Assembly: GCA_963821095.1 (NCBI GenBank) | Contig: CAWGCJ010000002.1 | Location: 360,954-424,953 of the forward strand | Direction of reading: 5' to 3' | Source of the DNA: an uncultured Acidimicrobiia bacterium | Lineage (GTDB): Bacteria; Actinomycetota; Acidimicrobiia; Spongiisociales; UBA5794 | DNA length: 64,000 nucleotides | Part shown: positions 1-64,000 of the stretch, one piece after another | Position numbering within the stretch: the stretch's first letter is position 1 | Layout of the letters: each line of letters opens with the position of its first letter | Made by a program: the position numbers and the translations under genes | The notes under the pieces: generated by a model | Seen by the model: the letters and a program-made list of their open reading frames with translations, nothing else | What the model was told of the DNA's origin: nothing | Databases searched by the model: none

Positions 1-1595
1 ATGTGAGCCCATCGGTGCCCTGGCCGGTCGATTGGCCGGCGGCGAGATCGACCGTCACGCCGTTGGTGGCGCCGCCGTAGCTGGCGGTGTCGCTGCCGCT
101 ACCAGCCAGCAGCGTGTCGTCGCCCGGACCACCGAGCATCGTGTCGTCGCCGTCGCCGCCGCAGATGAGGTCGTCTCCTCCCCCACCTTGAATCAAGTCG
201 TCACCGTCGCCACCGGCGATGACATCGTCGCCCGATGTGCCGTTGAGGACGTCGTTGCCCGCGGTGCCATCGAGAGTGGCAAGGCGACCTTGACAGAACT
301 GTGGGAGTGTCGCTGCGAAAACGAGAGCATTTGCCGCCAGGTGCCCGCCGTCGGCTGTCGCGTCCCACGAACTTTCGAAGACGTCATCCGACATCGGGGC
401 AAAGCTGAGGCCAACGACACGTCCGGTCGGTTGCGACTTCGTCGCCACCAACGGCTCGTGGCCGGGACTCGACCAAGTGGCCACAAGCAAAGAACCGGGG
501 GTGAGGGTTGTGGTCGAGCGCCAACTACCGGGACCTCCGTCGAACGCCGCCACGTCCGAGAGCAGCGGGTGGGTGGCCTTCTTGGGAACAAGAACGAACG
601 GACCGTCACCGGAGAGCATGGAGGCACTGGTGGTCAGCGGCGCATAGCCGTCGGATACGATCCGGCCCGCCATGTCGAACCGGGAGGTCCAGACCGAATT
701 CAGCACCACGCCGCCTCCGGCGTCGACGTAGTCGGCCAGCACGTCGCCCATGGCCACCGGATCACCAAAGGCGTAGTTGGACCACGCCATGACGGAGTCG
801 TAGCGCTGCAGGTCGGCGAGGCTCGGCGTTGCGAAACGCACGTCATAGACGTCTACCCAGGCCACCTTGCCGGTCGCATGGACCTTGGACGCAACGTCAC
901 GGGTCCACCCCGAGTCCACCTCGGCGGCGTAGAGCCCTGCCCGGTGGCCCCCCGCGGGCTGCTCAACCGAGAGCGACCAAGAGTCGAGACTGCCGGTGTC
1001 TCCGGCGGCATGGTCGATGACCGTCAACTCCCAGACTACCGCCGACGTTCTCGCCGTCGAAGCCGGACAGCGGGTTGTTGGGCGAGAAGGTGCCCTCGAT
1101 GGCCAGCGGAGGCGGATCGCCCTCGAAACACGCTTCTTCCACCGGATCGCCGGCCTCGTCGTCGAGCGTGGCGGCAATGCCGTCGCCCGAACATCCGTAC
1201 TGACGGGGGGTCGGTGCGCCGGGGCGGTCGATGATCGAAACGGCGGTACCGGTATCGACGTGGGTCAGCACAACTTCGAGGTCCCCAACCCAGGTATGGG
1301 TGATTGCGAGAGTGACGGTGAGGTCCTCGATGGTGCCCTGCGAATCAACGACCATGCTGCTGGTCGCTTCGCCGGGTCCGCCGTCGGCGAGATCGATCGG
1401 GACATCGGTGGCCGAGAACACGACGCGACCTCCGTCGTAGACAGGTGCAACGCCGAGCACATCGCCCGCCTCAGCAACCTGCTCAAACTGCGGTGCGTCA
1501 TCCTCCGCAGCTGCGACTGGCACCGCCATCGTCAGCAACAGCAAGACCGCGAGCAGTGATGGCGCCGGCAAACGGCCGATCAACCCATACTTCAT
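1..1595 (-). CDS. Secreted protein with a proprotein-convertase-type P-domain followed by hemolysin-type (RTX) Ca-binding repeats. Appears frameshifted near 1010-1020. The 3' end runs past the window start.
   Basis: The N-terminus ([30 protein letters not shown]) is a signal peptide. A P-domain motif ([29 protein letters not shown]) is present. The P-domain tail ([24 protein letters not shown]) continues in the adjacent frame. My own translation of the lower-coordinate part gives tandem [39 protein letters not shown] nonapeptide repeats. The + strand 400-aa ORF 32..1234 is Arg-rich antisense noise. Confidence 0.6.
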
Positions 1596-1848
1596 CGGAC
1601 ACTCCGTGAATGGACCCTGGCCGGGAATATCCGATTACTGTATCGAACCTCGGGTTTTCTACAAGGACTACGCGGCAATAGTCACTCGACGAGCCCAGCC
1701 AGATCGGTCGACGAGGTCCACCCGCGCTCGGCTCAGTTCGATGGCCACCAGGCAGTGTCCGGGAAGGCGCCGTACCAGGCGAACCAGAAGGACTGGCCGC
1801 TGACCAACCGCTCGAGTCGGGTGCCATCGGTCCAGCACCAGGAACTCC

Positions 1849-2960
1849 TCATCGGCCTCGGCACCGACTAGGTCGGACTCGGCCAGCGCGGTGTCCCCGG
1901 CCGAGTAGAACCGAGCGCCGCCGTTGGTAGGCACCACGCAACCGTCGCCTCGCCGACCTCGAGAATCTGCGGACCCTGCTCGCCGAGAATCGAAACTCGA
2001 CCGCGAGGCGGGCGCCGTTCCAGTCGAGCGTCGCCACTTCTGCCTTCTCTCGAATGGCATCGGGCACCGAATAGGTGGGGAACCACAGCTCATCGGACCC
2101 GTAGTAGTCGGCGTAGGCATCGCCCGGCTGGTAGGAGTACCGACCGTCGGCGGGAATCGCCACGACGTCGGTGTCGGGATGCTCCGCGGTCCAATCTCAT
2201 AGAGGGTCACGGTCAGCGGGAACCGATCCAACACCGTACCCGCGTAGTCGCCGGCGAATGCCTCACCGGTGAGTTGTTCCCACAGACTGCCGGTCTGGCG
2301 ATCCATCATCACCTTGTTGGAGTTCCACAGCAGCCCGGAGGTCTGGAAGTCGAGCACTGCATCGCCTACCCGCCGGCTGTAGAGAACCCCGGTGCGGCAC
2401 AGGGTGCAATTGACCAAGGCCACCGGCTCGCCGCCGAGCGTGTCGTTGGCGAGCTCGTGGTGATCGAGAATGCGATGGGGATAGGACCGTGCGGCGCCGT
2501 TAACCACCGCACCAAAGGTCAGTTCATCCGGCTCCATGTAGTCGGCGGCTGCGATCGAGATGGTGCGTTCGTCGTTCAATTCGGGGATCCCACCGACCAG
2601 CACGCCACCCCATTGCACCTGGGCGACGAGCGCCGGATCGTCGATCTGTCGCAGCAGCGCCGCAAACCGATCGTCGATCGCCGCGTACAACGTGGCCTTG
2701 AAGTCGATGTATTCGGCCCCGGGGTTAATGGCGTTGTCGTACATCCACCTGCCGTAGTAGCGGTGGGCGGCCACGAGGTCCTCCGGACCGGGGTCTCCGG
2801 TGATTTGCCGCAGCGCGTGATGCCCGGCCAAGAAGACTTCGGCCGTCGCGTAGAGCCGCAGATCGAGGATGTACGGGACCCAGCGGGGATCGCCGGTCTC
2901 ACCCATCGCGGCAAGCAGGGGCATCAATACTGCTGGATCGGGGGCCGCCAGGAAATCCAT
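1849..2960 (-). CDS. DUF3179-family protein. The reading frame breaks near 2165-2200. The C-terminal part is in ORF 1849..2163, and a possible signal peptide lies in a third frame at 2924..3202.
   Basis: The DUF3179 core motif SYPHRILDHHELANDTLGGEPVALVNCTLCRTGVLY is present. After ...TVTLYEIGPRS the 430-aa ORF becomes Pro/Arg-rich nonsense. The adjacent-frame ORF 1849..2163 reads like a genuine C-terminus (MAIPADGRYSYQPGDAYADYYGSDELWFPTYSV...). Confidence 0.55.
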
Positions 2961-3250
2961 CGCCGCATCGTGTAGCTCCCTGGGACCGACCTCCAGTGCC
3001 GTTGCCGTGGTCGCGTGGTTTGCGGCGCTGCGGGTGCCGTGGTCGGCGTCACCGGGAGGCTTCCGCCGCGGCCTGCTGCTCGGCGTCGCGCGGGAGCACT
3101 TCGACTGCCGGATCGATGACTTCGCTGGGGCCGAGAACGAGGAGCAAGACGCACCGCAGCAACGCCAACGGCCGCCAATCCGAACCAGGACGCTCGATTC
3201 ATGATCCCCTCAACCCGGCCACCCGCGGTACGTTCCCGGCGATCCGACCG

Positions 3251-4054
3251 TCAGCGGCCCTCGAAGCGGGGAGGCTCTTTGGCCAGAAACGCCCGAACTC
3301 CCTCGACGAAGTCCTGCGAGGCGAGGAGGACGGCTTGGGCTTGATTCTCGAACTGAATGGCCTGCTCGAATGTCATCGTCGTCGACCGGTCGAGGCCAAC
3401 CTTGATGAAGCGCTGAGCCAACGGTGCTCCCGCGGCGAGTTCGCCTGCCAACGTGGTGGCCGTCTCGAGCAGGCGTTCCGGCGGCACGACCCGGGCGACC
3501 AGTCCGATCTCGAGCGCCTCGGCAGCACCCACAATGCGCCCGGTCAACGCAAGTTCTCGAGCCTTCGCCAGTCCCACCAAACGGGGCAAGAGCCAGGTCC
3601 CCCCGAAGTCGAGTGCCAAGCCGCGCTGCACGAAGATCTCCGAGAAGCGGGCCTGCTCGCTGGCCACGACAATGTCGCATCCCAAGGCAAGGTTCATTCC
3701 GGCACCAACCGCGACTCCGTCGACTGCAGCGATTGTCGGCTTGGAGAGACGATGGAGCGCGGTCGCCGCGCCTCCGGGTGCCGCCATCGCGGCGAGATTG
3801 TCCGCAGCACTCGGAACGGTCCCTCCCCCGAACATGGCTGCTCGAGCGGGCTGAGGTCGGCCCCGGCGCAGAAGTCGCTTCCCGAACCGGTCAGGACCAA
3901 GACCCGCTGGTCCGAGTGCTCGAAGTCGGAGAAGGCTGCGGCCAGCACATCCCACTGATCACTCGGGACCGCGTTCTTTCGCTCCGGACTGTTGAGCGTG
4001 AGCGTGCGGATCGGCCCATCGTCGGCCACGAGAAGGAATCCGTCGGCAGTCATA
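3251..4054 (-). CDS. Enoyl-CoA hydratase/isomerase (crotonase) family protein with an apparent frameshift near 3850.
   Basis: The N-terminal half is in ORF 3694..4194 (MTADGFLLVADDGPIRTLTLNSPERKNAVPS...VLVLTGSGSDFCAGADLS). The C-terminal half is in ORF 3251..3955 (...KPTIAAVDGVAVGAGMNLALGCDIVVASEQARF...). The join falls at a G/C homopolymer (gggggaggg). Confidence 0.6.
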
Positions 4055-4226
4055 GCCGGGAAGCTTACGGGTTCGAGCCGCTGAGGGCCTACCATCGCCG
4101 GAGTGGGTCTCAATCCGTTCCGCCAACAGCGCAATTCGCCGCTCGACACGGCTCTCGTCGCCGGTTTCATCGTCATCGTGACGGTGCTGGTCATCTGGGG
4201 CTTCTTTGGGTGAGGCCCGGGCAGAT

Positions 4227-4422
4227 GTCATCCTCGCTCGACCCTGAGGTCGTAAACGTCATCCAGCCGTATCAGGCTCGCAAGACCTACACCTGTCCGG
4301 GTTGTGTACTCGCCATCACGCCGGGGACCGGCCACCTCGTCGTCGTCCCCGAGTGGACCCCGGAGCTGCGCCGCCATTGGCACCGTGGCTGCTGGTACAA
4401 GGAGCAACGGCGCCGGCCGTAG
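4227..4422 (+). CDS. Small conserved hypothetical protein (~64 aa) rich in Cys and His, possibly metal-binding.
   Basis: Starts at an ATG (MSSSLDPEVVNVIQPYQARKTYTCPGCVLAITPGTGHLVVVPEWTPELRRHWHRGCWYKEQRRRP). Composition is non-junk, unlike the upstream Arg-rich part of ORF 3424..4422. It sits between convergent genes. Confidence 0.4.
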
Positions 4423-4452
4423 CGCAGTGTTGCTGCATCATGCCGCCGCGTG

Positions 4453-4800
4453 TCAACAGGCGTACGGCAGCCACCGGATGTCGACACCATCAGCCCGCAC
4501 CGTGACCCCGATGACGTCGACACGGTTCACCGCAGGTTCGAGGGATCGGGCCAACGTTCTCACCTGGCGAGCCTTGGCCGGGGTGAAGTGATCGAGCGGA
4601 TCATCGCTCGGCACACTGGGAACAATGGTCTTGACCTCGACGGCGGCAACCGTTCGCCCGAAACGAACCAGGAGGTCGATTTCGCCACGGCCAACAACCT
4701 CATTGCGGGCGAGGATCACTCCGCCGCGAGCCACCAGGAATCGTGCCGCGACGTGCTCACCGAATCTGCCGAGACGTCGCCGATGCTCGGCCGGCGTCAG
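4453..4800 (-). CDS. yraN: YraN-family (UPF0102) endonuclease. The start is uncertain and may overlap the stop of the DUF2469 gene.
   Basis: Carries the YraN core motif GEHVAARFLVARGGVILARNEVVGRGEIDLLVRFGRTVAAVEVKT. The upstream part of ORF 4453..4896 overlaps the DUF2469 gene and is low-complexity. Confidence 0.6.
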   Translation of the reverse strand: MTPAEHRRRLGRFGEHVAARFLVARGGVILARNEVVGRGEIDLLVRFGRTVAAVEVKTIVPSVPSDDPLDHFTPAKARQVRTLARSLEPAVNRVDVIGVTVRADGVDIRWLPYAC

Positions 4801-5093
4801 AGCTGGTTGGCTTGTTCCAGCTCTTCGATGTTGACGTCGCGGAACGTCATGACCTTCACCCGTTTCACGAAACGGGCCGGGCGATACATGTCCCATACCC
4901 AGGCATCATCCAGTTCGAGTTCGAAGTACACGGAACCGTCGACCCGGCGGGTATTGAGCTCGACACCGTTGGCGAGGTAGAAACGCCGCTCCGTCTCGAT
5001 GACGTAGCGGAACATGGGGAGCACATCGCGGTACTCCTTGTAGATCTTCAGCTCTACGTCGGTCTCGTATCTCTCGAGATCCTCTTCAGCCAT
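4797..5093 (-). CDS. DUF2469 family protein (conserved actinobacterial).
   Basis: MAEEDLERYETDVELKIYKEYRDVLPMFRYVIETERRFYLANGVELNTRRVDGSVYFELELDDAWVWDMYRPARFVKRVKV. It is in the syntenic position next to lepB and yraN. Confidence 0.75.
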   Translation of the reverse strand: MAEEDLERYETDVELKIYKEYRDVLPMFRYVIETERRFYLANGVELNTRRVDGSVYFELELDDAWVWDMYRPARFVKRVKVMTFRDVNIEELEQANQL

Positions 5094-5223
5094 CGGCCTT
5101 CTCCATCGATCGGTGCGAAGTGGCCAGAAGGCTAGCTCTGAAACCTACCGGGTCAAGGCTTCGCTCCCAGTGATACCACTGGAGTGTGACAGTTCGGCTG
5201 GCTCCTATCCGCCGAACTGGTCA

Positions 5224-5923
5224 TCACAAACCTCCCCAGCGGGAAGGTGGCCAGATGATCACAAAGGCCCGGCCGACGACGTCATCGACCGGAATGGGTC
5301 CAAATACCCGACTGTCAGAACTCGATCCACGGTTGTCGCCCATGACAAAGACATAGCCCTCTGGTATCAGTTCGGGGCCAAAGTCCGACGTCTGCACCCC
5401 TGGTGCCAGGTACGGCTCCTCGATCGGTGTGCCGTCGATCATGACCACCCCGCTGCGGATGCTGATCGGTCTCGCCCGGCAGCGCAATGACCCGCTTGAT
5501 GAACTCCGATCGGGGCGCCGAGAGCCCAACCGATTCCGCGACATTCCGCAACGCCGAGCCCAGCAGCGACTCGCCGTCGGATCCCTCGTCGTTGGGGTCG
5601 TCAAACACGATGACCTGGCCGCGCTTGATGTCGCCAAACCGGTACGACAGCTTGTTGACCATGATCCGATCATTGATCTGGAGCGTCTCGACCATCGATT
5701 CGGAGGGAATGTAGAAGGACTGGAGCACGAAGGTCTTCAGCAAGACCGCTGCGACGAGGGCAACCAGGAGCAGCAGCGGCAGTTCCCTCCAGAACGAGCG
5801 CTCGGCCGCCACCTGATCCGCCTCATCACGCGCCGTTGCGCGCATCTCGTCAACGGCCTCATGGGCGCCGGAGAAGAGATCCGAGGATTCGGAGGGCAAC
5901 GGATCGAGCATTGAGGTGGTCAC
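5224..5923 (-). CDS. lepB: Signal peptidase I, paralog 1, with an apparent frameshift near 5440-5470.
   Basis: The N-terminal part (ORF 5315..5923) carries the catalytic-region motifs (...IPSESMVETLQINDRIMVNKLSYRFGDIKRGQVIVF...IKRVIALPGE) and then turns to nonsense. The true C-terminus is in ORF 5224..5673 (...DGTPIEEPYLAPGVQTSDFGPELIPEGYVFVMGDNRGSSSDSRVFGPIPVDDVVGRAFVIIWPPSRWGGL). It is near-identical in organisation to the intact paralog at 6641..7327. Confidence 0.6.
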
Positions 5924-5954
5924 CGGCGCCGACCATACCCCAGCGGGGCATCAA

Positions 5955-6539
5955 TCCATCGTCATGGAGCGATGGCGTCTGGCCCACCCAGGTAGTCGTG
6001 CCACAGCAGGCGGGCGGCCACCGATCGCCAGGGACGCCACGCCTCAGCCATCTCGACGCCGGACTTGTGAGGTGGGGACGTGGTCGAGGCGCCTTGGCTC
6101 GACCCAATGAGACCAGCAACGCCCGGTCACCCGGCGGCCACGCATCGATCCGGCCGAGCGCAAACATGAGGTACACGTCTGCCGTCCACGGGCCGATCCC
6201 CCGGATTGCGACGAGCCGTCGGCGCGCCTCGTCATCGTCGAGCAATCCGATGTGGTCGAGGTCGATGGAACCGTCGAGGACCCCGGCGGCAAGTCCGCGG
6301 CAGTACCCGGCCTTCTGCGCACTGAATCCGATAGCTCCTAGCTGAGCGTCATCGAGGGACAGGAATGCCGCCGGCTCGACATCACCCAAGGCTGCCTGCA
6401 AACGGTCGAAGGCTGCCCGCGCCGAAGCCAACGACACCTGCTGTTCGAGGATGATCAGGACGACAGGTGGAAAAGCTCGCCTCGCGTCGCCACAGCGGCG
6501 GGACACCATTGCAAGCGACGAGACGCTCCAGATCGGCAT
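5955..6539 (-). CDS. HhH-GPD DNA glycosylase (AlkA-like 3-methyladenine glycosylase II) with an apparent frameshift near 6075-6100.
   Basis: Carries the HhH-GPD region (...LVAIRGIGPWTADVYLMFALGRIDAWPPGDRALLVSLGRAKA). The AlkA-type C-terminus (MAEAWRPWRSVAARLLWHDYL) is found in the neighbouring frame and ends ~5955. Confidence 0.55.
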
Positions 6540-6640
6540 CCTGGGCCGCCAACCATTCAGTGCCGGCTCGCAGGAGGCCGGGCGTGATGACGTCGATCAT
6601 CAGGCACCGTACCGAATCGGGCCGTGCGGTGGCGGAGACC

Positions 6641-7327
6641 CTACAACCCGCTCCACCGACTGGGGGGCCAGATGATCACAAACGCCCGGCCGACGATGCG
6701 ATCCCCATGGATCGGCCCGGTGCTGCGACTGTCGAGCGACGACCCGCGGTTGTCACCCATCACGAAGAAGTGGTCCTGGGGGATCAACTCTGGTCCAAAC
6801 TTGCGCATGGAGACATCGTCCGCCAGGTACGGCTCGTCAATTGCCGTCCCGTCGATGAAGACCTTGTTGTTGCGGATTTCCAACGTCTCGCCGGGCAGGC
6901 CGATGACTCGCTTGATCAGGTCGGAGTCGGGGGTGGAGAGCCCGATCGATTCTCCGATGTTGCGCAAGACGACCGTCGGCAGCGATTCCTCCTGCGCCGA
7001 CTCCGGCTCGAACACAACAACCTGTCCACGAGCAACATCTCCGAAGCGGTAGGACAGCTTGTTCACCAGGACCCGGTCGTTGATCTCAAGCGTGTCGACC
7101 ATCGACTCCGAGGGGATGAAGAAGGCCTGGACAAGAAACGTCTTGATGACGACGGCAAGAACAAGAGCGATGAGCACCAAGACCGGCAACTCGCGCCAGA
7201 ACGAGCGTTCCTTCTTCTTGGTCTTTTTGTCGGCCTCTGCCGACTCTTCCGGGACCACGGTGTCAACCCCGGCTGGGTCGAGCGGATCAGGGGTCGCCTG
7301 ATCGAAGGGTGTCGGAGGAACCGCCAA
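6641..7327 (-). CDS. lepB: Signal peptidase I, paralog 2 (intact).
   Basis: The 228-aa ORF has a TM anchor, the SESM Ser box, the KRVIGLPGE Lys box and the GDNRGSSLDSR box. Confidence 0.85.
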   Translation of the reverse strand: MAVPPTPFDQATPDPLDPAGVDTVVPEESAEADKKTKKKERSFWRELPVLVLIALVLAVVIKTFLVQAFFIPSESMVDTLEINDRVLVNKLSYRFGDVARGQVVVFEPESAQEESLPTVVLRNIGESIGLSTPDSDLIKRVIGLPGETLEIRNNKVFIDGTAIDEPYLADDVSMRKFGPELIPQDHFFVMGDNRGSSLDSRSTGPIHGDRIVGRAFVIIWPPSRWSGL

Positions 7328-7342
7328 ACCGCAGCGTTGCCG

Positions 7343-7687
7343 CTAGTCGCGCTTCTCTTTGATGCGGGTGGCCTTACCGACCCGATCGCGCAGGTAGTAG
7401 AGCTTGGCGCGCCGCACGTCGCCGCGGCGCAGCACCTCGATCGATTGGATGATCGGGGCATGCACCGGGAAGATGCGCTCGACGCCGACGCCGAAACTCA
7501 CCTTGCGTACGGTGAACGATTCGCGGGCTCCGCCACCGTTGCGGGCAATGACGACGCCCTCGAAGGCCTGGACGCGTTCACGTCCACCCTCGATGACTCG
7601 CACATTGACACGCAGGGTGTCTCCCGGACCGAAGTCGGGAATGTCTTCGCGCAAGTAAGCGCTCTCGATGTGGTCGAGCGTGTTCAC
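7343..7687 (-). CDS. rplS: 50S ribosomal protein L19.
   Basis: The 114-aa ORF carries the L19 signature (...[60 protein letters not shown]). Confidence 0.95.
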
Positions 7688-7744
7688 GGACCCTCCAAGG
7701 AATGGAGCAGGGAAAAAGGGAAACTCGAATCCGGGAGTTTACCC

Positions 7745-8437
7745 CTATTGCACCGATTCCGGAAACTCCTCTTTTCCATCGAGCAGATCGGGGCGGCGTC
7801 GGCGGGTCCGCTGCACCCTCTGGTCTTGGCGCCATTGCGCAATCTTGCCGTGATCGCCCGACAGCAACACCTCGGGAACCGCCCAGCCGCGATAGACGGC
7901 GGGGCGGGTGTACTGGGGCTCCTCGAGCATCCCGGCGCGAAAGCTCTCGGTCTCCACCGACTGCGGGTTGCCGACCACGCCGGGCAGCAAACGGGTGACA
8001 CCCTCGATGATGGCAAGGGCGGCAACCTCGCCGCCGAGCAGCACGTAGTCGCCCAACGAGACCTCTTCGTCGATCAGGTGCTCGGCGACACGCTCGTCGA
8101 TGCCCTCGTAGCGGCCACACACCAATGTGAGATCGTCGAGTGTCGCATAGCGATCAAGCGTCGCCTGGTCGAGAGGACGCCCGGCCGGCGTCAGGAGAAC
8201 CCGGTGGCTGCCCTCGAGCGGCTCCAATGCGGCCGCCAACGGCTCGACCATCATCACCATGCCCGCTCCGCCGCCGAAGGGGGCGTCGTCGACCTGACGG
8301 TGAACGCCCTTTCCGAATGTTCTCAGGTCGACCATTTCGACCTCGAGCAGCCCGGCGTCGCCCGCCTTGCCGATGAGGCTGGTGGTCAGCGGCGAGGTGA
8401 AGTAGTCAGGGAAGATAGTGACAATGTTGATCCGCAC
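7745..8437 (-). CDS. trmD: tRNA (guanine37-N1)-methyltransferase.
   Basis: The 230-aa ORF matches TrmD throughout (MRINIVTIFPDYF...VCGRYEGIDERV...). Confidence 0.95.
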   Translation of the reverse strand: MRINIVTIFPDYFTSPLTTSLIGKAGDAGLLEVEMVDLRTFGKGVHRQVDDAPFGGGAGMVMMVEPLAAALEPLEGSHRVLLTPAGRPLDQATLDRYATLDDLTLVCGRYEGIDERVAEHLIDEEVSLGDYVLLGGEVAALAIIEGVTRLLPGVVGNPQSVETESFRAGMLEEPQYTRPAVYRGWAVPEVLLSGDHGKIAQWRQDQRVQRTRRRRPDLLDGKEEFPESVQ

Positions 8438-8552
8438 GCCTACAGGGTATCCTCCGCGGAGCCGACCGAGAGCAACCGTGATCGATCCAGACCAGTCGTA
8501 CGATGATGGTTGGCCGGAACCCGGGGCCGGCTCTGCTCACGATGACGACCCC

Positions 8553-9131
8553 ATGGAGCGACCCTCGGTGTGGCCACGCCACCGGGAAGGCCGCCAGCCC
8601 AATCCGGGAGCGGTCCGCAAAGCGAGCCGCTCCGGGCCCGCTCCCCGTGTCATCCCATCCGGGCGGAATGTCGAACCGCTGCATGTGATCGCCGACCTCA
8701 CCGCGCCCGCGGTGACGCCGCACACAGCCGGGACCCTCCACTCTGCCGATAACGAACCAGCCGCCGGATCGCTCTGGGATGAGTCAACCCAGGGTTGGGT
8801 ACGAACCAAAGAGGGCAGCGCTCAATGGCGAACGATCCTCACCACCACCGACGTTGTTGCTCGCTACACGGTCGGCACCCACCTGGGACTTGCCACCGGG
8901 GAGGCCGCGGTCACAGTCCACGGCGACGACACCCGCTCCCTGGGCGGGACGTTGCTACGAGCCCGCCGGATCGCCGTCGACGGCATGACCCGCCGAGCGG
9001 TCGACAGGGGCGCTCACGCTGTGATCGGCGTCTCTATCGCCTACACCCCGTTTGCCGGGAACCTGCTCGTTACCGCCACCGGCACGGCCGTGACGCTCAT
9101 GTTGCCCACCGGCCCGCAATACGACCACTAG
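8553..9131 (+). CDS. YbjQ/UPF0145 (putative heavy-metal-binding, DUF74) domain protein with a low-complexity N-terminal extension. The start is uncertain.
   Basis: The C-terminal ~105 aa matches YbjQ family topology (TTTDVVARYTVGTHLGLATGEAAV...RAVDRGAHAVIGVSIAYTPFAGNLLVTATGTAVTL). It lies divergent from trmD. Confidence 0.5.
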   Translation: MERPSVWPRHREGRQPNPGAVRKASRSGPAPRVIPSGRNVEPLHVIADLTAPAVTPHTAGTLHSADNEPAAGSLWDESTQGWVRTKEGSAQWRTILTTTDVVARYTVGTHLGLATGEAAVTVHGDDTRSLGGTLLRARRIAVDGMTRRAVDRGAHAVIGVSIAYTPFAGNLLVTATGTAVTLMLPTGPQYDH

Positions 9132-9184
9132 CCACCAAACACTTTTACCATCAACTTTCGGGCAAAGAGGTCGAAAACCACACC

Positions 9185-10786
9185 ATGACCCGGATTCGGT
9201 TGATTCTCGTGCTGGCGCTGCTCGCCGGAGCTTGCTCCGCGGGCCCCGACCAGTTGGCGACGACGGAGACGTACCCTCCGACGACAAACGCGCCGGCGCA
9301 GACCGAGGTCACCCGGATCACGTTGCCGCCGTCATCCGGCCCGCTGATCGAGGCTGCCGTCAATCCGCTGACGGTGCGTCCGATCCCGATCGACACCCTG
9401 GCGTTGATGCCGCTACAGGCGTTACACACACCCTTTACCGGGTTCGCGATGACGGAAAGCTTCGAAGAGACCAACGAACGCGCCATCGATCGGCTTCCCG
9501 ACGGCCGGGACGAAGCCGTAGATGTCGACACGTTCGGAAGGCAAACGGGCTACCGATCGGTGCTCAGGCCGACGTGGTCAGCTTCGGGGGACACGGTCGC
9601 AGTTGACACCTGGGTGGCAACGTTCACGAGTCCGCAGGGTGCCTCGGACTACCTACGCGACTACGCAGGGGATGTCCTGAAGGACCGCGACGCGGGCCAC
9701 GCCGCCGACATGCGCATCAACGAAGCCCGCCTCTTTGATGTCGAAGAGGTCGGCGAGGAAGCCATCGGCTTGATCTTGCAGGAAACCGTCCCCACGACCG
9801 ACGATGAACTCCAAGAAACCATCGTCGGGTTCCGTATCGGTCGCATCCTGGCGTTTGTGAGCGTGCTGCAGGACAGCCCGGCGGATATCCGCATCGTGAT
9901 GCTCGGCGTTGCATCGGACCTAGCCGAACGCATCATCGGAGCGCTCGATGGCTCCCTCGAGGTACCGGTGGTCGACACGCCTGCCGAATTGGTTTCCTAC
10001 CGCTTTGACTACGAACAGGCCCTGACCCAGAAGTTCACCGAGGCAGTCGAGGCCATTCCCGACGACGAAGACGACGAAGGCGAAGAACCGGAACCTCCCC
10101 CAGAAGATGAAGAGCCTCCCCCTGAAGGTGAGGAACCCCCGCCGGACGACGGAGAACCTCCGCCCGATGAGGGCGCCGAGCCGACGACCACCACCGAACC
10201 GCCGCGCCAATACGTGAGCCGAACCCTCACCACCAGAGTCACCGCCACCGGCGTGGTCGACGGTGACTCCATGGAGTGCACGGTGTCGTACAACACCGAA
10301 GGAAGCCGAACCGGGAACAAGTACGTCGTGATCGACGACGAGGCCTGGGTCCTCAAGGGAAGCAGCTACACCGAGATCGAGCGTTACACCGAGCCGTATG
10401 CCGCCGATCTGCTCTACTGCCCCGGTTGGTCGCCCTCGCGCAGCGAATCAGGGGTTCGACCATCCACGCGGCCGGGACGTGGCATTCTCGAAGAAACCTC
10501 CGATGGCGGACAGATCGAACGATTCGACCTTTCGGCGAGCGATCTGGTCTCGATTGGTCTCGGCGGCGTCGACGCCGGGGGCATCCGAGTCGACCGCTTT
10601 CACGTCTGGACTGGCGGTGAGGGCCCTTGGGTCGTGCGAGTCGATCTGCAGATGCGGGGCTCGGCGAGCGCCATGGAGCGGGCCCTCGGCGCCGGCTTTC
10701 GCGCCGGCGGCAACGTCACGATCGGCCTCGAGTTCGGGGCCAGCGACTTCAACGACCCGACCATCCGGATAGGTCGCCCCGGCTAG
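9185..10786 (+). CDS. Lipoprotein of unknown function with an acidic Pro-rich tandem-repeat linker.
   Basis: The real start, MTRIRLILVLALLAGACSAG, has an LAGC lipobox at ATG 9185, 130 codons into ORF 8795..10786. An RBS-like aagagg lies upstream. The linker reads EPEPPPEDEEPPPEGEEPPPDDGEPPPDEG. Confidence 0.6.
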   Translation: MTRIRLILVLALLAGACSAGPDQLATTETYPPTTNAPAQTEVTRITLPPSSGPLIEAAVNPLTVRPIPIDTLALMPLQALHTPFTGFAMTESFEETNERAIDRLPDGRDEAVDVDTFGRQTGYRSVLRPTWSASGDTVAVDTWVATFTSPQGASDYLRDYAGDVLKDRDAGHAADMRINEARLFDVEEVGEEAIGLILQETVPTTDDELQETIVGFRIGRILAFVSVLQDSPADIRIVMLGVASDLAERIIGALDGSLEVPVVDTPAELVSYRFDYEQALTQKFTEAVEAIPDDEDDEGEEPEPPPEDEEPPPEGEEPPPDDGEPPPDEGAEPTTTTEPPRQYVSRTLTTRVTATGVVDGDSMECTVSYNTEGSRTGNKYVVIDDEAWVLKGSSYTEIERYTEPYAADLLYCPGWSPSRSESGVRPSTRPGRGILEETSDGGQIERFDLSASDLVSIGLGGVDAGGIRVDRFHVWTGGEGPWVVRVDLQMRGSASAMERALGAGFRAGGNVTIGLEFGASDFNDPTIRIGRPG

Positions 10787-10908
10787 CGCTTTAGCCAGCC
10801 GCAGCGCCGAGCACGGGCCGAGCGGGCCACCCTCCAACTCACCAACGCCAAAGACGGGGTACCGGGTACCCACCGAAACCTTCATCACACACGGTTGGTG
10901 TGACGTCG

Positions 10909-11493
10909 CTACGCCTTCAGTCCCTGCAACAAGAACCGAACCGCGGCGTCGGCGATCTCGTGCACTTCCTGTTTGGGCTCATCTGCGTCCATCACGGTAC
11001 GCCCGGCCGTCATGATGACCTGGAAGATGAGGCGACCGGCAAGTGGTTCGGGCATGTCTCGAAACAGCCCCGTCTCGACCCCCCGCCGGTAGCTGGTGGT
11101 GAAGGCCTCCGACAGGTCGCGGTGGCTCACCGCGATCGCACGCTGCGCCTCATCGGACAGTCGCGGGACCTCGGTATGGAGGATCAGACCGAGGTGGTCG
11201 GTTCCGACAAACTCGATCATCCGCGAGCAAAGGGCGCCAAGTTGCTGATCGGGCTCGAGCGAGTCGGGGACCATGACAGCCATTTCTTCGACGAGGTCGG
11301 GCAGAGCCTGCTGCACAACCTCGACAAGCAGATCCTCGGCGCTGGCGAAATACTCGTAGAACGTGGTCCGCCCGATGCCGGCGGCCGCCGCGATGTCGGC
11401 ATGAGAGGTGTGTTGAAACCCTTGTTGGGCGAAGAGTTCGAGCGCTGCCTCGAACAGCGCCTGCCGGGTCGCGATGCGGTGCTGTCGTTCCAT
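10909..11493 (-). CDS. TetR/AcrR family transcriptional regulator.
   Basis: The N-terminal HTH reads RQALFEAALELFAQQGFQHTSHADIAAAAGIGRTTFYEYFASAEDLL, with a TetR_C-like remainder. Confidence 0.85.
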   Translation of the reverse strand: MERQHRIATRQALFEAALELFAQQGFQHTSHADIAAAAGIGRTTFYEYFASAEDLLVEVVQQALPDLVEEMAVMVPDSLEPDQQLGALCSRMIEFVGTDHLGLILHTEVPRLSDEAQRAIAVSHRDLSEAFTTSYRRGVETGLFRDMPEPLAGRLIFQVIMTAGRTVMDADEPKQEVHEIADAAVRFLLQGLKA

Positions 11494-11587
11494 GAGCTAC
11501 AAACGAGTGTATCGCCCTGAACGACTAGTTGACCGCGAGGCGAGGACCGAGGCGCCGTGGGAAGCGCCTGCTCTTGCCCGGGCCGAG

Positions 11588-13471
11588 TCAGCCTTCGGGC
11601 ACGGGGGTTCGAACTTCGACCGGCTCATACAGAGTGCTTCGTTGCACGGGACGGCGCCCGGCAGCGCGGATGGCCACCTCGAAGTCGGTTGGTTCCATCA
11701 TCGTGCCGTGCGACGCCCCGGCGGCACGGGAGATGGTTTCGTCCATCAGGGTCCCTCCGAAGTCGTTGCAGCCGGCCGCCAGTAGCCGGGTACCGGCTTG
11801 GAGACCGAGCTTGACCCACGACGCCTGGATGTTGGGGATGAGCCCATCAAAGGCGATTCGGGCAACGGCGTGAACCAGGACGACCTCATCCCACGTCGGT
11901 CCGGGACGGCTCCTGCCCCGCAAGTAGATCGGACTACCCATGTGGACGAACGGAAGCGGGACAAACTCGGTGAAGCCGCCGGTACGAGCCTGGACCTCAC
12001 GAAGAACCTCGAGATGGTTCGCCCACGAACGAGGCGAATCGATGTGGCCGAACATGATGGTCGCCGTCGAACGCAGCCCGAGGTCGTGAGCGGTCAGCAT
12101 CACGTCGGCCCACTGTGCGGTCCGGATCTTGTCGGGACAGAGGAAGCGACGCACGTCGTCATCGAGGATCTCCGCTGCGGTCCCCGGCAACGTCCCGAGC
12201 CCGGCGTCTCGCAAGCGAGTGAGGAATTCCCGCACCGAAACCCCGAGCGTCTCGGCACCCTGCCACACCTCGAGCGGGGTGAACCCGTGAATATGCATGT
12301 CGGGAAGGTATTGCTTGATCGATTCAACGACGGTCACGTAGAAGTCGCCGGTGAACTCAGGGTGGATCCCTCCCTGCAGGCAGACCTCGGTGGCCCCCCG
12401 GTTCCACGCCTCAACGGAGCGCTCCACCACCTGCGGAACCGACATCAGATAGGGATCGCCCCGCAGATTCAGCGAGCGCGGGCCCTTGGAGAAGGCGCAG
12501 AAGCCGCAACGGAAGTAGCACTGGTTCGTGTAGTTGATGTTGCGATTGACCACGTAGGTGACGGCGTCCCCGTTGGTGCGGCGGCGTAGTTCATCGGCGA
12601 CGTTGGCGATGGCGTCGACCTCTCCGCCACGGGATCGGAAGAGCCGCTCCACCTCGTCGCGGGTCGGCCGGGTTCCCTCGAGCGAGCGGCGCAGAATGCC
12701 GTCGAGGTCGGCAGCTACCCCGTTGAGATCGCCATCATCGGAACCGACCAGCCAGCTCTGGTCCATCCACTCGGCGGAGAAGCGCTCTGTCGGCACCGGG
12801 GCGAGCATGTCCTTGCCGGGGGCCCACTCGTAGCGGGGCCGGGCGTAGCCGGAGGCATCGACCAGGTCGAGGTAGCCCTTGAACAGGTCGGCATCGAGGT
12901 GGGCGCGCAGAGTGTCGACGGCGACGTCCGGCGGGAGGGCGGCCCGCTCGGCCAGCCGGATCGGCGCCAGTTCGTCACGGAGCGCGCCGAGGCTCTCGGT
13001 ATCCCAATCCCGCAGCAGCAAGTCGGTCGCTCCGGCCGCAACCGCGACCGCGGCGTCATCCACTGAATCGACGAACACGGAAACGCGACAGGCGACCGTC
13101 GGAAGGTTCGCCAACGACGTTGCGTCGGCGACGTGGCTCCGGCCGGTGCGCAGGTAGGCCGCCTTGGTCCGAGCCAGCGCATCAAGCACCAGCTCCCGCT
13201 CGCCGGTGTCGACGATCGTCAACCGCCAGCCGAGGTCGCCGGAGTCACCAATCTGCATGGCGTCGGCTGGTTCGAGTACCCAGGCAACGGGCTCGATGTC
13301 GTCGACCGCACGAGCAATCGGAGCCAGCCCTCCGGCGAGAGCGCCCGTCCGCCCGACGGCATCGAGCGTGGGTACCTCAACGGCAGTCGCCCCCTCGCGG
13401 CGGCGGGTGGCAGCCCACAACTCGTTGACTTGGTCGGCGGGCCGAAGCCGCAAGAACGTGATGTCGGTCAT
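11588..13471 (-). CDS. cofH: CofH (FO synthase subunit 2, radical SAM) carrying an unusual ~260-aa N-terminal extension.
   Basis: The radical-SAM motif CYFRCGFC sits ~325 aa after the MTDITF start, with CofH-like C-terminal motifs. The ATG overlaps the cofG stop as ATGA. The N-terminal 260 aa has balanced composition and looks genuinely coding. Confidence 0.75.
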   Translation of the reverse strand: MTDITFLRLRPADQVNELWAATRRREGATAVEVPTLDAVGRTGALAGGLAPIARAVDDIEPVAWVLEPADAMQIGDSGDLGWRLTIVDTGERELVLDALARTKAAYLRTGRSHVADATSLANLPTVACRVSVFVDSVDDAAVAVAAGATDLLLRDWDTESLGALRDELAPIRLAERAALPPDVAVDTLRAHLDADLFKGYLDLVDASGYARPRYEWAPGKDMLAPVPTERFSAEWMDQSWLVGSDDGDLNGVAADLDGILRRSLEGTRPTRDEVERLFRSRGGEVDAIANVADELRRRTNGDAVTYVVNRNINYTNQCYFRCGFCAFSKGPRSLNLRGDPYLMSVPQVVERSVEAWNRGATEVCLQGGIHPEFTGDFYVTVVESIKQYLPDMHIHGFTPLEVWQGAETLGVSVREFLTRLRDAGLGTLPGTAAEILDDDVRRFLCPDKIRTAQWADVMLTAHDLGLRSTATIMFGHIDSPRSWANHLEVLREVQARTGGFTEFVPLPFVHMGSPIYLRGRSRPGPTWDEVVLVHAVARIAFDGLIPNIQASWVKLGLQAGTRLLAAGCNDFGGTLMDETISRAAGASHGTMMEPTDFEVAIRAAGRRPVQRSTLYEPVEVRTPVPEG

Positions 13472-14610
13472 GAGGAAGCCCCCTCGAGCTGCGGGGCGAG
13501 AGCGTAGCCCTCGTCGTCGACCGCAGCGGCGACCTTCCCCAGAAGACCTGCGTCGATCCACTCCGGGCTGATGAACTCGGGATACAACGGCAGGCGCGGC
13601 ATGAGCCGGAATCCGGCGTCCCGGGTCACAGCGGTCAGCTTGTCGAGGTGGGGCCACGGCGCCTCCGGGTTGACCCAGTCGATGGTGAGTGGGGAGACCC
13701 CGCCCCAGTCGTTGATGCCGGCGTCGAGGTAGATCCCGAAGTCCTCGGTGAGGTTCGGCGGCACCTGGAGATTCATCTCCGGCCCGAAGATCCAGCGGGC
13801 GACGGCAACGACCCTGGCGAAGTACTGGACGGTCGGCTCGGCGTCACGCCGCATCAGGGTGTCGGCCTTGGCCCGGAAGTTCTGGACGATGATCTCCTGG
13901 ATCGATCCCCCGCGAGCTTGGAGATCACGCAGCGCAAACAGCGAGTCGATGACCTCGGCGGGGGTTTCCCCGATACCAACCAGGACCCCGGTGGTGAATG
14001 GCACCTTCTGGCGCCCGGCGGCCTCGATGGTCGCCACCCGGGCGGCGGGGTCCTTGTCCGGGCAGTTGTGGTGCGGCATGCCGGGCTCCATCAACCGTGG
14101 TGAGATGTTCTCGAGCATCATGCCCATCGACGGATTCGACGGCCGCAACGCGACCAGAGCCTCGTCGGAGAGCAGACCGGGGTTGGCGTGCGGAAACAGC
14201 GCAGTCTCCGCGTTGACCGCCTCGGTCAGCATCTGCACGTAGTCGAGCGTCGTGGCACAGCCGTGTCCGGCCAAGAAGTCGGCCGCTTGGGGCCAACGTG
14301 TTTCCGGCTGGTCTCCCAGGGTGAAGAGCGCCTCGGTGCAGGCGTGTGCCTCCCCGGCCCTGGCAACGGCCATCACGTCGCCGGGATCGAGGTACACGCC
14401 GCCGGCGCCCGGGGGCTTGGCAAATGTGCAGTACGTACACGTGTCCCGGCACAGCGTGGTGACGGGAATGAACACCTTGCGCGAGTATGTGATCGTTCGC
14501 CCCCTGCCCTCGTCGCGGAGGCGTTGCGCCTCCGCAAACAGCGGCGCAACGTCGCGATGGCCCAGAACAAAGTCCAGCGCCAACTCCGGTTCCGGTAGCG
14601 GGAGAGTCAT
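13468..14610 (-). CDS. cofG: CofG (FO synthase subunit 1, radical SAM).
   Basis: The start MTLPLPEPE lies 93 codons into ORF 13468..14889. The CRDTCTYC CxxxCxxC motif is present and the protein is CofG-like throughout. Confidence 0.85.
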   Translation of the reverse strand: MTLPLPEPELALDFVLGHRDVAPLFAEAQRLRDEGRGRTITYSRKVFIPVTTLCRDTCTYCTFAKPPGAGGVYLDPGDVMAVARAGEAHACTEALFTLGDQPETRWPQAADFLAGHGCATTLDYVQMLTEAVNAETALFPHANPGLLSDEALVALRPSNPSMGMMLENISPRLMEPGMPHHNCPDKDPAARVATIEAAGRQKVPFTTGVLVGIGETPAEVIDSLFALRDLQARGGSIQEIIVQNFRAKADTLMRRDAEPTVQYFARVVAVARWIFGPEMNLQVPPNLTEDFGIYLDAGINDWGGVSPLTIDWVNPEAPWPHLDKLTAVTRDAGFRLMPRLPLYPEFISPEWIDAGLLGKVAAAVDDEGYALAPQLEGASS

Positions 14611-14653
14611 CTTTGGAACGCTATCACGGCCGTGTTCGCTAGGAAGGGTGTCG

Positions 14654-16005
14654 CTATCCGGGCTCAGGAATGGGTGCCCCGACTCCTTGCGGCTCAGCGT
14701 CCTCGACGGTTGACACCTCGTCGGGTAGCGCATCGGGGACCTCGGCCTCGAGGTTGCGTAGCCGCGGGTACGAGAGAGCCAGCCCGGACAACACGAGGCC
14801 GAAGAGTCCGAGCATGATGAACAGGAGCGCGGCACCGCGCCCGGCGCCGGCGCCGATGATGGAACCAACACTGCCCGCGAGAGCTCCACCTGCCTCCATC
14901 ATCGGCTGGAAGACGTCATCGACGAGCGGCCCGACGAGGATCAAGGCGAGCGGCCCGGCGATCTGGGCCAGGGTGCGACGGACGGCGAAGACCCGCCCCT
15001 GAACGTCGGGGTCGACCTTGGCTTGCCAGATCGCCTGGCTTGAACCGTTGGCCACCGGAATGGCGAAGAACACGAGGAAGGCAGCGGCGGTGACTAGGGC
15101 GATCGATGGCCGCAGTCCGATGAGGATGAGACCGATACTGACGATGACGTCGGCGGCGATCACCCCGAGCACCCGGCGTTTGGGTCCTCCCCAGATGCTC
15201 ATGAGCAGGCTGCCCAGAATCATCCCAGTTGCGCCGATTGAGAGAACCAGCCCGGTCGCCTGTTCAGAAGCGAATCCGAGCAGGAGCGGGAACACCAGGA
15301 CGCCGACGAATCCGAAGACGAGGTTGAGAGCTGCGAAGTACCCGAGCAGGGCAAGGAGCCCGGGCCGTTCCCGGATGTACCGGAAGCCAAACCGTGTCTC
15401 GTGCCACAGGCTCCCGGCACCTTCCTTCCCGGCCTCGGACTGCTCGGGCCGTGGGAAGCGGACGATGAGCAAGGCCCCGACGGCGACCAGGAACGTCACA
15501 ACATCGACGCTGATCACCGCAGCCAGCCCACCGGTGGTGAGGAGGATGCCTGCCAGCGCGGGAGCGAGCACCATCCCGACCCCTTCACCGAGCTGGATCA
15601 GGCCGGCGGCCCGACCGTAGTTGTCCTTGCGGACCAGAAGCGTTGTGGTGGCCGAGTAGGCCGGCCATTGGAAGGTCTGGAAGATGCCCTGGACGGCGAG
15701 GAGCGGATAGAGGTGCCACACGTCGAGATTGCCACTCCACAGCAGCGCGGCGATCGCCAGCGTGGCGAGGCCGGCGCCGGTGTCGCTCAGGATCATCGCC
15801 CAGCGTCGATCCCACCGGTCGACCAATGCCCCGGCGAATGGCGTGAACAGGATCTGCGGGAGTTGCGACGCCAGCAGGATCATCGCCAACTGGGTGGCCT
15901 CACCCGTCTCCTGGTACACGTAGATCGAGAGGCCAAAGCCGGTGAGGTTGGTACCGATCAGCGACACGAACTGACCGGCCCACACCACGAGGAAGGTGCG
16001 CATCC
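14654..16005 (-). CDS. MFS transporter (MFS_3/EntS-like exporter family).
   Basis: The real start is near MRTFLVVWAGQFVSLIGTNLTGF. There are 12 predicted TM segments and an MFS signature region. The upstream 109 codons of the ORF are low-complexity. Confidence 0.7.
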
Positions 16006-16263
16006 CGCTTTCTGGTAGTGCTTCGCTCACGGTACCGTCCAATGGTCGGTGTTTCCCGACCATTCTATTGTCGACGGCTCTCCCGGTGGTGTCAAGCGAG
16101 GCGGAGACTCGAGCGCGGCGATCCGCCACACCTCTGGTATCGGCCTGGTCGTAGCAATCTCGCTGACCAGGAGTCGGAGGCCTCTGGTGGTAGCAACCGA
16201 TTCTGTGATTGATGCAGGCGAGGAAGCAACGGACCGCCCACGACCCGGAAATGGAGGACAAGC

Positions 16264-16593
16264 GTGCTGGTCGGAAGGCCGGAGCCCCAACGCCCTTGGT
16301 CAGACTTGACGAAGTGGGTTCTGATCGCACTCAGTATCCCCGTGCTGGTTGCAGTCTTCGCAGGCTTCCTGCTGTCAACTATGTTGTCCGACGGATGTAG
16401 CACGGAGGCGTGCGAGTCGGCCCTGCTCAGGATCTGGCTCGGATGGGGCATCGCCATACTCACCGTCCCATTGTTGGTCTTGATCGTCACTCGCCTTGCC
16501 AAGCGACCACGGCTCATTTACCCGCTCCTGGTGGCCGGATGGTTCCTGTCGCTCGTCGTCGCGATGGCGCTATTCGAACACGCCCTCGCATGA
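16264..16593 (+). CDS. Small hypothetical membrane protein with three hydrophobic helices.
   Basis: KWVLIALSIPVLVAVFAGFLL...IWLGWGIAILTVPLLVLIVTRL...LLVAGWFLSLVVAMALF. The start codon is uncertain. Confidence 0.35.
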   Translation: MLVGRPEPQRPWSDLTKWVLIALSIPVLVAVFAGFLLSTMLSDGCSTEACESALLRIWLGWGIAILTVPLLVLIVTRLAKRPRLIYPLLVAGWFLSLVVAMALFEHALA

Positions 16594-16641
16594 TGGGGCG
16601 CAGTAGGGTCGGCCTATCAGCTACCCGAAGGAGCCACGTTC

Positions 16642-17541
16642 ATGGAGCGACCGGAAGGCATTGTCGACTTCGTTCCCGATCCCGATCTTTTTCCTTTCGA
16701 GTCACGATGGTTTGCCAGTTCGGTGGGTCCGGTTCACTACATCGACGAAGGCAAGGGGCGACCCCTGCTCCTCCTCCATGGCAACCCCGACTGGAGCTTC
16801 CTCTACCGCAACATCGTGATCGGTCTGAAGGACCGCTTTCGGTGTGTTGCCTTGGACTACCCCGGCTTCGGGCTCTCAATCCATCCCGACGGCTACGAGT
16901 ACACGGCAGCCGAACACGCCACCGTGGTCCGCGAACTCGTCGAACACCTCGACCTGCATGACATGGTGGTGATGGGTCAGGACTGGGGCGGACCCATCGG
17001 CATGGAGACCGCCTCGCAGATGCCCGATCGGGTTGGTGGACTGGTGATGGGCAACACCTGGTTCTGGCCTGCGGACGCCGTCATGCTGACGTCGTTCAGC
17101 AGGGCGATGGGCTCTTCCCCGATGCAGAGCCTCATCATCAAACGCAACTTCTTCGTCACCACGCTGATGAAGCGCACCCTCAAGGTCGACCTCACCGATC
17201 GCGAATTCGACCACTACGTCAAGGTCGTTCCCACCCCCGACTCCCGAAAGGGCATTGCCGTCTTCCCCATCCAGATCCGGTCGGCCCGACCCTGGATGGC
17301 CGAGCTGGAGCCGCGGGTGAAGTCCACCCTGAGCAGCAAGCCGATCGTCCTGATCTGGGGCATGAAGGACCCCGCCTTTGGCGCAGCCGGCGTCCTCGAG
17401 CGATGGAAGGCGACGTTCCCCCAGGCCAAGGTGATTCGCTTGGAATCCGCCGGGCATTACATCCAGGAGGACGCCCCCGACCAGATCATCGAGGCCATCG
17501 GCAGCACTTTCGGCCCAACGTCTGGTAACTCGACCACGTGA
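16642..17541 (+). CDS. Alpha/beta hydrolase, haloalkane-dehalogenase-like.
   Basis: HGNPDWSFLYRN is present. The nucleophile elbow GQDWGGPIG carries Asp as in haloalkane dehalogenases. A C-terminal His motif SAGHYIQEDAP follows. Confidence 0.8.
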   Translation: MERPEGIVDFVPDPDLFPFESRWFASSVGPVHYIDEGKGRPLLLLHGNPDWSFLYRNIVIGLKDRFRCVALDYPGFGLSIHPDGYEYTAAEHATVVRELVEHLDLHDMVVMGQDWGGPIGMETASQMPDRVGGLVMGNTWFWPADAVMLTSFSRAMGSSPMQSLIIKRNFFVTTLMKRTLKVDLTDREFDHYVKVVPTPDSRKGIAVFPIQIRSARPWMAELEPRVKSTLSSKPIVLIWGMKDPAFGAAGVLERWKATFPQAKVIRLESAGHYIQEDAPDQIIEAIGSTFGPTSGNSTT

Positions 17542-17939
17542 CCGACCAATTCCCGACACCAGACATGGCGCTGACGCACATCCTCGTGGTCGGCGACGTG
17601 CCGGAATCAAGCCGCTGGTATGAGGATGTCCTCGGCGCCGAGTTGTATCGGGAGTACGGCACGTCGGCGGTGTTCTCGTTCAACGGGACATGGCTGCTGC
17701 TCGTCGAAGGCGGAGCTCCAACCGCCGACAAGCCCAACGTCGAATTTGCGCCGCCCGACCCGGCCCGCCTCAGCCACTCCTTCACGATCCGGGTCCCCGA
17801 CTGCCGCGCCGCCTACACAACGTTGGCGGCCCGCGGCGCCGAATTCCTCACGCCGCCGCATGACTGGGGTGCAGAGATCCGCTGCTTCTTCCCCGACCCC
17901 GACGGTCACCTCTGGGAAATCAGCCAACTCACCGGCTGA
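17538..17939 (+). CDS. VOC/glyoxalase-family protein.
   Basis: The 133-aa ORF has a glyoxalase-like fold signature (HILVVGDVPESSRWYEDVLGAEL...HLWEISQ). Its start overlaps the upstream stop (ATGA). Confidence 0.7.
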   Translation: MTDQFPTPDMALTHILVVGDVPESSRWYEDVLGAELYREYGTSAVFSFNGTWLLLVEGGAPTADKPNVEFAPPDPARLSHSFTIRVPDCRAAYTTLAARGAEFLTPPHDWGAEIRCFFPDPDGHLWEISQLTG

Positions 17940-17952
17940 AGGCACGGAGCCC

Positions 17953-19524
17953 TCAATCGGTGTGATCGGCAACGGCGGCCCGCAGGACGAACTTCTGGAC
18001 CTTGCCGGTCGACGTCTTGGGGAGGTCGGTGAAGAACACCAGCTTCGGCGCCTTGAAGTGGGCGATGCGGGAGCGCACATGTTCGATGAGGTCGTCCCCC
18101 GTCACCTGAGCGCCCGGCACTGTCGCCACGTAGGCAACGGGGATCTCGCCCCACGTGTCATCCGGGTGGGCGATCACGGCGACCTCGAGAACGTCGGGGT
18201 GGGAGGCGACCGCCTGCTCGACCTCGATCGATGCGATGTTCTCGCCCCCCGAGATGATGATGTCCTTGGCGCGGTCGCGCAGTTCGACGTAGCCGTCTGG
18301 ATGCATCACGCCGAGGTCGCCGGTGCGGAACCATCCATCGGGAACGGCTCGCTCGGTCGCCTCCTCATCCCGGTAGTAGCCAGCCATCAAGTTGTTGCCG
18401 CGAATCGCCACCTCGCCGATCGTGGATGCGTCGGCGGGGACGTCATCGCCGTTCTCATCAACCACCCTGGTGTGTTCTGAGGTGATGGTTCCTACGCCTT
18501 GGCGTGCCTTGATGGTGGCTTGGGTTTGCGCATCGAGGCCATCCCACTGCGGTTGCCACTCGCAGATGGTGGCCGGGCCGTAGGTCTCGGTGAGTCCGTA
18601 CAGATGGGTGACGTGCATGCCGAGTTCCGCCATCCGTTCCAAAATCGCCGGTGACGGCGGCGCTCCGCCGGTGGCGATCTGCACCCGTTGCGGCGGCGGG
18701 CCATCGGCGGCTGCGGAGTGAAAGGCGACCATCGTCAGCACGGTGGGGGCGCCGTTGAAGTGGGTCACTCCCTCCTCGCGCAGCAGGCGCCAGATCTCTC
18801 CGGCATCGACCTTGCGCAAACACAGGTGGGTACCCCCGGCAGCGGTGATGCCCCAGGTGTAGGTCCACCCGTTGCAGTGAAACATCGGCAGGGTCCACAG
18901 GAACACGCTGCTGGTGTCGATCCGGGAGTGGTACGCCATCGAAAGCGCCTGGAGGTAGGCGCCCCGATGCAGGTACATGACACCCTTCGGTTGGCCTGTG
19001 GTGCCGCTGGTGTAGTTGATCGAGATCAATGACCGCTCATCGGTAACCGGGACTTTGGCCGGTTCAGACGCCGCAATCAGCCCTTCATACGTTCCCCCGG
19101 GCCCGTCGGCATCGACGACGATCAGCTCGTGTTCGACCGTCGCTGCGATCTCGGCGACGACATCGACCCACTCATGGTCGTAGATGAGCACGTTGGCTCC
19201 GGAGTGGTCGACGATGTAGGCCAACTCCCCTGGCGCAAGGCGGTGGTTCATCGCCACCAAAACTCCCCCGGCCAGCGGCACGGCGTAGTGCGCTTCGAGC
19301 GTTACCCGAGTGTTGGGAGCCAGCACCGCCACCCTGTCGCCGGGCCGGACTCCTAGCTCGATGAGGCCGCCGGCCAGACGAGCGCACCGATCGGCGAACT
19401 CCCGGTACGTGTAGCGACGCTCTCCATCGATCACCGCGGTGCGGTCGGCGAAGACCACCGCCGAGCGTTCCAGGAACGCCAAAGGGGTCAGCGGTTGATC
19501 CCAGGGGATACGTGGCATGGACAT
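17953..19524 (-). CDS. AMP-dependent acyl-CoA synthetase/ligase.
   Basis: The AMP-binding motif YTSGTTGQPKGV is present, plus GLTETYG and the C-terminal GWFRTGD...PKTSTGKVQK. Confidence 0.85.
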   Translation of the reverse strand: MSMPRIPWDQPLTPLAFLERSAVVFADRTAVIDGERRYTYREFADRCARLAGGLIELGVRPGDRVAVLAPNTRVTLEAHYAVPLAGGVLVAMNHRLAPGELAYIVDHSGANVLIYDHEWVDVVAEIAATVEHELIVVDADGPGGTYEGLIAASEPAKVPVTDERSLISINYTSGTTGQPKGVMYLHRGAYLQALSMAYHSRIDTSSVFLWTLPMFHCNGWTYTWGITAAGGTHLCLRKVDAGEIWRLLREEGVTHFNGAPTVLTMVAFHSAAADGPPPQRVQIATGGAPPSPAILERMAELGMHVTHLYGLTETYGPATICEWQPQWDGLDAQTQATIKARQGVGTITSEHTRVVDENGDDVPADASTIGEVAIRGNNLMAGYYRDEEATERAVPDGWFRTGDLGVMHPDGYVELRDRAKDIIISGGENIASIEVEQAVASHPDVLEVAVIAHPDDTWGEIPVAYVATVPGAQVTGDDLIEHVRSRIAHFKAPKLVFFTDLPKTSTGKVQKFVLRAAVADHTD

Positions 19525-19571
19525 GCCAAAACGTTAGAGGATCGGGTCACGGATCATCGCGGCCGGATTCG

Positions 19572-20090
19572 CTACTCGAACAGGCCTGCGGGGGCGTCGA
19601 TGACGATGTGGGCGAGCGAAGGGTGGATTTCGCCGACGATCGCCTCAACAAACGGCACCTCGACAACTTCGCCGTTCTTGCGGGTGATCACAATGCGGTC
19701 CTGGGCAGCGCCGAGCACGACGCCGGTCACCATGCCGAGGTGGCGGCCGTTGGGATCGATAGCGGTGAGACCTTCGAGATCCTCGGGCCAGAACTCATCT
19801 TCGCCGAGATTGCGACGCTCCTCCGGTCCGATGGTCAGCGTCACTCCCTGAAGTGCCTCGGCCGAACTGCGGTCATTCACGCCTTCGAAACGGATCAGAA
19901 CGCCGTCGGGATGCTCGGCGGCGTCACCGACCACGAGGAAGCGGGGTTCGTCCTCGTCGGTCAGAAATGCCGCACCCGAGTGATAGCGGTCGGGGTGATC
20001 CGTCAAGGGGCGAACAACCACTGAGCCACGGATGCCGTGAGCACGGCGCACGTAGCCGACCGAGATGCGGCGGGCCCCCCGAGTATTCAC
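19572..20090 (-). CDS. rimM: 16S rRNA processing protein RimM.
   Basis: The 172-aa ORF reads ...VGYVRRAHGIRGSVVVRPLTD... with a PRC barrel C-terminus. It is syntenic with rpsP and the KH protein. Confidence 0.9.
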   Translation of the reverse strand: MNTRGARRISVGYVRRAHGIRGSVVVRPLTDHPDRYHSGAAFLTDEDEPRFLVVGDAAEHPDGVLIRFEGVNDRSSAEALQGVTLTIGPEERRNLGEDEFWPEDLEGLTAIDPNGRHLGMVTGVVLGAAQDRIVITRKNGEVVEVPFVEAIVGEIHPSLAHIVIDAPAGLFE

Positions 20091-20149
20091 GACACAGACG
20101 GTAGCCGCGGCCGCCGACGATTTCCGGGCGACCGTAATTCAGCCAGCAA

Positions 20150-20407
20150 TCAGTCGAGGAAGTCGACCGTTACCCGCAGGCCCTCTTCGTCTCCTGCTGC
20201 CTTGGCCACAGAACGAATGGCGCGAGCCACCCGGCCCCGTCGGCCGATGACCCTGCCCATGTCGGACTTGGCGGTGCGAACCTCGGCGACCACCGCGTCC
20301 TCACCGTCGTCAACGACCTCGACCTGGACCGACGACGCGTCGTCGACGATCTGCTCGGCGATGTAGCGAACGACCCGGCCGACGATGTCACCTTTGTCCA
20401 CGATCAA
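20150..20407 (-). CDS. KH-domain RNA-binding protein (YlqC-like).
   Basis: The 85-aa ORF reads ...[19 protein letters not shown]... It sits between rpsP and rimM. Confidence 0.85.
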
Positions 20408-20919
20408 ACCTCCGCGTCCTCTTCAGGGACCAGTTCCGAACCGGCTTCCGTGACCTCATTGGCCGCGGCCCGCTCGATGTCTTCGAAGGCATCCTCGGGA
20501 GTTTCTCCCACCTCCGGCGCTTCTTCCTCGTCGCCTCCGGCGTCGCCACCGACAACATGGATTTCGGGCTCGTGATCCGGCGCGACCGGTGCGGCCGGAA
20601 CCGGTTCGGGCTCGACTGCCTCGGCCACCGTCTCGGCTGCAATCGTGTGGATCTCACCCCGGGACACCCGGAAGGCGGTCCAGGCGCCGGAGATCTCGAG
20701 CAGTTTCTGGGCACGTTCAGTGGGCTGGGCGCCCTTCTGCAGCCAGTCGAGCGCTCGCTCGTTGTCGATTTCGATGAGCGAAGGCTCTTGACGGGGGTCG
20801 TAGCGACCGATCTGCTCGATGTAGGCCCCATCGCGCGGTTTGCGCGAGTCCACCACTACGACGCGGTACGTCGGCTGCTTCTTCTTGCCCATCCGCGTCA
20901 GGCGGATCTTGACCGGCAT
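20404..20919 (-). CDS. rpsP: 30S ribosomal protein S16 with an actinobacterial-type acidic C-terminal extension.
   Basis: [42 protein letters not shown]... Confidence 0.95.
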
Positions 20920-20924
20920 CTACT

Positions 20925-22301
20925 TCACCTCTTCTTGCCTTGTCGCATGCCCGGCAGAGCAAGTCCCGGAATTGGGCTCTTTCCTGCTGCCAAGGCCTTC
21001 ATCATCTTCTGAGCTTCGGAGAATTGCTTCAGGACTTTGTTGACGTCCTGCGGCCGGGTCCCCGAACCCGCCGCGATCCGACGCTTTCGGCTCCCGTTGA
21101 TCATCTTCGGGTTGCGTCGCTCGCCGGGCGTCATCGACCTGATGATCGCCTCGACACGGCCCAGGTCCTTGTCATCGACCTGAACATCGCCCAGCGCCTG
21201 TCCGGCGCCCGGCAGCATACTAACCAATGACTGCAGTGGGCCCATTTTCTTGAGTTGTTGGAATTGCTCCAAGAAGTCCTCGAGATCAAATTCGGCCCGC
21301 ATCATCTTCTCGGCGGCCTTCTCGGCTTCTTCCTGGTCGTAGGCCGTCTCCGCCTTTTCGATCAGCGTGAGCACGTCGCCCATGCCCAGAATGCGTGAGG
21401 CCATCCGGTCTGGATAGAAGACATCGAGTTCGTCGAGACCCTCGCCGAGACCGACAAACTTGATCGGTCGCCCCGTCACCTCGCGGGTGGAGATGGCGGC
21501 ACCACCCCGAGCGTCACCATCGAGCTTGGTCATCACGATGCCGGTGATCTCGGTGTACTCGAGGAAGCCCTGCGCGACGTTGACCGCCTCCTGACCAGTC
21601 ATGGCATCAACGACGAGCAGCACTTCCTGGGGTTCCGCCACCTTGCGCACCGCAGCCAGTTCCTTCATGAGGTCTTGGTCGATCTGGAGCCGGCCGGCGG
21701 TGTCGATGATGACCACGTTGTGACCCTCGGCGCGCGCTTCCTTCATCGCTGCCTTGACCAGCCGCGGCGCCTTGGCCTTGCGATCGACATAGACCGGGAC
21801 ACCGATCCGGGTGCCGAGGGTCTCGAGTTGATCGATGGCGGCAGGCCGCTGCAGGTCGGCGGCCACCAGCATGGGACGTTTGCCCTTACTCTTGAGGTGT
21901 TTGGCGAGCTTGGCCGCCGACGTCGTCTTACCCGAACCCTGGAGGCCGGCCATCAGGATCACGAGCGGTGGTGATGCCGGACGAGCGAGCGGAGCAGCCT
22001 CGTCCCCAAGCGTCACGATCAGTTCCTCATGGACGATCTTGATGACCTGCTGGCCGGGGGTGAGGCTCTTCATGACGTCGGCACCGACCGACCGCTCCCT
22101 CACTCTGGCGAGGAAGCTCTTCACGACGGTCACGTTGACGTCGGCCTCGAGCAGCGCCAGGCGGACCTCGCGCAGCGCAGCGTCGACGTCGGCCTCGCTG
22201 AGGCGGCCTTTGCCGCGCAGACGAGTGAAGGCGTCGCCGAGCCGATTGGTGAGAGTATCGAACATCGGGCGGAAGTTTAGGACCGGCACCGTGGCATGCA
22301 C
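20925..22301 (-). CDS. ffh: Signal recognition particle protein Ffh.
   Basis: The 458-aa ORF has the NG domain (GLQGSGKTT, DTAGRL, TKLDG) and a Met-rich M domain. Confidence 0.97.
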   Translation of the reverse strand: MHATVPVLNFRPMFDTLTNRLGDAFTRLRGKGRLSEADVDAALREVRLALLEADVNVTVVKSFLARVRERSVGADVMKSLTPGQQVIKIVHEELIVTLGDEAAPLARPASPPLVILMAGLQGSGKTTSAAKLAKHLKSKGKRPMLVAADLQRPAAIDQLETLGTRIGVPVYVDRKAKAPRLVKAAMKEARAEGHNVVIIDTAGRLQIDQDLMKELAAVRKVAEPQEVLLVVDAMTGQEAVNVAQGFLEYTEITGIVMTKLDGDARGGAAISTREVTGRPIKFVGLGEGLDELDVFYPDRMASRILGMGDVLTLIEKAETAYDQEEAEKAAEKMMRAEFDLEDFLEQFQQLKKMGPLQSLVSMLPGAGQALGDVQVDDKDLGRVEAIIRSMTPGERRNPKMINGSRKRRIAAGSGTRPQDVNKVLKQFSEAQKMMKALAAGKSPIPGLALPGMRQGKKR

Positions 22302-22423
22302 GCAGCAAGTGGCCCTCGCTCGACAACCACGTCGCCGATATCGCCGCCGACAGCTTGACCCCTGCCGGTCGCCGTATACTCATCGGGTTAGTCCGTACCA
22401 ACCGCTTGGGGAGGCGCGACCAC

Positions 22424-24187
22424 ATGGGCGACACGACTGCGCGACCGGAATCGAACCAGGCCCCGTTGCCAAAAGGCGTGATGTTCAACGCTTACCCGGA
22501 CAGCATCGGCCGCAACCTCGCAGACACCGTCGAGGTCCTCCAGAGACCGGAACTCCAGGGTGCATTCTCCCTGTTCTACGTCCTGCCCACGTTCTTCAAC
22601 AGCGACCTCGATCGCGGATTCTCCGTCATCGACTACGACTTCAACGAGGAGCTGGTGTCGGCGCAGGACGTGGAAGCAATCCGAGCGCTCGGAATCGGGT
22701 TGAAGTTCGACCTCGTGCTGAACCACCTCTCGGTTGGCTCGCCGCAATTCCAGGATCTCCTGCGGCGAGGAGACGACTCGGACTACAAGGACTTCTTCAT
22801 CGACTGGAACGAATTCTGGCGAGGCGAGGGCGCAATGGGCGACGAAGGCCACGTCGTGCCGGAGAAGAGCCACCTTGACAAGCTGTTCATGAGAAAGCCG
22901 GGTCTGCCCATCCTCAATGTCCGTTTCCCAGACGGCACCGAGCGACCGTACTGGAACACGTTCTACCAAGAGGTGCGCTATCCGGAGCTGGCTCCGGAGG
23001 ACTTCCTCGAGATCGAAGGCGTCGGCCACAGCCAGGCCGTTCAGCTCGCCGGGCTCTACAACGAAGCGCTCGACACGAACGACGGCCTGCAGGGACTCGA
23101 CGTGGACGGCTTCTCGTGCAGCAAGGCCGATGTGCTCGCCCTGGCCAACCGCAAACGTCAGTATCTGGGTCAGATGGACATGAACGCGGAGTCCGCAGGA
23201 GTCTGGGAGTTCTACGACGAGACGCTCGGCAAGCTGAGCGGATACGGCGCCCGGCTGGTGAGACTCGACGCCTTCGCCTACCTCCACAAGCAACCGGGAG
23301 AAACGAACTTCTTCAACAAACCCGGCACCTGGGAGTATCTCGAGCGGCTGCGGCAACTGGCCAGCAATCACAACTTGACCCTGCTTCCCGAGATCCACTC
23401 CGAGTATGGGACCGGACTTCACGAGGAGGTCGCCGCGGAGGGCTTCCCGATCTACGACTTCTTCCTACCGGGCCTCATGATCGATGCGCTCGATCGCGGC
23501 ACCAACGTGCACCTCCTGCGCTGGATCGACGAGCTTGTTTCCAACCGAATCCGGACGATCAACATGCTGGGGTGTCACGATGGCATCCCGGTGCTCGACC
23601 TCGGAGGCAAACGCGTCGACGGTGTTTGGCACGAGGGTCTGCTGGACACGGCGCAGATCGAAGCCATCATCGACCGGGTCATCGAACGCGGCGGTCGGGT
23701 CAAGAACCTCTACGGCGCAGACGGCACGAAGATCTCCTACTACCAGGTCAACGCCACCTTCTTCAGCGCCCTGGGCGAGGACGAGATGAAGCTGCGCTTG
23801 GCTCGCGCCATCCAGCTCTTCATGCCGGGAATACCCCAGGTGTGGTACCTAGACCTGTTCGCGGGGAAGAACGACTACGAGGCTGCTGATCGCGGCGGAA
23901 CCGGCGGACACAAGGAGATAAACCGGACCACGCTGGACATGGATGCTATCGAATCCGGACTGCGCCGGATCGTCGTGCGAGACCAGATTCGGCTCATCCG
24001 TTTGCGGAACAACTCCCCCGCCTTCGACGGCGAGCTGACCGTCCACGATTCCCCGGAGCACGAGCTGCATCTGACGTGGACGAACGGAGGACACGTCGCG
24101 ACGCTGAAGGCGAACCTGGTCGATCGAGGGTTCTCCGTGACGGTCCGTGACGAAACCGGGGAGGAAAGAGTGCTGTCCTATCGTTAG
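22424..24187 (+). CDS. GH13_18 sucrose-phosphorylase-family glycoside phosphorylase (sucrose / glucosylglycerate / glucosylglycerol phosphorylase-like).
   Basis: The start MGDTTARP lies at ATG 22424, preceded by gggagg. Motifs LGCHDGIPVLD and QVNATFFSALGEDEMKLRLARAIQLFMPGIPQVWYLDLFAGKND align with sucrose phosphorylase (LDTHDGIGVID; QVNSTYYSALG...PGVPQVYYVGALAGKND). Confidence 0.85.
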   Translation: MGDTTARPESNQAPLPKGVMFNAYPDSIGRNLADTVEVLQRPELQGAFSLFYVLPTFFNSDLDRGFSVIDYDFNEELVSAQDVEAIRALGIGLKFDLVLNHLSVGSPQFQDLLRRGDDSDYKDFFIDWNEFWRGEGAMGDEGHVVPEKSHLDKLFMRKPGLPILNVRFPDGTERPYWNTFYQEVRYPELAPEDFLEIEGVGHSQAVQLAGLYNEALDTNDGLQGLDVDGFSCSKADVLALANRKRQYLGQMDMNAESAGVWEFYDETLGKLSGYGARLVRLDAFAYLHKQPGETNFFNKPGTWEYLERLRQLASNHNLTLLPEIHSEYGTGLHEEVAAEGFPIYDFFLPGLMIDALDRGTNVHLLRWIDELVSNRIRTINMLGCHDGIPVLDLGGKRVDGVWHEGLLDTAQIEAIIDRVIERGGRVKNLYGADGTKISYYQVNATFFSALGEDEMKLRLARAIQLFMPGIPQVWYLDLFAGKNDYEAADRGGTGGHKEINRTTLDMDAIESGLRRIVVRDQIRLIRLRNNSPAFDGELTVHDSPEHELHLTWTNGGHVATLKANLVDRGFSVTVRDETGEERVLSYR

Positions 24188-24197
24188 GAGAACGAGC

Positions 24198-25004
24198 GTG
24201 AAAATCCTCGCCACCGATCTAGACCGAACCTTGCTCCCCAACGGACCCTGGAAAGGCGACGACGAGGCGATCGAGATGTTCAACGAGCTCACCGACACGC
24301 ACGGCACGCTCGTCGTCTACGTGACGGGGAGAAACCTCGATCTCACCGAACGAGCGATCCAGCAGTACGGGGTTCGCTACCCAGACGTGCTGTGCGGGGA
24401 CGTCGGGACGACGATCCGCCGCTACGAGCAGGGGCGCTGGCAGCCGGACGAGGGGTGGGTTGCCCATGTCCAGCGCACCAGCCCGCGGTGGGATGCCGCT
24501 GCGATCAAGAGTGCCGTCGCCGCGGTGCCGGGTATCCAGGAGCAGGAGCCCGAGCACCAGAACCCGTTCAAGCAGAGCTACTACGTCGATCACGAGCGGA
24601 GAGACGAGGTGCTGCAAGAGGTCGACACGCGGGTCAAAGGCAAGTTCGACGAGGTGATCGTGTACAGCTTCGACTCTCTGGACGGGAAGGGGCTGCTCGA
24701 CTTCCTACCTGCGAGCGCGACCAAGCAGACCGCTCTCGAGTACGTCGCCGAATCTCACGGGTGCGCCGGCGAGGACGTCGTGTTCTGCGGAGACAGCGGC
24801 AATGACATCTTCCCGCTGACTGCCGGTTTCTGTGGCGTTCTCGTCAGGAACGCCGACGATCAGCTCGTAGCCAACGTGGAGCAGGCCCTGGCCCAAGACC
24901 CCGCCCTTCGCGTCTACTTCGCCAAGGGAGATTTCAAGGGCCTGAGCGGCTACTACACGAGCGGGGTCATCGAGGGCGCCTACCACTACGGCCTGTTCTC
25001 CTGA
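24198..25004 (+). CDS. HAD-IIB phosphatase, sucrose-phosphate-phosphatase-like (S6PP family).
   Basis: GTG start with the DxD motif ILATDLDRTLL. The SPP-like C-terminus reads GDSGNDIF...YYTSGVIEGAYHYGL. Co-oriented 11 bp after the phosphorylase gene. Confidence 0.7.
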   Translation: MKILATDLDRTLLPNGPWKGDDEAIEMFNELTDTHGTLVVYVTGRNLDLTERAIQQYGVRYPDVLCGDVGTTIRRYEQGRWQPDEGWVAHVQRTSPRWDAAAIKSAVAAVPGIQEQEPEHQNPFKQSYYVDHERRDEVLQEVDTRVKGKFDEVIVYSFDSLDGKGLLDFLPASATKQTALEYVAESHGCAGEDVVFCGDSGNDIFPLTAGFCGVLVRNADDQLVANVEQALAQDPALRVYFAKGDFKGLSGYYTSGVIEGAYHYGLFS

Positions 25005-25183
25005 CGAACCGAGGCCCCCGCTGAAGCTCCGCCGTAACTACAACTCGGAAGCCACTACGACCTGCGACCACCTCGCCGGTACCGCGAGGCTCACGAGCAA
25101 TACCGGCCCGAACACAAAATCGCCTGCCACACACAGCAGCGCAGATTGGCTCCCGACTCCGGGATACTAGATACTCTCTGCCC

Positions 25184-25801
25184 ATGAATCTCACCGTGAT
25201 CGATCATCCACTGGCCCGCCACTACCTCACCGTGCTGCGTGACTCGAGTACGCAGCCGGAGGAATTCCGCAGCGCGGCAAGGCGCCTGACCTATGCCCTC
25301 GTGATGGAAGCCACCCAGCGGGTGCCACTCCACAAGACCAAGATCCAGACTCCGATGGAAACCACGACCGGCTACGAGCTCGGCGACATCGTCGCGGTGG
25401 CGGTTTTGCGAGCCGGGTTGGGGATGCTCGATGCCGTGCTCGAACTGGTGCCCCAGGTCAAGGTTGGCTTCGCCGGGGTGCAGCGGGACGAAGAAACCGC
25501 GTTGCCGATGGAGTACTACGCCAAGATGCCGGAGCTGAGCAACGCGTCGGTGCTCATCCTCGAACCCATGCTCGCCACCGGCGGTTCGCTCTCTTGGGCC
25601 GTATCCAAGGCGAAGGACTCCGGGGCGCATGACATCACCTGCCTGTGCGTGGTGACCGCGCCCGACGGAGTCACCCGCATGTACCAAGACCACCCCGATG
25701 TGCGCATCGTGGCCGCGTCCCACGACCGTGAGCTCAACGACCACTACTACATCGTTCCCGGTCTCGGCGACATGGGCGATCGGCTGTTCGGGACCCTGTG
25801 A
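25184..25801 (+). CDS. upp: Uracil phosphoribosyltransferase.
   Basis: The 205-aa ORF is Upp-like throughout, with the PRPP motif VLILEPMLATGGS and a YIVPGLGDMGDRLFGT end. Confidence 0.95.
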   Translation: MNLTVIDHPLARHYLTVLRDSSTQPEEFRSAARRLTYALVMEATQRVPLHKTKIQTPMETTTGYELGDIVAVAVLRAGLGMLDAVLELVPQVKVGFAGVQRDEETALPMEYYAKMPELSNASVLILEPMLATGGSLSWAVSKAKDSGAHDITCLCVVTAPDGVTRMYQDHPDVRIVAASHDRELNDHYYIVPGLGDMGDRLFGTL

Positions 25802-26448
25802 TGGACCTGATCCCCGGACCTCCCCCGGCGACGTTCCGCGATTCGATGGCCGTCACATACGACAACGTCGCGGCGCAACGTGACGAGATGGGCGAGGCCG
25901 ACTGGCGCTGGCCTTTCGCCGAAAGATTCCTCTCTCAACTGCGGGATGAGAAGAAATCCCGCCTGCTCGAGATAGGCGCCGGTGTCGGCTACACCTCCTT
26001 GTGGTTCGCAGAGCGCGGCCTCGAGGTGGTTGCCACCGACCTCTCTCCTGCCCAAGTGGACATCGCCCGCGCCAAGGGGCTCGACGCGCACGTTCGTGAC
26101 ATGTTCGATCTCAGGTTCCCGGACGAGAGCTTCGACGCGGCATGGGCGATGAACTGCATCCACCACATCCCCAGTGCAGACCTTCCCGACGTGCTCGCCG
26201 GGATCGCCGATGTCCTGCGCCCCGGCGGGATCCTCTACATCGCCGTGTGGGGTGGTCGCGACCTCGAGGGCATGTACCAGGACGACTTCTATCAGCCATC
26301 ACGGTTCTTCGCCATCCGCAGCGATGACAATCTGCGAACAGCATTGGAGACCGCCTTCGTCGTCGAATCATTCGAAACGTTCCTGCCCGACGAGCAGAAG
26401 GACGACGACGGGCTCCACATGCAGTCCTTCCTGCTGCGCAAGCCGTGA
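25798..26448 (+). CDS. Class I SAM-dependent methyltransferase.
   Basis: Motif I reads LLEIGAGVGYTSLWFAERG, and a Methyltransf_11-like motif LRPGGILYI is present. Confidence 0.75.
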   Translation: MMDLIPGPPPATFRDSMAVTYDNVAAQRDEMGEADWRWPFAERFLSQLRDEKKSRLLEIGAGVGYTSLWFAERGLEVVATDLSPAQVDIARAKGLDAHVRDMFDLRFPDESFDAAWAMNCIHHIPSADLPDVLAGIADVLRPGGILYIAVWGGRDLEGMYQDDFYQPSRFFAIRSDDNLRTALETAFVVESFETFLPDEQKDDDGLHMQSFLLRKP

Positions 26449-26717
26449 CCGAGCGGGACGACTTCACGGATGCGGTGATCGAGGTCCTCGAAGCGCTGCA
26501 ACCCGGCGAGGTCATGGCCTACGGTGAAGTGGCCCTAGAGGCGGGCTATCCGGGTGCGGCCCGAGCCGTCGGCAACCTACTGCGCCGCACTCCCGGCCTG
26601 CCCTGGTGGCGGGTGGTCAACGCCGCAGGACGGCTCGCTCCGGGCAACGAGACTCGCCAGGCGGAGCTGTTGCGCTCCGAAGGAGTAGCGGTGAGAAACG
26701 GTCGAGTGGTCATCTGA
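26445..26717 (+). CDS. atl: Alkyltransferase-like (ATL) protein. This is the MGMT DNA-binding domain with Trp replacing the active-site Cys.
   Basis: The 90-aa ORF carries PWWRVVNAAG in place of the PCHRV of true Ogt/Ada. The same PWWRV/PWHRV signature occurs in S. pombe Atl1 and E. coli YbaZ. Confidence 0.7.
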   Translation: MTERDDFTDAVIEVLEALQPGEVMAYGEVALEAGYPGAARAVGNLLRRTPGLPWWRVVNAAGRLAPGNETRQAELLRSEGVAVRNGRVVI

Positions 26718-26818
26718 CGGGCAACGGCTGGGGCCCCGCGGCCTACCGGTTTGTTGCCTTTGGCCCTCGACATGAGGTCGCGAATTGCAATACTGGTGGT
26801 TTACCCCGAGAGGACAGC

Positions 26819-28138
26819 ATGGCCGAACGCTCCCACAACATGATTGAACTGATCGAACGCAAGCGCGATGGCGGCGTCCTGGACCCCGATCAACTTGCCT
26901 GGATCATCGAGCAGTACACCGCCGACATCATCCCCGACTACCAGATGTCGGCGCTCTTGATGGCCATCTTCCTCAACGGCTTCACGGCCGAGGAACTTGG
27001 TCCGTGGACCGAGGCGATGCTGCATTCTGGAGATGTCCTCGACTTCTCCCACGTTGCTGCTGCAACAATCGACAAGCACTCAACCGGAGGTGTCGGCGAC
27101 AAGATGTCGATCCCGCTCGGCCCAATGGTCGCAGCCTGTGGAGTCGCCATACCGATGATGTCGGGACGTGGCCTCGGCCACACCGGCGGTACGCTCGACA
27201 AACTCGAATCGATCCCCGGCTTTCGCACCGTGCTGGACCCGCCGGAGTTCACTGCGCAACTCGAACTGCTGGGACTCGTCCTCGCCGGGCAGTCCGAGAC
27301 GTTGGTACCCGCCGATCGCCGCATCTACGCGCTGCGGGACGCCACCGGGACCGTGCAATCGATCCCGCTGATCTCGTCTTCGATCATGTCGAAGAAGCTC
27401 GCCGAGGGTCTCGACGGTCTCGTGCTCGACGTCAAGGTCGGCTCGGGAGCCTTCATGAAGGACCGCGCCTCCGCCGAGCGACTCGCCGCCACCATGGTCG
27501 GAATCGGGCTGTCGCACGGAACCAAGGTGGTCGCCCTGTTGACGGACATGAATCAGCCGATCGGGCGCGAGGTCGGCAACGCCAACGAGATCGCCGAGTC
27601 GCTCGACTTGTTGGCCGGCGACGGCCCGGCCGACGCAGCTGAGCTGACCTATGCGCTCGGCGTCGAGATGCTCCTGCTTGCCGGCATCACCGAAGACGCG
27701 GCAACCGCCCTCGAGTTGCTCGAAGTGGCGGTCTCTTCCGGTCGGGCGATGGAGAAGTTCGCCGAGGTCATCGTTGCCCAGGGCGGCGACCCTGGGGTCA
27801 TCGAGGATCGTTCACTGCTCGACCGGGCACCAGGCCGGTATGAGATCACGGCGCCGCGCAGCGGGTATGTCACCCGTTGCGATGCGCTCGATGTCGGCGT
27901 GGCTTCGGTGCGGCTCGGTGGCGGCCGAGCCCGCAAGGAAGACGTCGTAGATCACGGCGTTGGAATCACGATCCACCACAAACAGGGCGGAGTCGTCGAG
28001 ACCGGCGAACCACTGGCAGTCGTCACCTACCGGGAAGAGGCTCGGCTCGCCGCCGCCCTACCGCTGCTCGAAGCGGCGTGGGAAATCGGCGACGAAGCAC
28101 CTCCGGCGGTGCCCCTCATCATCGGAGAGGTCCGCTGA
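26819..28138 (+). CDS. deoA: Thymidine (pyrimidine-nucleoside) phosphorylase.
   Basis: The start MAERSHNMIELI lies 71 codons into ORF 26606..28138. TGGVGDK and SGRGLGHTGGTLDKLE motifs are present. Confidence 0.9.
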   Translation: MAERSHNMIELIERKRDGGVLDPDQLAWIIEQYTADIIPDYQMSALLMAIFLNGFTAEELGPWTEAMLHSGDVLDFSHVAAATIDKHSTGGVGDKMSIPLGPMVAACGVAIPMMSGRGLGHTGGTLDKLESIPGFRTVLDPPEFTAQLELLGLVLAGQSETLVPADRRIYALRDATGTVQSIPLISSSIMSKKLAEGLDGLVLDVKVGSGAFMKDRASAERLAATMVGIGLSHGTKVVALLTDMNQPIGREVGNANEIAESLDLLAGDGPADAAELTYALGVEMLLLAGITEDAATALELLEVAVSSGRAMEKFAEVIVAQGGDPGVIEDRSLLDRAPGRYEITAPRSGYVTRCDALDVGVASVRLGGGRARKEDVVDHGVGITIHHKQGGVVETGEPLAVVTYREEARLAAALPLLEAAWEIGDEAPPAVPLIIGEVR

Positions 28139-28229
28139 CCCCCGGTCCACTTTGGGTTACGCCCTTGACGGCGATCCGGGTTGTGGCACGGTGGTGGAGT
28201 AGCGTGATCCTGTCGCCTCACACGGGGGA

Positions 28230-29072
28230 ATGCGCGTGAACCGGTACGAGGAACTGCAACTAGCCGCGGCTGAGATCGCTGCCGCCACAGGAAAGGACCG
28301 ACACCAAGCTGGGGTTGTGCTTGGCTCGGGTTTGAGCGACTACGCCGCCACCATCCCTGGGGCGATCGAGGTTCCCTACACCGAGATTCCGGGGTTCCCG
28401 CTGCCCGGGGTGCAGGGCCACGCCGGCAGTTTGTTCTCGATTGACGTCGACGGGTCGGCCGTGCTGCTATTCGCCGGCCGGGTCCACACCTACGAGAGCG
28501 GCATCATGGACGAAGTGGTGTTCGGCGTTCGCACCGCCGCCATGGCGGGATGTCATACCGTTCTGCTGACAAATGCGGCCGGAGGCATCGGCACCGGCTT
28601 GCAGCCGGGCGACCTGGTTGCCATTCGCGACCACATCAACCTGGCCGGCTACAACCCACTCATCGGCACCAACGATGGCCGCCTCGGACCACGCTTCCCC
28701 GACCTCACCCATGCGTGGAGCCTCGAGGCGCGCGAGATCATCCGTCAGACCTCACTCGAACTCGGCATGCCCTACAAGGAAGGTGTCTATGCCTGGTTCC
28801 TCGGACCGACCTACGAAACGCCGGCTGAGATCGAGATGGTGCGCCGCATCGGCGGCGACCTCGTCGGCATGTCGACGGTTCCCGAGGCCATCGCCCTGCG
28901 CCACATGGGGGTCAGGGTCGCAGGCATCTCGTTGGTCACCAATCTCGCCGCCGGGATCTCGCCCCACCCGTTGTCGCACGACGAGGTAACGGAGACCGCG
29001 GCCAAGGCAAAGGTGCGATTTACTCAGCTCATCAATGCGCTGCTGCCCCGGTTGGTGGCTCCCCCCGCTTGA
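28230..29072 (+). CDS. punA: Purine nucleoside phosphorylase (PunA / PNP-I family).
   Basis: VLGSGLSDYA, VQGHAGSLF and GPTYETPAEIEMVRRIGGDLVGMSTVPE are present. Confidence 0.9.
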   Translation: MRVNRYEELQLAAAEIAAATGKDRHQAGVVLGSGLSDYAATIPGAIEVPYTEIPGFPLPGVQGHAGSLFSIDVDGSAVLLFAGRVHTYESGIMDEVVFGVRTAAMAGCHTVLLTNAAGGIGTGLQPGDLVAIRDHINLAGYNPLIGTNDGRLGPRFPDLTHAWSLEAREIIRQTSLELGMPYKEGVYAWFLGPTYETPAEIEMVRRIGGDLVGMSTVPEAIALRHMGVRVAGISLVTNLAAGISPHPLSHDEVTETAAKAKVRFTQLINALLPRLVAPPA

Positions 29073-29174
29073 CCGGGCTCCGCCAAACTCACGCCGCCCA
29101 TGACCAGCTGCCTTTGAGTGGATGACCAAACTGCGTAGCATCTGCGCCGTCACCCGACCGAGGAGTACTCACTC

Positions 29175-29933
29175 ATGAGAATCGCCGTCTGCGTCAAGCA
29201 GATCCCGGATCCGGCGACGCCTTATGAGCTGGACCCCGATAGCCACTTCGTTGTTCGCCCGAACGACCAAGTTCTCGACGACACCGACCGTTATGGCGTC
29301 GAGATCGGACTCCAGCTCGCAGAAGCGACGGAAGGCACCGTGACCCTGGTCTCGATGTCACCTTCCGGCAGCCTGCAAGGCATTCGCCAAGCGCTCGCCA
29401 TGGGCGCCGACAAAGCTGTCATCGTCGACGACGACTCGCTGCGCGGCGCCGATGCCCTCACGACCGCAAAGATCCTCGCCGCCGCCATCAACCGCGAAGG
29501 CTATGACCTCGTCATCGCCGGTACCGAGTCAACCGACGGCTACAGCGGTGTTGTGCCCCAGCAGGTTGCCGAGTTGCTCGGCGTGCCTGCGCTGACGTTC
29601 GCCCGCAAGGTCGACCAGGCCGACGGCACCATCACCATCGAACGCCAAACGGCCGGCGGCTACGACGTCGTCGAGGCGGCGCTTCCGGCGCTCCTCACCG
29701 TGACGTCGGGTGTCGTCGAGCCTCGCTACCCGACCTTCAAGGGGATCATGCAGGCAAAGCAGAAGCCGATCGATACGTTGACCTCCGGCGACCTCGACGT
29801 GTCGCCCGACCCCCAGCAGTCCATCGTGGCCGTTGAACCCGTCCCCGCCCGCCAGGCGGGCGAACTCATCGAGGACGAGGGTGAGGCCTACTTGACGATC
29901 GTCGAACTGCTCGAACAGGCGAAGGTGATTTGA
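29175..29933 (+). CDS. etfB: Electron transfer flavoprotein, beta subunit.
   Basis: MRIAVCVKQIPD... with an EtfB fold signature. It overlaps etfA by 4 nt. Confidence 0.9.
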   Translation: MRIAVCVKQIPDPATPYELDPDSHFVVRPNDQVLDDTDRYGVEIGLQLAEATEGTVTLVSMSPSGSLQGIRQALAMGADKAVIVDDDSLRGADALTTAKILAAAINREGYDLVIAGTESTDGYSGVVPQQVAELLGVPALTFARKVDQADGTITIERQTAGGYDVVEAALPALLTVTSGVVEPRYPTFKGIMQAKQKPIDTLTSGDLDVSPDPQQSIVAVEPVPARQAGELIEDEGEAYLTIVELLEQAKVI

Positions 29934-30886
29934 TGACGACCTGGGTATTTGCTGAAGAAGTTGAAGGGGCGCCGTCTTCGAGCGCCCTTGAAGCCCTGTC
30001 CAAGGCCCGGGAGTGGGGCGGCGACGTAGCCGTCTTCTACGTGGGCACAGGTGGCGACGCACCGTTTGGTGAACTCGGCGCCTACGGTGCCACGAAGGTG
30101 TTCCACATGGATGCCGGCGACCTCTTGCCGGCAACAGTTGCAGCCGCAGCCATGGCCGATCTCGTGGAGGCCGAAACTCCCGACGTGATCATGTTCGGAA
30201 TGGGCAACACCGACCGCGACGTGGCCGGGCGGCTCTCCGCACGTCTGGGCCTGCCCGTGCTCTCGAACGCAGTGGCGGTAGACGTTGCCGACGGCGCAGT
30301 GACGGTCGGCAACGAAATCCTCGGTGGCACGACCAAGGTGAGTACCGCCTTTGCAGCTTCCGCTCCGGCGCTCGTCATCGCTCGGCCAAAGGCGTTCAAC
30401 GCCGAGCCCAGCGGCGGAGGCGCCCCCGAGGTGGTCGCCGTCGCCCTTCCTGATGTCGGCCATGCCGGCGCCGCTACGGTCAAGGAACGTCACGTCGAAG
30501 CGAGCGAAGGCCCCGACCTCGAGGCGGCAAACGTTGTTGTTTCCGGCGGTCGCGGTGTGGGCAGCGAAGAGAAGTTCGCCGTCATCGAGGAACTCGCTGG
30601 GCTGCTCGGCGGCGCCGTCGGGGCAACCCGTGCCGTCGTTGACGCCGGGTGGGTCCCCTACTCACTCCAGGTGGGCCAGACCGGCAAGACGGTCAAGCCC
30701 GGCGTGTACCTCGCCTGCGGGATCTCCGGGGCGATGCAGCACATTGTCGGGATGAAGGACTCTTCGATCATCATCGCCATCAACAAGGACAGCGAGGCAC
30801 CGATCTTTGGTCTCTCCGACCTGGGTGTCGTCGGAGACGTCCACAAGGTCGTCCCTGCTCTGATTGAGGCCCTCAAGGCGCGCTAG
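29930..30886 (+). CDS. etfA: Electron transfer flavoprotein, alpha subunit.
   Basis: The FAD-binding C-terminus reads PGVYLACGISGAMQHIVGMKDSSIIIAINKD. Confidence 0.9.
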   Translation: MMTTWVFAEEVEGAPSSSALEALSKAREWGGDVAVFYVGTGGDAPFGELGAYGATKVFHMDAGDLLPATVAAAAMADLVEAETPDVIMFGMGNTDRDVAGRLSARLGLPVLSNAVAVDVADGAVTVGNEILGGTTKVSTAFAASAPALVIARPKAFNAEPSGGGAPEVVAVALPDVGHAGAATVKERHVEASEGPDLEAANVVVSGGRGVGSEEKFAVIEELAGLLGGAVGATRAVVDAGWVPYSLQVGQTGKTVKPGVYLACGISGAMQHIVGMKDSSIIIAINKDSEAPIFGLSDLGVVGDVHKVVPALIEALKAR

Positions 30887-30930
30887 CGTCAATCCCCTGT
30901 CATGCAGTAGGGCCCGCCGATCGGCGGGCC

Positions 30931-31308
30931 CTACTCGTTGCGTCGCTCGAGCTCGTCTCGCAATGCGTCGGATGCCGATATGGCACGCTCGACACTGCCG
31001 TTGAGTACCCCGGCCAGGAGACACGCAAACGCCAGGATCAGGTAGAGCTGCTGCTCGTCCATCAGGTACAGTCCGGCGCCAAACGCAGCAAGCCCGACCC
31101 AGCTACGGAGCCGACGGGCCGACGCCCCTCCCCGCCGCATCGCCCAGGGCCAGAGAACGGACAGGCCGACAACCGCAACGCCGAAGTAGCGAACCAGTTC
31201 GATCTCCCACTCGGTCGATGCCACACCGCCGAGCACCGGACTTGGCGCAACGGTGAGCCCAGCGCCGGCAAACAGCAGCCAAGGGTTGAAGCTCTTGGCG
31301 GGGCTCAT
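30931..31308 (-). CDS. Hypothetical integral membrane protein.
   Basis: The 125-aa ORF has four hydrophobic segments and no recognisable family. Confidence 0.4.
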   Translation of the reverse strand: MSPAKSFNPWLLFAGAGLTVAPSPVLGGVASTEWEIELVRYFGVAVVGLSVLWPWAMRRGGASARRLRSWVGLAAFGAGLYLMDEQQLYLILAFACLLAGVLNGSVERAISASDALRDELERRNE

Positions 31309-31330
31309 GCGGGGATATCGTAAGGGATCC

Positions 31331-32671
31331 CTAGCCGGTACTTGACGGTTCCTCTTGCTCGCTGCGATCGACGGTGTCTTGCGTTGCGCCGGCCTCCGTC
31401 TCGACCGAATGAACCTTGCCCGAGCCGGTGTCTCCCAACCCGCTCAGGATGTTGACGCCGGTGGCGTTCTCGATCTGTTCGGTGAGTTTGATCACCGTGC
31501 CGGGAAGCTGGCTGAGGAATCCGGGGATTGCCTCGCTTCCGTTGCCGGAGTCGATCACCGAGACCTTCTCGATGTTGACTCCCTCGACCGTGCCGACGAT
31601 CTTGTCGATGAGTTCGGGCAGCATGTTGAGCACGAAGATGCGCTGGGCGTCGTCACCGGCAGCCTGATACTGCTCAACGAGGCGGTGGAATACCTCGATC
31701 TGAGCGTTGCCATCTTCGATGATCTTGGCGGCAGCGCCCTTGGCTTCGAGTTCCATGGCTTCGCGTTTCGCCCGAGCCGGGGCAATCACATCGGCTTCCA
31801 GTCTGCGGTTCTGCAACTCGATCCGTTCCTTCTCGAGCTCCTGCTCGGCAACGACCCGGGCGCGGTCCGACTCGACGAGAGCCTCCTGCTCCTTGGCCAC
31901 CGCGGACTTCTCGAGTTCGGCATTGCGCACGCGCAGGTCGTTTTCCCGTTCAACGATGGCAATGTCGGCATCCACCCTGGCGAGCTCGGCCCGGCGCCGG
32001 GCTTCTGCTTCTTGCTCCTGGGCCTCGGTCTGGCGCATCGCCTCGGCCACCCTGGCCTCCTTGAGGACGAGGGCGGTCTGGCGGCGGCCGACCGAGTCGA
32101 GATAGCCGACCTCATCGGTGACGTTCTGGATCTTGAGCACATCCAGTTCGAGGCCGAGCGTCTTGATGTCGTCGTCGGCTTCGTCAATGAGGACTTGGGC
32201 GAACTTCAATCGATCCTCATTCACCTCTTCGGGTGTGAGCGTCGCCAACACGCCACGCAGGTTGGCCTCGAGCGTCTCTTTGGCCAGTTGCGGGATGTAG
32301 TCGGGTGGTCGCCCCAGGAAACGCTCCAGCGAATTCTCGAGCAGGCCCTGCTGACTCGAGATCTTCACGTTGGCGATCCCCTGCACGTTGAGTGGGATGG
32401 CACCCTTGGAGTAGGCGTTGTGCACCGACACCTCAATGGCGATCGTGTTGAGGTCCATGAACTGGACCCGCTCGATGATCGGCCAGCGGAAGGTTCGGCC
32501 ACCGCGCAGCACGCGATATCCGAGCGTCTTGCCGTCGGGCATCTCCCGAGTCCGGCCGGTGATGACTGCGATCTGGTTCGGCGGGCAGATCACGATGAGT
32601 GACTTGACGGCCAAGGCCACCACGATCACCACAACCACAATGATCACCGCAAGAGCGATGAGAACATCCAC
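31331..32671 (-). CDS. Flotillin-like SPFH/band-7 protein (FloT/YqiK-like).
   Basis: The N-terminus has a TM segment, followed by an SPFH domain and a long EA-rich coiled coil. Confidence 0.85.
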   Translation of the reverse strand: MDVLIALAVIIVVVVIVVALAVKSLIVICPPNQIAVITGRTREMPDGKTLGYRVLRGGRTFRWPIIERVQFMDLNTIAIEVSVHNAYSKGAIPLNVQGIANVKISSQQGLLENSLERFLGRPPDYIPQLAKETLEANLRGVLATLTPEEVNEDRLKFAQVLIDEADDDIKTLGLELDVLKIQNVTDEVGYLDSVGRRQTALVLKEARVAEAMRQTEAQEQEAEARRRAELARVDADIAIVERENDLRVRNAELEKSAVAKEQEALVESDRARVVAEQELEKERIELQNRRLEADVIAPARAKREAMELEAKGAAAKIIEDGNAQIEVFHRLVEQYQAAGDDAQRIFVLNMLPELIDKIVGTVEGVNIEKVSVIDSGNGSEAIPGFLSQLPGTVIKLTEQIENATGVNILSGLGDTGSGKVHSVETEAGATQDTVDRSEQEEPSSTG

Positions 32672-32702
32672 GACTCGGTCTCCTGACTGCGGCCGGGGCC
32701 GC

Positions 32703-33281
32703 CTATTCCATGCTGTCCAAGGGCGCCACCAACGCGGCGCCCCGCTTGATCTCCACCACGACTACCTCGTCACCCTTGTGGTAGTCCTCGCCCGATCGGG
32801 GCCGGTACGGGCTGGCCACGAAGTAGAGGCGCTGGCCGCCCACATCGACGGCGACTCTGCCCTTGCGTTCCGGGCCGATCGGCAACACGACCGACGCCGG
32901 GCTTCCCTCGATCTCGCTGTCGAGAATCTGGCTGTCGCTGTTGTTCGCCCGCAGGTAGTTGATCAGCGTGTGGTTGAGCCACATCGCAAACGCCCCCATG
33001 GCGACGGCGAGCAGGAAGGTCAACACGCTGTTGGCGTCAAGCCAGCTGAGCACAAGCCCGGTGAGGCCGAAGAAGGCCAGGAAGAACACGATGGAGCGGA
33101 ACGACAGGAACGAGGCAATGGCAGCGAACGGACCCCCGCCATCCACATCGACCCCAGGATCGACATCGACATCGACATCCGCGTCGAGTTCGAAGTCGGT
33201 ATCGATGTCACCGCCGAAAAAGAGGAAGAAGAAGACGAACGGCCAGCCGACTATGGCTGCAAACACATACAGACTCACCAT
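32703..33281 (-). CDS. NfeD-like (YuaF/YqiJ-type) membrane protein, the flotillin partner.
   Basis: N-terminal TM helices are followed by a C-terminal OB-fold-like region (GRVAVDVGGQRLYFVASPYRP...GDEVVVVEIKRGAALVAPL). It lies immediately upstream of the flotillin gene. Confidence 0.7.
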   Translation of the reverse strand: MVSLYVFAAIVGWPFVFFFLFFGGDIDTDFELDADVDVDVDPGVDVDGGGPFAAIASFLSFRSIVFFLAFFGLTGLVLSWLDANSVLTFLLAVAMGAFAMWLNHTLINYLRANNSDSQILDSEIEGSPASVVLPIGPERKGRVAVDVGGQRLYFVASPYRPRSGEDYHKGDEVVVVEIKRGAALVAPLDSME

Positions 33282-33442
33282 GACGATCCTTCGCCGTTGT
33301 CCGCCGGAGACCTCATTCTACCTGAGGGCGGCAACCCTATTCGAGAGGGGAATCGGGACGGCCGGCGCCTGTTGAGGGCGCCGGCCGGAGGAGGGATCCC
33401 GACCTTGAGGACCTGGTACCTGAACGGGATGGTGAGTCCCAC

Positions 33443-33727
33443 TCAGGTTGGGAGCTGATGACCCATCGCTCGCCGAATTGCGTCAAGACGGCGTCGATCG
33501 GCCTTCAGTGGGGCTGGAACCGGCTCCGGCACGAAGCTGGAGATGGTCCAACCCAACAAACCGGTCAGTGTCCCCACTACCGACAGGACCGGTGCTCCAA
33601 TGATCAGACCTATCACGGCGGTCGCCAGGGACGCTGCGACGAGCGCCCAACCGATGCCGAGAACAATGTTCCGGGCGAATGAACTCACCCACCCGTTTGC
33701 GAAATTGCGGCCGTTCTCATGTCCCAT
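33443..33727 (-). CDS. Small hypothetical membrane protein.
   Basis: The internal Met start MGHENGRNFANGW precedes two hydrophobic helices. The upstream part of ORF 33443..33895 overlaps cdd. Confidence 0.35.
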   Translation of the reverse strand: MGHENGRNFANGWVSSFARNIVLGIGWALVAASLATAVIGLIIGAPVLSVVGTLTGLLGWTISSFVPEPVPAPLKADRRRLDAIRRAMGHQLPT

Positions 33728-33806
33728 ACGGCGGTCTATCGGCACCACGAGACAAAGCCTTGAGTCCCGACGTGAAAGGAATATCGCGAGCTGTGCGTAG
33801 CCAAGC

Positions 33807-34226
33807 TCAGCTCGAGTCCGAGGCCGCTCCCAGCGAGCTTGGACCGAACGAATGTGGCAGCAGTTCAGCGAGGGTGTGGACCCGGGGCGAACCATCGGGC
33901 TCCTGGACGATCACCGTTTCAACGCCAAACTCGAGCATCAGCTGCCGGCAGTTTCCGCAGGGATAGCACTCCATCGTCTCGGTACAGGCGATGGCGACGG
34001 CGTCGATCTTGCGGATACCTGCGGCGGCGGCAGCCGCGATCGCGGCGCCCTCGGCGCAGATGGTGGAGCCGTACGCCGCGTTCTCGACGTTGCCTCCCAG
34101 AAAGGTGCTCCCGTCGGCGGCCACAATGGCGGCGCCGACGTGGAAGTTCGAGTACGGCGCATAGGCCCGACTAGCGGCGTCTGCCGCCTGCTCGATCAAA
34201 CCGGCGGCGTCGCGGTCGACCGTCAT
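33807..34226 (-). CDS. cdd: Cytidine deaminase.
   Basis: The zinc-binding motifs CAEGAAI and CYPCGNCRQ are present. Length is 139 aa. Confidence 0.9.
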   Translation of the reverse strand: MTVDRDAAGLIEQAADAASRAYAPYSNFHVGAAIVAADGSTFLGGNVENAAYGSTICAEGAAIAAAAAAGIRKIDAVAIACTETMECYPCGNCRQLMLEFGVETVIVQEPDGSPRVHTLAELLPHSFGPSSLGAASDSS

Positions 34227-35263
34227 GCGCCGAGCAACGCGTCGACGAACTGTTCGGGTTCGAACGGGATCAGGTCGTCAACCCCTTCACCCACTCCGAT
34301 GTACTTCACAGGGATGTCGAGTTCCTCCTCCACAGCGATGGCAACACCGCCGCGGGCCGTTCCGTCGAGCTTGGTCAACACGATACCCGTAACCCCCACA
34401 GAGTCGGCAAAGCTGCGGGCTTGGGCGATGGCGTTCTGGCCGGTGGTGCCGTCAATGACGAGCAACACCTCGTCGAGTTCGCCGGCTTCTCGTTTCAGGA
34501 TCCGGGCGACCTTGGACAGCTCGTCCATCAGGTTGGCCTTGTTCTGGAGCCGGCCCGCAGTATCGACGATGAGTACGTCGATGTCGCGGCTACGCGCCGC
34601 CTCATATGCGTCGAACGCAACCGAGGCGGGATCGGCGCCGGTCTGCCCCGAGACGATATCGACACCAACTCGGTCTGCCCAGGTCCGCAACTGCTCGTCG
34701 GCCGCGGCACGGAAGGTGTCGGCCGCCCCCAGCAGGACGGTGGATCCGTCGGCGCGCAGCTGCGATGCGAGCTTGGCGATCGAAGTCGTCTTGCCGGTCC
34801 CGTTGACGCCAACCACCAGCAGGACCGCAGGAGCGGCGTCGAGATGCAGGGAGCGATCGCGTCCGTCGAGGGTCTCGATGAGCTGCTGTTCGAGGGCGGC
34901 GCGGGCTTCTTCACCGTCCTTGGGGTTCTGGGCGCGGACCGCGTCAACTACCGCAGTGGCCGTACCGATGCCAACGTCGGCGGCAACGAGCGTGTCCTCG
35001 AGATCGCTCCAGAACTCGGCGTCGAGCCGATCGCGATCCAGGATCACATTGAGACGGTCTCCGACGGCGCGCCTCGTGCTCGCCAAACGGCTCCGAAGCC
35101 TCGGTGGGCTGGGCGGTGCCTTGACCGCTCCGCCGGTCGTCGCCGGACCTGCCGTGGGAGTGGTGGTCTTGTCGGTGGTCGACCGGCGTTGCCACACGAC
35201 AACCCCGACGATCGCAAGTATCACGACCGCGACGATGACAACGATGAGAATCGGGTCCAACAT
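34223..35263 (-). CDS. ftsY: Signal recognition particle receptor FtsY.
   Basis: NG domain motifs GVNGTGKTT, DTAGRL and TKLDGTARGG are present. Confidence 0.95.
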   Translation of the reverse strand: MLDPILIVVIVAVVILAIVGVVVWQRRSTTDKTTTPTAGPATTGGAVKAPPSPPRLRSRLASTRRAVGDRLNVILDRDRLDAEFWSDLEDTLVAADVGIGTATAVVDAVRAQNPKDGEEARAALEQQLIETLDGRDRSLHLDAAPAVLLVVGVNGTGKTTSIAKLASQLRADGSTVLLGAADTFRAAADEQLRTWADRVGVDIVSGQTGADPASVAFDAYEAARSRDIDVLIVDTAGRLQNKANLMDELSKVARILKREAGELDEVLLVIDGTTGQNAIAQARSFADSVGVTGIVLTKLDGTARGGVAIAVEEELDIPVKYIGVGEGVDDLIPFEPEQFVDALLGA

Positions 35264-35281
35264 TGGCTCCTGTTGGGTAGC

Positions 35282-38200
35282 TCAGGCCTCGACCCGGGCG
35301 AGTCGCTTGGCAATGACCTTGGACGACGCTCCCGGTTCCATGGTGACGCCGTACAGGATATCGGCAGCTTCCATGGTCTGTTGCTGATGGGTAATGATGA
35401 CCAACTGAGCGGACTCGCGCAAGGTGTCAACCAGTCGCAGGAACCGCCGGAGGTTGGCGTCGTCGAGGGCCGCCTCGACCTCGTCGAGCACGTAGAACGG
35501 GCTGGGCCGGGCACGGAAGACGGCGAAGAGGAACGCCAGCGCCGCCAGTGATCGTTCGCCACCGGAAAGCAGGCTGAGCCTGCCGACCTTCTTGCCCATC
35601 GGCTGGGCTTCGATCTCGACACCGGTGATGAGCGGATGGTCGGGGTCGGTCAGCCGGAGTCGGCCGCGTCCACCCGGGAAGACCAAAGCGAAGTTCTCCT
35701 CGAAGAAGCCGGCAATGTCGTCGAACGCTCCTCGGAAGAGATGCGCCATCTCCTCATCGAGCGCGTCGATCACCTTGAGAAGTTCGCGTCGGGACTCCTC
35801 GAGGTCTGCGAGCTGTGCGTCGAGCATCTCAACCTCGCCGGCCAGTTCACGGTACTCGGCGGCGGCCAGCGGGTTGATCGGCCCCATTCGACGCAGGCTG
35901 GCTTCTGCCATCGCCAGCGCCTCGGCGTGGCTGGTGTCGCCTTCGCGCTCAGGCTCGAGGGCGGCGAGTGCCTCCTCCTCGGTGCAGTCGGCATCACGGC
36001 GGAGACCTTCGGCGACGGACTCATCTCGCACCCGCAGTTCGGCCAGTTCGACCGCCAGCGAAGCGGCGCGGTCCTTGGCCCCCGAGATGGCCCTCTCCAA
36101 TTCCGACTGGCGACGGTGGGCGGCAGTGAGGTGGTTGTCGGCGATCCCGGCACGCTCTCGCAGTTCGCGCTGACGGGTCCGCAGGGCCTCAACGTGGTCT
36201 CGGATGATCTCGGCGGCGCGGCGGGCTTTGTCCTCGACCACGGCCAACCGATCGATCACGGCGGGATCGACGGGCGCAACCTCCAGGTCATCAAACTCTG
36301 CGGTGGCGGCGGTGAGCCGAGACTCGAGGAGCTTGCGCCGTTCCATCGCCCCGGCGAGGGTGCCGGCAGCCTCTTCGCGAAGTCGCCGGGCCTCGTCGCG
36401 GCGCCGTGCCACTTCTTCACGGCGGCGATTGAGTGCGTCCCACGCTTCCTGGCGGACCTTCTCCTCGCCTTCGAACTCCTCGACTCGGCGACGCAGGCTC
36501 TCGATGCGCTCATCGCGGGTGACGGCGGCGGCCTCCAGCGACCGTCCACGTTCATCGAGGCGTTCGATCTCGGCGGCGCCTTCGGCCTGGGAGCGCTCCA
36601 ATAGTCCCATCGCCTCGGTGAGCCCGGCCAGCCGAGCCTCGAGCGCTTCGAGTGCTTCGAGCGCCGTACGCTCCTGGTCGCGAGCGGTGTTGAAATCGCG
36701 GCGACCGCTGGTGTGTGAACTCTCGCTGCGAGCAAGGTTGCGCTCAGCGATCTCGAGGGCCACCTTGGCTGCCTCTAGGGCGGCTGGCCCCGCACCGTCG
36801 GCCTCGGCGAGATAGAGCCCCTGCGACGTCACCACATCACCTTCGGGGGTCACCGCACGAATCTCTGGATGCTGCTGCACCACTGCCCACGCCGCCGACC
36901 AACCCTCGCAGAGGACGACGTCGCCGATGAGTGCCCCGGCCAGGTCGCCGTCGGTGTCCGGTCCGAGCAGGTCGATCAGGGCGTCAAAGCCACGTTCTGC
37001 GGCGACCGAGCGCGCCGGTGGCTCAACGGCGTTGCTCGGACCGCTTCCCACAAATGCCACACCGCCATAGCCCTCGGAGCGCAGCGATCCGGCCGCCTCT
37101 CGTATGGCTTCATCGCCGGAGACCACAAAGGCATCTCGCCATAGCCCAAGTGCACCATCGACCGCCACGGCGAGTTCGGCAGGCACGTCGAGGCGGGCCA
37201 CAAGCGGACCGAGTACCTCGGCAGCGTTGGCCGCCAGTTCCCGAGCAGCCGGGTCACCGATGCCTGCCAGCGATGCCTCGAGGGCATCGACCCTGGCGTT
37301 GGCCGCCGCCAAGGCGACGTGATGGTCCTGGTGGTCGACCTCGACACGCTCCCAGTGTTCCTGTGCCGAGCTGCGGGCCGCCCGTGCCAAGGTGTAGGCC
37401 TCCTGGGCCACGCCAACCTCCGAGTCGGTCGAACGAATGTGTTCGTTGAGGCGGGCTGCCTCCGACTGTTCCTCGGCGATGCGGGACTCGACAACGTCAC
37501 GGCGGTGCTGAGTGGCCTCGGCCTCGCGGTGATCCCGCTCGGCTGCCGTCTCCAGGGCCCGCAAGTCGCCGCGCAGATTGGCGACGACGCCTTCGGTGGG
37601 GAGCTGGATCTGCTCTGCCAGCGAGCGTTCCTCGTCTTCCATCGCCTGCAGGGTGACTTCGCGCCGGCCGGCGAGGGCCTGGGCCTGTTGCTCTTCCTTG
37701 GCCGATGCCGCGATCTCGGCGATGAGGTGGTCGCGTTCGGCGACCAGGTCATCTCGACGCTCGCCGGCGCCTCGCAGCCGGCTCTCCAGCGAGTGGCGCC
37801 GTTCACGGCTGACGAGCCCGATGCGCTGGAACCGCTCGGCCACGGTCTCGAGTCGGGCGGCGGCGGCCGTGTCGCGCTCCAGGCTGCGGCCGACTTCACC
37901 CGCGGCCCCACGCAGTTGGTCCAGGTTCCCCACCAACACTGCGAGTTCTTGGGAGTCCTGCTCGATGGCGGCAACCAGCTCGGCGCGCTCCGCAGTGGCG
38001 ACCTCGAGTCGCTCCCGCAGGCTGCGCAGAGTCTCTCCGCCGATCCACATCCTGAGGGCCAGGACTTGTGCTCTGACGGAGTCGTAGCGCTCGGCCGCGT
38101 TGGCCTGGCGTTTGAGAGGTCGCAGCCTGCGCTTCTGCTGGTCGAGGAGGTCGATCAACCGGTGCACGTCGATCTCGGTTTGCCCCAGCCGCCGTACCGA

Positions 38201-38728
38201 GCGGTCGCGCCGGCCCCGGTGCTTGGTGATCCCGGCCGCTTCTTCGATGACGGCTCGGTGCTCGTCCGGCCTGGCATTGAGGATGTTCCCGATCTGGCCC
38301 TGGCCGACCAGCACGTGCTGGTGGCGGCCCACGCCACCGTCGGAGAGCAATTCGTGGAGGTCGAGCAGGCGGCACGGGGTTCCGTTGAGCTCGTATTCGG
38401 AGGTGCCGTCGCGATAGAGGCGGCGGGTCATGGAGACTTCGTCGAGTTCGATTGGGAGGAAGTGATCCGTGTTGTCGAACGACAGAGTGACCTCGGCCCG
38501 TCCCAGCGACGGTCGGGTGGCCGTCCCGGCGAAGATGACGTCATCCATGGACTCGGTGCGCAACACGCTGGTGGCTTGGGTGCCCATCACCCAGGCAAGG
38601 GCGTCGAGCAGGTTGGACTTGCCCGACCCGTTCGGGCCCACCACGACGTTGACCCCCTCGTGGAATTCGAGGCGGGTCCGATCGGCAAACGACTTGAAGC
38701 CGACGAGCGAAAGCGTCTTGAGCAGCAA
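35282..38728 (-). CDS. smc: Chromosome segregation protein SMC.
   Basis: The 1148-aa ORF has an N-terminal Walker A (GPNGSGKSN), long coiled coils, a hinge, and a C-terminal signature LSGGE plus Walker B. Confidence 0.95.
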   Translation of the reverse strand: MLLKTLSLVGFKSFADRTRLEFHEGVNVVVGPNGSGKSNLLDALAWVMGTQATSVLRTESMDDVIFAGTATRPSLGRAEVTLSFDNTDHFLPIELDEVSMTRRLYRDGTSEYELNGTPCRLLDLHELLSDGGVGRHQHVLVGQGQIGNILNARPDEHRAVIEEAAGITKHRGRRDRSVRRLGQTEIDVHRLIDLLDQQKRRLRPLKRQANAAERYDSVRAQVLALRMWIGGETLRSLRERLEVATAERAELVAAIEQDSQELAVLVGNLDQLRGAAGEVGRSLERDTAAAARLETVAERFQRIGLVSRERRHSLESRLRGAGERRDDLVAERDHLIAEIAASAKEEQQAQALAGRREVTLQAMEDEERSLAEQIQLPTEGVVANLRGDLRALETAAERDHREAEATQHRRDVVESRIAEEQSEAARLNEHIRSTDSEVGVAQEAYTLARAARSSAQEHWERVEVDHQDHHVALAAANARVDALEASLAGIGDPAARELAANAAEVLGPLVARLDVPAELAVAVDGALGLWRDAFVVSGDEAIREAAGSLRSEGYGGVAFVGSGPSNAVEPPARSVAAERGFDALIDLLGPDTDGDLAGALIGDVVLCEGWSAAWAVVQQHPEIRAVTPEGDVVTSQGLYLAEADGAGPAALEAAKVALEIAERNLARSESSHTSGRRDFNTARDQERTALEALEALEARLAGLTEAMGLLERSQAEGAAEIERLDERGRSLEAAAVTRDERIESLRRRVEEFEGEEKVRQEAWDALNRRREEVARRRDEARRLREEAAGTLAGAMERRKLLESRLTAATAEFDDLEVAPVDPAVIDRLAVVEDKARRAAEIIRDHVEALRTRQRELRERAGIADNHLTAAHRRQSELERAISGAKDRAASLAVELAELRVRDESVAEGLRRDADCTEEEALAALEPEREGDTSHAEALAMAEASLRRMGPINPLAAAEYRELAGEVEMLDAQLADLEESRRELLKVIDALDEEMAHLFRGAFDDIAGFFEENFALVFPGGRGRLRLTDPDHPLITGVEIEAQPMGKKVGRLSLLSGGERSLAALAFLFAVFRARPSPFYVLDEVEAALDDANLRRFLRLVDTLRESAQLVIITHQQQTMEAADILYGVTMEPGASSKVIAKRLARVEA

Positions 38729-38789
38729 GGTGAGAGGAGGTTACCAGGGGGAATTACATGCGTGTAGTAATCGGGAGCGGAGTTTCCGC

Positions 38790-39059
38790 CTACCGAACGG
38801 CGAAGCTGGTGATGGTCGGGTCCGGCTCCGCAGCCCGCAGGCGCACCGCAGCCACGCTGGCGTGCCGCGGCCCTTCAGCAAGGTAGGCCCGAAATGCGTC
38901 GAGCGTGGCTGAGTCACCTTGGGCAAAGACTTCTACCGAGCCATCAATTCGGTTGCGGACCCACCCGGTCACGCCGAGGAGATCAGCTTGGTGACGGGTC
39001 GACCAGCGGAACCCGACGCCCTGCACCCGCCCGGTGACGTGGCCGGTCAGCGCCTGCAT
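38790..39059 (-). CDS. acyP: Acylphosphatase.
   Basis: VTGRVQGVGFRWSTRHQADLLGVTGWVRNRIDGSVEV matches the acylphosphatase signature. Confidence 0.9.
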   Translation of the reverse strand: MQALTGHVTGRVQGVGFRWSTRHQADLLGVTGWVRNRIDGSVEVFAQGDSATLDAFRAYLAEGPRHASVAAVRLRAAEPDPTITSFAVR

Positions 39060-39066
39060 GGTGATC

Positions 39067-39118
39067 GGTCACGTTGTGGTTTCATCCCAGACCACGGTAA
39101 TGACCGAAACGCCGTCGG
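39067..39118. repeat. Direct repeat copy A (52 bp, 50/52 identical to copy B). It duplicates the last 15 codons plus stop of the lipoprotein gene at 39762..40259.
   Basis: tcacgttgtggtttcatcccagaccacggtaatgaccgaaacgccgtcggca versus tcacgtcgtggtttcatcccagaccacggtaatgaccgaaccgccgtcggca at 39762. Confidence 0.85.
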
Positions 39119-39761
39119 CAAGAGCTGGCTTTCTGTGGAGAGTGGGTGTTAGGGTTGGAGGAGGGTTGAGTAATGTGATTGTGTGGAAGGTGTTTGGTGA
39201 TTGGTGGAGTTTGCGTTGTGGAGTGATAGCGTGGGTGTAGTGTAGGTGTTGCGCTGATGTTTGACTCACGCGATTTCTGGTGAGAAACGAGTCGGTACGC
39301 CGAAGGTACGAGTTGTTGAAGTGGTAGTTGCGCTGGATTGGTGAACTCGTGATGAGGAAGCGGCCTCAAAGTGGTATGGCTCTATGACTCCTCGCCAGAC
39401 ACGGATCGGAAACTCGGTGTCGATGACGATCGGTAGCTCCACGAACTTCGGCGACTTGTCGGGTGCTGCGCCGCGGAGCAACGCCTACAACCAACAGTCC
39501 GAACGCAATCGCCAACGCAATGCGTGGTCGCACTCCCTCCTTGCAGAAAGCGCACAGCTTGTGTCGAACGCGCACGTAGCGCCGAAGGTAGAGTCGAAGG
39601 ACACTGCCAGGCGTTGCGCGCGATCGACCGAGAGCTGCCACCCAAACGCTCAGGGTCGTCTCACTTAAGCAGTGTGTGTGAACAGCAGAAGAGCAGATGA
39701 AGCAATGTAGCAAGACTATATGGATAAGCGGAAGCATGTACAGGAAGAGAGGGGGGAGAGA
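39119..39761. other. Compositionally anomalous ~640-bp non-coding segment enclosed by the 52-bp direct repeats. GC is ~50% against a genome background of ~68%, and the first ~170 nt are G/T-rich and C-depleted on the + strand.
   Basis: Read directly from sequence. There is no convincing ORF. Candidate ORFs 39082..39369, 39366..39737 and 39384..39668 have atypical composition. Confidence 0.6.
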
Positions 39762-39813
39762 TCACGTCGTGGTTTCATCCCAGACCACGGTAATGACCGA
39801 ACCGCCGTCGGCA
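39762..39813. repeat. Direct repeat copy B, forming the 3' end of the lipoprotein gene.
   Basis: See copy A. Confidence 0.85.
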
Positions 39814-40259
39814 CCGTCAAGACCAAGTAGCCCGATGGTGGCGCCTCCGGGAAGCCCTGCCTGCGGTGAATCGCCGAAGTACGGGCCCTCGGAAAAAGCG
39901 ACGCCGCGCAGCACCGCACTGCCGGTGGTCCTGCCGCGCTCCCAACCGAGAGCGACGGTGACAGCGCCCTCCCACACACAGGTCTCGTCCTCGGGGCATC
40001 GAGAGTCCTCGACCACCTCGACGAAGCGCACCGTCGTCGCACCCGACCCAAGCCCGACGATGTCGCCCACATCCATGGTGAACGGCACACCTGGAGCGGC
40101 TACCCACAATGAGGCGGGGACTGCCGTAGCCACCGGTGTCGTACCCGGCTGTGCCGGAACGGTGGTGCTGGTCGATGCCGAACCGTCGTCCCCGCATGCA
40201 CTCACGACCAGCGCCACCGCAGCAACCAGGGCAAGGAGTGCGACGTGTCGGCGTTTCAT
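39762..40259 (-). CDS. Small lipoprotein of unknown function.
   Basis: The start MKRRHVALLALVAAVALVVSACGDDG has a VSAC lipobox. It ends ...GGSVITVVWDETTT. The upstream 135 codons of ORF 39762..40673 are antisense to the intergenic region. Confidence 0.6.
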   Translation of the reverse strand: MKRRHVALLALVAAVALVVSACGDDGSASTSTTVPAQPGTTPVATAVPASLWVAAPGVPFTMDVGDIVGLGSGATTVRFVEVVEDSRCPEDETCVWEGAVTVALGWERGRTTGSAVLRGVAFSEGPYFGDSPQAGLPGGATIGLLGLDGADGGSVITVVWDETTT

Positions 40260-40392
40260 GTCAGTGGGACGTCGAGCCGCCAGCCCGCGGTTCCCGAGCC
40301 GGCCGGGTGCCAGGCAAACCTCACGTCTCAGGCGGTGTCCATTGTCGGAACACCGATTCACACAGATCGGCAGCCGACGTAGGGTGGTTGCC

Positions 40393-42081
40393 ATGAACCG
40401 TTTCCGTGTCCTTCTCGGGTTTGTGTTGGGGGTGTCGCTCTCGTTGGCGGCTATTCCTGGGGCGGACGGCGCCGCGGTGCCGGGGGAACGGATCTTGTAT
40501 GTGGATATCCCGGCCTCGTTCGATGTGCACGTGATGGACCAGGACGGGTCCAACGACTCGGTGCTGATCGAGCGGGGCGGCTCGCCGGCCGTGTCGCCTG
40601 ACGGGCAGTGGGTGGCATACTCGAACGGAAAGCTGATGGTCGCCCCTGTTAACGGTGGTGGCGACCCGGTCATCGTGTTCGAGTCCGGCGAGGACCAGAC
40701 CTACTCGTCGTTTTCGTGGTCCCCGGACTCGCGACGTCTGATTTTCTACGTACGGACGACCAAGAATGAGGATGTTGAGCATGAGCCCTCGTACTTCGAC
40801 GTGTGGATGGTGAACAGGGACGGGTCAGGGCTGGTGAATCTCACGAACACACCGGTCGCGGTCGAGTTCTTTCCCTTGTGGTTCCCGGACGGGCAACGGA
40901 TCCTGTTCACATCCATGCCGGCTCCGTGGGCGGCGCCGGATGAGCGAGGCCTGGCAGTGATGGACGTCGGTGCGGCCAACGGGTATGAAGTAATCGCTCA
41001 GGAGCCGGGCTTGCACTTCTCAACCACGTACGCAGGTTTCGTCAACGACAGTCGGCAGGTGATCATGCCGGCGAGACCGGTGCTGAACCCGGATCCGGAG
41101 AACCCGCAGTATGGGCCGAGGGATCTGTGGCGTGTCGATATCGCCTCGGGCCATTCGAGTCTCTTGCTGGGTGGCAACACCGACAACAACATGGCAGTGA
41201 TGGACGTGTCCACCGACGGGTCGATGATGCTGTATGCGTCCTACTCAACGACCGCGTCGACGCTGTGGTTGGCGGACGACAACGGCGGCAACCGGACCAA
41301 GCTGTACAAAGAGGCCGGGTTCGCGGTGGGCACCGCTCTGTTCAACAGCGACGACACACTCGTTTTGTTGAACACGATCAACGGTGACACGGACTACATC
41401 GTGGTTAAGGATCTCGCCACCAGAGTTGCGAAAACGGTACTTTCCGGCGAGTCGCTGGATAGCCCGCAGTGGGTTGCCCCTGGGGTGTTGTGTGATGGTG
41501 TGGTGGCGACGATCACCGGTACCGACGGTGACGACACCCTGATAGGCACATCGGGTGACGATGTCATCGTTGGGTACGGCGGGGATGATGTGATCGAGGG
41601 CCGCGGCGGCGACGATGTGATCTGCGCCGGGTACGGCAACGACACCGTGCGCGGCGAAGCCGGCAACGACACCCTCCTCGGTGGTCCCGGCCAGGACGAA
41701 CTCCGTGGCGGCGCCGGCAAAGACACGGTGCGGGGTGAGTCGGGCAACGACACCCTCTACGGCGGGAAAGGCAAAGACGTGATCCGGGGCGGCGACGGCG
41801 CCGACTGGATCCACGGTCAATGGCGCCCCGACCGTCTCTACGGGAACCTCGGCCAGGACGTCATCTACGGCGGCGACGACAATGACCTGCTCGACGGCGG
41901 CAAGGCCAACGACAAACTGTACGGCAGTGCCGGTGACGACACCGTTGCGGGCAACAAGGGCGACGACCACCTCTCCGGAGGACCCGGCGATGACACCCTC
42001 GATGGGGGACCCGACATTGACGTCGTCAACGGCAATGCCGGCACCGACACCTGCACAGGCGAAACCACCCTCAACTGCTGA
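40393..42081 (+). CDS. Secreted TolB-like beta-propeller (PD40 repeats) protein fused to C-terminal hemolysin-type (RTX) Ca-binding repeats.
   Basis: Signal peptide MNRFRVLLGFVLGVSLSLAAIPGADG. PD40-like motifs SPDGQWVAY, WSPDSRRLIF and WFPDGQRILF are present. At least 15 tandem GGxGxDxL nonapeptides follow ([33 protein letters not shown]...). Confidence 0.75.
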   Translation: MNRFRVLLGFVLGVSLSLAAIPGADGAAVPGERILYVDIPASFDVHVMDQDGSNDSVLIERGGSPAVSPDGQWVAYSNGKLMVAPVNGGGDPVIVFESGEDQTYSSFSWSPDSRRLIFYVRTTKNEDVEHEPSYFDVWMVNRDGSGLVNLTNTPVAVEFFPLWFPDGQRILFTSMPAPWAAPDERGLAVMDVGAANGYEVIAQEPGLHFSTTYAGFVNDSRQVIMPARPVLNPDPENPQYGPRDLWRVDIASGHSSLLLGGNTDNNMAVMDVSTDGSMMLYASYSTTASTLWLADDNGGNRTKLYKEAGFAVGTALFNSDDTLVLLNTINGDTDYIVVKDLATRVAKTVLSGESLDSPQWVAPGVLCDGVVATITGTDGDDTLIGTSGDDVIVGYGGDDVIEGRGGDDVICAGYGNDTVRGEAGNDTLLGGPGQDELRGGAGKDTVRGESGNDTLYGGKGKDVIRGGDGADWIHGQWRPDRLYGNLGQDVIYGGDDNDLLDGGKANDKLYGSAGDDTVAGNKGDDHLSGGPGDDTLDGGPDIDVVNGNAGTDTCTGETTLNC

Positions 42082-42283
42082 ACGAACCCCTCGGCCGGCC
42101 TTGCACTACGGGGTTCGCGGCCCTCTCCGACCGACGGCTCCGCCGTCGAGGGCACTTGAAGGGCAGGCTTCGCTCATTCTGTGCCCTCTCCCAGCTTGCT
42201 GGTCGAGGTGGGCCGGCGCCGCTCTGGGCGCCGGTTAGGAGGGGGAAGCTCCCGCGAGAAGGGTTCGGCTCGGCGGTGAGCCG

Positions 42284-43117
42284 TTACGACCGGGTGCAGT
42301 TGGGGCACCAGAAGGTGGAGCGGCCGCGGAGAACGGCGCGTTGGATTGGGGTGCCGCAGCGGCGGCAGGGCTCGTCCTCACGGCCGTAGGCCTGCAAGCG
42401 ATTGAGGAACTCGCCGGCTCGTCCGTCCGGTAGCAGGTAGGCAAGGTCGTCGAGCGAGGTGCCGCCCCACTTCAGGCCGGCGGCGAGCGTCGCCTTGATC
42501 GCGGCCCGCAACCGCTTCACCTCGTCGAAGCTGAGACCGCCCGCCGGGCGGAATGGGTTGAGCCGGGCGCGATGCAGCGTCTCGTCGGCGTAGATGTTGC
42601 CCAACCCGGCAACGATTCCCTGATCGAGCAGCAGTGGCTTGATCGGTGCGGTGCGGCCTGTCAGCCGCTCGGCCAATCGTCGCGACGTCGGGAGGTCCTC
42701 GTAGGCATCAGGGCCGAGGCGCGTCAGCGTCGACGCGGCGTACTCCTCAGGGGTGTAGGCGGCGACAAATCCGAACATGCGGGGATCGACGAGACGAAAC
42801 TCGCGCCCAGAGTCGAGGGAAACCACGACGTTGGTGTGCGGAGCTTCGACCTCTCCGCTGGTCGCCATCTGTACCCGGCCCGACATACCCAGGTGGGTCA
42901 CCCATACGATGTCGCCTTCGACGTCGGCCAGCATGAACTTGCCGTGTCGCCGCATGCCGATGATCCGACGATCGGTCAGTCGGTCGGCGAAGTCCACGGG
43001 CCGTTCGTGACGGCGCACCATCCGGGGCCGGCGCACCTCAACCGAGACGATGCAACGTCCGGTCAGCTCTGGTGCGACGTAGCGCCGGGTCGTCTCGACC
43101 TCCGGCAGCTCAGGCAT
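42284..43117 (-). CDS. mutM: Formamidopyrimidine-DNA glycosylase.
   Basis: The N-terminus MPELPEVE has the catalytic Pro2. H2TH is present, and the C-terminal zinc finger reads CRRCGTPIQRAVLRGRSTFWCPNC. Confidence 0.9.
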   Translation of the reverse strand: MPELPEVETTRRYVAPELTGRCIVSVEVRRPRMVRRHERPVDFADRLTDRRIIGMRRHGKFMLADVEGDIVWVTHLGMSGRVQMATSGEVEAPHTNVVVSLDSGREFRLVDPRMFGFVAAYTPEEYAASTLTRLGPDAYEDLPTSRRLAERLTGRTAPIKPLLLDQGIVAGLGNIYADETLHRARLNPFRPAGGLSFDEVKRLRAAIKATLAAGLKWGGTSLDDLAYLLPDGRAGEFLNRLQAYGREDEPCRRCGTPIQRAVLRGRSTFWCPNCTRS

Positions 43118-43823
43118 CGCCACCGTCGGGAAGATCCGCCGCCTCGAGGCGGTGGAACGCGTCGTGGGCCGCATCTTGCTCGGCCCGCTTCTTCGATGTG
43201 CCTGCGCCCTCTCCGAGTTTCTCGTCACCCGACCAGACGCTGGCCGCAAACTCCTTGGCGTGCTCGGGTCCGGTTTCCTCGATCACGTAGCGCGGCAACG
43301 AGCCGCGGCGGGCCAACTCCTCCTGAAGCCTGGTCTTGTAGTCGCGTCGGCCGGGACTGGTTGCCCGTTCGTCGACGAGCTCCGCCCAATGCGCCAGCAC
43401 GAGACGTCGCACCTCCTCAAATCCCGATTCGAGGTAGATGACACCGAGCACCGCCTCGACCACGTCCGACAGAATGGAATCCTTGTCTCGGCCCCCGGTC
43501 AGCTCTTCGCCATGACCGAGCAACAGGGCATCGCCCAAACCGAAACGTCTGGCGAGCACGGCCAAGGTTGCCTCGTTCACGACCGCGGCCCTGACCTTGG
43601 CCAATTCGCCTTCAGCCAAGTCGGGGTACTCCGAGTACAGGTACCCGGTAACCGCGAGTTGCAGCACCGCATCGCCGAGAAACTCGAGACGTTCGTACGA
43701 CTCCACGTTGGGATGCTCGGCGATATAGGAACGATGGAGCAGTGCCTGGCGGAACAGCGCAGGGTCCTTGAACTGGTAGCCGATGGCCTCTTCGACATCC
43801 GGCGAGGATTGAGGCTCACCCAT
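43110..43823 (-). CDS. rnc: Ribonuclease III.
   Basis: The RNase III signature ERLEFLGDAVL is present, with a C-terminal dsRBD. Confidence 0.9.
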   Translation of the reverse strand: MGEPQSSPDVEEAIGYQFKDPALFRQALLHRSYIAEHPNVESYERLEFLGDAVLQLAVTGYLYSEYPDLAEGELAKVRAAVVNEATLAVLARRFGLGDALLLGHGEELTGGRDKDSILSDVVEAVLGVIYLESGFEEVRRLVLAHWAELVDERATSPGRRDYKTRLQEELARRGSLPRYVIEETGPEHAKEFAASVWSGDEKLGEGAGTSKKRAEQDAAHDAFHRLEAADLPDGGDA

Positions 43824-44811
43824 CGTCAGTTTGTGATTCGGCGACGGTCTCGAGGCCGGCGGCGATCTTGTCCACCAAGCCGTCGTCGACGCCCTCGGCC
43901 GCCAGGCCGATGGCGTTGCGGATGGCGACCCGTGACGATGAACCGTGCGAGACCACGACGACACCCTTAGTACCGAGCAGATGGGCGCCGCCGACTCCTT
44001 CGGGATCGAGCGTCTTGCGGAACTCCCCGAATGCCGGCAGCAACTGCTCAACCGGATCGCGCAACTCGGGTTTGTACAAGGCTCGATTGAGCAGCGTCAG
44101 CACCATCTGGGCGGCGCCTTCAGCCGTCTTGAGCAGCACATTGCCGGTGAAGCCGTCGGTCACGAAGACGTCGGCGGTGTCCGTGGCGAGGTCGTTTCCC
44201 TCGACGTTGCCGACGAAGGTGATGCCGGGGAGTTCGCTGAGCAACTGATGTGCCTCTTTGTCGAGGTCGCGACCCTTGCCGGCTTCGGCTCCGATGTTGA
44301 CCAAGCCGACCCGCGGCGGGTCGACGTAGAAGTGCACCTGGGCGAGGGCGGCGCCCATCACCGCGAACTGGACCAAATGCTCGGGTCGACAGTTCACGTT
44401 GGCGCCGGCGTCGAGCACGATCTTGCCCGTTGGGAACAGCGAGGCGATCGCAGGTCGACTGACGCCGGGCAACCGTCCAATGACAAAGGCCGCTGCGGCC
44501 AGGGCCGCCCCGGTCGAGCCGGCCGACACGAGTCCTCCGGCCTCACCTTCGGCCACCAATCTGGCGGCGACGGTGATCGAGGCGTCCTTCTTCTCACGAA
44601 TGGCGACGGCGGGGTCGTCTCCCATTTCGATCACTTGGGAAGCGTGAGCGATGGGGATCACCGCGCCGGCCTCAGCAAGCAGCGGGGTCAATCGGGCGCT
44701 GTCACCGACCAGAATCAGTTCCACGCCGTTGGTCGCCGCGTCGACCGCGCCATGCACGATCTGTTCCGGCGCATGATCGCCACCCATTGCGTCGATGGCG
44801 ATTCGTGACAT
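43816..44811 (-). CDS. plsX: Phosphate acyltransferase PlsX.
   Basis: MSRIAIDAMGGDHAPE... with PlsX-like sequence throughout. Confidence 0.9.
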   Translation of the reverse strand: MSRIAIDAMGGDHAPEQIVHGAVDAATNGVELILVGDSARLTPLLAEAGAVIPIAHASQVIEMGDDPAVAIREKKDASITVAARLVAEGEAGGLVSAGSTGAALAAAAFVIGRLPGVSRPAIASLFPTGKIVLDAGANVNCRPEHLVQFAVMGAALAQVHFYVDPPRVGLVNIGAEAGKGRDLDKEAHQLLSELPGITFVGNVEGNDLATDTADVFVTDGFTGNVLLKTAEGAAQMVLTLLNRALYKPELRDPVEQLLPAFGEFRKTLDPEGVGGAHLLGTKGVVVVSHGSSSRVAIRNAIGLAAEGVDDGLVDKIAAGLETVAESQTDDG

Positions 44812-44820
44812 GGTGCCGAT

Positions 44821-45000
44821 CGCTACGAGGTCGGGATGACTTCGCGGCCCTTATAGGTGCCGCACTCGGGGCAAGCACGATGGGGAATGTGCTTGGAACC
44901 GCACTGCTGGCACGCGACCAGAGTCGGTGCGCTCACCTTCCATCCGGCCTTGCGCCGCCTGGTGCGGGAGCGCGACATCTTCTTTTTGGGTACCGCCATG
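44821..45000 (-). CDS. rpmF: 50S ribosomal protein L32 (59 aa, below the ORF-track cutoff).
   Basis: My own translation of the reverse strand gives MAVPKKKMSRSRTRRRKAGWKVSAPTLVACQQCGSKHIPHRACPECGTYKGREVIPTS*. Confidence 0.85.
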
Positions 45001-45018
45001 GCGAACCTCGTCTCGGGG

Positions 45019-45528
45019 TCATTTTCCCTGGTCGAGCAGGTCCTTCAAGACCGCAAAGGGCGAAGAAGTATCGCCTTGCTCCTCAGGGGTGCCTGCATTC
45101 AAGTCGGTTTGGGGACTATCAACAAGTCCCTCGCATCCGTCGGGGCAGGTAGGCACCAGCGGCATGGCCAGCAGCACCTCGTCGCGCAGCATCGTTTCGA
45201 GGTTGAGTTCATCCCCGGAGTATGCGTAATCGTCTTCGTCCGCACGCGAAGCCTCGACAAACAACTGGTCAACGGAGACGTCGAGTTCCTCATCCCATTC
45301 ATCGATGCAGCGATGGCAAACATGGTGGACCGTGACAGTGGCGTCCCCGTGGACCCGGATCCCTCCGCTCAAGGCCGAAAGCTCCAGATCCGCCTCCAGC
45401 GGCGGATCCGCCAAGACCCGAGACATCTCCACCCCCCACTCAACCTCAGCACTGAGTGCCAACGGCCGCGGCAAGGCCCGCTCCCGCCGCAGATCCGCAA
45501 CGTTGACAAGGAATGGTGACCGGCCCAT
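45019..45528 (-). CDS. DUF177 (YceD-family) protein.
   Basis: The C-terminus reads CHRCIDEWDEELDVSVDQLF...CPDGCEGL. It holds the canonical position upstream of rpmF. Confidence 0.75.
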   Translation of the reverse strand: MGRSPFLVNVADLRRERALPRPLALSAEVEWGVEMSRVLADPPLEADLELSALSGGIRVHGDATVTVHHVCHRCIDEWDEELDVSVDQLFVEASRADEDDYAYSGDELNLETMLRDEVLLAMPLVPTCPDGCEGLVDSPQTDLNAGTPEEQGDTSSPFAVLKDLLDQGK

Positions 45529-45719
45529 GCGGATGATTGTATGCGCCCATGGGCGCCTGAGCACGGACCCAGTGGCAGTCGCGTCCTAGTGGGGGTGCCC
45601 GAGGAGACGGCCCGGGCGCCGACCCACCAGCGCAGTTCCCGAAGGGAACTGCAACGTGCCGCGGAGCGGCACGCAGGGCCGCACGAAACAGCTCGATCGC
45701 GACCTGTTGCGCCCGAAAC

Positions 45720-46298
45720 CTAGATCGGCGCGTCCGGCCCCGGCGGCAGGCTCTGGTGGAGTTCGGCGCGGGACTCGCGAACGTAGCGCAGGAGTTCGCC
45801 GAGGATCGCTTCGGCTTCGGCGAGTCGGCGTTCGGCGTGATCCTCTGCCTCGAGACGAATCCGGCGCGATTCATTCTCCGCGTTGCGCACCAGGGTGTTG
45901 GCCTCTTGGACGGCCTCTTCGACGATGTAGGACTCGGAGACCAATTCCTCGGAGCGAACCTTCGCCTTGGCGATGACCTCACGGGCCTTCTCGTTGGTCC
46001 GCCCGATGTAGTTCTCACGTTCGCGCACCATCCAACGCGCCGCCCGGAGTTCCTCAGGGAGGCCGGCAATCACCTGATCAAGCACAGTGTTGAGCGTGGA
46101 CTTGACCCCCTGGAGCTTCTCGAGGAACTCGTCCTTACTCACCATCACCGATGACGAGAGCGGGACGGTGCGCGCCGCCTCGACCTCGCCGATCATGTCC
46201 TCGAGGACCTCAGAGGAATCGATCTCGGCTCGCTCGAGCATGTCGAGCAGTTCGCCGGGGATCGGCGGCGGCTCTTTGCGATCGGCGTCATCGGTCAT
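45720..46298 (-). CDS. Hypothetical coiled-coil protein.
   Basis: The 192-aa ORF has charged, helical composition (EAEDHAERRLAEAEAILGELL). It sits between coaD and the DUF177 gene. Confidence 0.5.
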   Translation of the reverse strand: MTDDADRKEPPPIPGELLDMLERAEIDSSEVLEDMIGEVEAARTVPLSSSVMVSKDEFLEKLQGVKSTLNTVLDQVIAGLPEELRAARWMVRERENYIGRTNEKAREVIAKAKVRSEELVSESYIVEEAVQEANTLVRNAENESRRIRLEAEDHAERRLAEAEAILGELLRYVRESRAELHQSLPPGPDAPI

Positions 46299-46771
46299 GT
46301 CGCGTACCTCTCCTTGATGGCAACGGCGACGTTGTCGGGTACGAGATTATCGACCGCGCCACCCAATCCAGCCACTTGCTTGACGAGCGACGACGACAGG
46401 TAGCCGTACTCGGGCTTCGTAGCCACAAACAGCGTAACGATGCCGGAGAGGTGCCGATTCATCTGGGACATCTGAATCTCGTAGTCGAAGTCCGTCATCG
46501 CCCTGAGTCCCTTGACGATGACGTTGATATCGCGCTCCGCGGCGAAGTCGACGAGCAGGCCGTCGAAGGCATCGACCTCGACGTTGTCCCACTCGGCGCA
46601 GCACTCTCGCAGGATCTCCATCCGCTCCTCATCGCTGAACAAGGGAGACTTCGAGGGGTTCCGCACGATCGCGACCAAGACCCGATCGAAGATCGAGGCG
46701 CAACGTTCGATGACGTCGAGATGCCCCTTTGTGGGTGGATCAAAACTCCCGGGCACTAGTGCCGCGATCAC
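46295..46771 (-). CDS. coaD: Phosphopantetheine adenylyltransferase.
   Basis: PGSFDPPTKGHLDVI contains the H/TxGH motif. Length is 158 aa. Confidence 0.9.
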   Translation of the reverse strand: MIAALVPGSFDPPTKGHLDVIERCASIFDRVLVAIVRNPSKSPLFSDEERMEILRECCAEWDNVEVDAFDGLLVDFAAERDINVIVKGLRAMTDFDYEIQMSQMNRHLSGIVTLFVATKPEYGYLSSSLVKQVAGLGGAVDNLVPDNVAVAIKERYAT

Positions 46772-47295
46772 GCGCTCTCCTTCTCAAACCGCCACAGTTC
46801 GGTGTCCCCGTACCGACGGCGATCCGTCTGCACCAGACCTGCTGGAAGAGTCGGCGCCTCTCCACCGTACCGGCGATGGACCACCACCGTTGCGGCTTCC
46901 GAGAGACAAGGTGCCAACTGTTCGAGGACCGTTGCCAGCGACGCTAGCGGGAGGGCGTAAGGCGGGTCAACGAATGCCAGGTCAAACGTGTCGTGGCAGC
47001 GGGCGAGGAACGCGCCGACATCCTCGCCGACAACGTCACCCCCGAGCCCAACAGCGTCGATGTTCTTGCGCAGCACATCGAGCGCCGACCGACCCTTCTC
47101 GACGAAGACGACCCGGCGGGCGCCCCGGCTGAGCGCCTCCAAACCGATCGAGCCGGTCCCGGCGTAGAGGTCGATGACGTCGGCGTCGACGACCCGCCCA
47201 CCAAGCGACGAGAACAAGGCCTCCTTGGCTCGTCCCGTGAGCGGCCGGGTGTCGCCCCCCTGCGGTGAGACCAAACGGCGCCCCTTGGCCGACCC
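46768..47295 (-). CDS. rsmD: 16S rRNA (guanine966-N2)-methyltransferase RsmD.
   Basis: MRIIAGSAKGRRL...RPLTGRAKEALFSSLG...DLYAGTGSIGLEALSRGA...FVDPPY are present. This is the last 175 codons of ORF 46768..49938. Confidence 0.85.
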   Translation of the reverse strand, partial: GSAKGRRLVSPQGGDTRPLTGRAKEALFSSLGGRVVDADVIDLYAGTGSIGLEALSRGARRVVFVEKGRSALDVLRKNIDAVGLGGDVVGEDVGAFLARCHDTFDLAFVDPPYALPLASLATVLEQLAPCLSEAATVVVHRRYGGEAPTLPAGLVQTDRRRYGDTELWRFEKESA

Positions 47296-47571
47296 GGCGA
47301 TGATCCTCATCGGCTCGCCCCGTTCTGCAAGGCGGGGCAACACATCTCGCGGGAGCTGCCCCCTCCGACGCCGCCTGCGGCGGCGCCACCTCCCCCGCTT
47401 CGCGAGGGAGGGCACAGAAGGGCCACTACTCCACCCAACACGTTTGCAGCGGCCGGGCACCGAACGGCCGTAGGTCCACGACCACGATCGACCTGCGATG
47501 CCCTCCCCCGGCTTGCCGGGGGAGGTGCCGAGGAGTCTTCGACGAGGCGGAGGGGGCGGCCCCCGCAAAAG

Positions 47572-49797
47572 GCGCAGAGGGCGCGCGTAGCTGCGGAATA
47601 GCCACTCTTCGTCCTTGCCGAGGAGGGCTTCGACCTCGGCAGCGATCTCGGGGTGGCCTTGCAAGCCGGGATCGGCGGCCACCAGGGCAAATGCCTCCTT
47701 GCGGGCCGTGACCAGGACCTTGGCGTCGCGAAGGATGTCGGCGAGCTTCAAGTCCTTCATACCGGCTTGGCGGGTTCCGAACACCGTGCCCTGGCCGCGG
47801 ATCCGCAGATCCTCTTCGGCTAGTCGGAAACCGTCGGTGCTGGCGACCATGGCCGCCAAGCGTTCTTCGCCCTCGGGCGTCGACGGGTCGGCCACCAGCA
47901 CACACGTTGCTGGATGGGTGCCGCGGCCGACTCTCCCCCGCAGCTGATGGAGTTGGCTCAGGCCAAATCGATCGGCGTCTTCCACGACCATGACGGTTGC
48001 GTTGGGTACATCGATCCCAACCTCGATGACCGTCGTTGCCACCAACACATCGATGTCACCTGCCCGAAACTCATGCATGACCCGGTCCTTGTCGGCGGGG
48101 CGGAGTTGCCCGTGGATCAGGCCAAGCCGCAGCTCGGGGAACACATGCTGGAGCCGCTCATATTCTGCGGTGGCCGACACCACTTCGAGTTTGTCGCTGT
48201 CATCCACCAACGGGCACACCACAAAGGCCTGCCTGCCGGCGTTCGCCTCACGCCGCACCAACTCGTACACCCGCTCCAGCGACGCCGCATCGCCTCCAAC
48301 GTGGTGGGTCTCGACCGGCGTCCTGCCGGGAGGCAGCTCGTCGAGAACGGAGACGTCGAGGTCCCCGTAGAGCGTCATCGAAAGGGTGCGCGGGATGGGC
48401 GTTGCCGTCATGATCAGCAAATCGGGGTCATACGACTCCGCCTTCTCGCGCAGGCTCACCCGTTGGTAGACGCCGAAGCGATGCTGCTCGTCGACCACGG
48501 CCATGCCCAGTCGATCGAAATGCAGCCCCTCCTGGATGAGGGCGTGGGTCCCCACCACCAGGTCGACGGTGCCGTTTCCGACCCAAGTGCCAACGTCGGC
48601 CCGGCTCGCCGCTCCCGGTGGCGTGAAGTTGGTCTCTGCGCTGTTGGAGGTCAACAGGGCCATTCGCACAAAGGCCCGATCTTCATCCGCACCATCGCCT
48701 GCAACGGCAAAGAGGCTTTCCATGCCTGTCGGTGCCGACGGATCTTCGAGCGGCGGCCCAAGCCGCGCCCCCACGATCAGTTCTCGAATACCGAGGAAGT
48801 GTTGCTCGGCGAGCACCTCGGTTGGCGCCATGACGGCACCTTGATAGCCACTCTGGATTGCCGTCAACAACGCGGCAACGGCCACCACCGTCTTGCCCGA
48901 ACCAACCTCGCCCTGGAGGAGCCGATGCATCGGGTGCGGACCAACCATGTCGGTTTGGATCTCAGCGATCGTGCGTAGCTGGGCACCGGTCAGTTCGTAA
49001 GGCAACGCGGCGATGAAGTCGGCAACCAGGTAGCCATCGGCGGAATGCGCCACACCGTGTGACGCATCGAGCTGGTGCTGCTTGCGCAACGCCAGGGCGG
49101 CCTCGAGGCGGAACAGTTCGTCGAACACCAGGCGGCGGCGAGCGGCATCGGCGTCTTCCTTCGACTCTGGGAAGTGGATGTCAGCGATGGCTTCGTCCCG
49201 CGTCACCAGCTTCAGTCGTTCCCGCATATCGGTCGGGAGAATCTCGGTGATCGGTCGGGAGCGTTGCAGAGCGTTTGAGATCGAGTTCCTGATCTGGAAG
49301 GGACGGAACCCTCCCGCCGACGAATGGATCGGCACGACCCGCCCCGTCACCAGCGAATCGTCGCCCCACGTGTCGACGTCGGGGCTCTTCATCTGCAGTT
49401 TGCCGCGAAATCGTTCGGCCTTACCGGAGAGGACGACCTCACTGCCCTCTTCGATCCTCAGGTAGGGGTTGAACCACACTGCGGTAACCACGCTGGTGCC
49501 GTCGGTGATCACCGCCGTGATCATCGTGCGCCCGCGCGAGATGCGGCGCCGCACAACGGAGGTCACCGTGCCGCCGACGGTGACCTCTTCACCCAAGGGC
49601 ACGGCGGCCAGGTCGAAGATCTGCGACCGATCCAGGTAGCGACGCGGCACGTGCAACAGGAGATCCGCAACGCTGTGGATCCCGGCTTCGCCGAGTTTCT
49701 TGGCCGACTTCGGCCCGATCCCCTTGACTTCCGTAGCGGGTACACCACTCAAGAACGCCAACGACCGGCCAGTCGATTGCTCTACCCCAGACATAGC
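47572..49797 (-). CDS. recG: ATP-dependent DNA helicase RecG. No in-frame stop separates it from rsmD, so the 3' boundary given is an estimate.
   Basis: The probable start is MSGVEQ. The wedge, DEAD-box helicase (GSGKT, DEQH), helicase-C and the C-terminal ...FGTRQAGMKDLKLADILRDAKVL...EALLGKDEEWLFRS are all present. Downstream the frame continues into a Pro/Arg/Gly-rich, non-protein-like stretch. Confidence 0.8.
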
Positions 49798-49902
49798 CCA
49801 AGAGCATACGACCGACCTGTGCCGAGCCCGCACACCGCCGCTGTGGCGTCCTAGGCGGGCTGGCGTATGAAGGCGCGTTGCGGTCTTGGCAGGTAACGCT
49901 GT

Positions 49903-49908
49903 TACAAT
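49903..49908 (+). promoter_or_regulatory. Candidate -10 hexamer (TACAAT) upstream of rpmB. An aggagg RBS lies at 49921.
   Basis: The sequence reads ...ttgcggtcttggcaggtaacgctgttacaatcc...aggaggtctccccaacATG. Confidence 0.3.
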
Positions 49909-49936
49909 CCCGCCCGCTTCAGGAGGTCTCCCCAAC

Positions 49937-50125
49937 ATGTCTTATCGCTGTGAGGTTTGCGGCAAAGAGCCGTGGGTCGGCAAGCAAGTCAGCTTCTCGC
50001 ACAAGCGCTCCAGCCGTCGCTGGTTGCCGAACATTCAACGCGTCCGCGTGAAGCACGGCAGTAACTCGAAGCGAATTCGGGTCTGTACGTCGTGCATCAA
50101 GGCGGGCAAGATCGAGAAGGTCTGA
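49937..50125 (+). CDS. rpmB: 50S ribosomal protein L28.
   Basis: [38 protein letters not shown]... The start is internal to ORF 49886..50125, and an RBS is present. Confidence 0.9.
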
Positions 50126-50127
50126 CG

Positions 50128-50340
50128 GTGCAAGGCGTCGTCAAGGTCTACGACCCTGAAACCGGCGTCGGCGTGATCGTGCGCGACGACAACCAGGCCG
50201 AGGTCTTGCTCGGGCCGGGCTCACTCGCCGGCTCACTGTTCCGAACCCTCCGCCAGGGACAACGCGTCATCTTCGACACCGAGGATCGTGACGGCGTCCT
50301 CTACGCGGACCGCCTCCGCTTCGGCTCAGACGGGTACTGA
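50128..50340 (+). CDS. Small cold-shock-domain-like protein.
   Basis: GTG start: VQGVVKVYDPETGVGVIVRDDNQAEVLL...GQRVIFDTEDRDGVLYADRLRF. This pattern resembles the OB/CSD fold. Confidence 0.45.
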   Translation: MQGVVKVYDPETGVGVIVRDDNQAEVLLGPGSLAGSLFRTLRQGQRVIFDTEDRDGVLYADRLRFGSDGY

Positions 50341-50466
50341 AGCCTCCGCCCTGGCCGCTTCGCCACCAACCGCTTGCGAAGGTATTGCCTGATGTGAGCC
50401 AGCCCGCTTGTCGGTATGATCCAATCAGATGACAAGACCGGACCGAATCGACGGAAGGGGTATTGA

Positions 50467-50700
50467 GTGGTCGAGGCATTCATCCTGATCCAGACGGAAG
50501 TCGGCAAGGCACTCGAAGTTGCCGAAGAGATCGGTCGCATCAGCGGCGTCACATCGTCCGAAGCCGTCACGGGCCCCTACGACGCGATTGTGCATACGGA
50601 GGCTCCTGATGTGGACTCTCTCGGCAAGATGGTTGTTGCCCGAATCCAATCAGTTGACGGCATCACACGGACGCTGACGTGCCCTGTCATCAAAATGTGA
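50467..50700 (+). CDS. Stand-alone Lrp/AsnC ligand-binding (RAM) domain protein.
   Basis: The 77-aa ORF reads MVEAFILIQTEVGKALEVAEEIGRISGVTSSEAVTGPYDAIVHTEAPDVDSLGKMVVARIQSVDGITRT. This matches the RAM domain pattern. Confidence 0.5.
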   Translation: MVEAFILIQTEVGKALEVAEEIGRISGVTSSEAVTGPYDAIVHTEAPDVDSLGKMVVARIQSVDGITRTLTCPVIKM

Positions 50701-50736
50701 GGCGGGTAGCGCCCGCGTCCTCACGGTGAGTCGGCG

Positions 50737-51054
50737 ATGAAGCGTCTGCTCCTTGTCGTCGTTGCGGCCCTGCTCGGCTCCGCTGTAGGCAACGTCGTTC
50801 GCAAGTCCTTCATCGCTCCGGAGACGGGTGGAGCCGAAGGCAAGGAGTCGGAGCTTGTCATCACCGGCTCGTTGGTGGGGAGCACCGCGGCGGCTCTCGC
50901 CGGGTTGTTGTCACGCCGCTTTGGCTGGCTGATCGCCTTTGTGGCGTCGGCCGCGCTGACGGCGGCAACCGGAGAGGAACTCGACCTCCGCGTCGCCGGA
51001 ATCATCGGACGTCTCCAACCTGCGGCGACATCAGCAGACGCGGTCAACGACTGA
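50737..51054 (+). CDS. Hypothetical small membrane/secreted protein.
   Basis: It has an N-terminal hydrophobic segment and a second one later. No family could be assigned. Confidence 0.35.
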   Translation: MKRLLLVVVAALLGSAVGNVVRKSFIAPETGGAEGKESELVITGSLVGSTAAALAGLLSRRFGWLIAFVASAALTAATGEELDLRVAGIIGRLQPAATSADAVND

Positions 51055-52051
51055 CGGCAAGTTCAACGAGTTCGTTACACAGCTCCGAATAGGTCAGCCC
51101 TGAGGCCTCCCACATTTTCGGGAACCCGGAAATGGGGGTGAATCCCGGCATCGTGTTGACTTCGTTGATGAGGAAGCCCCGCCCCCGCTCGAGAAAGAAG
51201 TCGACTCTGGCGAGACCACGACATTCGAGCGCGGTGAACGCTCGAGCGGCAAGATCTCTGACACGCTCAACCTGCGGCGATGTCAGTTCGGCCGGCGTGA
51301 CAAACCGGCTGGTCTCATCGTGGTATTTGCTCTGGTAGTCGTACCAATCGCCCTCGATCACGATCTCGCCGGGATTCGCCACCCGAGGCCCCTCCAGCAC
51401 GGCGACCTCGATCTCACGGCCTTTGATGGCTTGCTCGACGATCACCTTCGGTCCGTGCCGCAGCGCGGATTCGATGCCCTCCTTGAGCTCGGCATCAGTT
51501 GCGGCACGCGAGACTCCGACCGACGAACCCAATTGCACCGGTTTCACGAACACCGGGAGGCCAAGTTCGGCCACGACCCGGGCCACCACGGCGGGAGGGT
51601 TGGAGAACTCGTCCTCACGAACCACGGTCCACGGTGCCGTCGGAAGCCCGGCTTGCACCAGAACCTGTTTGGTGAGGTCCTTCTCCATGGCCAGCGCGGA
51701 CGAAAGCACATCGCATCCCACATACGGGGTTCCGGCTATCTCGAAGAGGCCCTGAATCGTGCCATCCTCACCGAAGGGTCCATGCAGGACGGGGAACACG
51801 ACGTCGAACCCGATCTCGTCCGTCCCGCTGCTCAGAATCCCGGATGGCACTCGCAACGAGACGGGCCGACCCGCCGCGACGAGCGGCCTTCGGGAACGAT
51901 CCGCCAGGTGCCACTCCCCTTTGCGATCGATTCCGACGAGGATCACTTGATGCCCGCCGCCCTCGAGTGCCTGCATGACTGCGACGGCAGAAACACAGGA
52001 AACCTCGTGCTCTGCCGACCTGCCGCCGAACAGAAGTAGTACGCGTGCCAT
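51044..52051 (-). CDS. ddl: D-alanine--D-alanine ligase.
   Basis: The start MARVLLLFGGRSAEHEVS lies 62 codons into the ORF. ATP-grasp motifs are present (FVKPVQLGSSVGVS..., EVNTMPGFT). Confidence 0.9.
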   Translation of the reverse strand: MARVLLLFGGRSAEHEVSCVSAVAVMQALEGGGHQVILVGIDRKGEWHLADRSRRPLVAAGRPVSLRVPSGILSSGTDEIGFDVVFPVLHGPFGEDGTIQGLFEIAGTPYVGCDVLSSALAMEKDLTKQVLVQAGLPTAPWTVVREDEFSNPPAVVARVVAELGLPVFVKPVQLGSSVGVSRAATDAELKEGIESALRHGPKVIVEQAIKGREIEVAVLEGPRVANPGEIVIEGDWYDYQSKYHDETSRFVTPAELTSPQVERVRDLAARAFTALECRGLARVDFFLERGRGFLINEVNTMPGFTPISGFPKMWEASGLTYSELCNELVELAVSR

Positions 52052-52066
52052 GACGAAGAGATTACC

Positions 52067-53902
52067 GTGACTAGCGACATGCTCCCGGGAAATAGAGGAA
52101 GCGCCGCGGTGAGCGACCGCGACCTGTTCATCGGGTACCGGATTCGCGTCATCTACATCGGCCTGCTGGTCTCCTGGCTGGCCGTCATTGCCTATGCCGT
52201 GGCGGCCTCGCGCAGTAACGGCCCCGACGACGGCCAACTGCTTCTCAACGTCCTCCTTCTCGCCGGTGGCGTCCTCCTGCTGACATTGACGCCGTGGCGC
52301 AGCGTGCTGGCCACCCGCTTCGGCGATCCCCTCATCCTGATCTGGTGCACCCTCGCCGTCACCGGTCTCCTCCTCGGCGACGAACTACGCAGCGACGAAC
52401 CGATCGTCGCTGCCTTCCTGGCGGTGATCGTGTTTGCCGGCGCACTGCTGGTTGCCCCGGTAACGCTGGCATCCATCGGCGCAATCGCGGCCACCGGCTA
52501 TCTCATCGCCCTCGATCGATCCCCCGTCGACTTGTCGACCGGCCAGGTCTCAGCTCGCCTCATAGCCTTTGTGCTGGCTATGGCGTTCACACTGATCACG
52601 GCGCGCGGCATCAGCCGCGAGCTGCGGGTTACCCGTCAACAACTTGAAGTGCTCGACGATGAAAGCCAGGAGGTCGAGCAGCGGCGCCAGGAACTCGATC
52701 AGCTGTATGCCGTCTCGAGGACCATCGGGATGGGGAGCAAGCTCGCCGAGGTGCTCCCGGAGTTGGTTGGGCGCGTCGTCACCGCCGTGAACGCCAAGAT
52801 CGGCCTCGTCTTCCTCTATCGCCCCAGCGAGGAAGCCCTCGAACTCATCTCGCCGGTGTGGGTCGCCGGACACACCCTGAAGGCGGAGGGCTACACGCTG
52901 CCGCTCACCGATCCGGGCAGTGTGCAACGGGTCTTCACCAGTGGAGAACCACTTGTACGCAACGACCTCGTCCACGCCGGGCCGGCGGATTCGCTCCTGA
53001 CCGATTTGGACACAACGCGCGTGGCAGCCGTGCCGCTGCGGATCGAGGCCAAACCCATTGGCGTGCTGATGGTGGCGGACAAGGCAACCGGAAACTTCAA
53101 CAACGACGACATCGAGGCACTCGAATCACTCGCCGGCCCCTCGGCTCTGGTGCTCAATCAGATGGCCCGCTACGAAGAGGCCCAGGAGACCGGCGAAAAA
53201 ATGGCCGAGCTGGCCCAGTTGAAGACCGACTTCGTTTCGGTCGTCAGCCACGAGTTGCGGACTCCGCTGACATCCATCATTGGCTCACTGAAGACTCTGC
53301 AGCGACCGGAGTTGGCACCGGCGTCAGAGAGCGCTCGCGACCTCATCGAGACGGCAGAACGACAGGCGAACCGGCTGCGAACGCTGATCGAGGACCTCCT
53401 GGTCGTCTCTCGGCTGGACAACCAGGCCTTGCCGGTGCGACCGATCGCGCTGGACCTGGCCGTCTTCCTCAAAGAGGTCGTATCTGACATCCCCGCCACA
53501 TCCGGGCGGGTCGTCATCGAGCCCTTGACCGAGCAGGTGACGCTCGAAGCCGATGCCGACCATCTGCGGCGGATCATCACCAACCTCGTTGAGAACGCAC
53601 TCAAGTACGCCCAGGACAGCCCCGTTGAAGTCGGGGTTCGCTCCAAACAGGCGGAGGTTTGGATCTCGGTGATCGACCACGGTCACGGCATCCCCTACGA
53701 GCTGCACGACCTGATCTTTCAGCGGTTCACGCAAGTTGAGCGGCACGAAACCCGTGGTGTGGGCGGCACCGGACTCGGACTGTCGATCGTGCGCGGCCTC
53801 TCAGAAGCAATGGGAGGAAGGGTGTGGTTTGAGCCGACCGTTGGTGGCGGCGCTACCTTCACTGTGGCGATGCCCCGACTCTCCGCCGCCCGGCCGTCGT
53901 AG
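52067..53902 (+). CDS. Membrane sensor histidine kinase with a GAF domain. No cognate response regulator is adjacent.
   Basis: It has 5-6 N-terminal TM helices, a GAF-like region, the H-box SHELRTPLTSI, N/G boxes and GLGLSIV. Confidence 0.85.
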   Translation: MTSDMLPGNRGSAAVSDRDLFIGYRIRVIYIGLLVSWLAVIAYAVAASRSNGPDDGQLLLNVLLLAGGVLLLTLTPWRSVLATRFGDPLILIWCTLAVTGLLLGDELRSDEPIVAAFLAVIVFAGALLVAPVTLASIGAIAATGYLIALDRSPVDLSTGQVSARLIAFVLAMAFTLITARGISRELRVTRQQLEVLDDESQEVEQRRQELDQLYAVSRTIGMGSKLAEVLPELVGRVVTAVNAKIGLVFLYRPSEEALELISPVWVAGHTLKAEGYTLPLTDPGSVQRVFTSGEPLVRNDLVHAGPADSLLTDLDTTRVAAVPLRIEAKPIGVLMVADKATGNFNNDDIEALESLAGPSALVLNQMARYEEAQETGEKMAELAQLKTDFVSVVSHELRTPLTSIIGSLKTLQRPELAPASESARDLIETAERQANRLRTLIEDLLVVSRLDNQALPVRPIALDLAVFLKEVVSDIPATSGRVVIEPLTEQVTLEADADHLRRIITNLVENALKYAQDSPVEVGVRSKQAEVWISVIDHGHGIPYELHDLIFQRFTQVERHETRGVGGTGLGLSIVRGLSEAMGGRVWFEPTVGGGATFTVAMPRLSAARPS

Positions 53903-53911
53903 AAGAGACAG

Positions 53912-54691
53912 CTAATCCGGAGCGGCTGCGATGGCGTGGAAGCCGCCGTCGACGTGCACGATCTCACCACTCGTCATCAGGGTCCAGTCCGACATGAGCA
54001 GGCAGACCATCCGAGCCACGGGATCGGGATCGTAGACATCCCATCTCAGTGGAGAACGGCTCCTCCATGCGTCTTCAAACAGTTCGAACCCTGCGATGGA
54101 CTTGGCGGCGACGGTGCCGAGCGGACCGGCGGCGACCGCATTGACACGGATCCCATCCCCCCCGAGGTCACGAGCCAAGTAACGCGTCACGGACTGCAGC
54201 GCCGACTTGGCAACTCCCATCCAGTCGTACGCCGGCCAAGCCTGCGCGTTGTCGAAGTCCAGCGTCACCAGGCCACCACCACCGGCCTTCTGGAGGAGGG
54301 GGCGGAGCCCTACGGCCAGCGTTTTGAACGAGAACGCCGAGGTGAGAAACGCCGTCGCAGCAGACTCGGCCGGCGTGGCGAGGAAGTTGCCTCCGAGCGC
54401 ATCCTCCGGGGCAAAGGCAATCGCGTGGAGGGCTCCGTCGACCGCGCCCCATCGTTCGTCGAGTCCGGCGACGAGCGCGCTCATGTGATCGGCGTCGTTG
54501 ATGTCGAGTTCAAAAACGTCAGGTATGACCGGGAGCCGCCGTGCCGAGCGTTCGGTCAGCCTCATCCCGCGCCCAAATCCAGTGAGCACAACTTCGGCAC
54601 CCTGCTCCTGAGCCACCCGAGCAGTGTGCCATGCAATCGAACCATCGGTGAGTACACCGGTGATGACGAGGCGCTTCCCTTCGAGCAGCAC
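53912..54691 (-). CDS. fabI: Enoyl-[ACP] reductase (NADH), FabI/InhA family.
   Basis: ITGVLTDGSIAWHTARVAQEQGAEVVLTGF is present, with the catalytic Y..K region (YDWMGVAKSALQSVTRYLARDLG). Confidence 0.9.
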   Translation of the reverse strand: MLLEGKRLVITGVLTDGSIAWHTARVAQEQGAEVVLTGFGRGMRLTERSARRLPVIPDVFELDINDADHMSALVAGLDERWGAVDGALHAIAFAPEDALGGNFLATPAESAATAFLTSAFSFKTLAVGLRPLLQKAGGGGLVTLDFDNAQAWPAYDWMGVAKSALQSVTRYLARDLGGDGIRVNAVAAGPLGTVAAKSIAGFELFEDAWRSRSPLRWDVYDPDPVARMVCLLMSDWTLMTSGEIVHVDGGFHAIAAAPD

Positions 54692-54778
54692 AGGCCCTCC
54701 CAGTTGTCGGCGCCGGACCCCCGGTCCGGACGGATCTCCCGTAAGCCTAGAAGGGTGTTGAGCAATCGGTGTGAGCCG

Positions 54779-55135
54779 CTACGTGACGTTTGACCAAGCC
54801 CGCAGGCCGAGACCCATGACAAACAGCAGCACCAGTCCGTAGGCGAGAGCAGGTCGCCGCGCCATCTGGGCGCGATAGATGTAGACAAACGCCAGGGTGA
54901 AAGCGATGACGAGGCCGTAGAACACGTGGAAGCCGTTTGCAGGGCGGAAGCCTTGCTGCCACAGGATCGCCCCTGCTGCGATTTGGATGAGCATGGCGCC
55001 GATGGCGACGGCCCGCGCCACTCCGAAGGCCGGGCCGGGCGCCTTCTTGGCGACGGCCAATGCCAGACCCCAGAGACCCACCACTCCTGTGGTGATGACG
55101 GAGACGTAGAACCAGTTGCCGTGGAAGGTGCGCAT
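54779..55135 (-). CDS. Hypothetical integral membrane protein.
   Basis: The 118-aa ORF has four TM segments. Confidence 0.4.
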   Translation of the reverse strand: MRTFHGNWFYVSVITTGVVGLWGLALAVAKKAPGPAFGVARAVAIGAMLIQIAAGAILWQQGFRPANGFHVFYGLVIAFTLAFVYIYRAQMARRPALAYGLVLLFVMGLGLRAWSNVT

Positions 55136-55266
55136 CGGACGGCGAGCTTAGACAAGCGGCCGACGCTGACGCAGCACATCGCAGCGGGGTCGGGCCGGGT
55201 GCGATCAGTTACCTGGTCGCGAGGGGGTCGACCACTACGCTCGCGTTGCCTCGACGGAAGTGGACC

Positions 55267-56487
55267 ATGGCGAATAATGCCGAGCACCATGTTGCGTTGT
55301 CGGATCACGGCCCGGGTTGGTACCGCGTCTGGCTGCCGCGGGCGGCCATCGTCACCCTGGTCGCTGTCGCCGTGGTCTACGGCTCGGTGTGGGTCTTTGG
55401 GAGTACGAGCGGCTTTCTGTTGACCTTGGCTCTTGCCGCATTCATCTCGTTCGCCCTTTTGCCGGCGGTCGAGGTCCTGGCGAACCGTGGTTGGCGGCGT
55501 GGCGTTGCGACTGGTGTCGTCATGATCGGCGGCAGCCTGATCGGGCTGGTCTTTGTGGTCGCCATGATCCAAGTTGCGGTCGGCGAGGTCATCAAGCTGA
55601 TCGACCAGCTCCCTGAATATGTCGAAACGGCCGCAAGTTGGCTCAATGAACGTTTTGGCCTCGAGTTGGCAACCGATGCTCTGATCGACAAGATCACCGC
55701 CGACCAGCGAACCCTCGAGAACCTCGCAGGCAATGCGGTCTCCGGCATTCTCGGCTTCGCCAACACTGCGATTGGACTGCTATTCCAGGCCCTGACCATC
55801 AGCCTGTTCGTCTTCTACATCCTCGCGGACCTGCCCCGTTTGCGCGGAGCCATCCTCCGCCGCGTCCCGCCGGCGCAGCAACACCACATCGACACAGTCA
55901 CCTCGATAACCATTGAGAAAGTCGGTGGCTACGTGTACTCGCGACTGCTGCTGGCCGGCGCCTCCACCATCTTCCACTTCATCGCCTTCAGCTTGATTGG
56001 TCTTCCCTATGCGCTGGCATTGAGCCTGTGGGTCGGTCTGGTCTCGCAATTCATTCCAACCGTCGGCACGTATATCGCCGGAGCTCTCCCCGTTCTCATT
56101 GCGCTCCTTGAGGATCCGATCGACGCACTGTGGGTTGTCATCGCGATTGCCGTCTACCAGCAGATCGAGAACTACACGCTCGCACCTCGGGTCACCGCCA
56201 ACACCATGAAGCTGCATCCTGCCGTGGCGTTTGGGGCAGTGATCGTCGGAGGCTCGTTGTTGGGCGGGGTCGGGGCACTTCTCGCCATCCCCGCCGCGGC
56301 CACGATCAAGGCACTCGTCCAAACGTACTTCGATTCCAACGAGATCATCAGTTCCGGCCAATTCGAGGATCCCGAGGCCTACGACGCCCGGATGCGCGCC
56401 AAGGCTCAGGAGAAGGCCAGCCGCCGGGCCGCAAGCCGCCGCAAACGACCCACCGCAGAGGACTCCGAACCCGTCGACGACCCCTAG
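55267..56487 (+). CDS. AI-2E family transporter (PerM/YhhT-like).
   Basis: It has eight TM segments and a characteristic AI-2E core (...QIENYTLAPRVTANTMKLHPAVAFGAVIVGGSLLG...). Confidence 0.8.
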   Translation: MANNAEHHVALSDHGPGWYRVWLPRAAIVTLVAVAVVYGSVWVFGSTSGFLLTLALAAFISFALLPAVEVLANRGWRRGVATGVVMIGGSLIGLVFVVAMIQVAVGEVIKLIDQLPEYVETAASWLNERFGLELATDALIDKITADQRTLENLAGNAVSGILGFANTAIGLLFQALTISLFVFYILADLPRLRGAILRRVPPAQQHHIDTVTSITIEKVGGYVYSRLLLAGASTIFHFIAFSLIGLPYALALSLWVGLVSQFIPTVGTYIAGALPVLIALLEDPIDALWVVIAIAVYQQIENYTLAPRVTANTMKLHPAVAFGAVIVGGSLLGGVGALLAIPAAATIKALVQTYFDSNEIISSGQFEDPEAYDARMRAKAQEKASRRAASRRKRPTAEDSEPVDDP

Positions 56488-56495
56488 CGCCGCCG

Positions 56496-56990
56496 TCAGC
56501 CTTCGGCCGGCTTGGTGACGTCGGCCACCGTGGCATCGAGGACATCAATCAGCGCCGCGGCGCTGAGCGTGACCGACACCCCGTGTGCGCCACCGCCGAG
56601 GGACACCTCACCCTTCGCCGCGATGGTCTCGTCGGCGACCACGGGCCACCGGTGGGTCGCCCCAAACGGGGTGATGGTCCCCCGCTCGTACCCAGTTGCT
56701 TCCTTCGCCTCCGCTGCGTCCGGAAGTGTCATGCGGCGCACCCCGAGATGGCTGCGCAACTTCCCCCAGTCGATGGCCCGATCTCCCGGGACAAGGACAA
56801 ACAAGTAGTCGCTCGCACCGCATCGCACCACCAGGGTCTTGAGAAGTGCGTCGACGGCGACCCCCCGCAACTCGGCTGCCTCGGCGACACTGCCTGCCCG
56901 AGCCGACACCCGTGGCTCGTAGTCGAGTCCTGCACTAGCCAGGGCGCGCAGTGCCGGGGTGTCGGGAACTCTGCCTAGATCTTCGCTCAC
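56496..56990 (-). CDS. ybaK: YbaK/ProX-type aminoacyl-tRNA editing (Cys-tRNA(Pro) deacylase-like) protein.
   Basis: KTLVVRCGASDYLFVLVPGDRAIDWGKLRSHLGVRRMTLPDAAEAKEATGYERGTITPFG is present. Confidence 0.8.
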   Translation of the reverse strand: MSEDLGRVPDTPALRALASAGLDYEPRVSARAGSVAEAAELRGVAVDALLKTLVVRCGASDYLFVLVPGDRAIDWGKLRSHLGVRRMTLPDAAEAKEATGYERGTITPFGATHRWPVVADETIAAKGEVSLGGGAHGVSVTLSAAALIDVLDATVADVTKPAEG

Positions 56991-58566
56991 GCTTGGCCTG
57001 CAGCCTTGTCACGTTCACGATCCCGCAACACCCTGCGCAGGATCTTGCCGGACGCCGACTTCGGAATCTCGGCGACGATCTCGATGAGTCGAATCTGCTT
57101 GTAGTGCGCAACATGCCCCGCGACGAAGGCCACGATCTCGTCGGGATCGGCCTCGTGACCGGGCTTGAGCACGACGAAGGCTTTGGGGAGTTCTCCTGCC
57201 TCCTCGTCGGGGATGGGAATGACGGCGGCATCGGCCACGTCGGGGTGGGTCAGCAGCAGCCCTTCGAGTTCGGCGGGCGGCACCTGGAAACCCTTGTACT
57301 TGATGAGTTCCTTGAGCCGATCAACGATGTAGAAGTGGTCGTCATCGTCGACATGGCCGATGTCACCGGTGTGAAGCCAGCCGTCTTCGTCGATAGTGAT
57401 CTTGGTGGCTTCGGGCTTGTTCAGGTACCCCTGCATCACCTGCGGGCCCCGGATCCAGATCTCACCGTCTTCGTTACGGTCGAGATCCGCACCGGTGTCG
57501 GGATCGACAACTCTGATGTCGGTGTTGGATATGGTCACACCGATCGAGCCCGGCTTGAATTGGCCCGGGGGCGTGGCGTGGGTAACCGGGCTCGTTTCGG
57601 TGAGGCCATAACCCTGCACCACTTCGGCGTGGATCCGGGCGGATGCCTCCGCGGCCAGCTCCGCGCTCAACGGCGCCGCTCCCGAGAAGACCTGACGGAG
57701 GGCCGACAGGTCGTAGTTCTCAACGATCGGGTGTTTCGCCAGCGCCAGGATGATCGGCGGCACCAGGTATGCCCGTGTGACCTTGTGATCCTGCAGGATG
57801 GAAAGGAATTGCTCGAGGTCGAACCGGGGCATCGTGACCGCGGTTGCCCCCCAATACATCACCCCGTTCATCAGCACTTCCATCCCATAGATGTGGAAGA
57901 AGGGCAGCACGGCGACGATGACTTCATCGTTGCCCAGACCGAGCACATGCTCGCCTTGTGCCAGGTTCGAGACGAGGTTGTAGTGGCTGAGCATGACCCC
58001 CTTCGGCAGGCCGGTCGTGCCACTCGAATACGGCAGCACCAGCAGATCATGTGGGTCGACCGGCACCTGGTCGATTGGTTCGGCGCCGAGCAACGCAGTG
58101 AACGGTGTCGCTTCGGACGATTCGTCGATCGTGAATACCTCCTCGACGTCACTGTGCGCCACCGCCTCGCTCGCCACGTCCATGAACATCGAAATGGTCA
58201 GCAGGTACTTTGCGCCGGCATCGTTGAGTTGGTACTCGATCTCCTCGGCCGTGTAGGTCGGGTTGATCGTGGTGGCCACTCCACCGGCGATGGCGACGCC
58301 GTGGAACGCAATGGCGTACTCCGGGAGGTTCGGCGCCATGATCGCGAACACCTCACCTTTGCGGAACCCTCGCGCCACCAGGCCACCGGCCATACGCTGC
58401 GACAGTTCCTCGACCTGGCCGTAGGTGTAGCTGCGACCGGTCGGCCCGTCGATGAATGCGACCTTGTCCGGTGCAACCCCGGCATGTCGGAACACCTGAT
58501 CACCGATCGGTGTCTCGGGCAGTTCAACGTCCGGCAGCGGGCTGCTGAAGATGATGGACACGGTGC
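56987..58566 (-). CDS. AMP-dependent acyl-CoA ligase (4-coumarate/long-chain fatty-acid-CoA ligase-like).
   Basis: Probable GTG start VSIIFSSPLPDVELP, preceded by gggagg. Motifs YSSGTTGLPKGV, GYGLTETS and GWLHTGD...PKSASGKILRR are present. The upstream part of ORF 56987..58822 is low-complexity. Confidence 0.8.
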
Positions 58567-58670
58567 TCCTCCCAGGCCGGAATGGTGCGTTCGGGGCGCC
58601 TGCCGAGACTACCGTGCCCATCGGGGCCCGTAGGGCCCGGTCGGGTCCGGTTGGTGCCAGAATCAGCGTC

Positions 58671-59897
58671 ATGGAACTCACCCCGATCGACATCGCCCAC
58701 GGCGGCGAGGCCGTCGCCCGCCACGACGGCAAGGCCCACTTCATCGCGGGCGCCATGCCGGGCGAGCGGGTCGAGGGCGACATCGTCCTCGACAAAGGCT
58801 CGTGGGCTCGCGTCGAAATCACCCGGGTGATCGAGGCGTCACCTCACCGGGTGACACCCGCCTGCCCCCACTTCGGGGAATGCGGGGGATGCCAATGGCA
58901 GTTCGCCGATTATCCGGCACAGCTCGACTGGAAGCATTCAATCGTTGCCGGGCAACTTACCCACCTCGGAAAGCTGACCGAGGCACCCGTGCGCGAGACC
59001 GTCGCCGTCGGGCCGCCCTATGGATACCGCAATCGAGTCGACTTTCGGGTCTTCGACGGCAAGCCCGCCCTGTATCGGCAGAAGTCGCGCCACCTGGTGC
59101 CGCTCGACGTGTGCCACTTGCTCCACCCGCTGCTCGCCGAGGTCTTCGACGCTCTCGGACCGCTCGACGGGGTTGAACGGCTCATCCTGCGCGCCGGCGT
59201 GACGACGGGTGAGCGGCTTGCGATCATCGAAGGGACGGTTCCCGACCAGATCGGCGACTGGGAATGCTCTGTGGCCCAACGTTCTCGTCACGGGCTCACC
59301 GTCATCTCGGGAACCGGCGAGATCCACGAAGAGATCGCAGGAGCCAGACTGCGGGTGACCGGCGGGGCCTTCTTCCAGAACAACACCGCAGGAGCCCAAG
59401 CTCTGGTGCGGCTCGTTACCGAGGCGACGGATCCGCTGCCCTATGAGACGGTGCTCGATGCCTATGCCGGGGGCGGTCTCTTCGGGGCCACGGTGGGCCG
59501 CACCGCGGGCCGGGTGATTGCGGTCGAGACCTCACCGCTTGCCGTCGCAGACCTCCGCCACAACCTGAAGGCTGCAGGGATCGAGGATCACCGCGTCGTG
59601 CGCGGCGAATTTGAGAAGGTAGCGGGGACGCTCGATGAGTATTGGGATGTCGCCATCATCGACCCACCGCGGGTCGGCTTGGGGATCGGCGGAGTGGCCG
59701 CAGTGACGGCCGCGTTCCCACGGGTGATCGCCTACGTGTCATGCGACCCGGCGAGCCTGGCTCGAGACCACCGCTACCTCGAAGACGCCGGATACGTTCT
59801 CGACTGGGCCACGCCGGTTGACCTCTTCCCTCAGACCTATCACGTTGAGACCGTCGCTAGGTACATCCGCGCCGGCGCCGCCGAAGAGAAGCTCTAG
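58671..59897 (+). CDS. rlmD: 23S rRNA (uracil-5)-methyltransferase, RlmD/RumA family (TRAM, Fe-S and MTase domains).
   Basis: The start MELTPIDIAHGGEAVARHDGKAHFI begins the TRAM domain. Cys cluster CPHFGECGGCQ, SAM motif LDAYAGGGLFG and catalytic VSCDPASLARD follow. Confidence 0.8.
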   Translation: MELTPIDIAHGGEAVARHDGKAHFIAGAMPGERVEGDIVLDKGSWARVEITRVIEASPHRVTPACPHFGECGGCQWQFADYPAQLDWKHSIVAGQLTHLGKLTEAPVRETVAVGPPYGYRNRVDFRVFDGKPALYRQKSRHLVPLDVCHLLHPLLAEVFDALGPLDGVERLILRAGVTTGERLAIIEGTVPDQIGDWECSVAQRSRHGLTVISGTGEIHEEIAGARLRVTGGAFFQNNTAGAQALVRLVTEATDPLPYETVLDAYAGGGLFGATVGRTAGRVIAVETSPLAVADLRHNLKAAGIEDHRVVRGEFEKVAGTLDEYWDVAIIDPPRVGLGIGGVAAVTAAFPRVIAYVSCDPASLARDHRYLEDAGYVLDWATPVDLFPQTYHVETVARYIRAGAAEEKL

Positions 59898-59914
59898 CTG
59901 GTTGGCAGGCGGTT

Positions 59915-60553
59915 CTAGATCTCGTCGAGCAGCGTCTGGCGCTTCTCGGCATATTCCTCGTCGGTGATGACGCCCTCCTTGTAGAGGCGAGCCAGCCGCT
60001 CCAACCGCTCGGTGGCGTCCGATTGAACCACGGTCGCGTCCTCGCTGGCGAGTTCCCGGGTGCGTTGCTCACGGACGCGATATAGCAGCGACTGGAATTC
60101 GTCGGGCCGCGGGATGTCCTGGAATCGGCTCTGGCCGCTCTCGCCGGCCGACTCGATCAGCAGATCACCTGCCTTGAGGATCCGCTCGAGGATGCCCTGG
60201 TTGAACACGACATTTGTGATGTTCTCGAGCGGAATCTCAATCCCGGAACGGGCAATCATCCCGCTGCGGGTGACCAACCGCTCGTTGGTGAGCACGTACT
60301 GGGTGAAGGCCCACTTCACAAACGGCCGGACCACCAGGTAGATCATGCCGATCCCGATGATGACTCCGGTGATGATGTCGGCAGTCGTGTTGTCGGGCCA
60401 CGCCCACTCCTGGAAGACGAGCACGATCAACACGAGGCCGAGAACGAACCAAAACACAGGTATGACGAGCAGCCGCCAGTGGGGACGGAACTCGGTGACG
60501 ATCTCTTCGCCCTCAGTGAGCAGTTTTTGTGGGTATCCCATGAGCATCATCAT
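59915..60553 (-). CDS. Membrane protein with a bacterial PH (bPH_2/YdbT-like) domain and a C-terminal SHOCT domain.
   Basis: The start is near MMMLMGYPQKLLTEGEEIVTEFRPHW. Two TM helices are present, and the SHOCT signature LERLARLYKEGVITDEEYAEKRQTLLDEI. Confidence 0.65.
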   Translation of the reverse strand: MMMLMGYPQKLLTEGEEIVTEFRPHWRLLVIPVFWFVLGLVLIVLVFQEWAWPDNTTADIITGVIIGIGMIYLVVRPFVKWAFTQYVLTNERLVTRSGMIARSGIEIPLENITNVVFNQGILERILKAGDLLIESAGESGQSRFQDIPRPDEFQSLLYRVREQRTRELASEDATVVQSDATERLERLARLYKEGVITDEEYAEKRQTLLDEI

Positions 60554-60638
60554 AGGTTGTGCGGGCCCAGCGAGCCTGCCAGGTGACGGAGGTCCGAGAC
60601 ACTCCACCTCGCACACGTTCCGAAGGGTCACGAACGCG

Positions 60639-60690
60639 AAAAACCCCGAGGAAGCTCCGGCCGAAGCCTTTGCCCTCTCGGGGTTTTCCC
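60639..60690 (-). terminator. Intrinsic terminator (unit 1). On the - strand a GC-rich stem encloses a GGC-UUCG-GCC hairpin and is followed by UUUUU.
   Basis: The - strand reads ccccgagagggcaaaggcttcggccggagcttcctcggggttttt. It is ~85% identical to the 61782..61835 copy. Confidence 0.6.
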
Positions 60691-60928
60691 AGTCGGCCAG
60701 CCTTGCGGCAAACCGACCGCCTCACCTCGGCCGAAGCCAGGGGTGCTGCCGGCCCATCGGGGTCCGGAGCGAGCCCGAAGGCCCGGTCCCGGACGACCCC
60801 TCTCGGGGAGTCCCGCCGCCCTTACGAGCGACGGTCCTTTCCGGACCGTACCGGGGCCCTCTCGAGCCACCGGCCCCGAGGCCCTTGCGGACCTCTGGGG
60901 TCGTTGGGTTGGTTTCCCTTCCCATCGA
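60691..60928 (-). ncRNA. Candidate structured 5' leader / cis-regulatory RNA (unit 1, ~290 nt including the terminator), upstream of the PH-SHOCT gene.
   Basis: It is dense in short GC stems. On the - strand it contains ggcUUCGgcc and gggcCUUCGggc, plus ggucc-GGAAA-ggacc. A promoter lies at its 5' end and a terminator at its 3' end. It contains no credible ORF. Confidence 0.4.
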
Positions 60929-60935
60929 CGAGCGC

Positions 60936-60965
60936 AATGTAGACCTTCATGATTGGTGTCGTCAA
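60936..60965 (-). promoter_or_regulatory. Candidate sigma-70-type promoter on the - strand: -35 TTGACG, 18-nt spacer, -10 TACATT.
   Basis: + strand cgtcaa at 60960-60965 and aatgta at 60936-60941. The architecture matches the unit-2 promoter. Confidence 0.4.
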
Positions 60966-60974
60966 GCGGAAACC

Positions 60975-61012
60975 GTGGTTGGATTTCGCGCTTCAGAGAT
61001 AAGTTTCGCGCG
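60975..61012. promoter_or_regulatory. X-box 1: conserved ~38-bp element with two TTTCGCG direct repeats spaced 21 bp apart, sitting just upstream of the unit-1 promoter.
   Basis: gtggttggatttcgcgcttcagagataagtttcgcgcg compared with gtagttggttttcgcgtttcgaagatagttttcgcga at 62319. Confidence 0.45.
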
Positions 61013-61050
61013 TCAAGCAACGACCGCTCAGAGGCTCTACATTCCCCCAG

Positions 61051-61681
61051 CTACTGGCGAGATCTGCAGCCGGGAAACGACTCGAGCACCACCACAACGG
61101 CGTCGTCGCCCGGTCCAGAAAACAAGCCCCTGAGGTATTGGGTTTGATCGGGGTCGATGGTGAAGCCCCACACTTCGGTGCTGAGATCCTCCTCCTCGAA
61201 GATCCGGCCGCCGTAGACGGCGTTGAGTTCAGCCCGCGTTGACCCAAGCCCGATGCCTTCCAACGTCCTGAGGTCGAGTTCCCTGCTGTCGGCTCCCGAT
61301 GCTCCCAATGCCGGGTCGTACCCATAGGTCCAAGCAAAGAACTCCTGATTGCCCGCGCCATCATCGGAGAACAGCGCGACCAGGCTCCCCCAGGTGACTC
61401 CCCGGGTCGAGCGCGCCGGGGCATTCACCGAAGATGGGGTCTGCGGTCCACTGATAGTCCTCATCGGGTCCACCGATTGCGGCGGTGAATGCCGCGATGG
61501 TCTCCTCCGGAGGTGTTCCGAAGTCGACGCTCCCGACGCCGGTTGGTGTCAGACTCAACTCCGAAGCCGGCGACGAGGATCCCGGCGTAGTCGTGGTGGT
61601 CGCCGACTCATTCCCCCCACAGGCGGCGAGCCACAACACCAACACCGGAATGACAACAAGAGTTCTGGCGCCCATCAGCAC
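61051..61681 (-). CDS. Lipoprotein of unknown function with an apparent frameshift near 61430.
   Basis: The N-terminal part (ORF 61361..61681) reads MLMGARTLVVIPVLVLWLAACGGNES... with an LAAC lipobox and a ggggg RBS. The C-terminal part is in ORF 61051..61473 (...FAWTYGYDPALGASGADSRELDLRTLEGIGLGSTRAELNAVYGGRIFEEEDL...). Confidence 0.55.
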
Positions 61682-61781
61682 AAACGTTACCCCCGCTTGG
61701 GCCGACCGGACGCGAACAGAGAACCATCCGGGTACCGGGTGCCCGGAAGCGCCGAAGGCGAAGCCGCCGCGTCATACGGAA

Positions 61782-61835
61782 AAACCCCGAGGGAGCCCTG
61801 CCGAAGCACTGCCCTCTCGGGGTTGTTTCCCGGCC
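61782..61835 (-). terminator. Intrinsic terminator (unit 2), ~100 nt upstream of the lipoprotein start.
   Basis: The - strand reads ccccgagagggcagtgcttcggcagggctccctcggggttttt. Confidence 0.6.
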
Positions 61836-62272
61836 CTTTGCCGTTCGATCTTGCGATCGATCGCCGCCGGGCGTTTCGAAGCGTCCTTGCGGTCGCTCCG
61901 ATCCCGTTCGGTACACCGAGGTGTCCGATCGGGGTGATCTTCAGAAGCCCGTCGACCGAAGCCGCCGGTTCCCCCGAGGGGGTCCCCTTCCGATCTGCCT
62001 CCGGGTGAGAACCGAAGTTCTTGCCCGTCGGCATCCTTCCGTTTCCGGAAGACCCCTTCAGTGATGCCGAAGCCTCACCGTTGAGGTGTGGTCCGCGTCT
62101 TCCCTTGCACCTGCGGTTTCCCGCTGGTCCGCTGGGTCGCCTCGGACCGATCCTGTGGAGACCGAAGCCTCTCCAGGTGTCGGGGAGACCTTGCGGCCGT
62201 CCCGACTCCCTCCGGTTGGACCGAAGCCCTTCCGGTGGGTTTCCACTCCCGGAGCCGAAGCGCCGGTTGAGG
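61836..62272 (-). ncRNA. Candidate structured 5' leader / cis-regulatory RNA (unit 2, ~490 nt including the terminator), upstream of the frameshifted lipoprotein gene.
   Basis: On the - strand there are at least 8 C-UUCG-G tetraloop hairpins (e.g. gaacUUCGguuc, ggagaggcUUCGgucucc, ccggcgcUUCGgcuccgg), plus GAAA-loop hairpins. It contains no credible ORF. Confidence 0.4.
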
Positions 62273-62279
62273 AAGCGCA

Positions 62280-62309
62280 AAGGTACGACATCGCTCCGAC
62301 CCGCGTCAA
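62280..62309 (-). promoter_or_regulatory. Candidate sigma-70-type promoter on the - strand: -35 TTGACG, 18-nt spacer, -10 TACCTT.
   Basis: + strand cgtcaa at 62304-62309 and aaggta at 62280-62285. Confidence 0.4.
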
Positions 62310-62318
62310 CCCAGATCT

Positions 62319-62356
62319 GTAGTTGGTTTTCGCGTTTCGAAGATAGTTTTCGCGAG
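62319..62356. promoter_or_regulatory. X-box 2, paralogous to X-box 1. It also lies ~100 bp upstream of the + strand nuclease gene.
   Basis: See X-box 1. Confidence 0.45.
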
Positions 62357-62458
62357 TGGACCTATTCGCCTCGGTTCGGCCCCTTTTCCGCTCCCAAACC
62401 GGCACCAAAACTACATCAATGTGGTTTTCGTCACACCGGTCCCGTATGATCGATTCTG

Positions 62459-63289
62459 ATGAGCATCGAGACCTTGCCGACCAAACCACCGGAGTTATTG
62501 CAGACTCTCTCGCCGAGCCGCGCCAGCGACTTCAAGGTGTGCCCGCAACTCTTCAAGTTCCGTGCGATTGACCGGATCGACATGCCCGCTACGGTGCACC
62601 AAGCGCGGGGAACCACAGCCCACCTCGCCCTCCAGCGACTCTTCGACGACGCACCCGAAGCGCGCACACCGGAACGACTCTTCGATCTCTTCCGCGAAGC
62701 GTGGGGCGAACTGCGCGGCAACGAGGAGTACGGCGCCCTGTTCGAGAGCGTCGAAGCGGAACGGGAGTGGGGCATCCAGAGCATGGGGGTGCTTGCCAAT
62801 TACTTCGGGATCGAGGACCCCCGCACGTTCGAGCCGCTCGACCGAGAACTCGACATGCTCGAAGAACTCGATGGAATCACGATCCGGGGCATCCTCGACC
62901 GGATGGAGGAGGGTCCAGACGGTGTCATCATCACGGACTACAAGACGGGTAGGGCACCCCCGGAGCGCTACGCCATCCCGGCCTTCTTCGCCCTCAAGAT
63001 CTACGCGCTCCTGATCCGGCAACGCACCGGGCAGACCCCAGTCGGGCTCAAGCTGATGTACCTCAACGGGCCGACCGTCTACGAGATCCCCGTCAATGAC
63101 ACCCAACTCGACGCCATGGACCGACAGCTGCGTGCCTTGTGGGCGGCCATCAATCGCGCCATCACAACGGAGACCTTCCCTCCCCGGCCCGGCAGGCTCT
63201 GCAACTGGTGCCAGTACCGCGACCTCTGCCCGGCCTTTGTGGACACCACGGCATCGGATGACGCTGCGCCGCTCCAGGCGGTGGGCTGA
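62459..63289 (+). CDS. PD-(D/E)XK nuclease superfamily protein (RecB/Cas4-like fold with a C-terminal Cys cluster).
   Basis: The 276-aa ORF has the nuclease core (...IRGILDRMEEGPDGVIITDYKTG...), a QxxxY-like region, and C-terminal CNWCQYRDLC. A TATGAT -10-like hexamer lies 14 nt upstream of the ATG. Confidence 0.7.
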   Translation: MSIETLPTKPPELLQTLSPSRASDFKVCPQLFKFRAIDRIDMPATVHQARGTTAHLALQRLFDDAPEARTPERLFDLFREAWGELRGNEEYGALFESVEAEREWGIQSMGVLANYFGIEDPRTFEPLDRELDMLEELDGITIRGILDRMEEGPDGVIITDYKTGRAPPERYAIPAFFALKIYALLIRQRTGQTPVGLKLMYLNGPTVYEIPVNDTQLDAMDRQLRALWAAINRAITTETFPPRPGRLCNWCQYRDLCPAFVDTTASDDAAPLQAVG

Positions 63290-63326
63290 GCGGCCGAGTG
63301 CCCAAGCCTTTGGTCTGGGAGCACCA

Positions 63327-63815
63327 ATGAACCACACCACCACACCAACCATCTACACCATCGGACACGGCGCCCTGCCCTTCTCCGACCTCGAACGCCG
63401 CCTTGCCATTCACCATGTTCACAGCATTGTCGACGTGCGCTCGATCCCCTACTCGAAGCACGCTCCCGACTTTCGGAAGAAGCCGCTTGCTGGTATCGCT
63501 GCAGCCGCCGGGATCGGTTATCGGTGGCTCGGCGACCGCCTCGGAGGCCGACCCGACGACCCAACCCTGATCTCGGCCGACGGCCATCCTGACTACGAAC
63601 GGATCGCGGCAACACCGGCGTTTGCCGCCGGCCTCGACGAGATCGAAGCGCTCACCCAAACCAGCCGAGTTGCTGTGCTTTGCTCGGAGCTCGAACCCGA
63701 GGGCTGCCATCGCATGACACTCCTGTCCCCCGCACTCGAAGCGCGTGGCTTCCATGTCATGCATATCCAAGGCGACGGCTCCGGTCGGGCGCACCAGCCG
63801 GAGCTTGGAATCTGA
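63327..63815 (+). CDS. DUF488 family protein.
   Basis: The start MNHTTTPTIYTIGHGALPFSDLERRL...VDVRSIPYSKHAPDFRKKPL... matches the DUF488 N-terminal pattern (IYTIGHS...DVR..P.S). It lies within ORF 63096..63815. Confidence 0.75.
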   Translation: MNHTTTPTIYTIGHGALPFSDLERRLAIHHVHSIVDVRSIPYSKHAPDFRKKPLAGIAAAAGIGYRWLGDRLGGRPDDPTLISADGHPDYERIAATPAFAAGLDEIEALTQTSRVAVLCSELEPEGCHRMTLLSPALEARGFHVMHIQGDGSGRAHQPELGI

Positions 63816-63875
63816 TCACGCCGCCATCCCTCGGTAGCGCAGATTCCGTCACTCCCGGGCGATAGCGTGAGCGCC

Positions 63876-64000
63876 ATGGACAGTTCGCCTCAGACAGCCC
63901 CCTCCGCCGAGTGGAGGGTGGATCCCGCAGACTGGGAGGTGGCCGTCGGCCACACCGACGGCCCACAGATCGTGGTCGGCGGGCCGGGCACAGGGAAAAC
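63876..64000 (+). CDS. N-terminus of a P-loop NTPase, probably an SF1 (UvrD/RecD-like) helicase. It is truncated by the window end.
   Basis: My own translation gives MDSSPQTAPSAEWRVDPADWEVAVGHTDGPQIVVGGPGTGKT, with a Walker A motif at the window end. Confidence 0.45.
   Translation, partial: MDSSPQTAPSAEWRVDPADWEVAVGHTDGPQIVVGGPGTGK

What the first reader, a model, noticed from the sequence alone, without database searches (positions are those of the whole stretch)
39067..39813. A 640-bp low-GC, strand-skewed segment bounded by 52-bp direct repeats that duplicate the 3' end of a lipoprotein gene
The final 15 codons plus stop of the lipoprotein gene (DGGSVITVVWDETTT*) recur 50/52 identical ~700 bp downstream, immediately before the acyP start. 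The enclosed segment is compositionally foreign, at ~50% GC against ~68% for the surroundings. Its first ~170 nt are almost C-free on the + strand, G/T-rich with GGG runs and a TTAGGG. It has no credible ORF. The geometry of an att-like duplication of a gene's 3' end flanking foreign DNA matches a site-specific integration scar. The enclosed DNA is far too small to encode an integrase. It could therefore be a decayed integrative element, a miniature non-autonomous element that targets this sequence, or an acquired non-coding RNA gene.
Basis: seen in the sequence. Interest (0 to 1): 0.65.

Follow-up and report, generated by a model that had tools for sequence, protein, structure and literature searches.

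The report
Small inserted gene cassette, garbled assembly
The odd low-GC, one-strand-skewed, gene-less stretch is a badly assembled copy (about a quarter of its bases dropped) of a real 0.86-kb strain-variable insertion that carries one small secreted-protein gene and is bracketed by a duplicated gene end, as if a site-specific recombinase put it there.

Summary
The 52-nt direct repeat (39069-39120 / 39762-39813, 50/52, 33-nt exact core) is real and non-random. Four contigs from other samples show the empty site, with the lipoprotein stop 10 nt before the acyP ATG. In three of them the flanks are identical or nearly so.

The features that made the segment look exotic are not biology. The window's 642-nt insert is an exact subsequence of an 862-nt insert found at the same site in two independent assemblies (L008, L015). 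It differs by about 220 deleted bases in 111 runs and no substitutions. 63% of the lost bases are G on the coding strand, and losses are densest at both edges.

The true insert has 59.6% GC and an intact 157-aa signal-peptide protein gene ("X") with a Shine-Dalgarno sequence. X belongs to a small family named only in Acidimicrobiia MAGs.

A 53%-identical homologue elsewhere sits in a 1.2-kb cassette. That cassette is flanked by 87-nt repeats duplicating the 5' half of tRNA-Gln up to the anticodon loop. Neither cassette, nor any of about 50 window ORFs, encodes a recombinase.

Best reading: an integrase-less, single-gene integrative cassette (CIME-like), garbled here by consensus drop-out. It is not a non-coding RNA, and the gene's apparent decay is not shown to be real. 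Interest is modest.

The parts
39762..40259 (-). Lipoprotein gene (165 aa; signal peptide with a lipobox-like ...VVSAC). This is the target gene whose 3' end is duplicated.
   Evidence: ORF list. The identical 165-aa protein is encoded on empty-site contig L001. An orthologue lies between fpg and acyP in L004 and L007. There are only weak lipoprotein-type family hits.
39762..39813 (-). Lipoprotein-side repeat copy (attL-like): the last 16 codons plus TGA. Alleles are GGT...ACG.
   Evidence: The block of identity ends at the stop codon, give or take 2-3 nt.
39121..39761 (-). The insert: a garbled copy (642 of 862 nt kept) of a single-gene cassette. Bases were lost in 111 runs. About 72% of bases are missing at the lipoprotein edge, 0-10% in the centre and 30-48% at the acyP edge.
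   Evidence: Alignment and subsequence tests against L008 and L015.
39149..39533 (-). Remains of gene X, the 157-aa secreted protein. 383 of 474 nt are kept, the ATG reads GTG, and the frame is broken many times. The Shine-Dalgarno AAGGAGG lies just upstream (about 39536-39545).
   Evidence: The intact gene is at L008 2890-3363 and L015 361-834. It has 16 homologues at 52-99% identity.
39069..39120 (-). acyP-side repeat copy (attR-like): a displaced pseudo-copy of the lipoprotein 3' end. Alleles are GTT...ACA.
38790..39059 (-). acyP (acylphosphatase, 89 aa), the downstream neighbour. In empty-site contigs its ATG lies 10 nt after the lipoprotein stop.
   Evidence: (PF00708).

Best explanation
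Shown:
(1) In some strains of this bacterium a cassette of about 0.86 kb lies between the lipoprotein gene and acyP. The organism is probably an Acidimicrobiia bacterium, judged from the source names of two of the X homologues. The cassette consists of about 400 nt of non-coding leader, one gene (X) for a 157-aa signal-peptide, all-beta protein, and about 60 nt of trailer. It is bracketed by two copies of the last roughly 52 nt of the lipoprotein gene.
(2) Other strains and relatives have the uninterrupted site.
(3) The copy in this window is corrupted. About a quarter of its bases, mostly G on the coding strand, were dropped without a single substitution. That alone produces the low GC, the strand skew, the lack of an ORF and a spurious promoter-like site.

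Inferred:
(4) The drop-out is a consensus or polishing artefact of a long-read assembly. It arose where the sample mixes occupied and empty haplotypes, so that gap votes compete with base votes column by column.
(5) The cassette entered by integrase-type site-specific recombination, or was last moved that way. The incoming DNA carried its own copy of the target's 3' end (attP-like; alleles GTT(T/C)G...ACG). Recombination inside the 29-33-nt shared core regenerated an intact lipoprotein gene and displaced a fragment next to acyP. The recombinase must act in trans, because none is encoded in the cassette.
(6) The same logic applies to a diverged X cassette at tRNA-Gln in another genome. There the repeat ends in the anticodon stem-loop.
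For: Artefact:
- The window insert is an exact subsequence of the L008 and L015 inserts (642/642; shuffles reach at most 484). There are 220 deleted bases, 138 of them G, and 0 substitutions, with an edge-to-centre gradient.
- L008 and L015 agree with each other except for 1 substitution and one 2-nt indel. Both encode the intact ORF.
- The ORF is conserved in 16 homologues with invariant Cys and Gly positions.
- Outside the insert the window is 100% identical to L001.
- The promoter-like site is absent from the true sequence.

Real, polymorphic insertion:
- The occupied site appears in three assemblies: the window, L008 and L015.
- The empty site appears in L001, L002, L003, L004 and L007.

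Integrase-type logic:
- The two copies differ at 2-3 positions although the flanks are identical. So the second copy came in with the insert and is not a target-site duplication.
- The empty site combines the lipoprotein-side copy's allele at the upstream mismatch (GGT) with the acyP-side copy's allele at the downstream mismatch (ACA).
- The identity block stops at the stop codon.
- A 53%-identical X gene in L009-L014 (six contigs from six samples) lies in a 1191-nt cassette. It is flanked by 87-nt repeats (85/87) made of tRNA-Gln nt 1-42 plus 45 nt upstream, ending in the anticodon stem.
- A tDNA plus a displaced fragment in the same orientation is the published island signature. 5' fragments occur in 159 of 3919 islands, and anticodon-centred sites are common (PMC4383910).
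- Both cassettes share one layout: intact target, then about 400 nt, then X, then the displaced fragment.
Against: - No recombinase, attP circle or second insertion site of this particular cassette was found.
- Only two genomic contexts of the X family could be fetched.
- The non-coding parts of the two cassettes share no detectable similarity, so no common recombinase-binding sequences are evident.
- The inverted repeat in the core (CGTGGT-N10-ACCACG) is not statistically remarkable.
- L008 carries the downstream mismatch alleles the other way round: ACA on the lipoprotein side, ACG on the acyP side. That means a second crossover point, gene conversion or a consensus error.
- The cause of the base drop-out is inferred, because no reads were available. 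The G-specific bias is not explained in detail.
Confidence: 0.55

Rival explanations
1. Remnant of a larger integrative element. A prophage or ICE/IME integrated at the lipoprotein 3' end, and another at tRNA-Gln. Each later lost everything but an att-proximal cargo gene by internal deletion. That would make this a classical CIME that never moved as a 0.9-kb unit.
For: - CIMEs are defined as elements that lost integration and transfer genes but kept attL and attR (PMC5704250).
- There is no recombinase in the cassette.
- The att-like repeats and regenerated target are as in the best explanation.
Against: - Flanks of occupied and empty alleles are 100% identical over 1.75 kb. That leaves little time for integration followed by decay.
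- The same small cargo family would have to be the sole survivor twice, at two different sites.
- No full-length element was seen at this site in any fetched relative.
- The cassette has no similarity to phages, plasmids or viral contigs.
- Several X-homologue contigs are only about 0.9-1.3 kb long. This weakly suggests a discrete unit bounded by assembly branch points.
Confidence: 0.2
2. No site-specific recombinase was involved. The acyP-side copy is an old remnant of a truncated lipoprotein gene. The intact lipoprotein gene plus X arrived, or was rebuilt, by homologous or illegitimate recombination in an indel-prone spot. Empty alleles then arise by deletion between the repeats.
For: - Relative L006 has just such a 5'-truncated lipoprotein remnant of about 150 nt directly upstream of acyP. 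It carries the same GTT allele as the window's acyP-side copy.
- G at the variable Thr codon is also the state in L004, L006 and L007.
- Homology may extend 7 nt further (GGTCTTG) if a 6-nt gap is allowed (by eye).
- The locus also gained a PD40/RTX gene between fpg and the lipoprotein gene in this lineage.
Against: - It needs several events.
- The left junction sits exactly at the stop codon.
- The empty state, with the same 10-nt spacer, is shared by strains and by relatives at about 88% identity, so it is ancestral.
- It does not explain the independent 87-nt repeat ending in the tRNA-Gln anticodon stem around a homologous gene.
Confidence: 0.15
3. The window's sequence is correct as it stands. 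On this reading it is a genuinely degraded, G-depleted allele or an acquired non-coding RNA gene.
For: - The sequence folds slightly better than shuffles on both strands (z about -2).
- There is a promoter-like site on the minus strand.
Against: - 111 deletion runs with zero substitutions next to perfectly conserved flanks is not a known mutational pattern.
- There is no Rfam match.
- The undamaged version is protein-coding and conserved.
- The promoter-like site is itself created by the missing bases.
Confidence: 0.04
4. The insertion itself is an assembly chimera created by the 52-nt repeat.
For: Only short contigs besides the window show it. The empty site is the more commonly recovered form.
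Against: - Three separate assemblies from different accessions show the same two junctions.
- The two repeat copies carry distinguishing alleles linked to insert-specific sequence.
Confidence: 0.02

Closest known systems
CIMEs (cis-mobilizable elements): decayed ICE/IME remnants that keep attL and attR (PMC5704250)
   Same: [quoted passage not shown] It has no integrase or transfer genes. It sits at a gene's 3' end with the gene regenerated.
   Different: It is only 0.86 kb with one intact cargo gene. It has no detectable similarity to any ICE, IME, phage or plasmid, and no accreted partner element. The host is probably Acidimicrobiia, whereas the CIME examples in the review read here are streptococcal. 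A related cargo gene recurs at a different att site.
tRNA/tmRNA-gene genomic islands as defined by Islander (PMC4383910)
   Same: This applies to the related cassette in L009. It has a full tRNA-Gln plus a displaced fragment in the same orientation and correct configuration. The repeat ends in the anticodon stem-loop, the commonest crossover class.
   Different: It has no integrase and is 1.2 kb long, so it fails Islander's integrase filter and its 2-kb minimum. The displaced piece is the 5' fragment, the minority class (159 of 3919). The window's cassette targets a protein gene, not a tDNA.
Prophages that integrate in the 3' end of a protein gene and carry a substitute 3' end (phage 21 and e14 in icd; from my own knowledge, not checked here)
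   Same: The incoming DNA supplies a near-identical replacement for the last codons. The differences are synonymous (ACG against ACA, both Thr) and the stop codon is kept.
   Different: Those elements are full prophages with their own integrase.
Integron gene cassettes and Xer-dependent elements (IMEX), which are inserted by a recombinase encoded elsewhere (from my own knowledge)
   Same: It is a small, single-gene unit, or at least recombinase-free, and would depend on a recombinase supplied in trans.
   Different: No attC-type or dif-type site was noted, though neither was tested for specifically. The repeats here are copies of the local target gene, not of a fixed recombination site.
Local consensus drop-out in long-read metagenome assemblies at strain-variable sites (a general technical phenomenon; from my own knowledge)
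   Same: There are only deletions and no substitutions. In the centre they are mainly homopolymer shortenings. The damage is confined to a presence/absence-polymorphic segment, and the flanks are perfect.
   Different: The severity (up to 72% of bases lost at an edge) and the strong bias towards one base on one strand are unusual. I cannot explain them without the reads.

Membership tests
Site-specific integrative element (integrase-type island or prophage) | Flanking direct repeats (attL and attR) that share a core with the empty site (attB) | tested here: met
   The repeat is 52 nt with a 33-nt exact core. Empty sites carry a single copy with a recombinant combination of the two copies' alleles.
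Site-specific integrative element (integrase-type island or prophage) | The target gene is regenerated and a fragment is displaced to the far end | tested here: met
   The lipoprotein ORF is intact and its protein sequence unchanged. The displaced 3' fragment lies next to acyP, and identity ends at the stop codon. L009 shows the same arrangement with tRNA-Gln and a 5' fragment.
Site-specific integrative element (integrase-type island or prophage) | An integrase gene lies inside the element | tested here: not met
   The true insert holds one 157-aa ORF with no Pfam, NCBIfam or PHROG match. No recombinase was found among about 50 window ORFs.
Site-specific integrative element (integrase-type island or prophage) | An excised circular form or attP junction exists | not testable with these tools
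   No reads were available. The contig collections gave no attP-type junction.
CIME (cis-mobilizable element) | It retains attL and attR but lacks integration and transfer genes | tested here: met
   As in the rows above. The definition comes from PMC5704250.
CIME (cis-mobilizable element) | It derives from an ICE or IME, shown by residual homology to one or by accretion with one | tested here: inconclusive
   There is no similarity to plasmids, phages or viral contigs at DNA or protein level. ICE-specific databases were not available.
MITE or other non-autonomous transposon | Terminal inverted repeats, a short identical target-site duplication and multiple copies | tested here: not met
   There are no terminal inverted repeats in the window copy or in L015. 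The flanking repeat is 52 nt and not identical. There is no second copy in the window, and no copy turned up in the collection scans, which used exact patterns and were limited. No predicted protein matched any frame of the window's insert.
Structured non-coding RNA gene | A match to a known RNA family, or conserved structure without coding potential | tested here: not met
   No Rfam match has E below 2. The region is protein-coding in its intact form.
Assembly or consensus artefact (composition only) | The sequence differs from independent assemblies of the same locus only by missing bases, while flanks agree perfectly | tested here: met
   It is an exact subsequence of L008 and L015, with 0 substitutions. 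Flanks are 100% identical to L001.

The most novel reading that the evidence does not exclude
X cassettes would be a family of recombinase-free, single-gene integrative cassettes of about 0.9-1.2 kb, in what are probably Acidimicrobiia. Each would carry a copy of the end of its target: a protein gene's 3' end here, and the promoter plus 5' half of tRNA-Gln elsewhere. Each would be moved as a unit by a tyrosine recombinase encoded elsewhere. That would make them integron-cassette-like in economy but island-like in att logic.
Probability: 0.25. Interest if true: 0.6.

Novelty: new member of a known kind. Interest (0 to 1): 0.3.

Why it matters
Two things follow.

First, a caution. The most 'foreign-looking' 640 nt of this 64-kb window is an assembly defect, not biology. 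Compositional outliers at strain-variable sites in metagenome-assembled genomes can be moth-eaten consensus sequence. Testing whether such a stretch is a subsequence of independent contigs exposes this quickly.

Second, the underlying biology is a clean natural example of a very small, integrase-less insertion. It has the full att signature, it is polymorphic among near-identical strains, and a related cargo gene shows the same signature at a tRNA gene. If such cassettes move as units, island-finding tools would miss them systematically, because tools such as Islander demand an integrase and at least 2 kb. They could be an overlooked route of single-gene gain in environmental Actinomycetota.

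Tried and rejected
- Rfam on both strands of the window region, and of L008, L009 and L015, found nothing for the insert. tRNA scans of the window, L004, L006 and L008 found none.
- Folding gave z of about -2 on both strands, which is uninformative.
- Pfam and PHROGs on every ORF of the window's insert found nothing.
- A six-frame 'polyprotein' of the window's insert against 5.8 billion proteins found nothing at E<=0.01. In hindsight the frame is broken too often for any stretch to score.
- blastn of the insert against plasmids and phages found nothing.
- Exact attL-junction and core patterns in viral contigs found nothing.
- The one metagenome scan, with a degenerate core, gave only the empty-site relative L004.
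It hit a chance 24-nt match in Marinobacterium nitratireducens, which forfeited a second scan.
- Exact look-ups of insert ORFs, of the PD40/RTX protein, of SMC and of the 104-aa lipoprotein call were not on record. The source contig (629,653 bp) could therefore not be fetched.
- X against phages, plasmids and viral contigs found nothing.
- X against PDB folds gave no significant match; the model has pLDDT 78 and is all-beta. NCBIfam found nothing.
- The non-coding flanks of the two cassettes show no similarity above shuffles.
- The hairpin in the att core is not significant.
- A literature search for the sample accessions returned no papers.
- The MITE, integron-cassette and IMEX readings were considered and rejected on anatomy.

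Full report
**1. What is in the window**

All genes at this locus read on the minus strand. SMC is at 35282-38728 and acyP at 38790-39059. The 165-aa lipoprotein gene is at 39762-40259.

The last 16 codons plus stop of the lipoprotein gene (39762-39813) recur at 39069-39120, which is 10 nt upstream of the acyP ATG. The match is 50/52. Its 33-nt exact core is found twice in the window, against none in 100 shuffles.

The 642 nt in between is the window's extreme for both low GC and GC skew. GC is 0.49-0.55 against 0.645 for the window, and skew reaches +0.92 on the + strand.

The segment has no long ORF, no Rfam match and no tRNA. Folding energies are only about 2 sd below shuffles on either strand.

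**2. The site is polymorphic and the empty state is ancestral**

Exact-protein look-ups returned three short contigs from other samples. In each, the lipoprotein stop is followed 10 nt later by the acyP ATG.
- L001 (JGI) is 100% identical to the window on both sides over 1.75 kb.
- L002 is also identical over its shorter overlap with the window.
- L003 is a different strain with several SNPs.

The k141 contig names suggest an assembler word longer than the repeat. That is my inference.

More distant relatives have fpg-lipoprotein-acyP-smc, again uninterrupted. These are L004 and L007, at about 88% identity. A third relative, L006, has only a 150-nt 3' remnant of the lipoprotein gene between fpg and acyP.

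The window's two repeat copies differ at two positions, while the flanks of the occupied and empty alleles are identical. The second copy is therefore not a fresh target-site duplication. It arrived with the insert.

The alleles are as follows.
- Empty site: GGT...ACA.
- Window, lipoprotein side: GGT...ACG.
- Window, acyP side: GTT...ACA.

This is what a crossover inside the shared core between a resident GGT...ACA site and an incoming GTT...ACG site would give.

**3. The turn: the exotic composition is missing bases**

A cluster mate of the lipoprotein led to L008 (ENA ERZ25039514, 3.5 kb). There the same site is occupied by a longer insert of 862 nt, followed by the second repeat copy.

Aligning the two inserts gives 641 matched columns, 221 gaps in the window, one apparent extra T in the window and no substitutions. 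The extra T and one of the gaps come from how the aligner placed them. The window's insert is in fact an exact subsequence of L008's. The longest common subsequence is 642/642, whereas shuffled versions reach 475 on average and 484 at most.

The missing bases have a clear pattern.
- 138 of them are G on the minus strand. Only 49% of G's are retained, against 83-91% of the other bases.
- They fall in 111 runs, of which 58 are single bases.
- The deleted fraction is 0.72 at the lipoprotein edge, 0-0.10 in the centre and 0.30-0.48 towards acyP.

A third, independent assembly confirms the long version. L015 is a 922-nt Logan contig of ERR11443730 that begins and ends inside the repeat. It differs from L008 by one substitution and one 2-nt indel. 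The window is a subsequence of it too.

The true insert has 59.6% GC. It carries an intact 474-nt ORF preceded by AAGGAGG.

In the window 383 of those 474 nt survive, at 39533 down to 39149.
- The ATG has become GTG.
- The 'C-free' G/T-rich stretch is the 3' third of the gene and its trailer with the G's removed.
- The TTAGGG is the reverse complement of CCC-TAA at the stop.
- The sigma-70-like site found in the window at 39742-39715 does not exist in the true sequence.

A hundred-odd deletions, no substitution and perfect flanks do not form a plausible mutational history. I conclude this is a consensus artefact.

The probable cause is inferred and cannot be tested without reads. This is a strain-variable segment, so reads from empty-site cells contribute gaps in every column of the insert during polishing. 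Columns with the weakest base support are then dropped. In the centre the losses are mostly shortened homopolymers, such as GG to G. The strong bias towards one base on one strand remains unexplained.

**4. What the insert really is**

The ORF, here called X, encodes a 157-aa protein. It begins with an N-terminal signal peptide (MRPRIALAIAFGLLVVGVAPAAAAP...) and has two invariant cysteines.

X has 16 homologues of 52-99% identity in metagenomes. Two of them are named by NCBI as hypothetical proteins of Acidimicrobiia MAGs. A profile search of 1.84 billion representatives finds only 37 clusters, nearly all stand-alone proteins of about 150-165 aa.

It matches nothing in Pfam, NCBIfam or PHROGs. 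The predicted fold is seven long beta-strands (pLDDT 78) and has no significant PDB neighbour. X is also absent from the phage, plasmid and viral-contig collections. Its function is unknown.

**5. A second cassette with the same signature**

The most distant homologue with a long contig is P0032, at 53% identity. It is found in six contigs from six samples (L009-L014), in a different neighbourhood next to glmU-prs.

There the gene lies in a 1191-nt segment flanked by 87-nt direct repeats (85/87; L009 5517-5603 and 6795-6881). The repeat consists of nucleotides 1-42 of a tRNA-Gln(UUG) gene plus 45 nt upstream of it. It ends in the 3' arm of the anticodon stem, and one mismatch falls at tRNA position 38. 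Only the copy joined to the 3' half is a complete tRNA.

A full tDNA plus a displaced fragment in the same orientation is the published signature of integrase-mediated islands. Anticodon-centred sites are the commonest class, and 5' fragments are a known minority at 159 of 3919 islands. Such finders, however, require an integrase and at least 2 kb, and this cassette has neither (PMC4383910).

Both cassettes share one layout: intact target, about 400 nt, X, 60-320 nt, displaced fragment. Their non-coding parts show no similarity above shuffles.

A CGGTTGCAGAAT motif occurs twice in tandem near one end of the L009 cassette and once near the other. I did not test what it means.

**6. Mechanism**

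The following points are shown.
- The insertion is real and polymorphic.
- The second repeat copy came in with the insert.
- The target gene is regenerated, with a synonymous change.
- The identity block ends at the stop codon.
- There is no recombinase in the cassette or among about 50 ORFs of this housekeeping region. The region runs ffh, rpsP, rimM, trmD, rplS, lepB ... ftsY, smc, acyP | lipoprotein, PD40/RTX, fpg, rnc, plsX, coaD, recG.

From this I infer integrase-type site-specific recombination between an attP-like copy on the incoming DNA and the lipoprotein tail, catalysed in trans. That makes the insert an integrase-less integrative cassette. [quoted passage not shown]

Whether it moves as a 0.9-kb unit or is the stump of a larger element cannot be decided here. 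Three observations lean towards a unit:
- the flanks of the occupied and empty alleles are identical;
- the same cargo family recurs at two different att sites;
- several X-bearing contigs are only 0.9-1.3 kb long.

The absence of any attP junction, recombinase or second site leaves the question open.

A non-site-specific history also remains possible but needs more events. In it, the acyP-side copy is an old lipoprotein remnant, as in L006, which shares the GTT allele. That history does not explain the tRNA-Gln case.

L008 shows the downstream mismatch alleles swapped between the two copies. This could reflect a second crossover point, gene conversion, or consensus error in that long-read contig. 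L008 also has a 1-nt insertion that frameshifts the lipoprotein gene.

**7. Verdict**

The repeat and the insertion are real. The composition, the skew and the lack of an ORF are artefacts.

The integration-like scar stands. The ideas of a non-coding RNA and of compositionally foreign DNA do not, and the gene's apparent decay is assembly damage.

In novelty terms this is a new, very small member of a known kind: integrase-less att-flanked elements. There is an unproven but testable possibility that X cassettes form a family of single-gene integrative cassettes moved in trans. Interest is modest.

Noticed in passing
L006 3478-3670 (ENA ERZ25039603 contig_25686; SMC at least 90% identical to the window's): In this relative only the last 150 nt or so of the lipoprotein gene remain, directly between fpg and acyP. 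The PD40/RTX gene is absent too. The fpg-acyP interval is an indel hot spot in this clade.
   Followed up: partly
window 40393-42081 (+): A 562-aa PD40 beta-propeller plus RTX-repeat protein gene lies on the opposite strand between fpg and the lipoprotein gene. It is present in the window, in L008 and apparently in L001. In L004 and L007, fpg is followed directly by the lipoprotein gene, so this is a second lineage-specific gene gain at the same locus.
   Followed up: partly
L009 5517-5603 / 6795-6881, and 5634-5657 / 6695-6706: 87-nt direct repeats (the tRNA-Gln 5' half plus 45 nt upstream) flank a 1.2-kb cassette carrying an X homologue. A CGGTTGCAGAAT motif occurs twice in tandem near one end and once near the other, all in the same orientation. 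These could be recombinase arm-type sites.
   Followed up: partly
L009 5657-5890 (+): A 77-aa ORF with CxxC ... CxxxxxC spacing lies in the 400-nt leader of the tRNA-Gln cassette. Gene callers called it on L011 and L012. It has no NCBIfam match and no counterpart in the lipoprotein-site cassette.
   Followed up: partly
window 46768-49938 (-): A single 1056-aa ORF combines RecG domains with a C-terminal RsmD-like methyltransferase domain (PF03602). It is either a real fusion or a missing base that joins two adjacent genes. The defect found in the insert makes it worth checking.
   Followed up: no
window 62281-62520: This is the second-lowest GC patch of the window (about 0.525, skew -0.14), just upstream of and overlapping the start of a PD-(D/E)XK nuclease gene (62459-63289). 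I did not examine it for the same kind of base drop-out.
   Followed up: no
L008 about 2490-2500: L008 has one extra C in the lipoprotein gene (GGGCCTTCCC against GGGCTTCCC). The resulting frameshift makes the gene call an 86-aa product (P0004). The contigs named contig_N in these ENA assemblies carry indel errors of their own.
   Followed up: yes
window 5315-5923 and 6641-7327 (-): Two signal peptidase I (Peptidase_S26) genes lie about 700 nt apart. In the first, the match covers only about half of the profile.
   Followed up: no
L005 2580-2603 (Marinobacterium nitratireducens): A 24-nt CT-rich exact match to the garbled attL junction is a chance low-complexity hit with no extension.
   Followed up: yes
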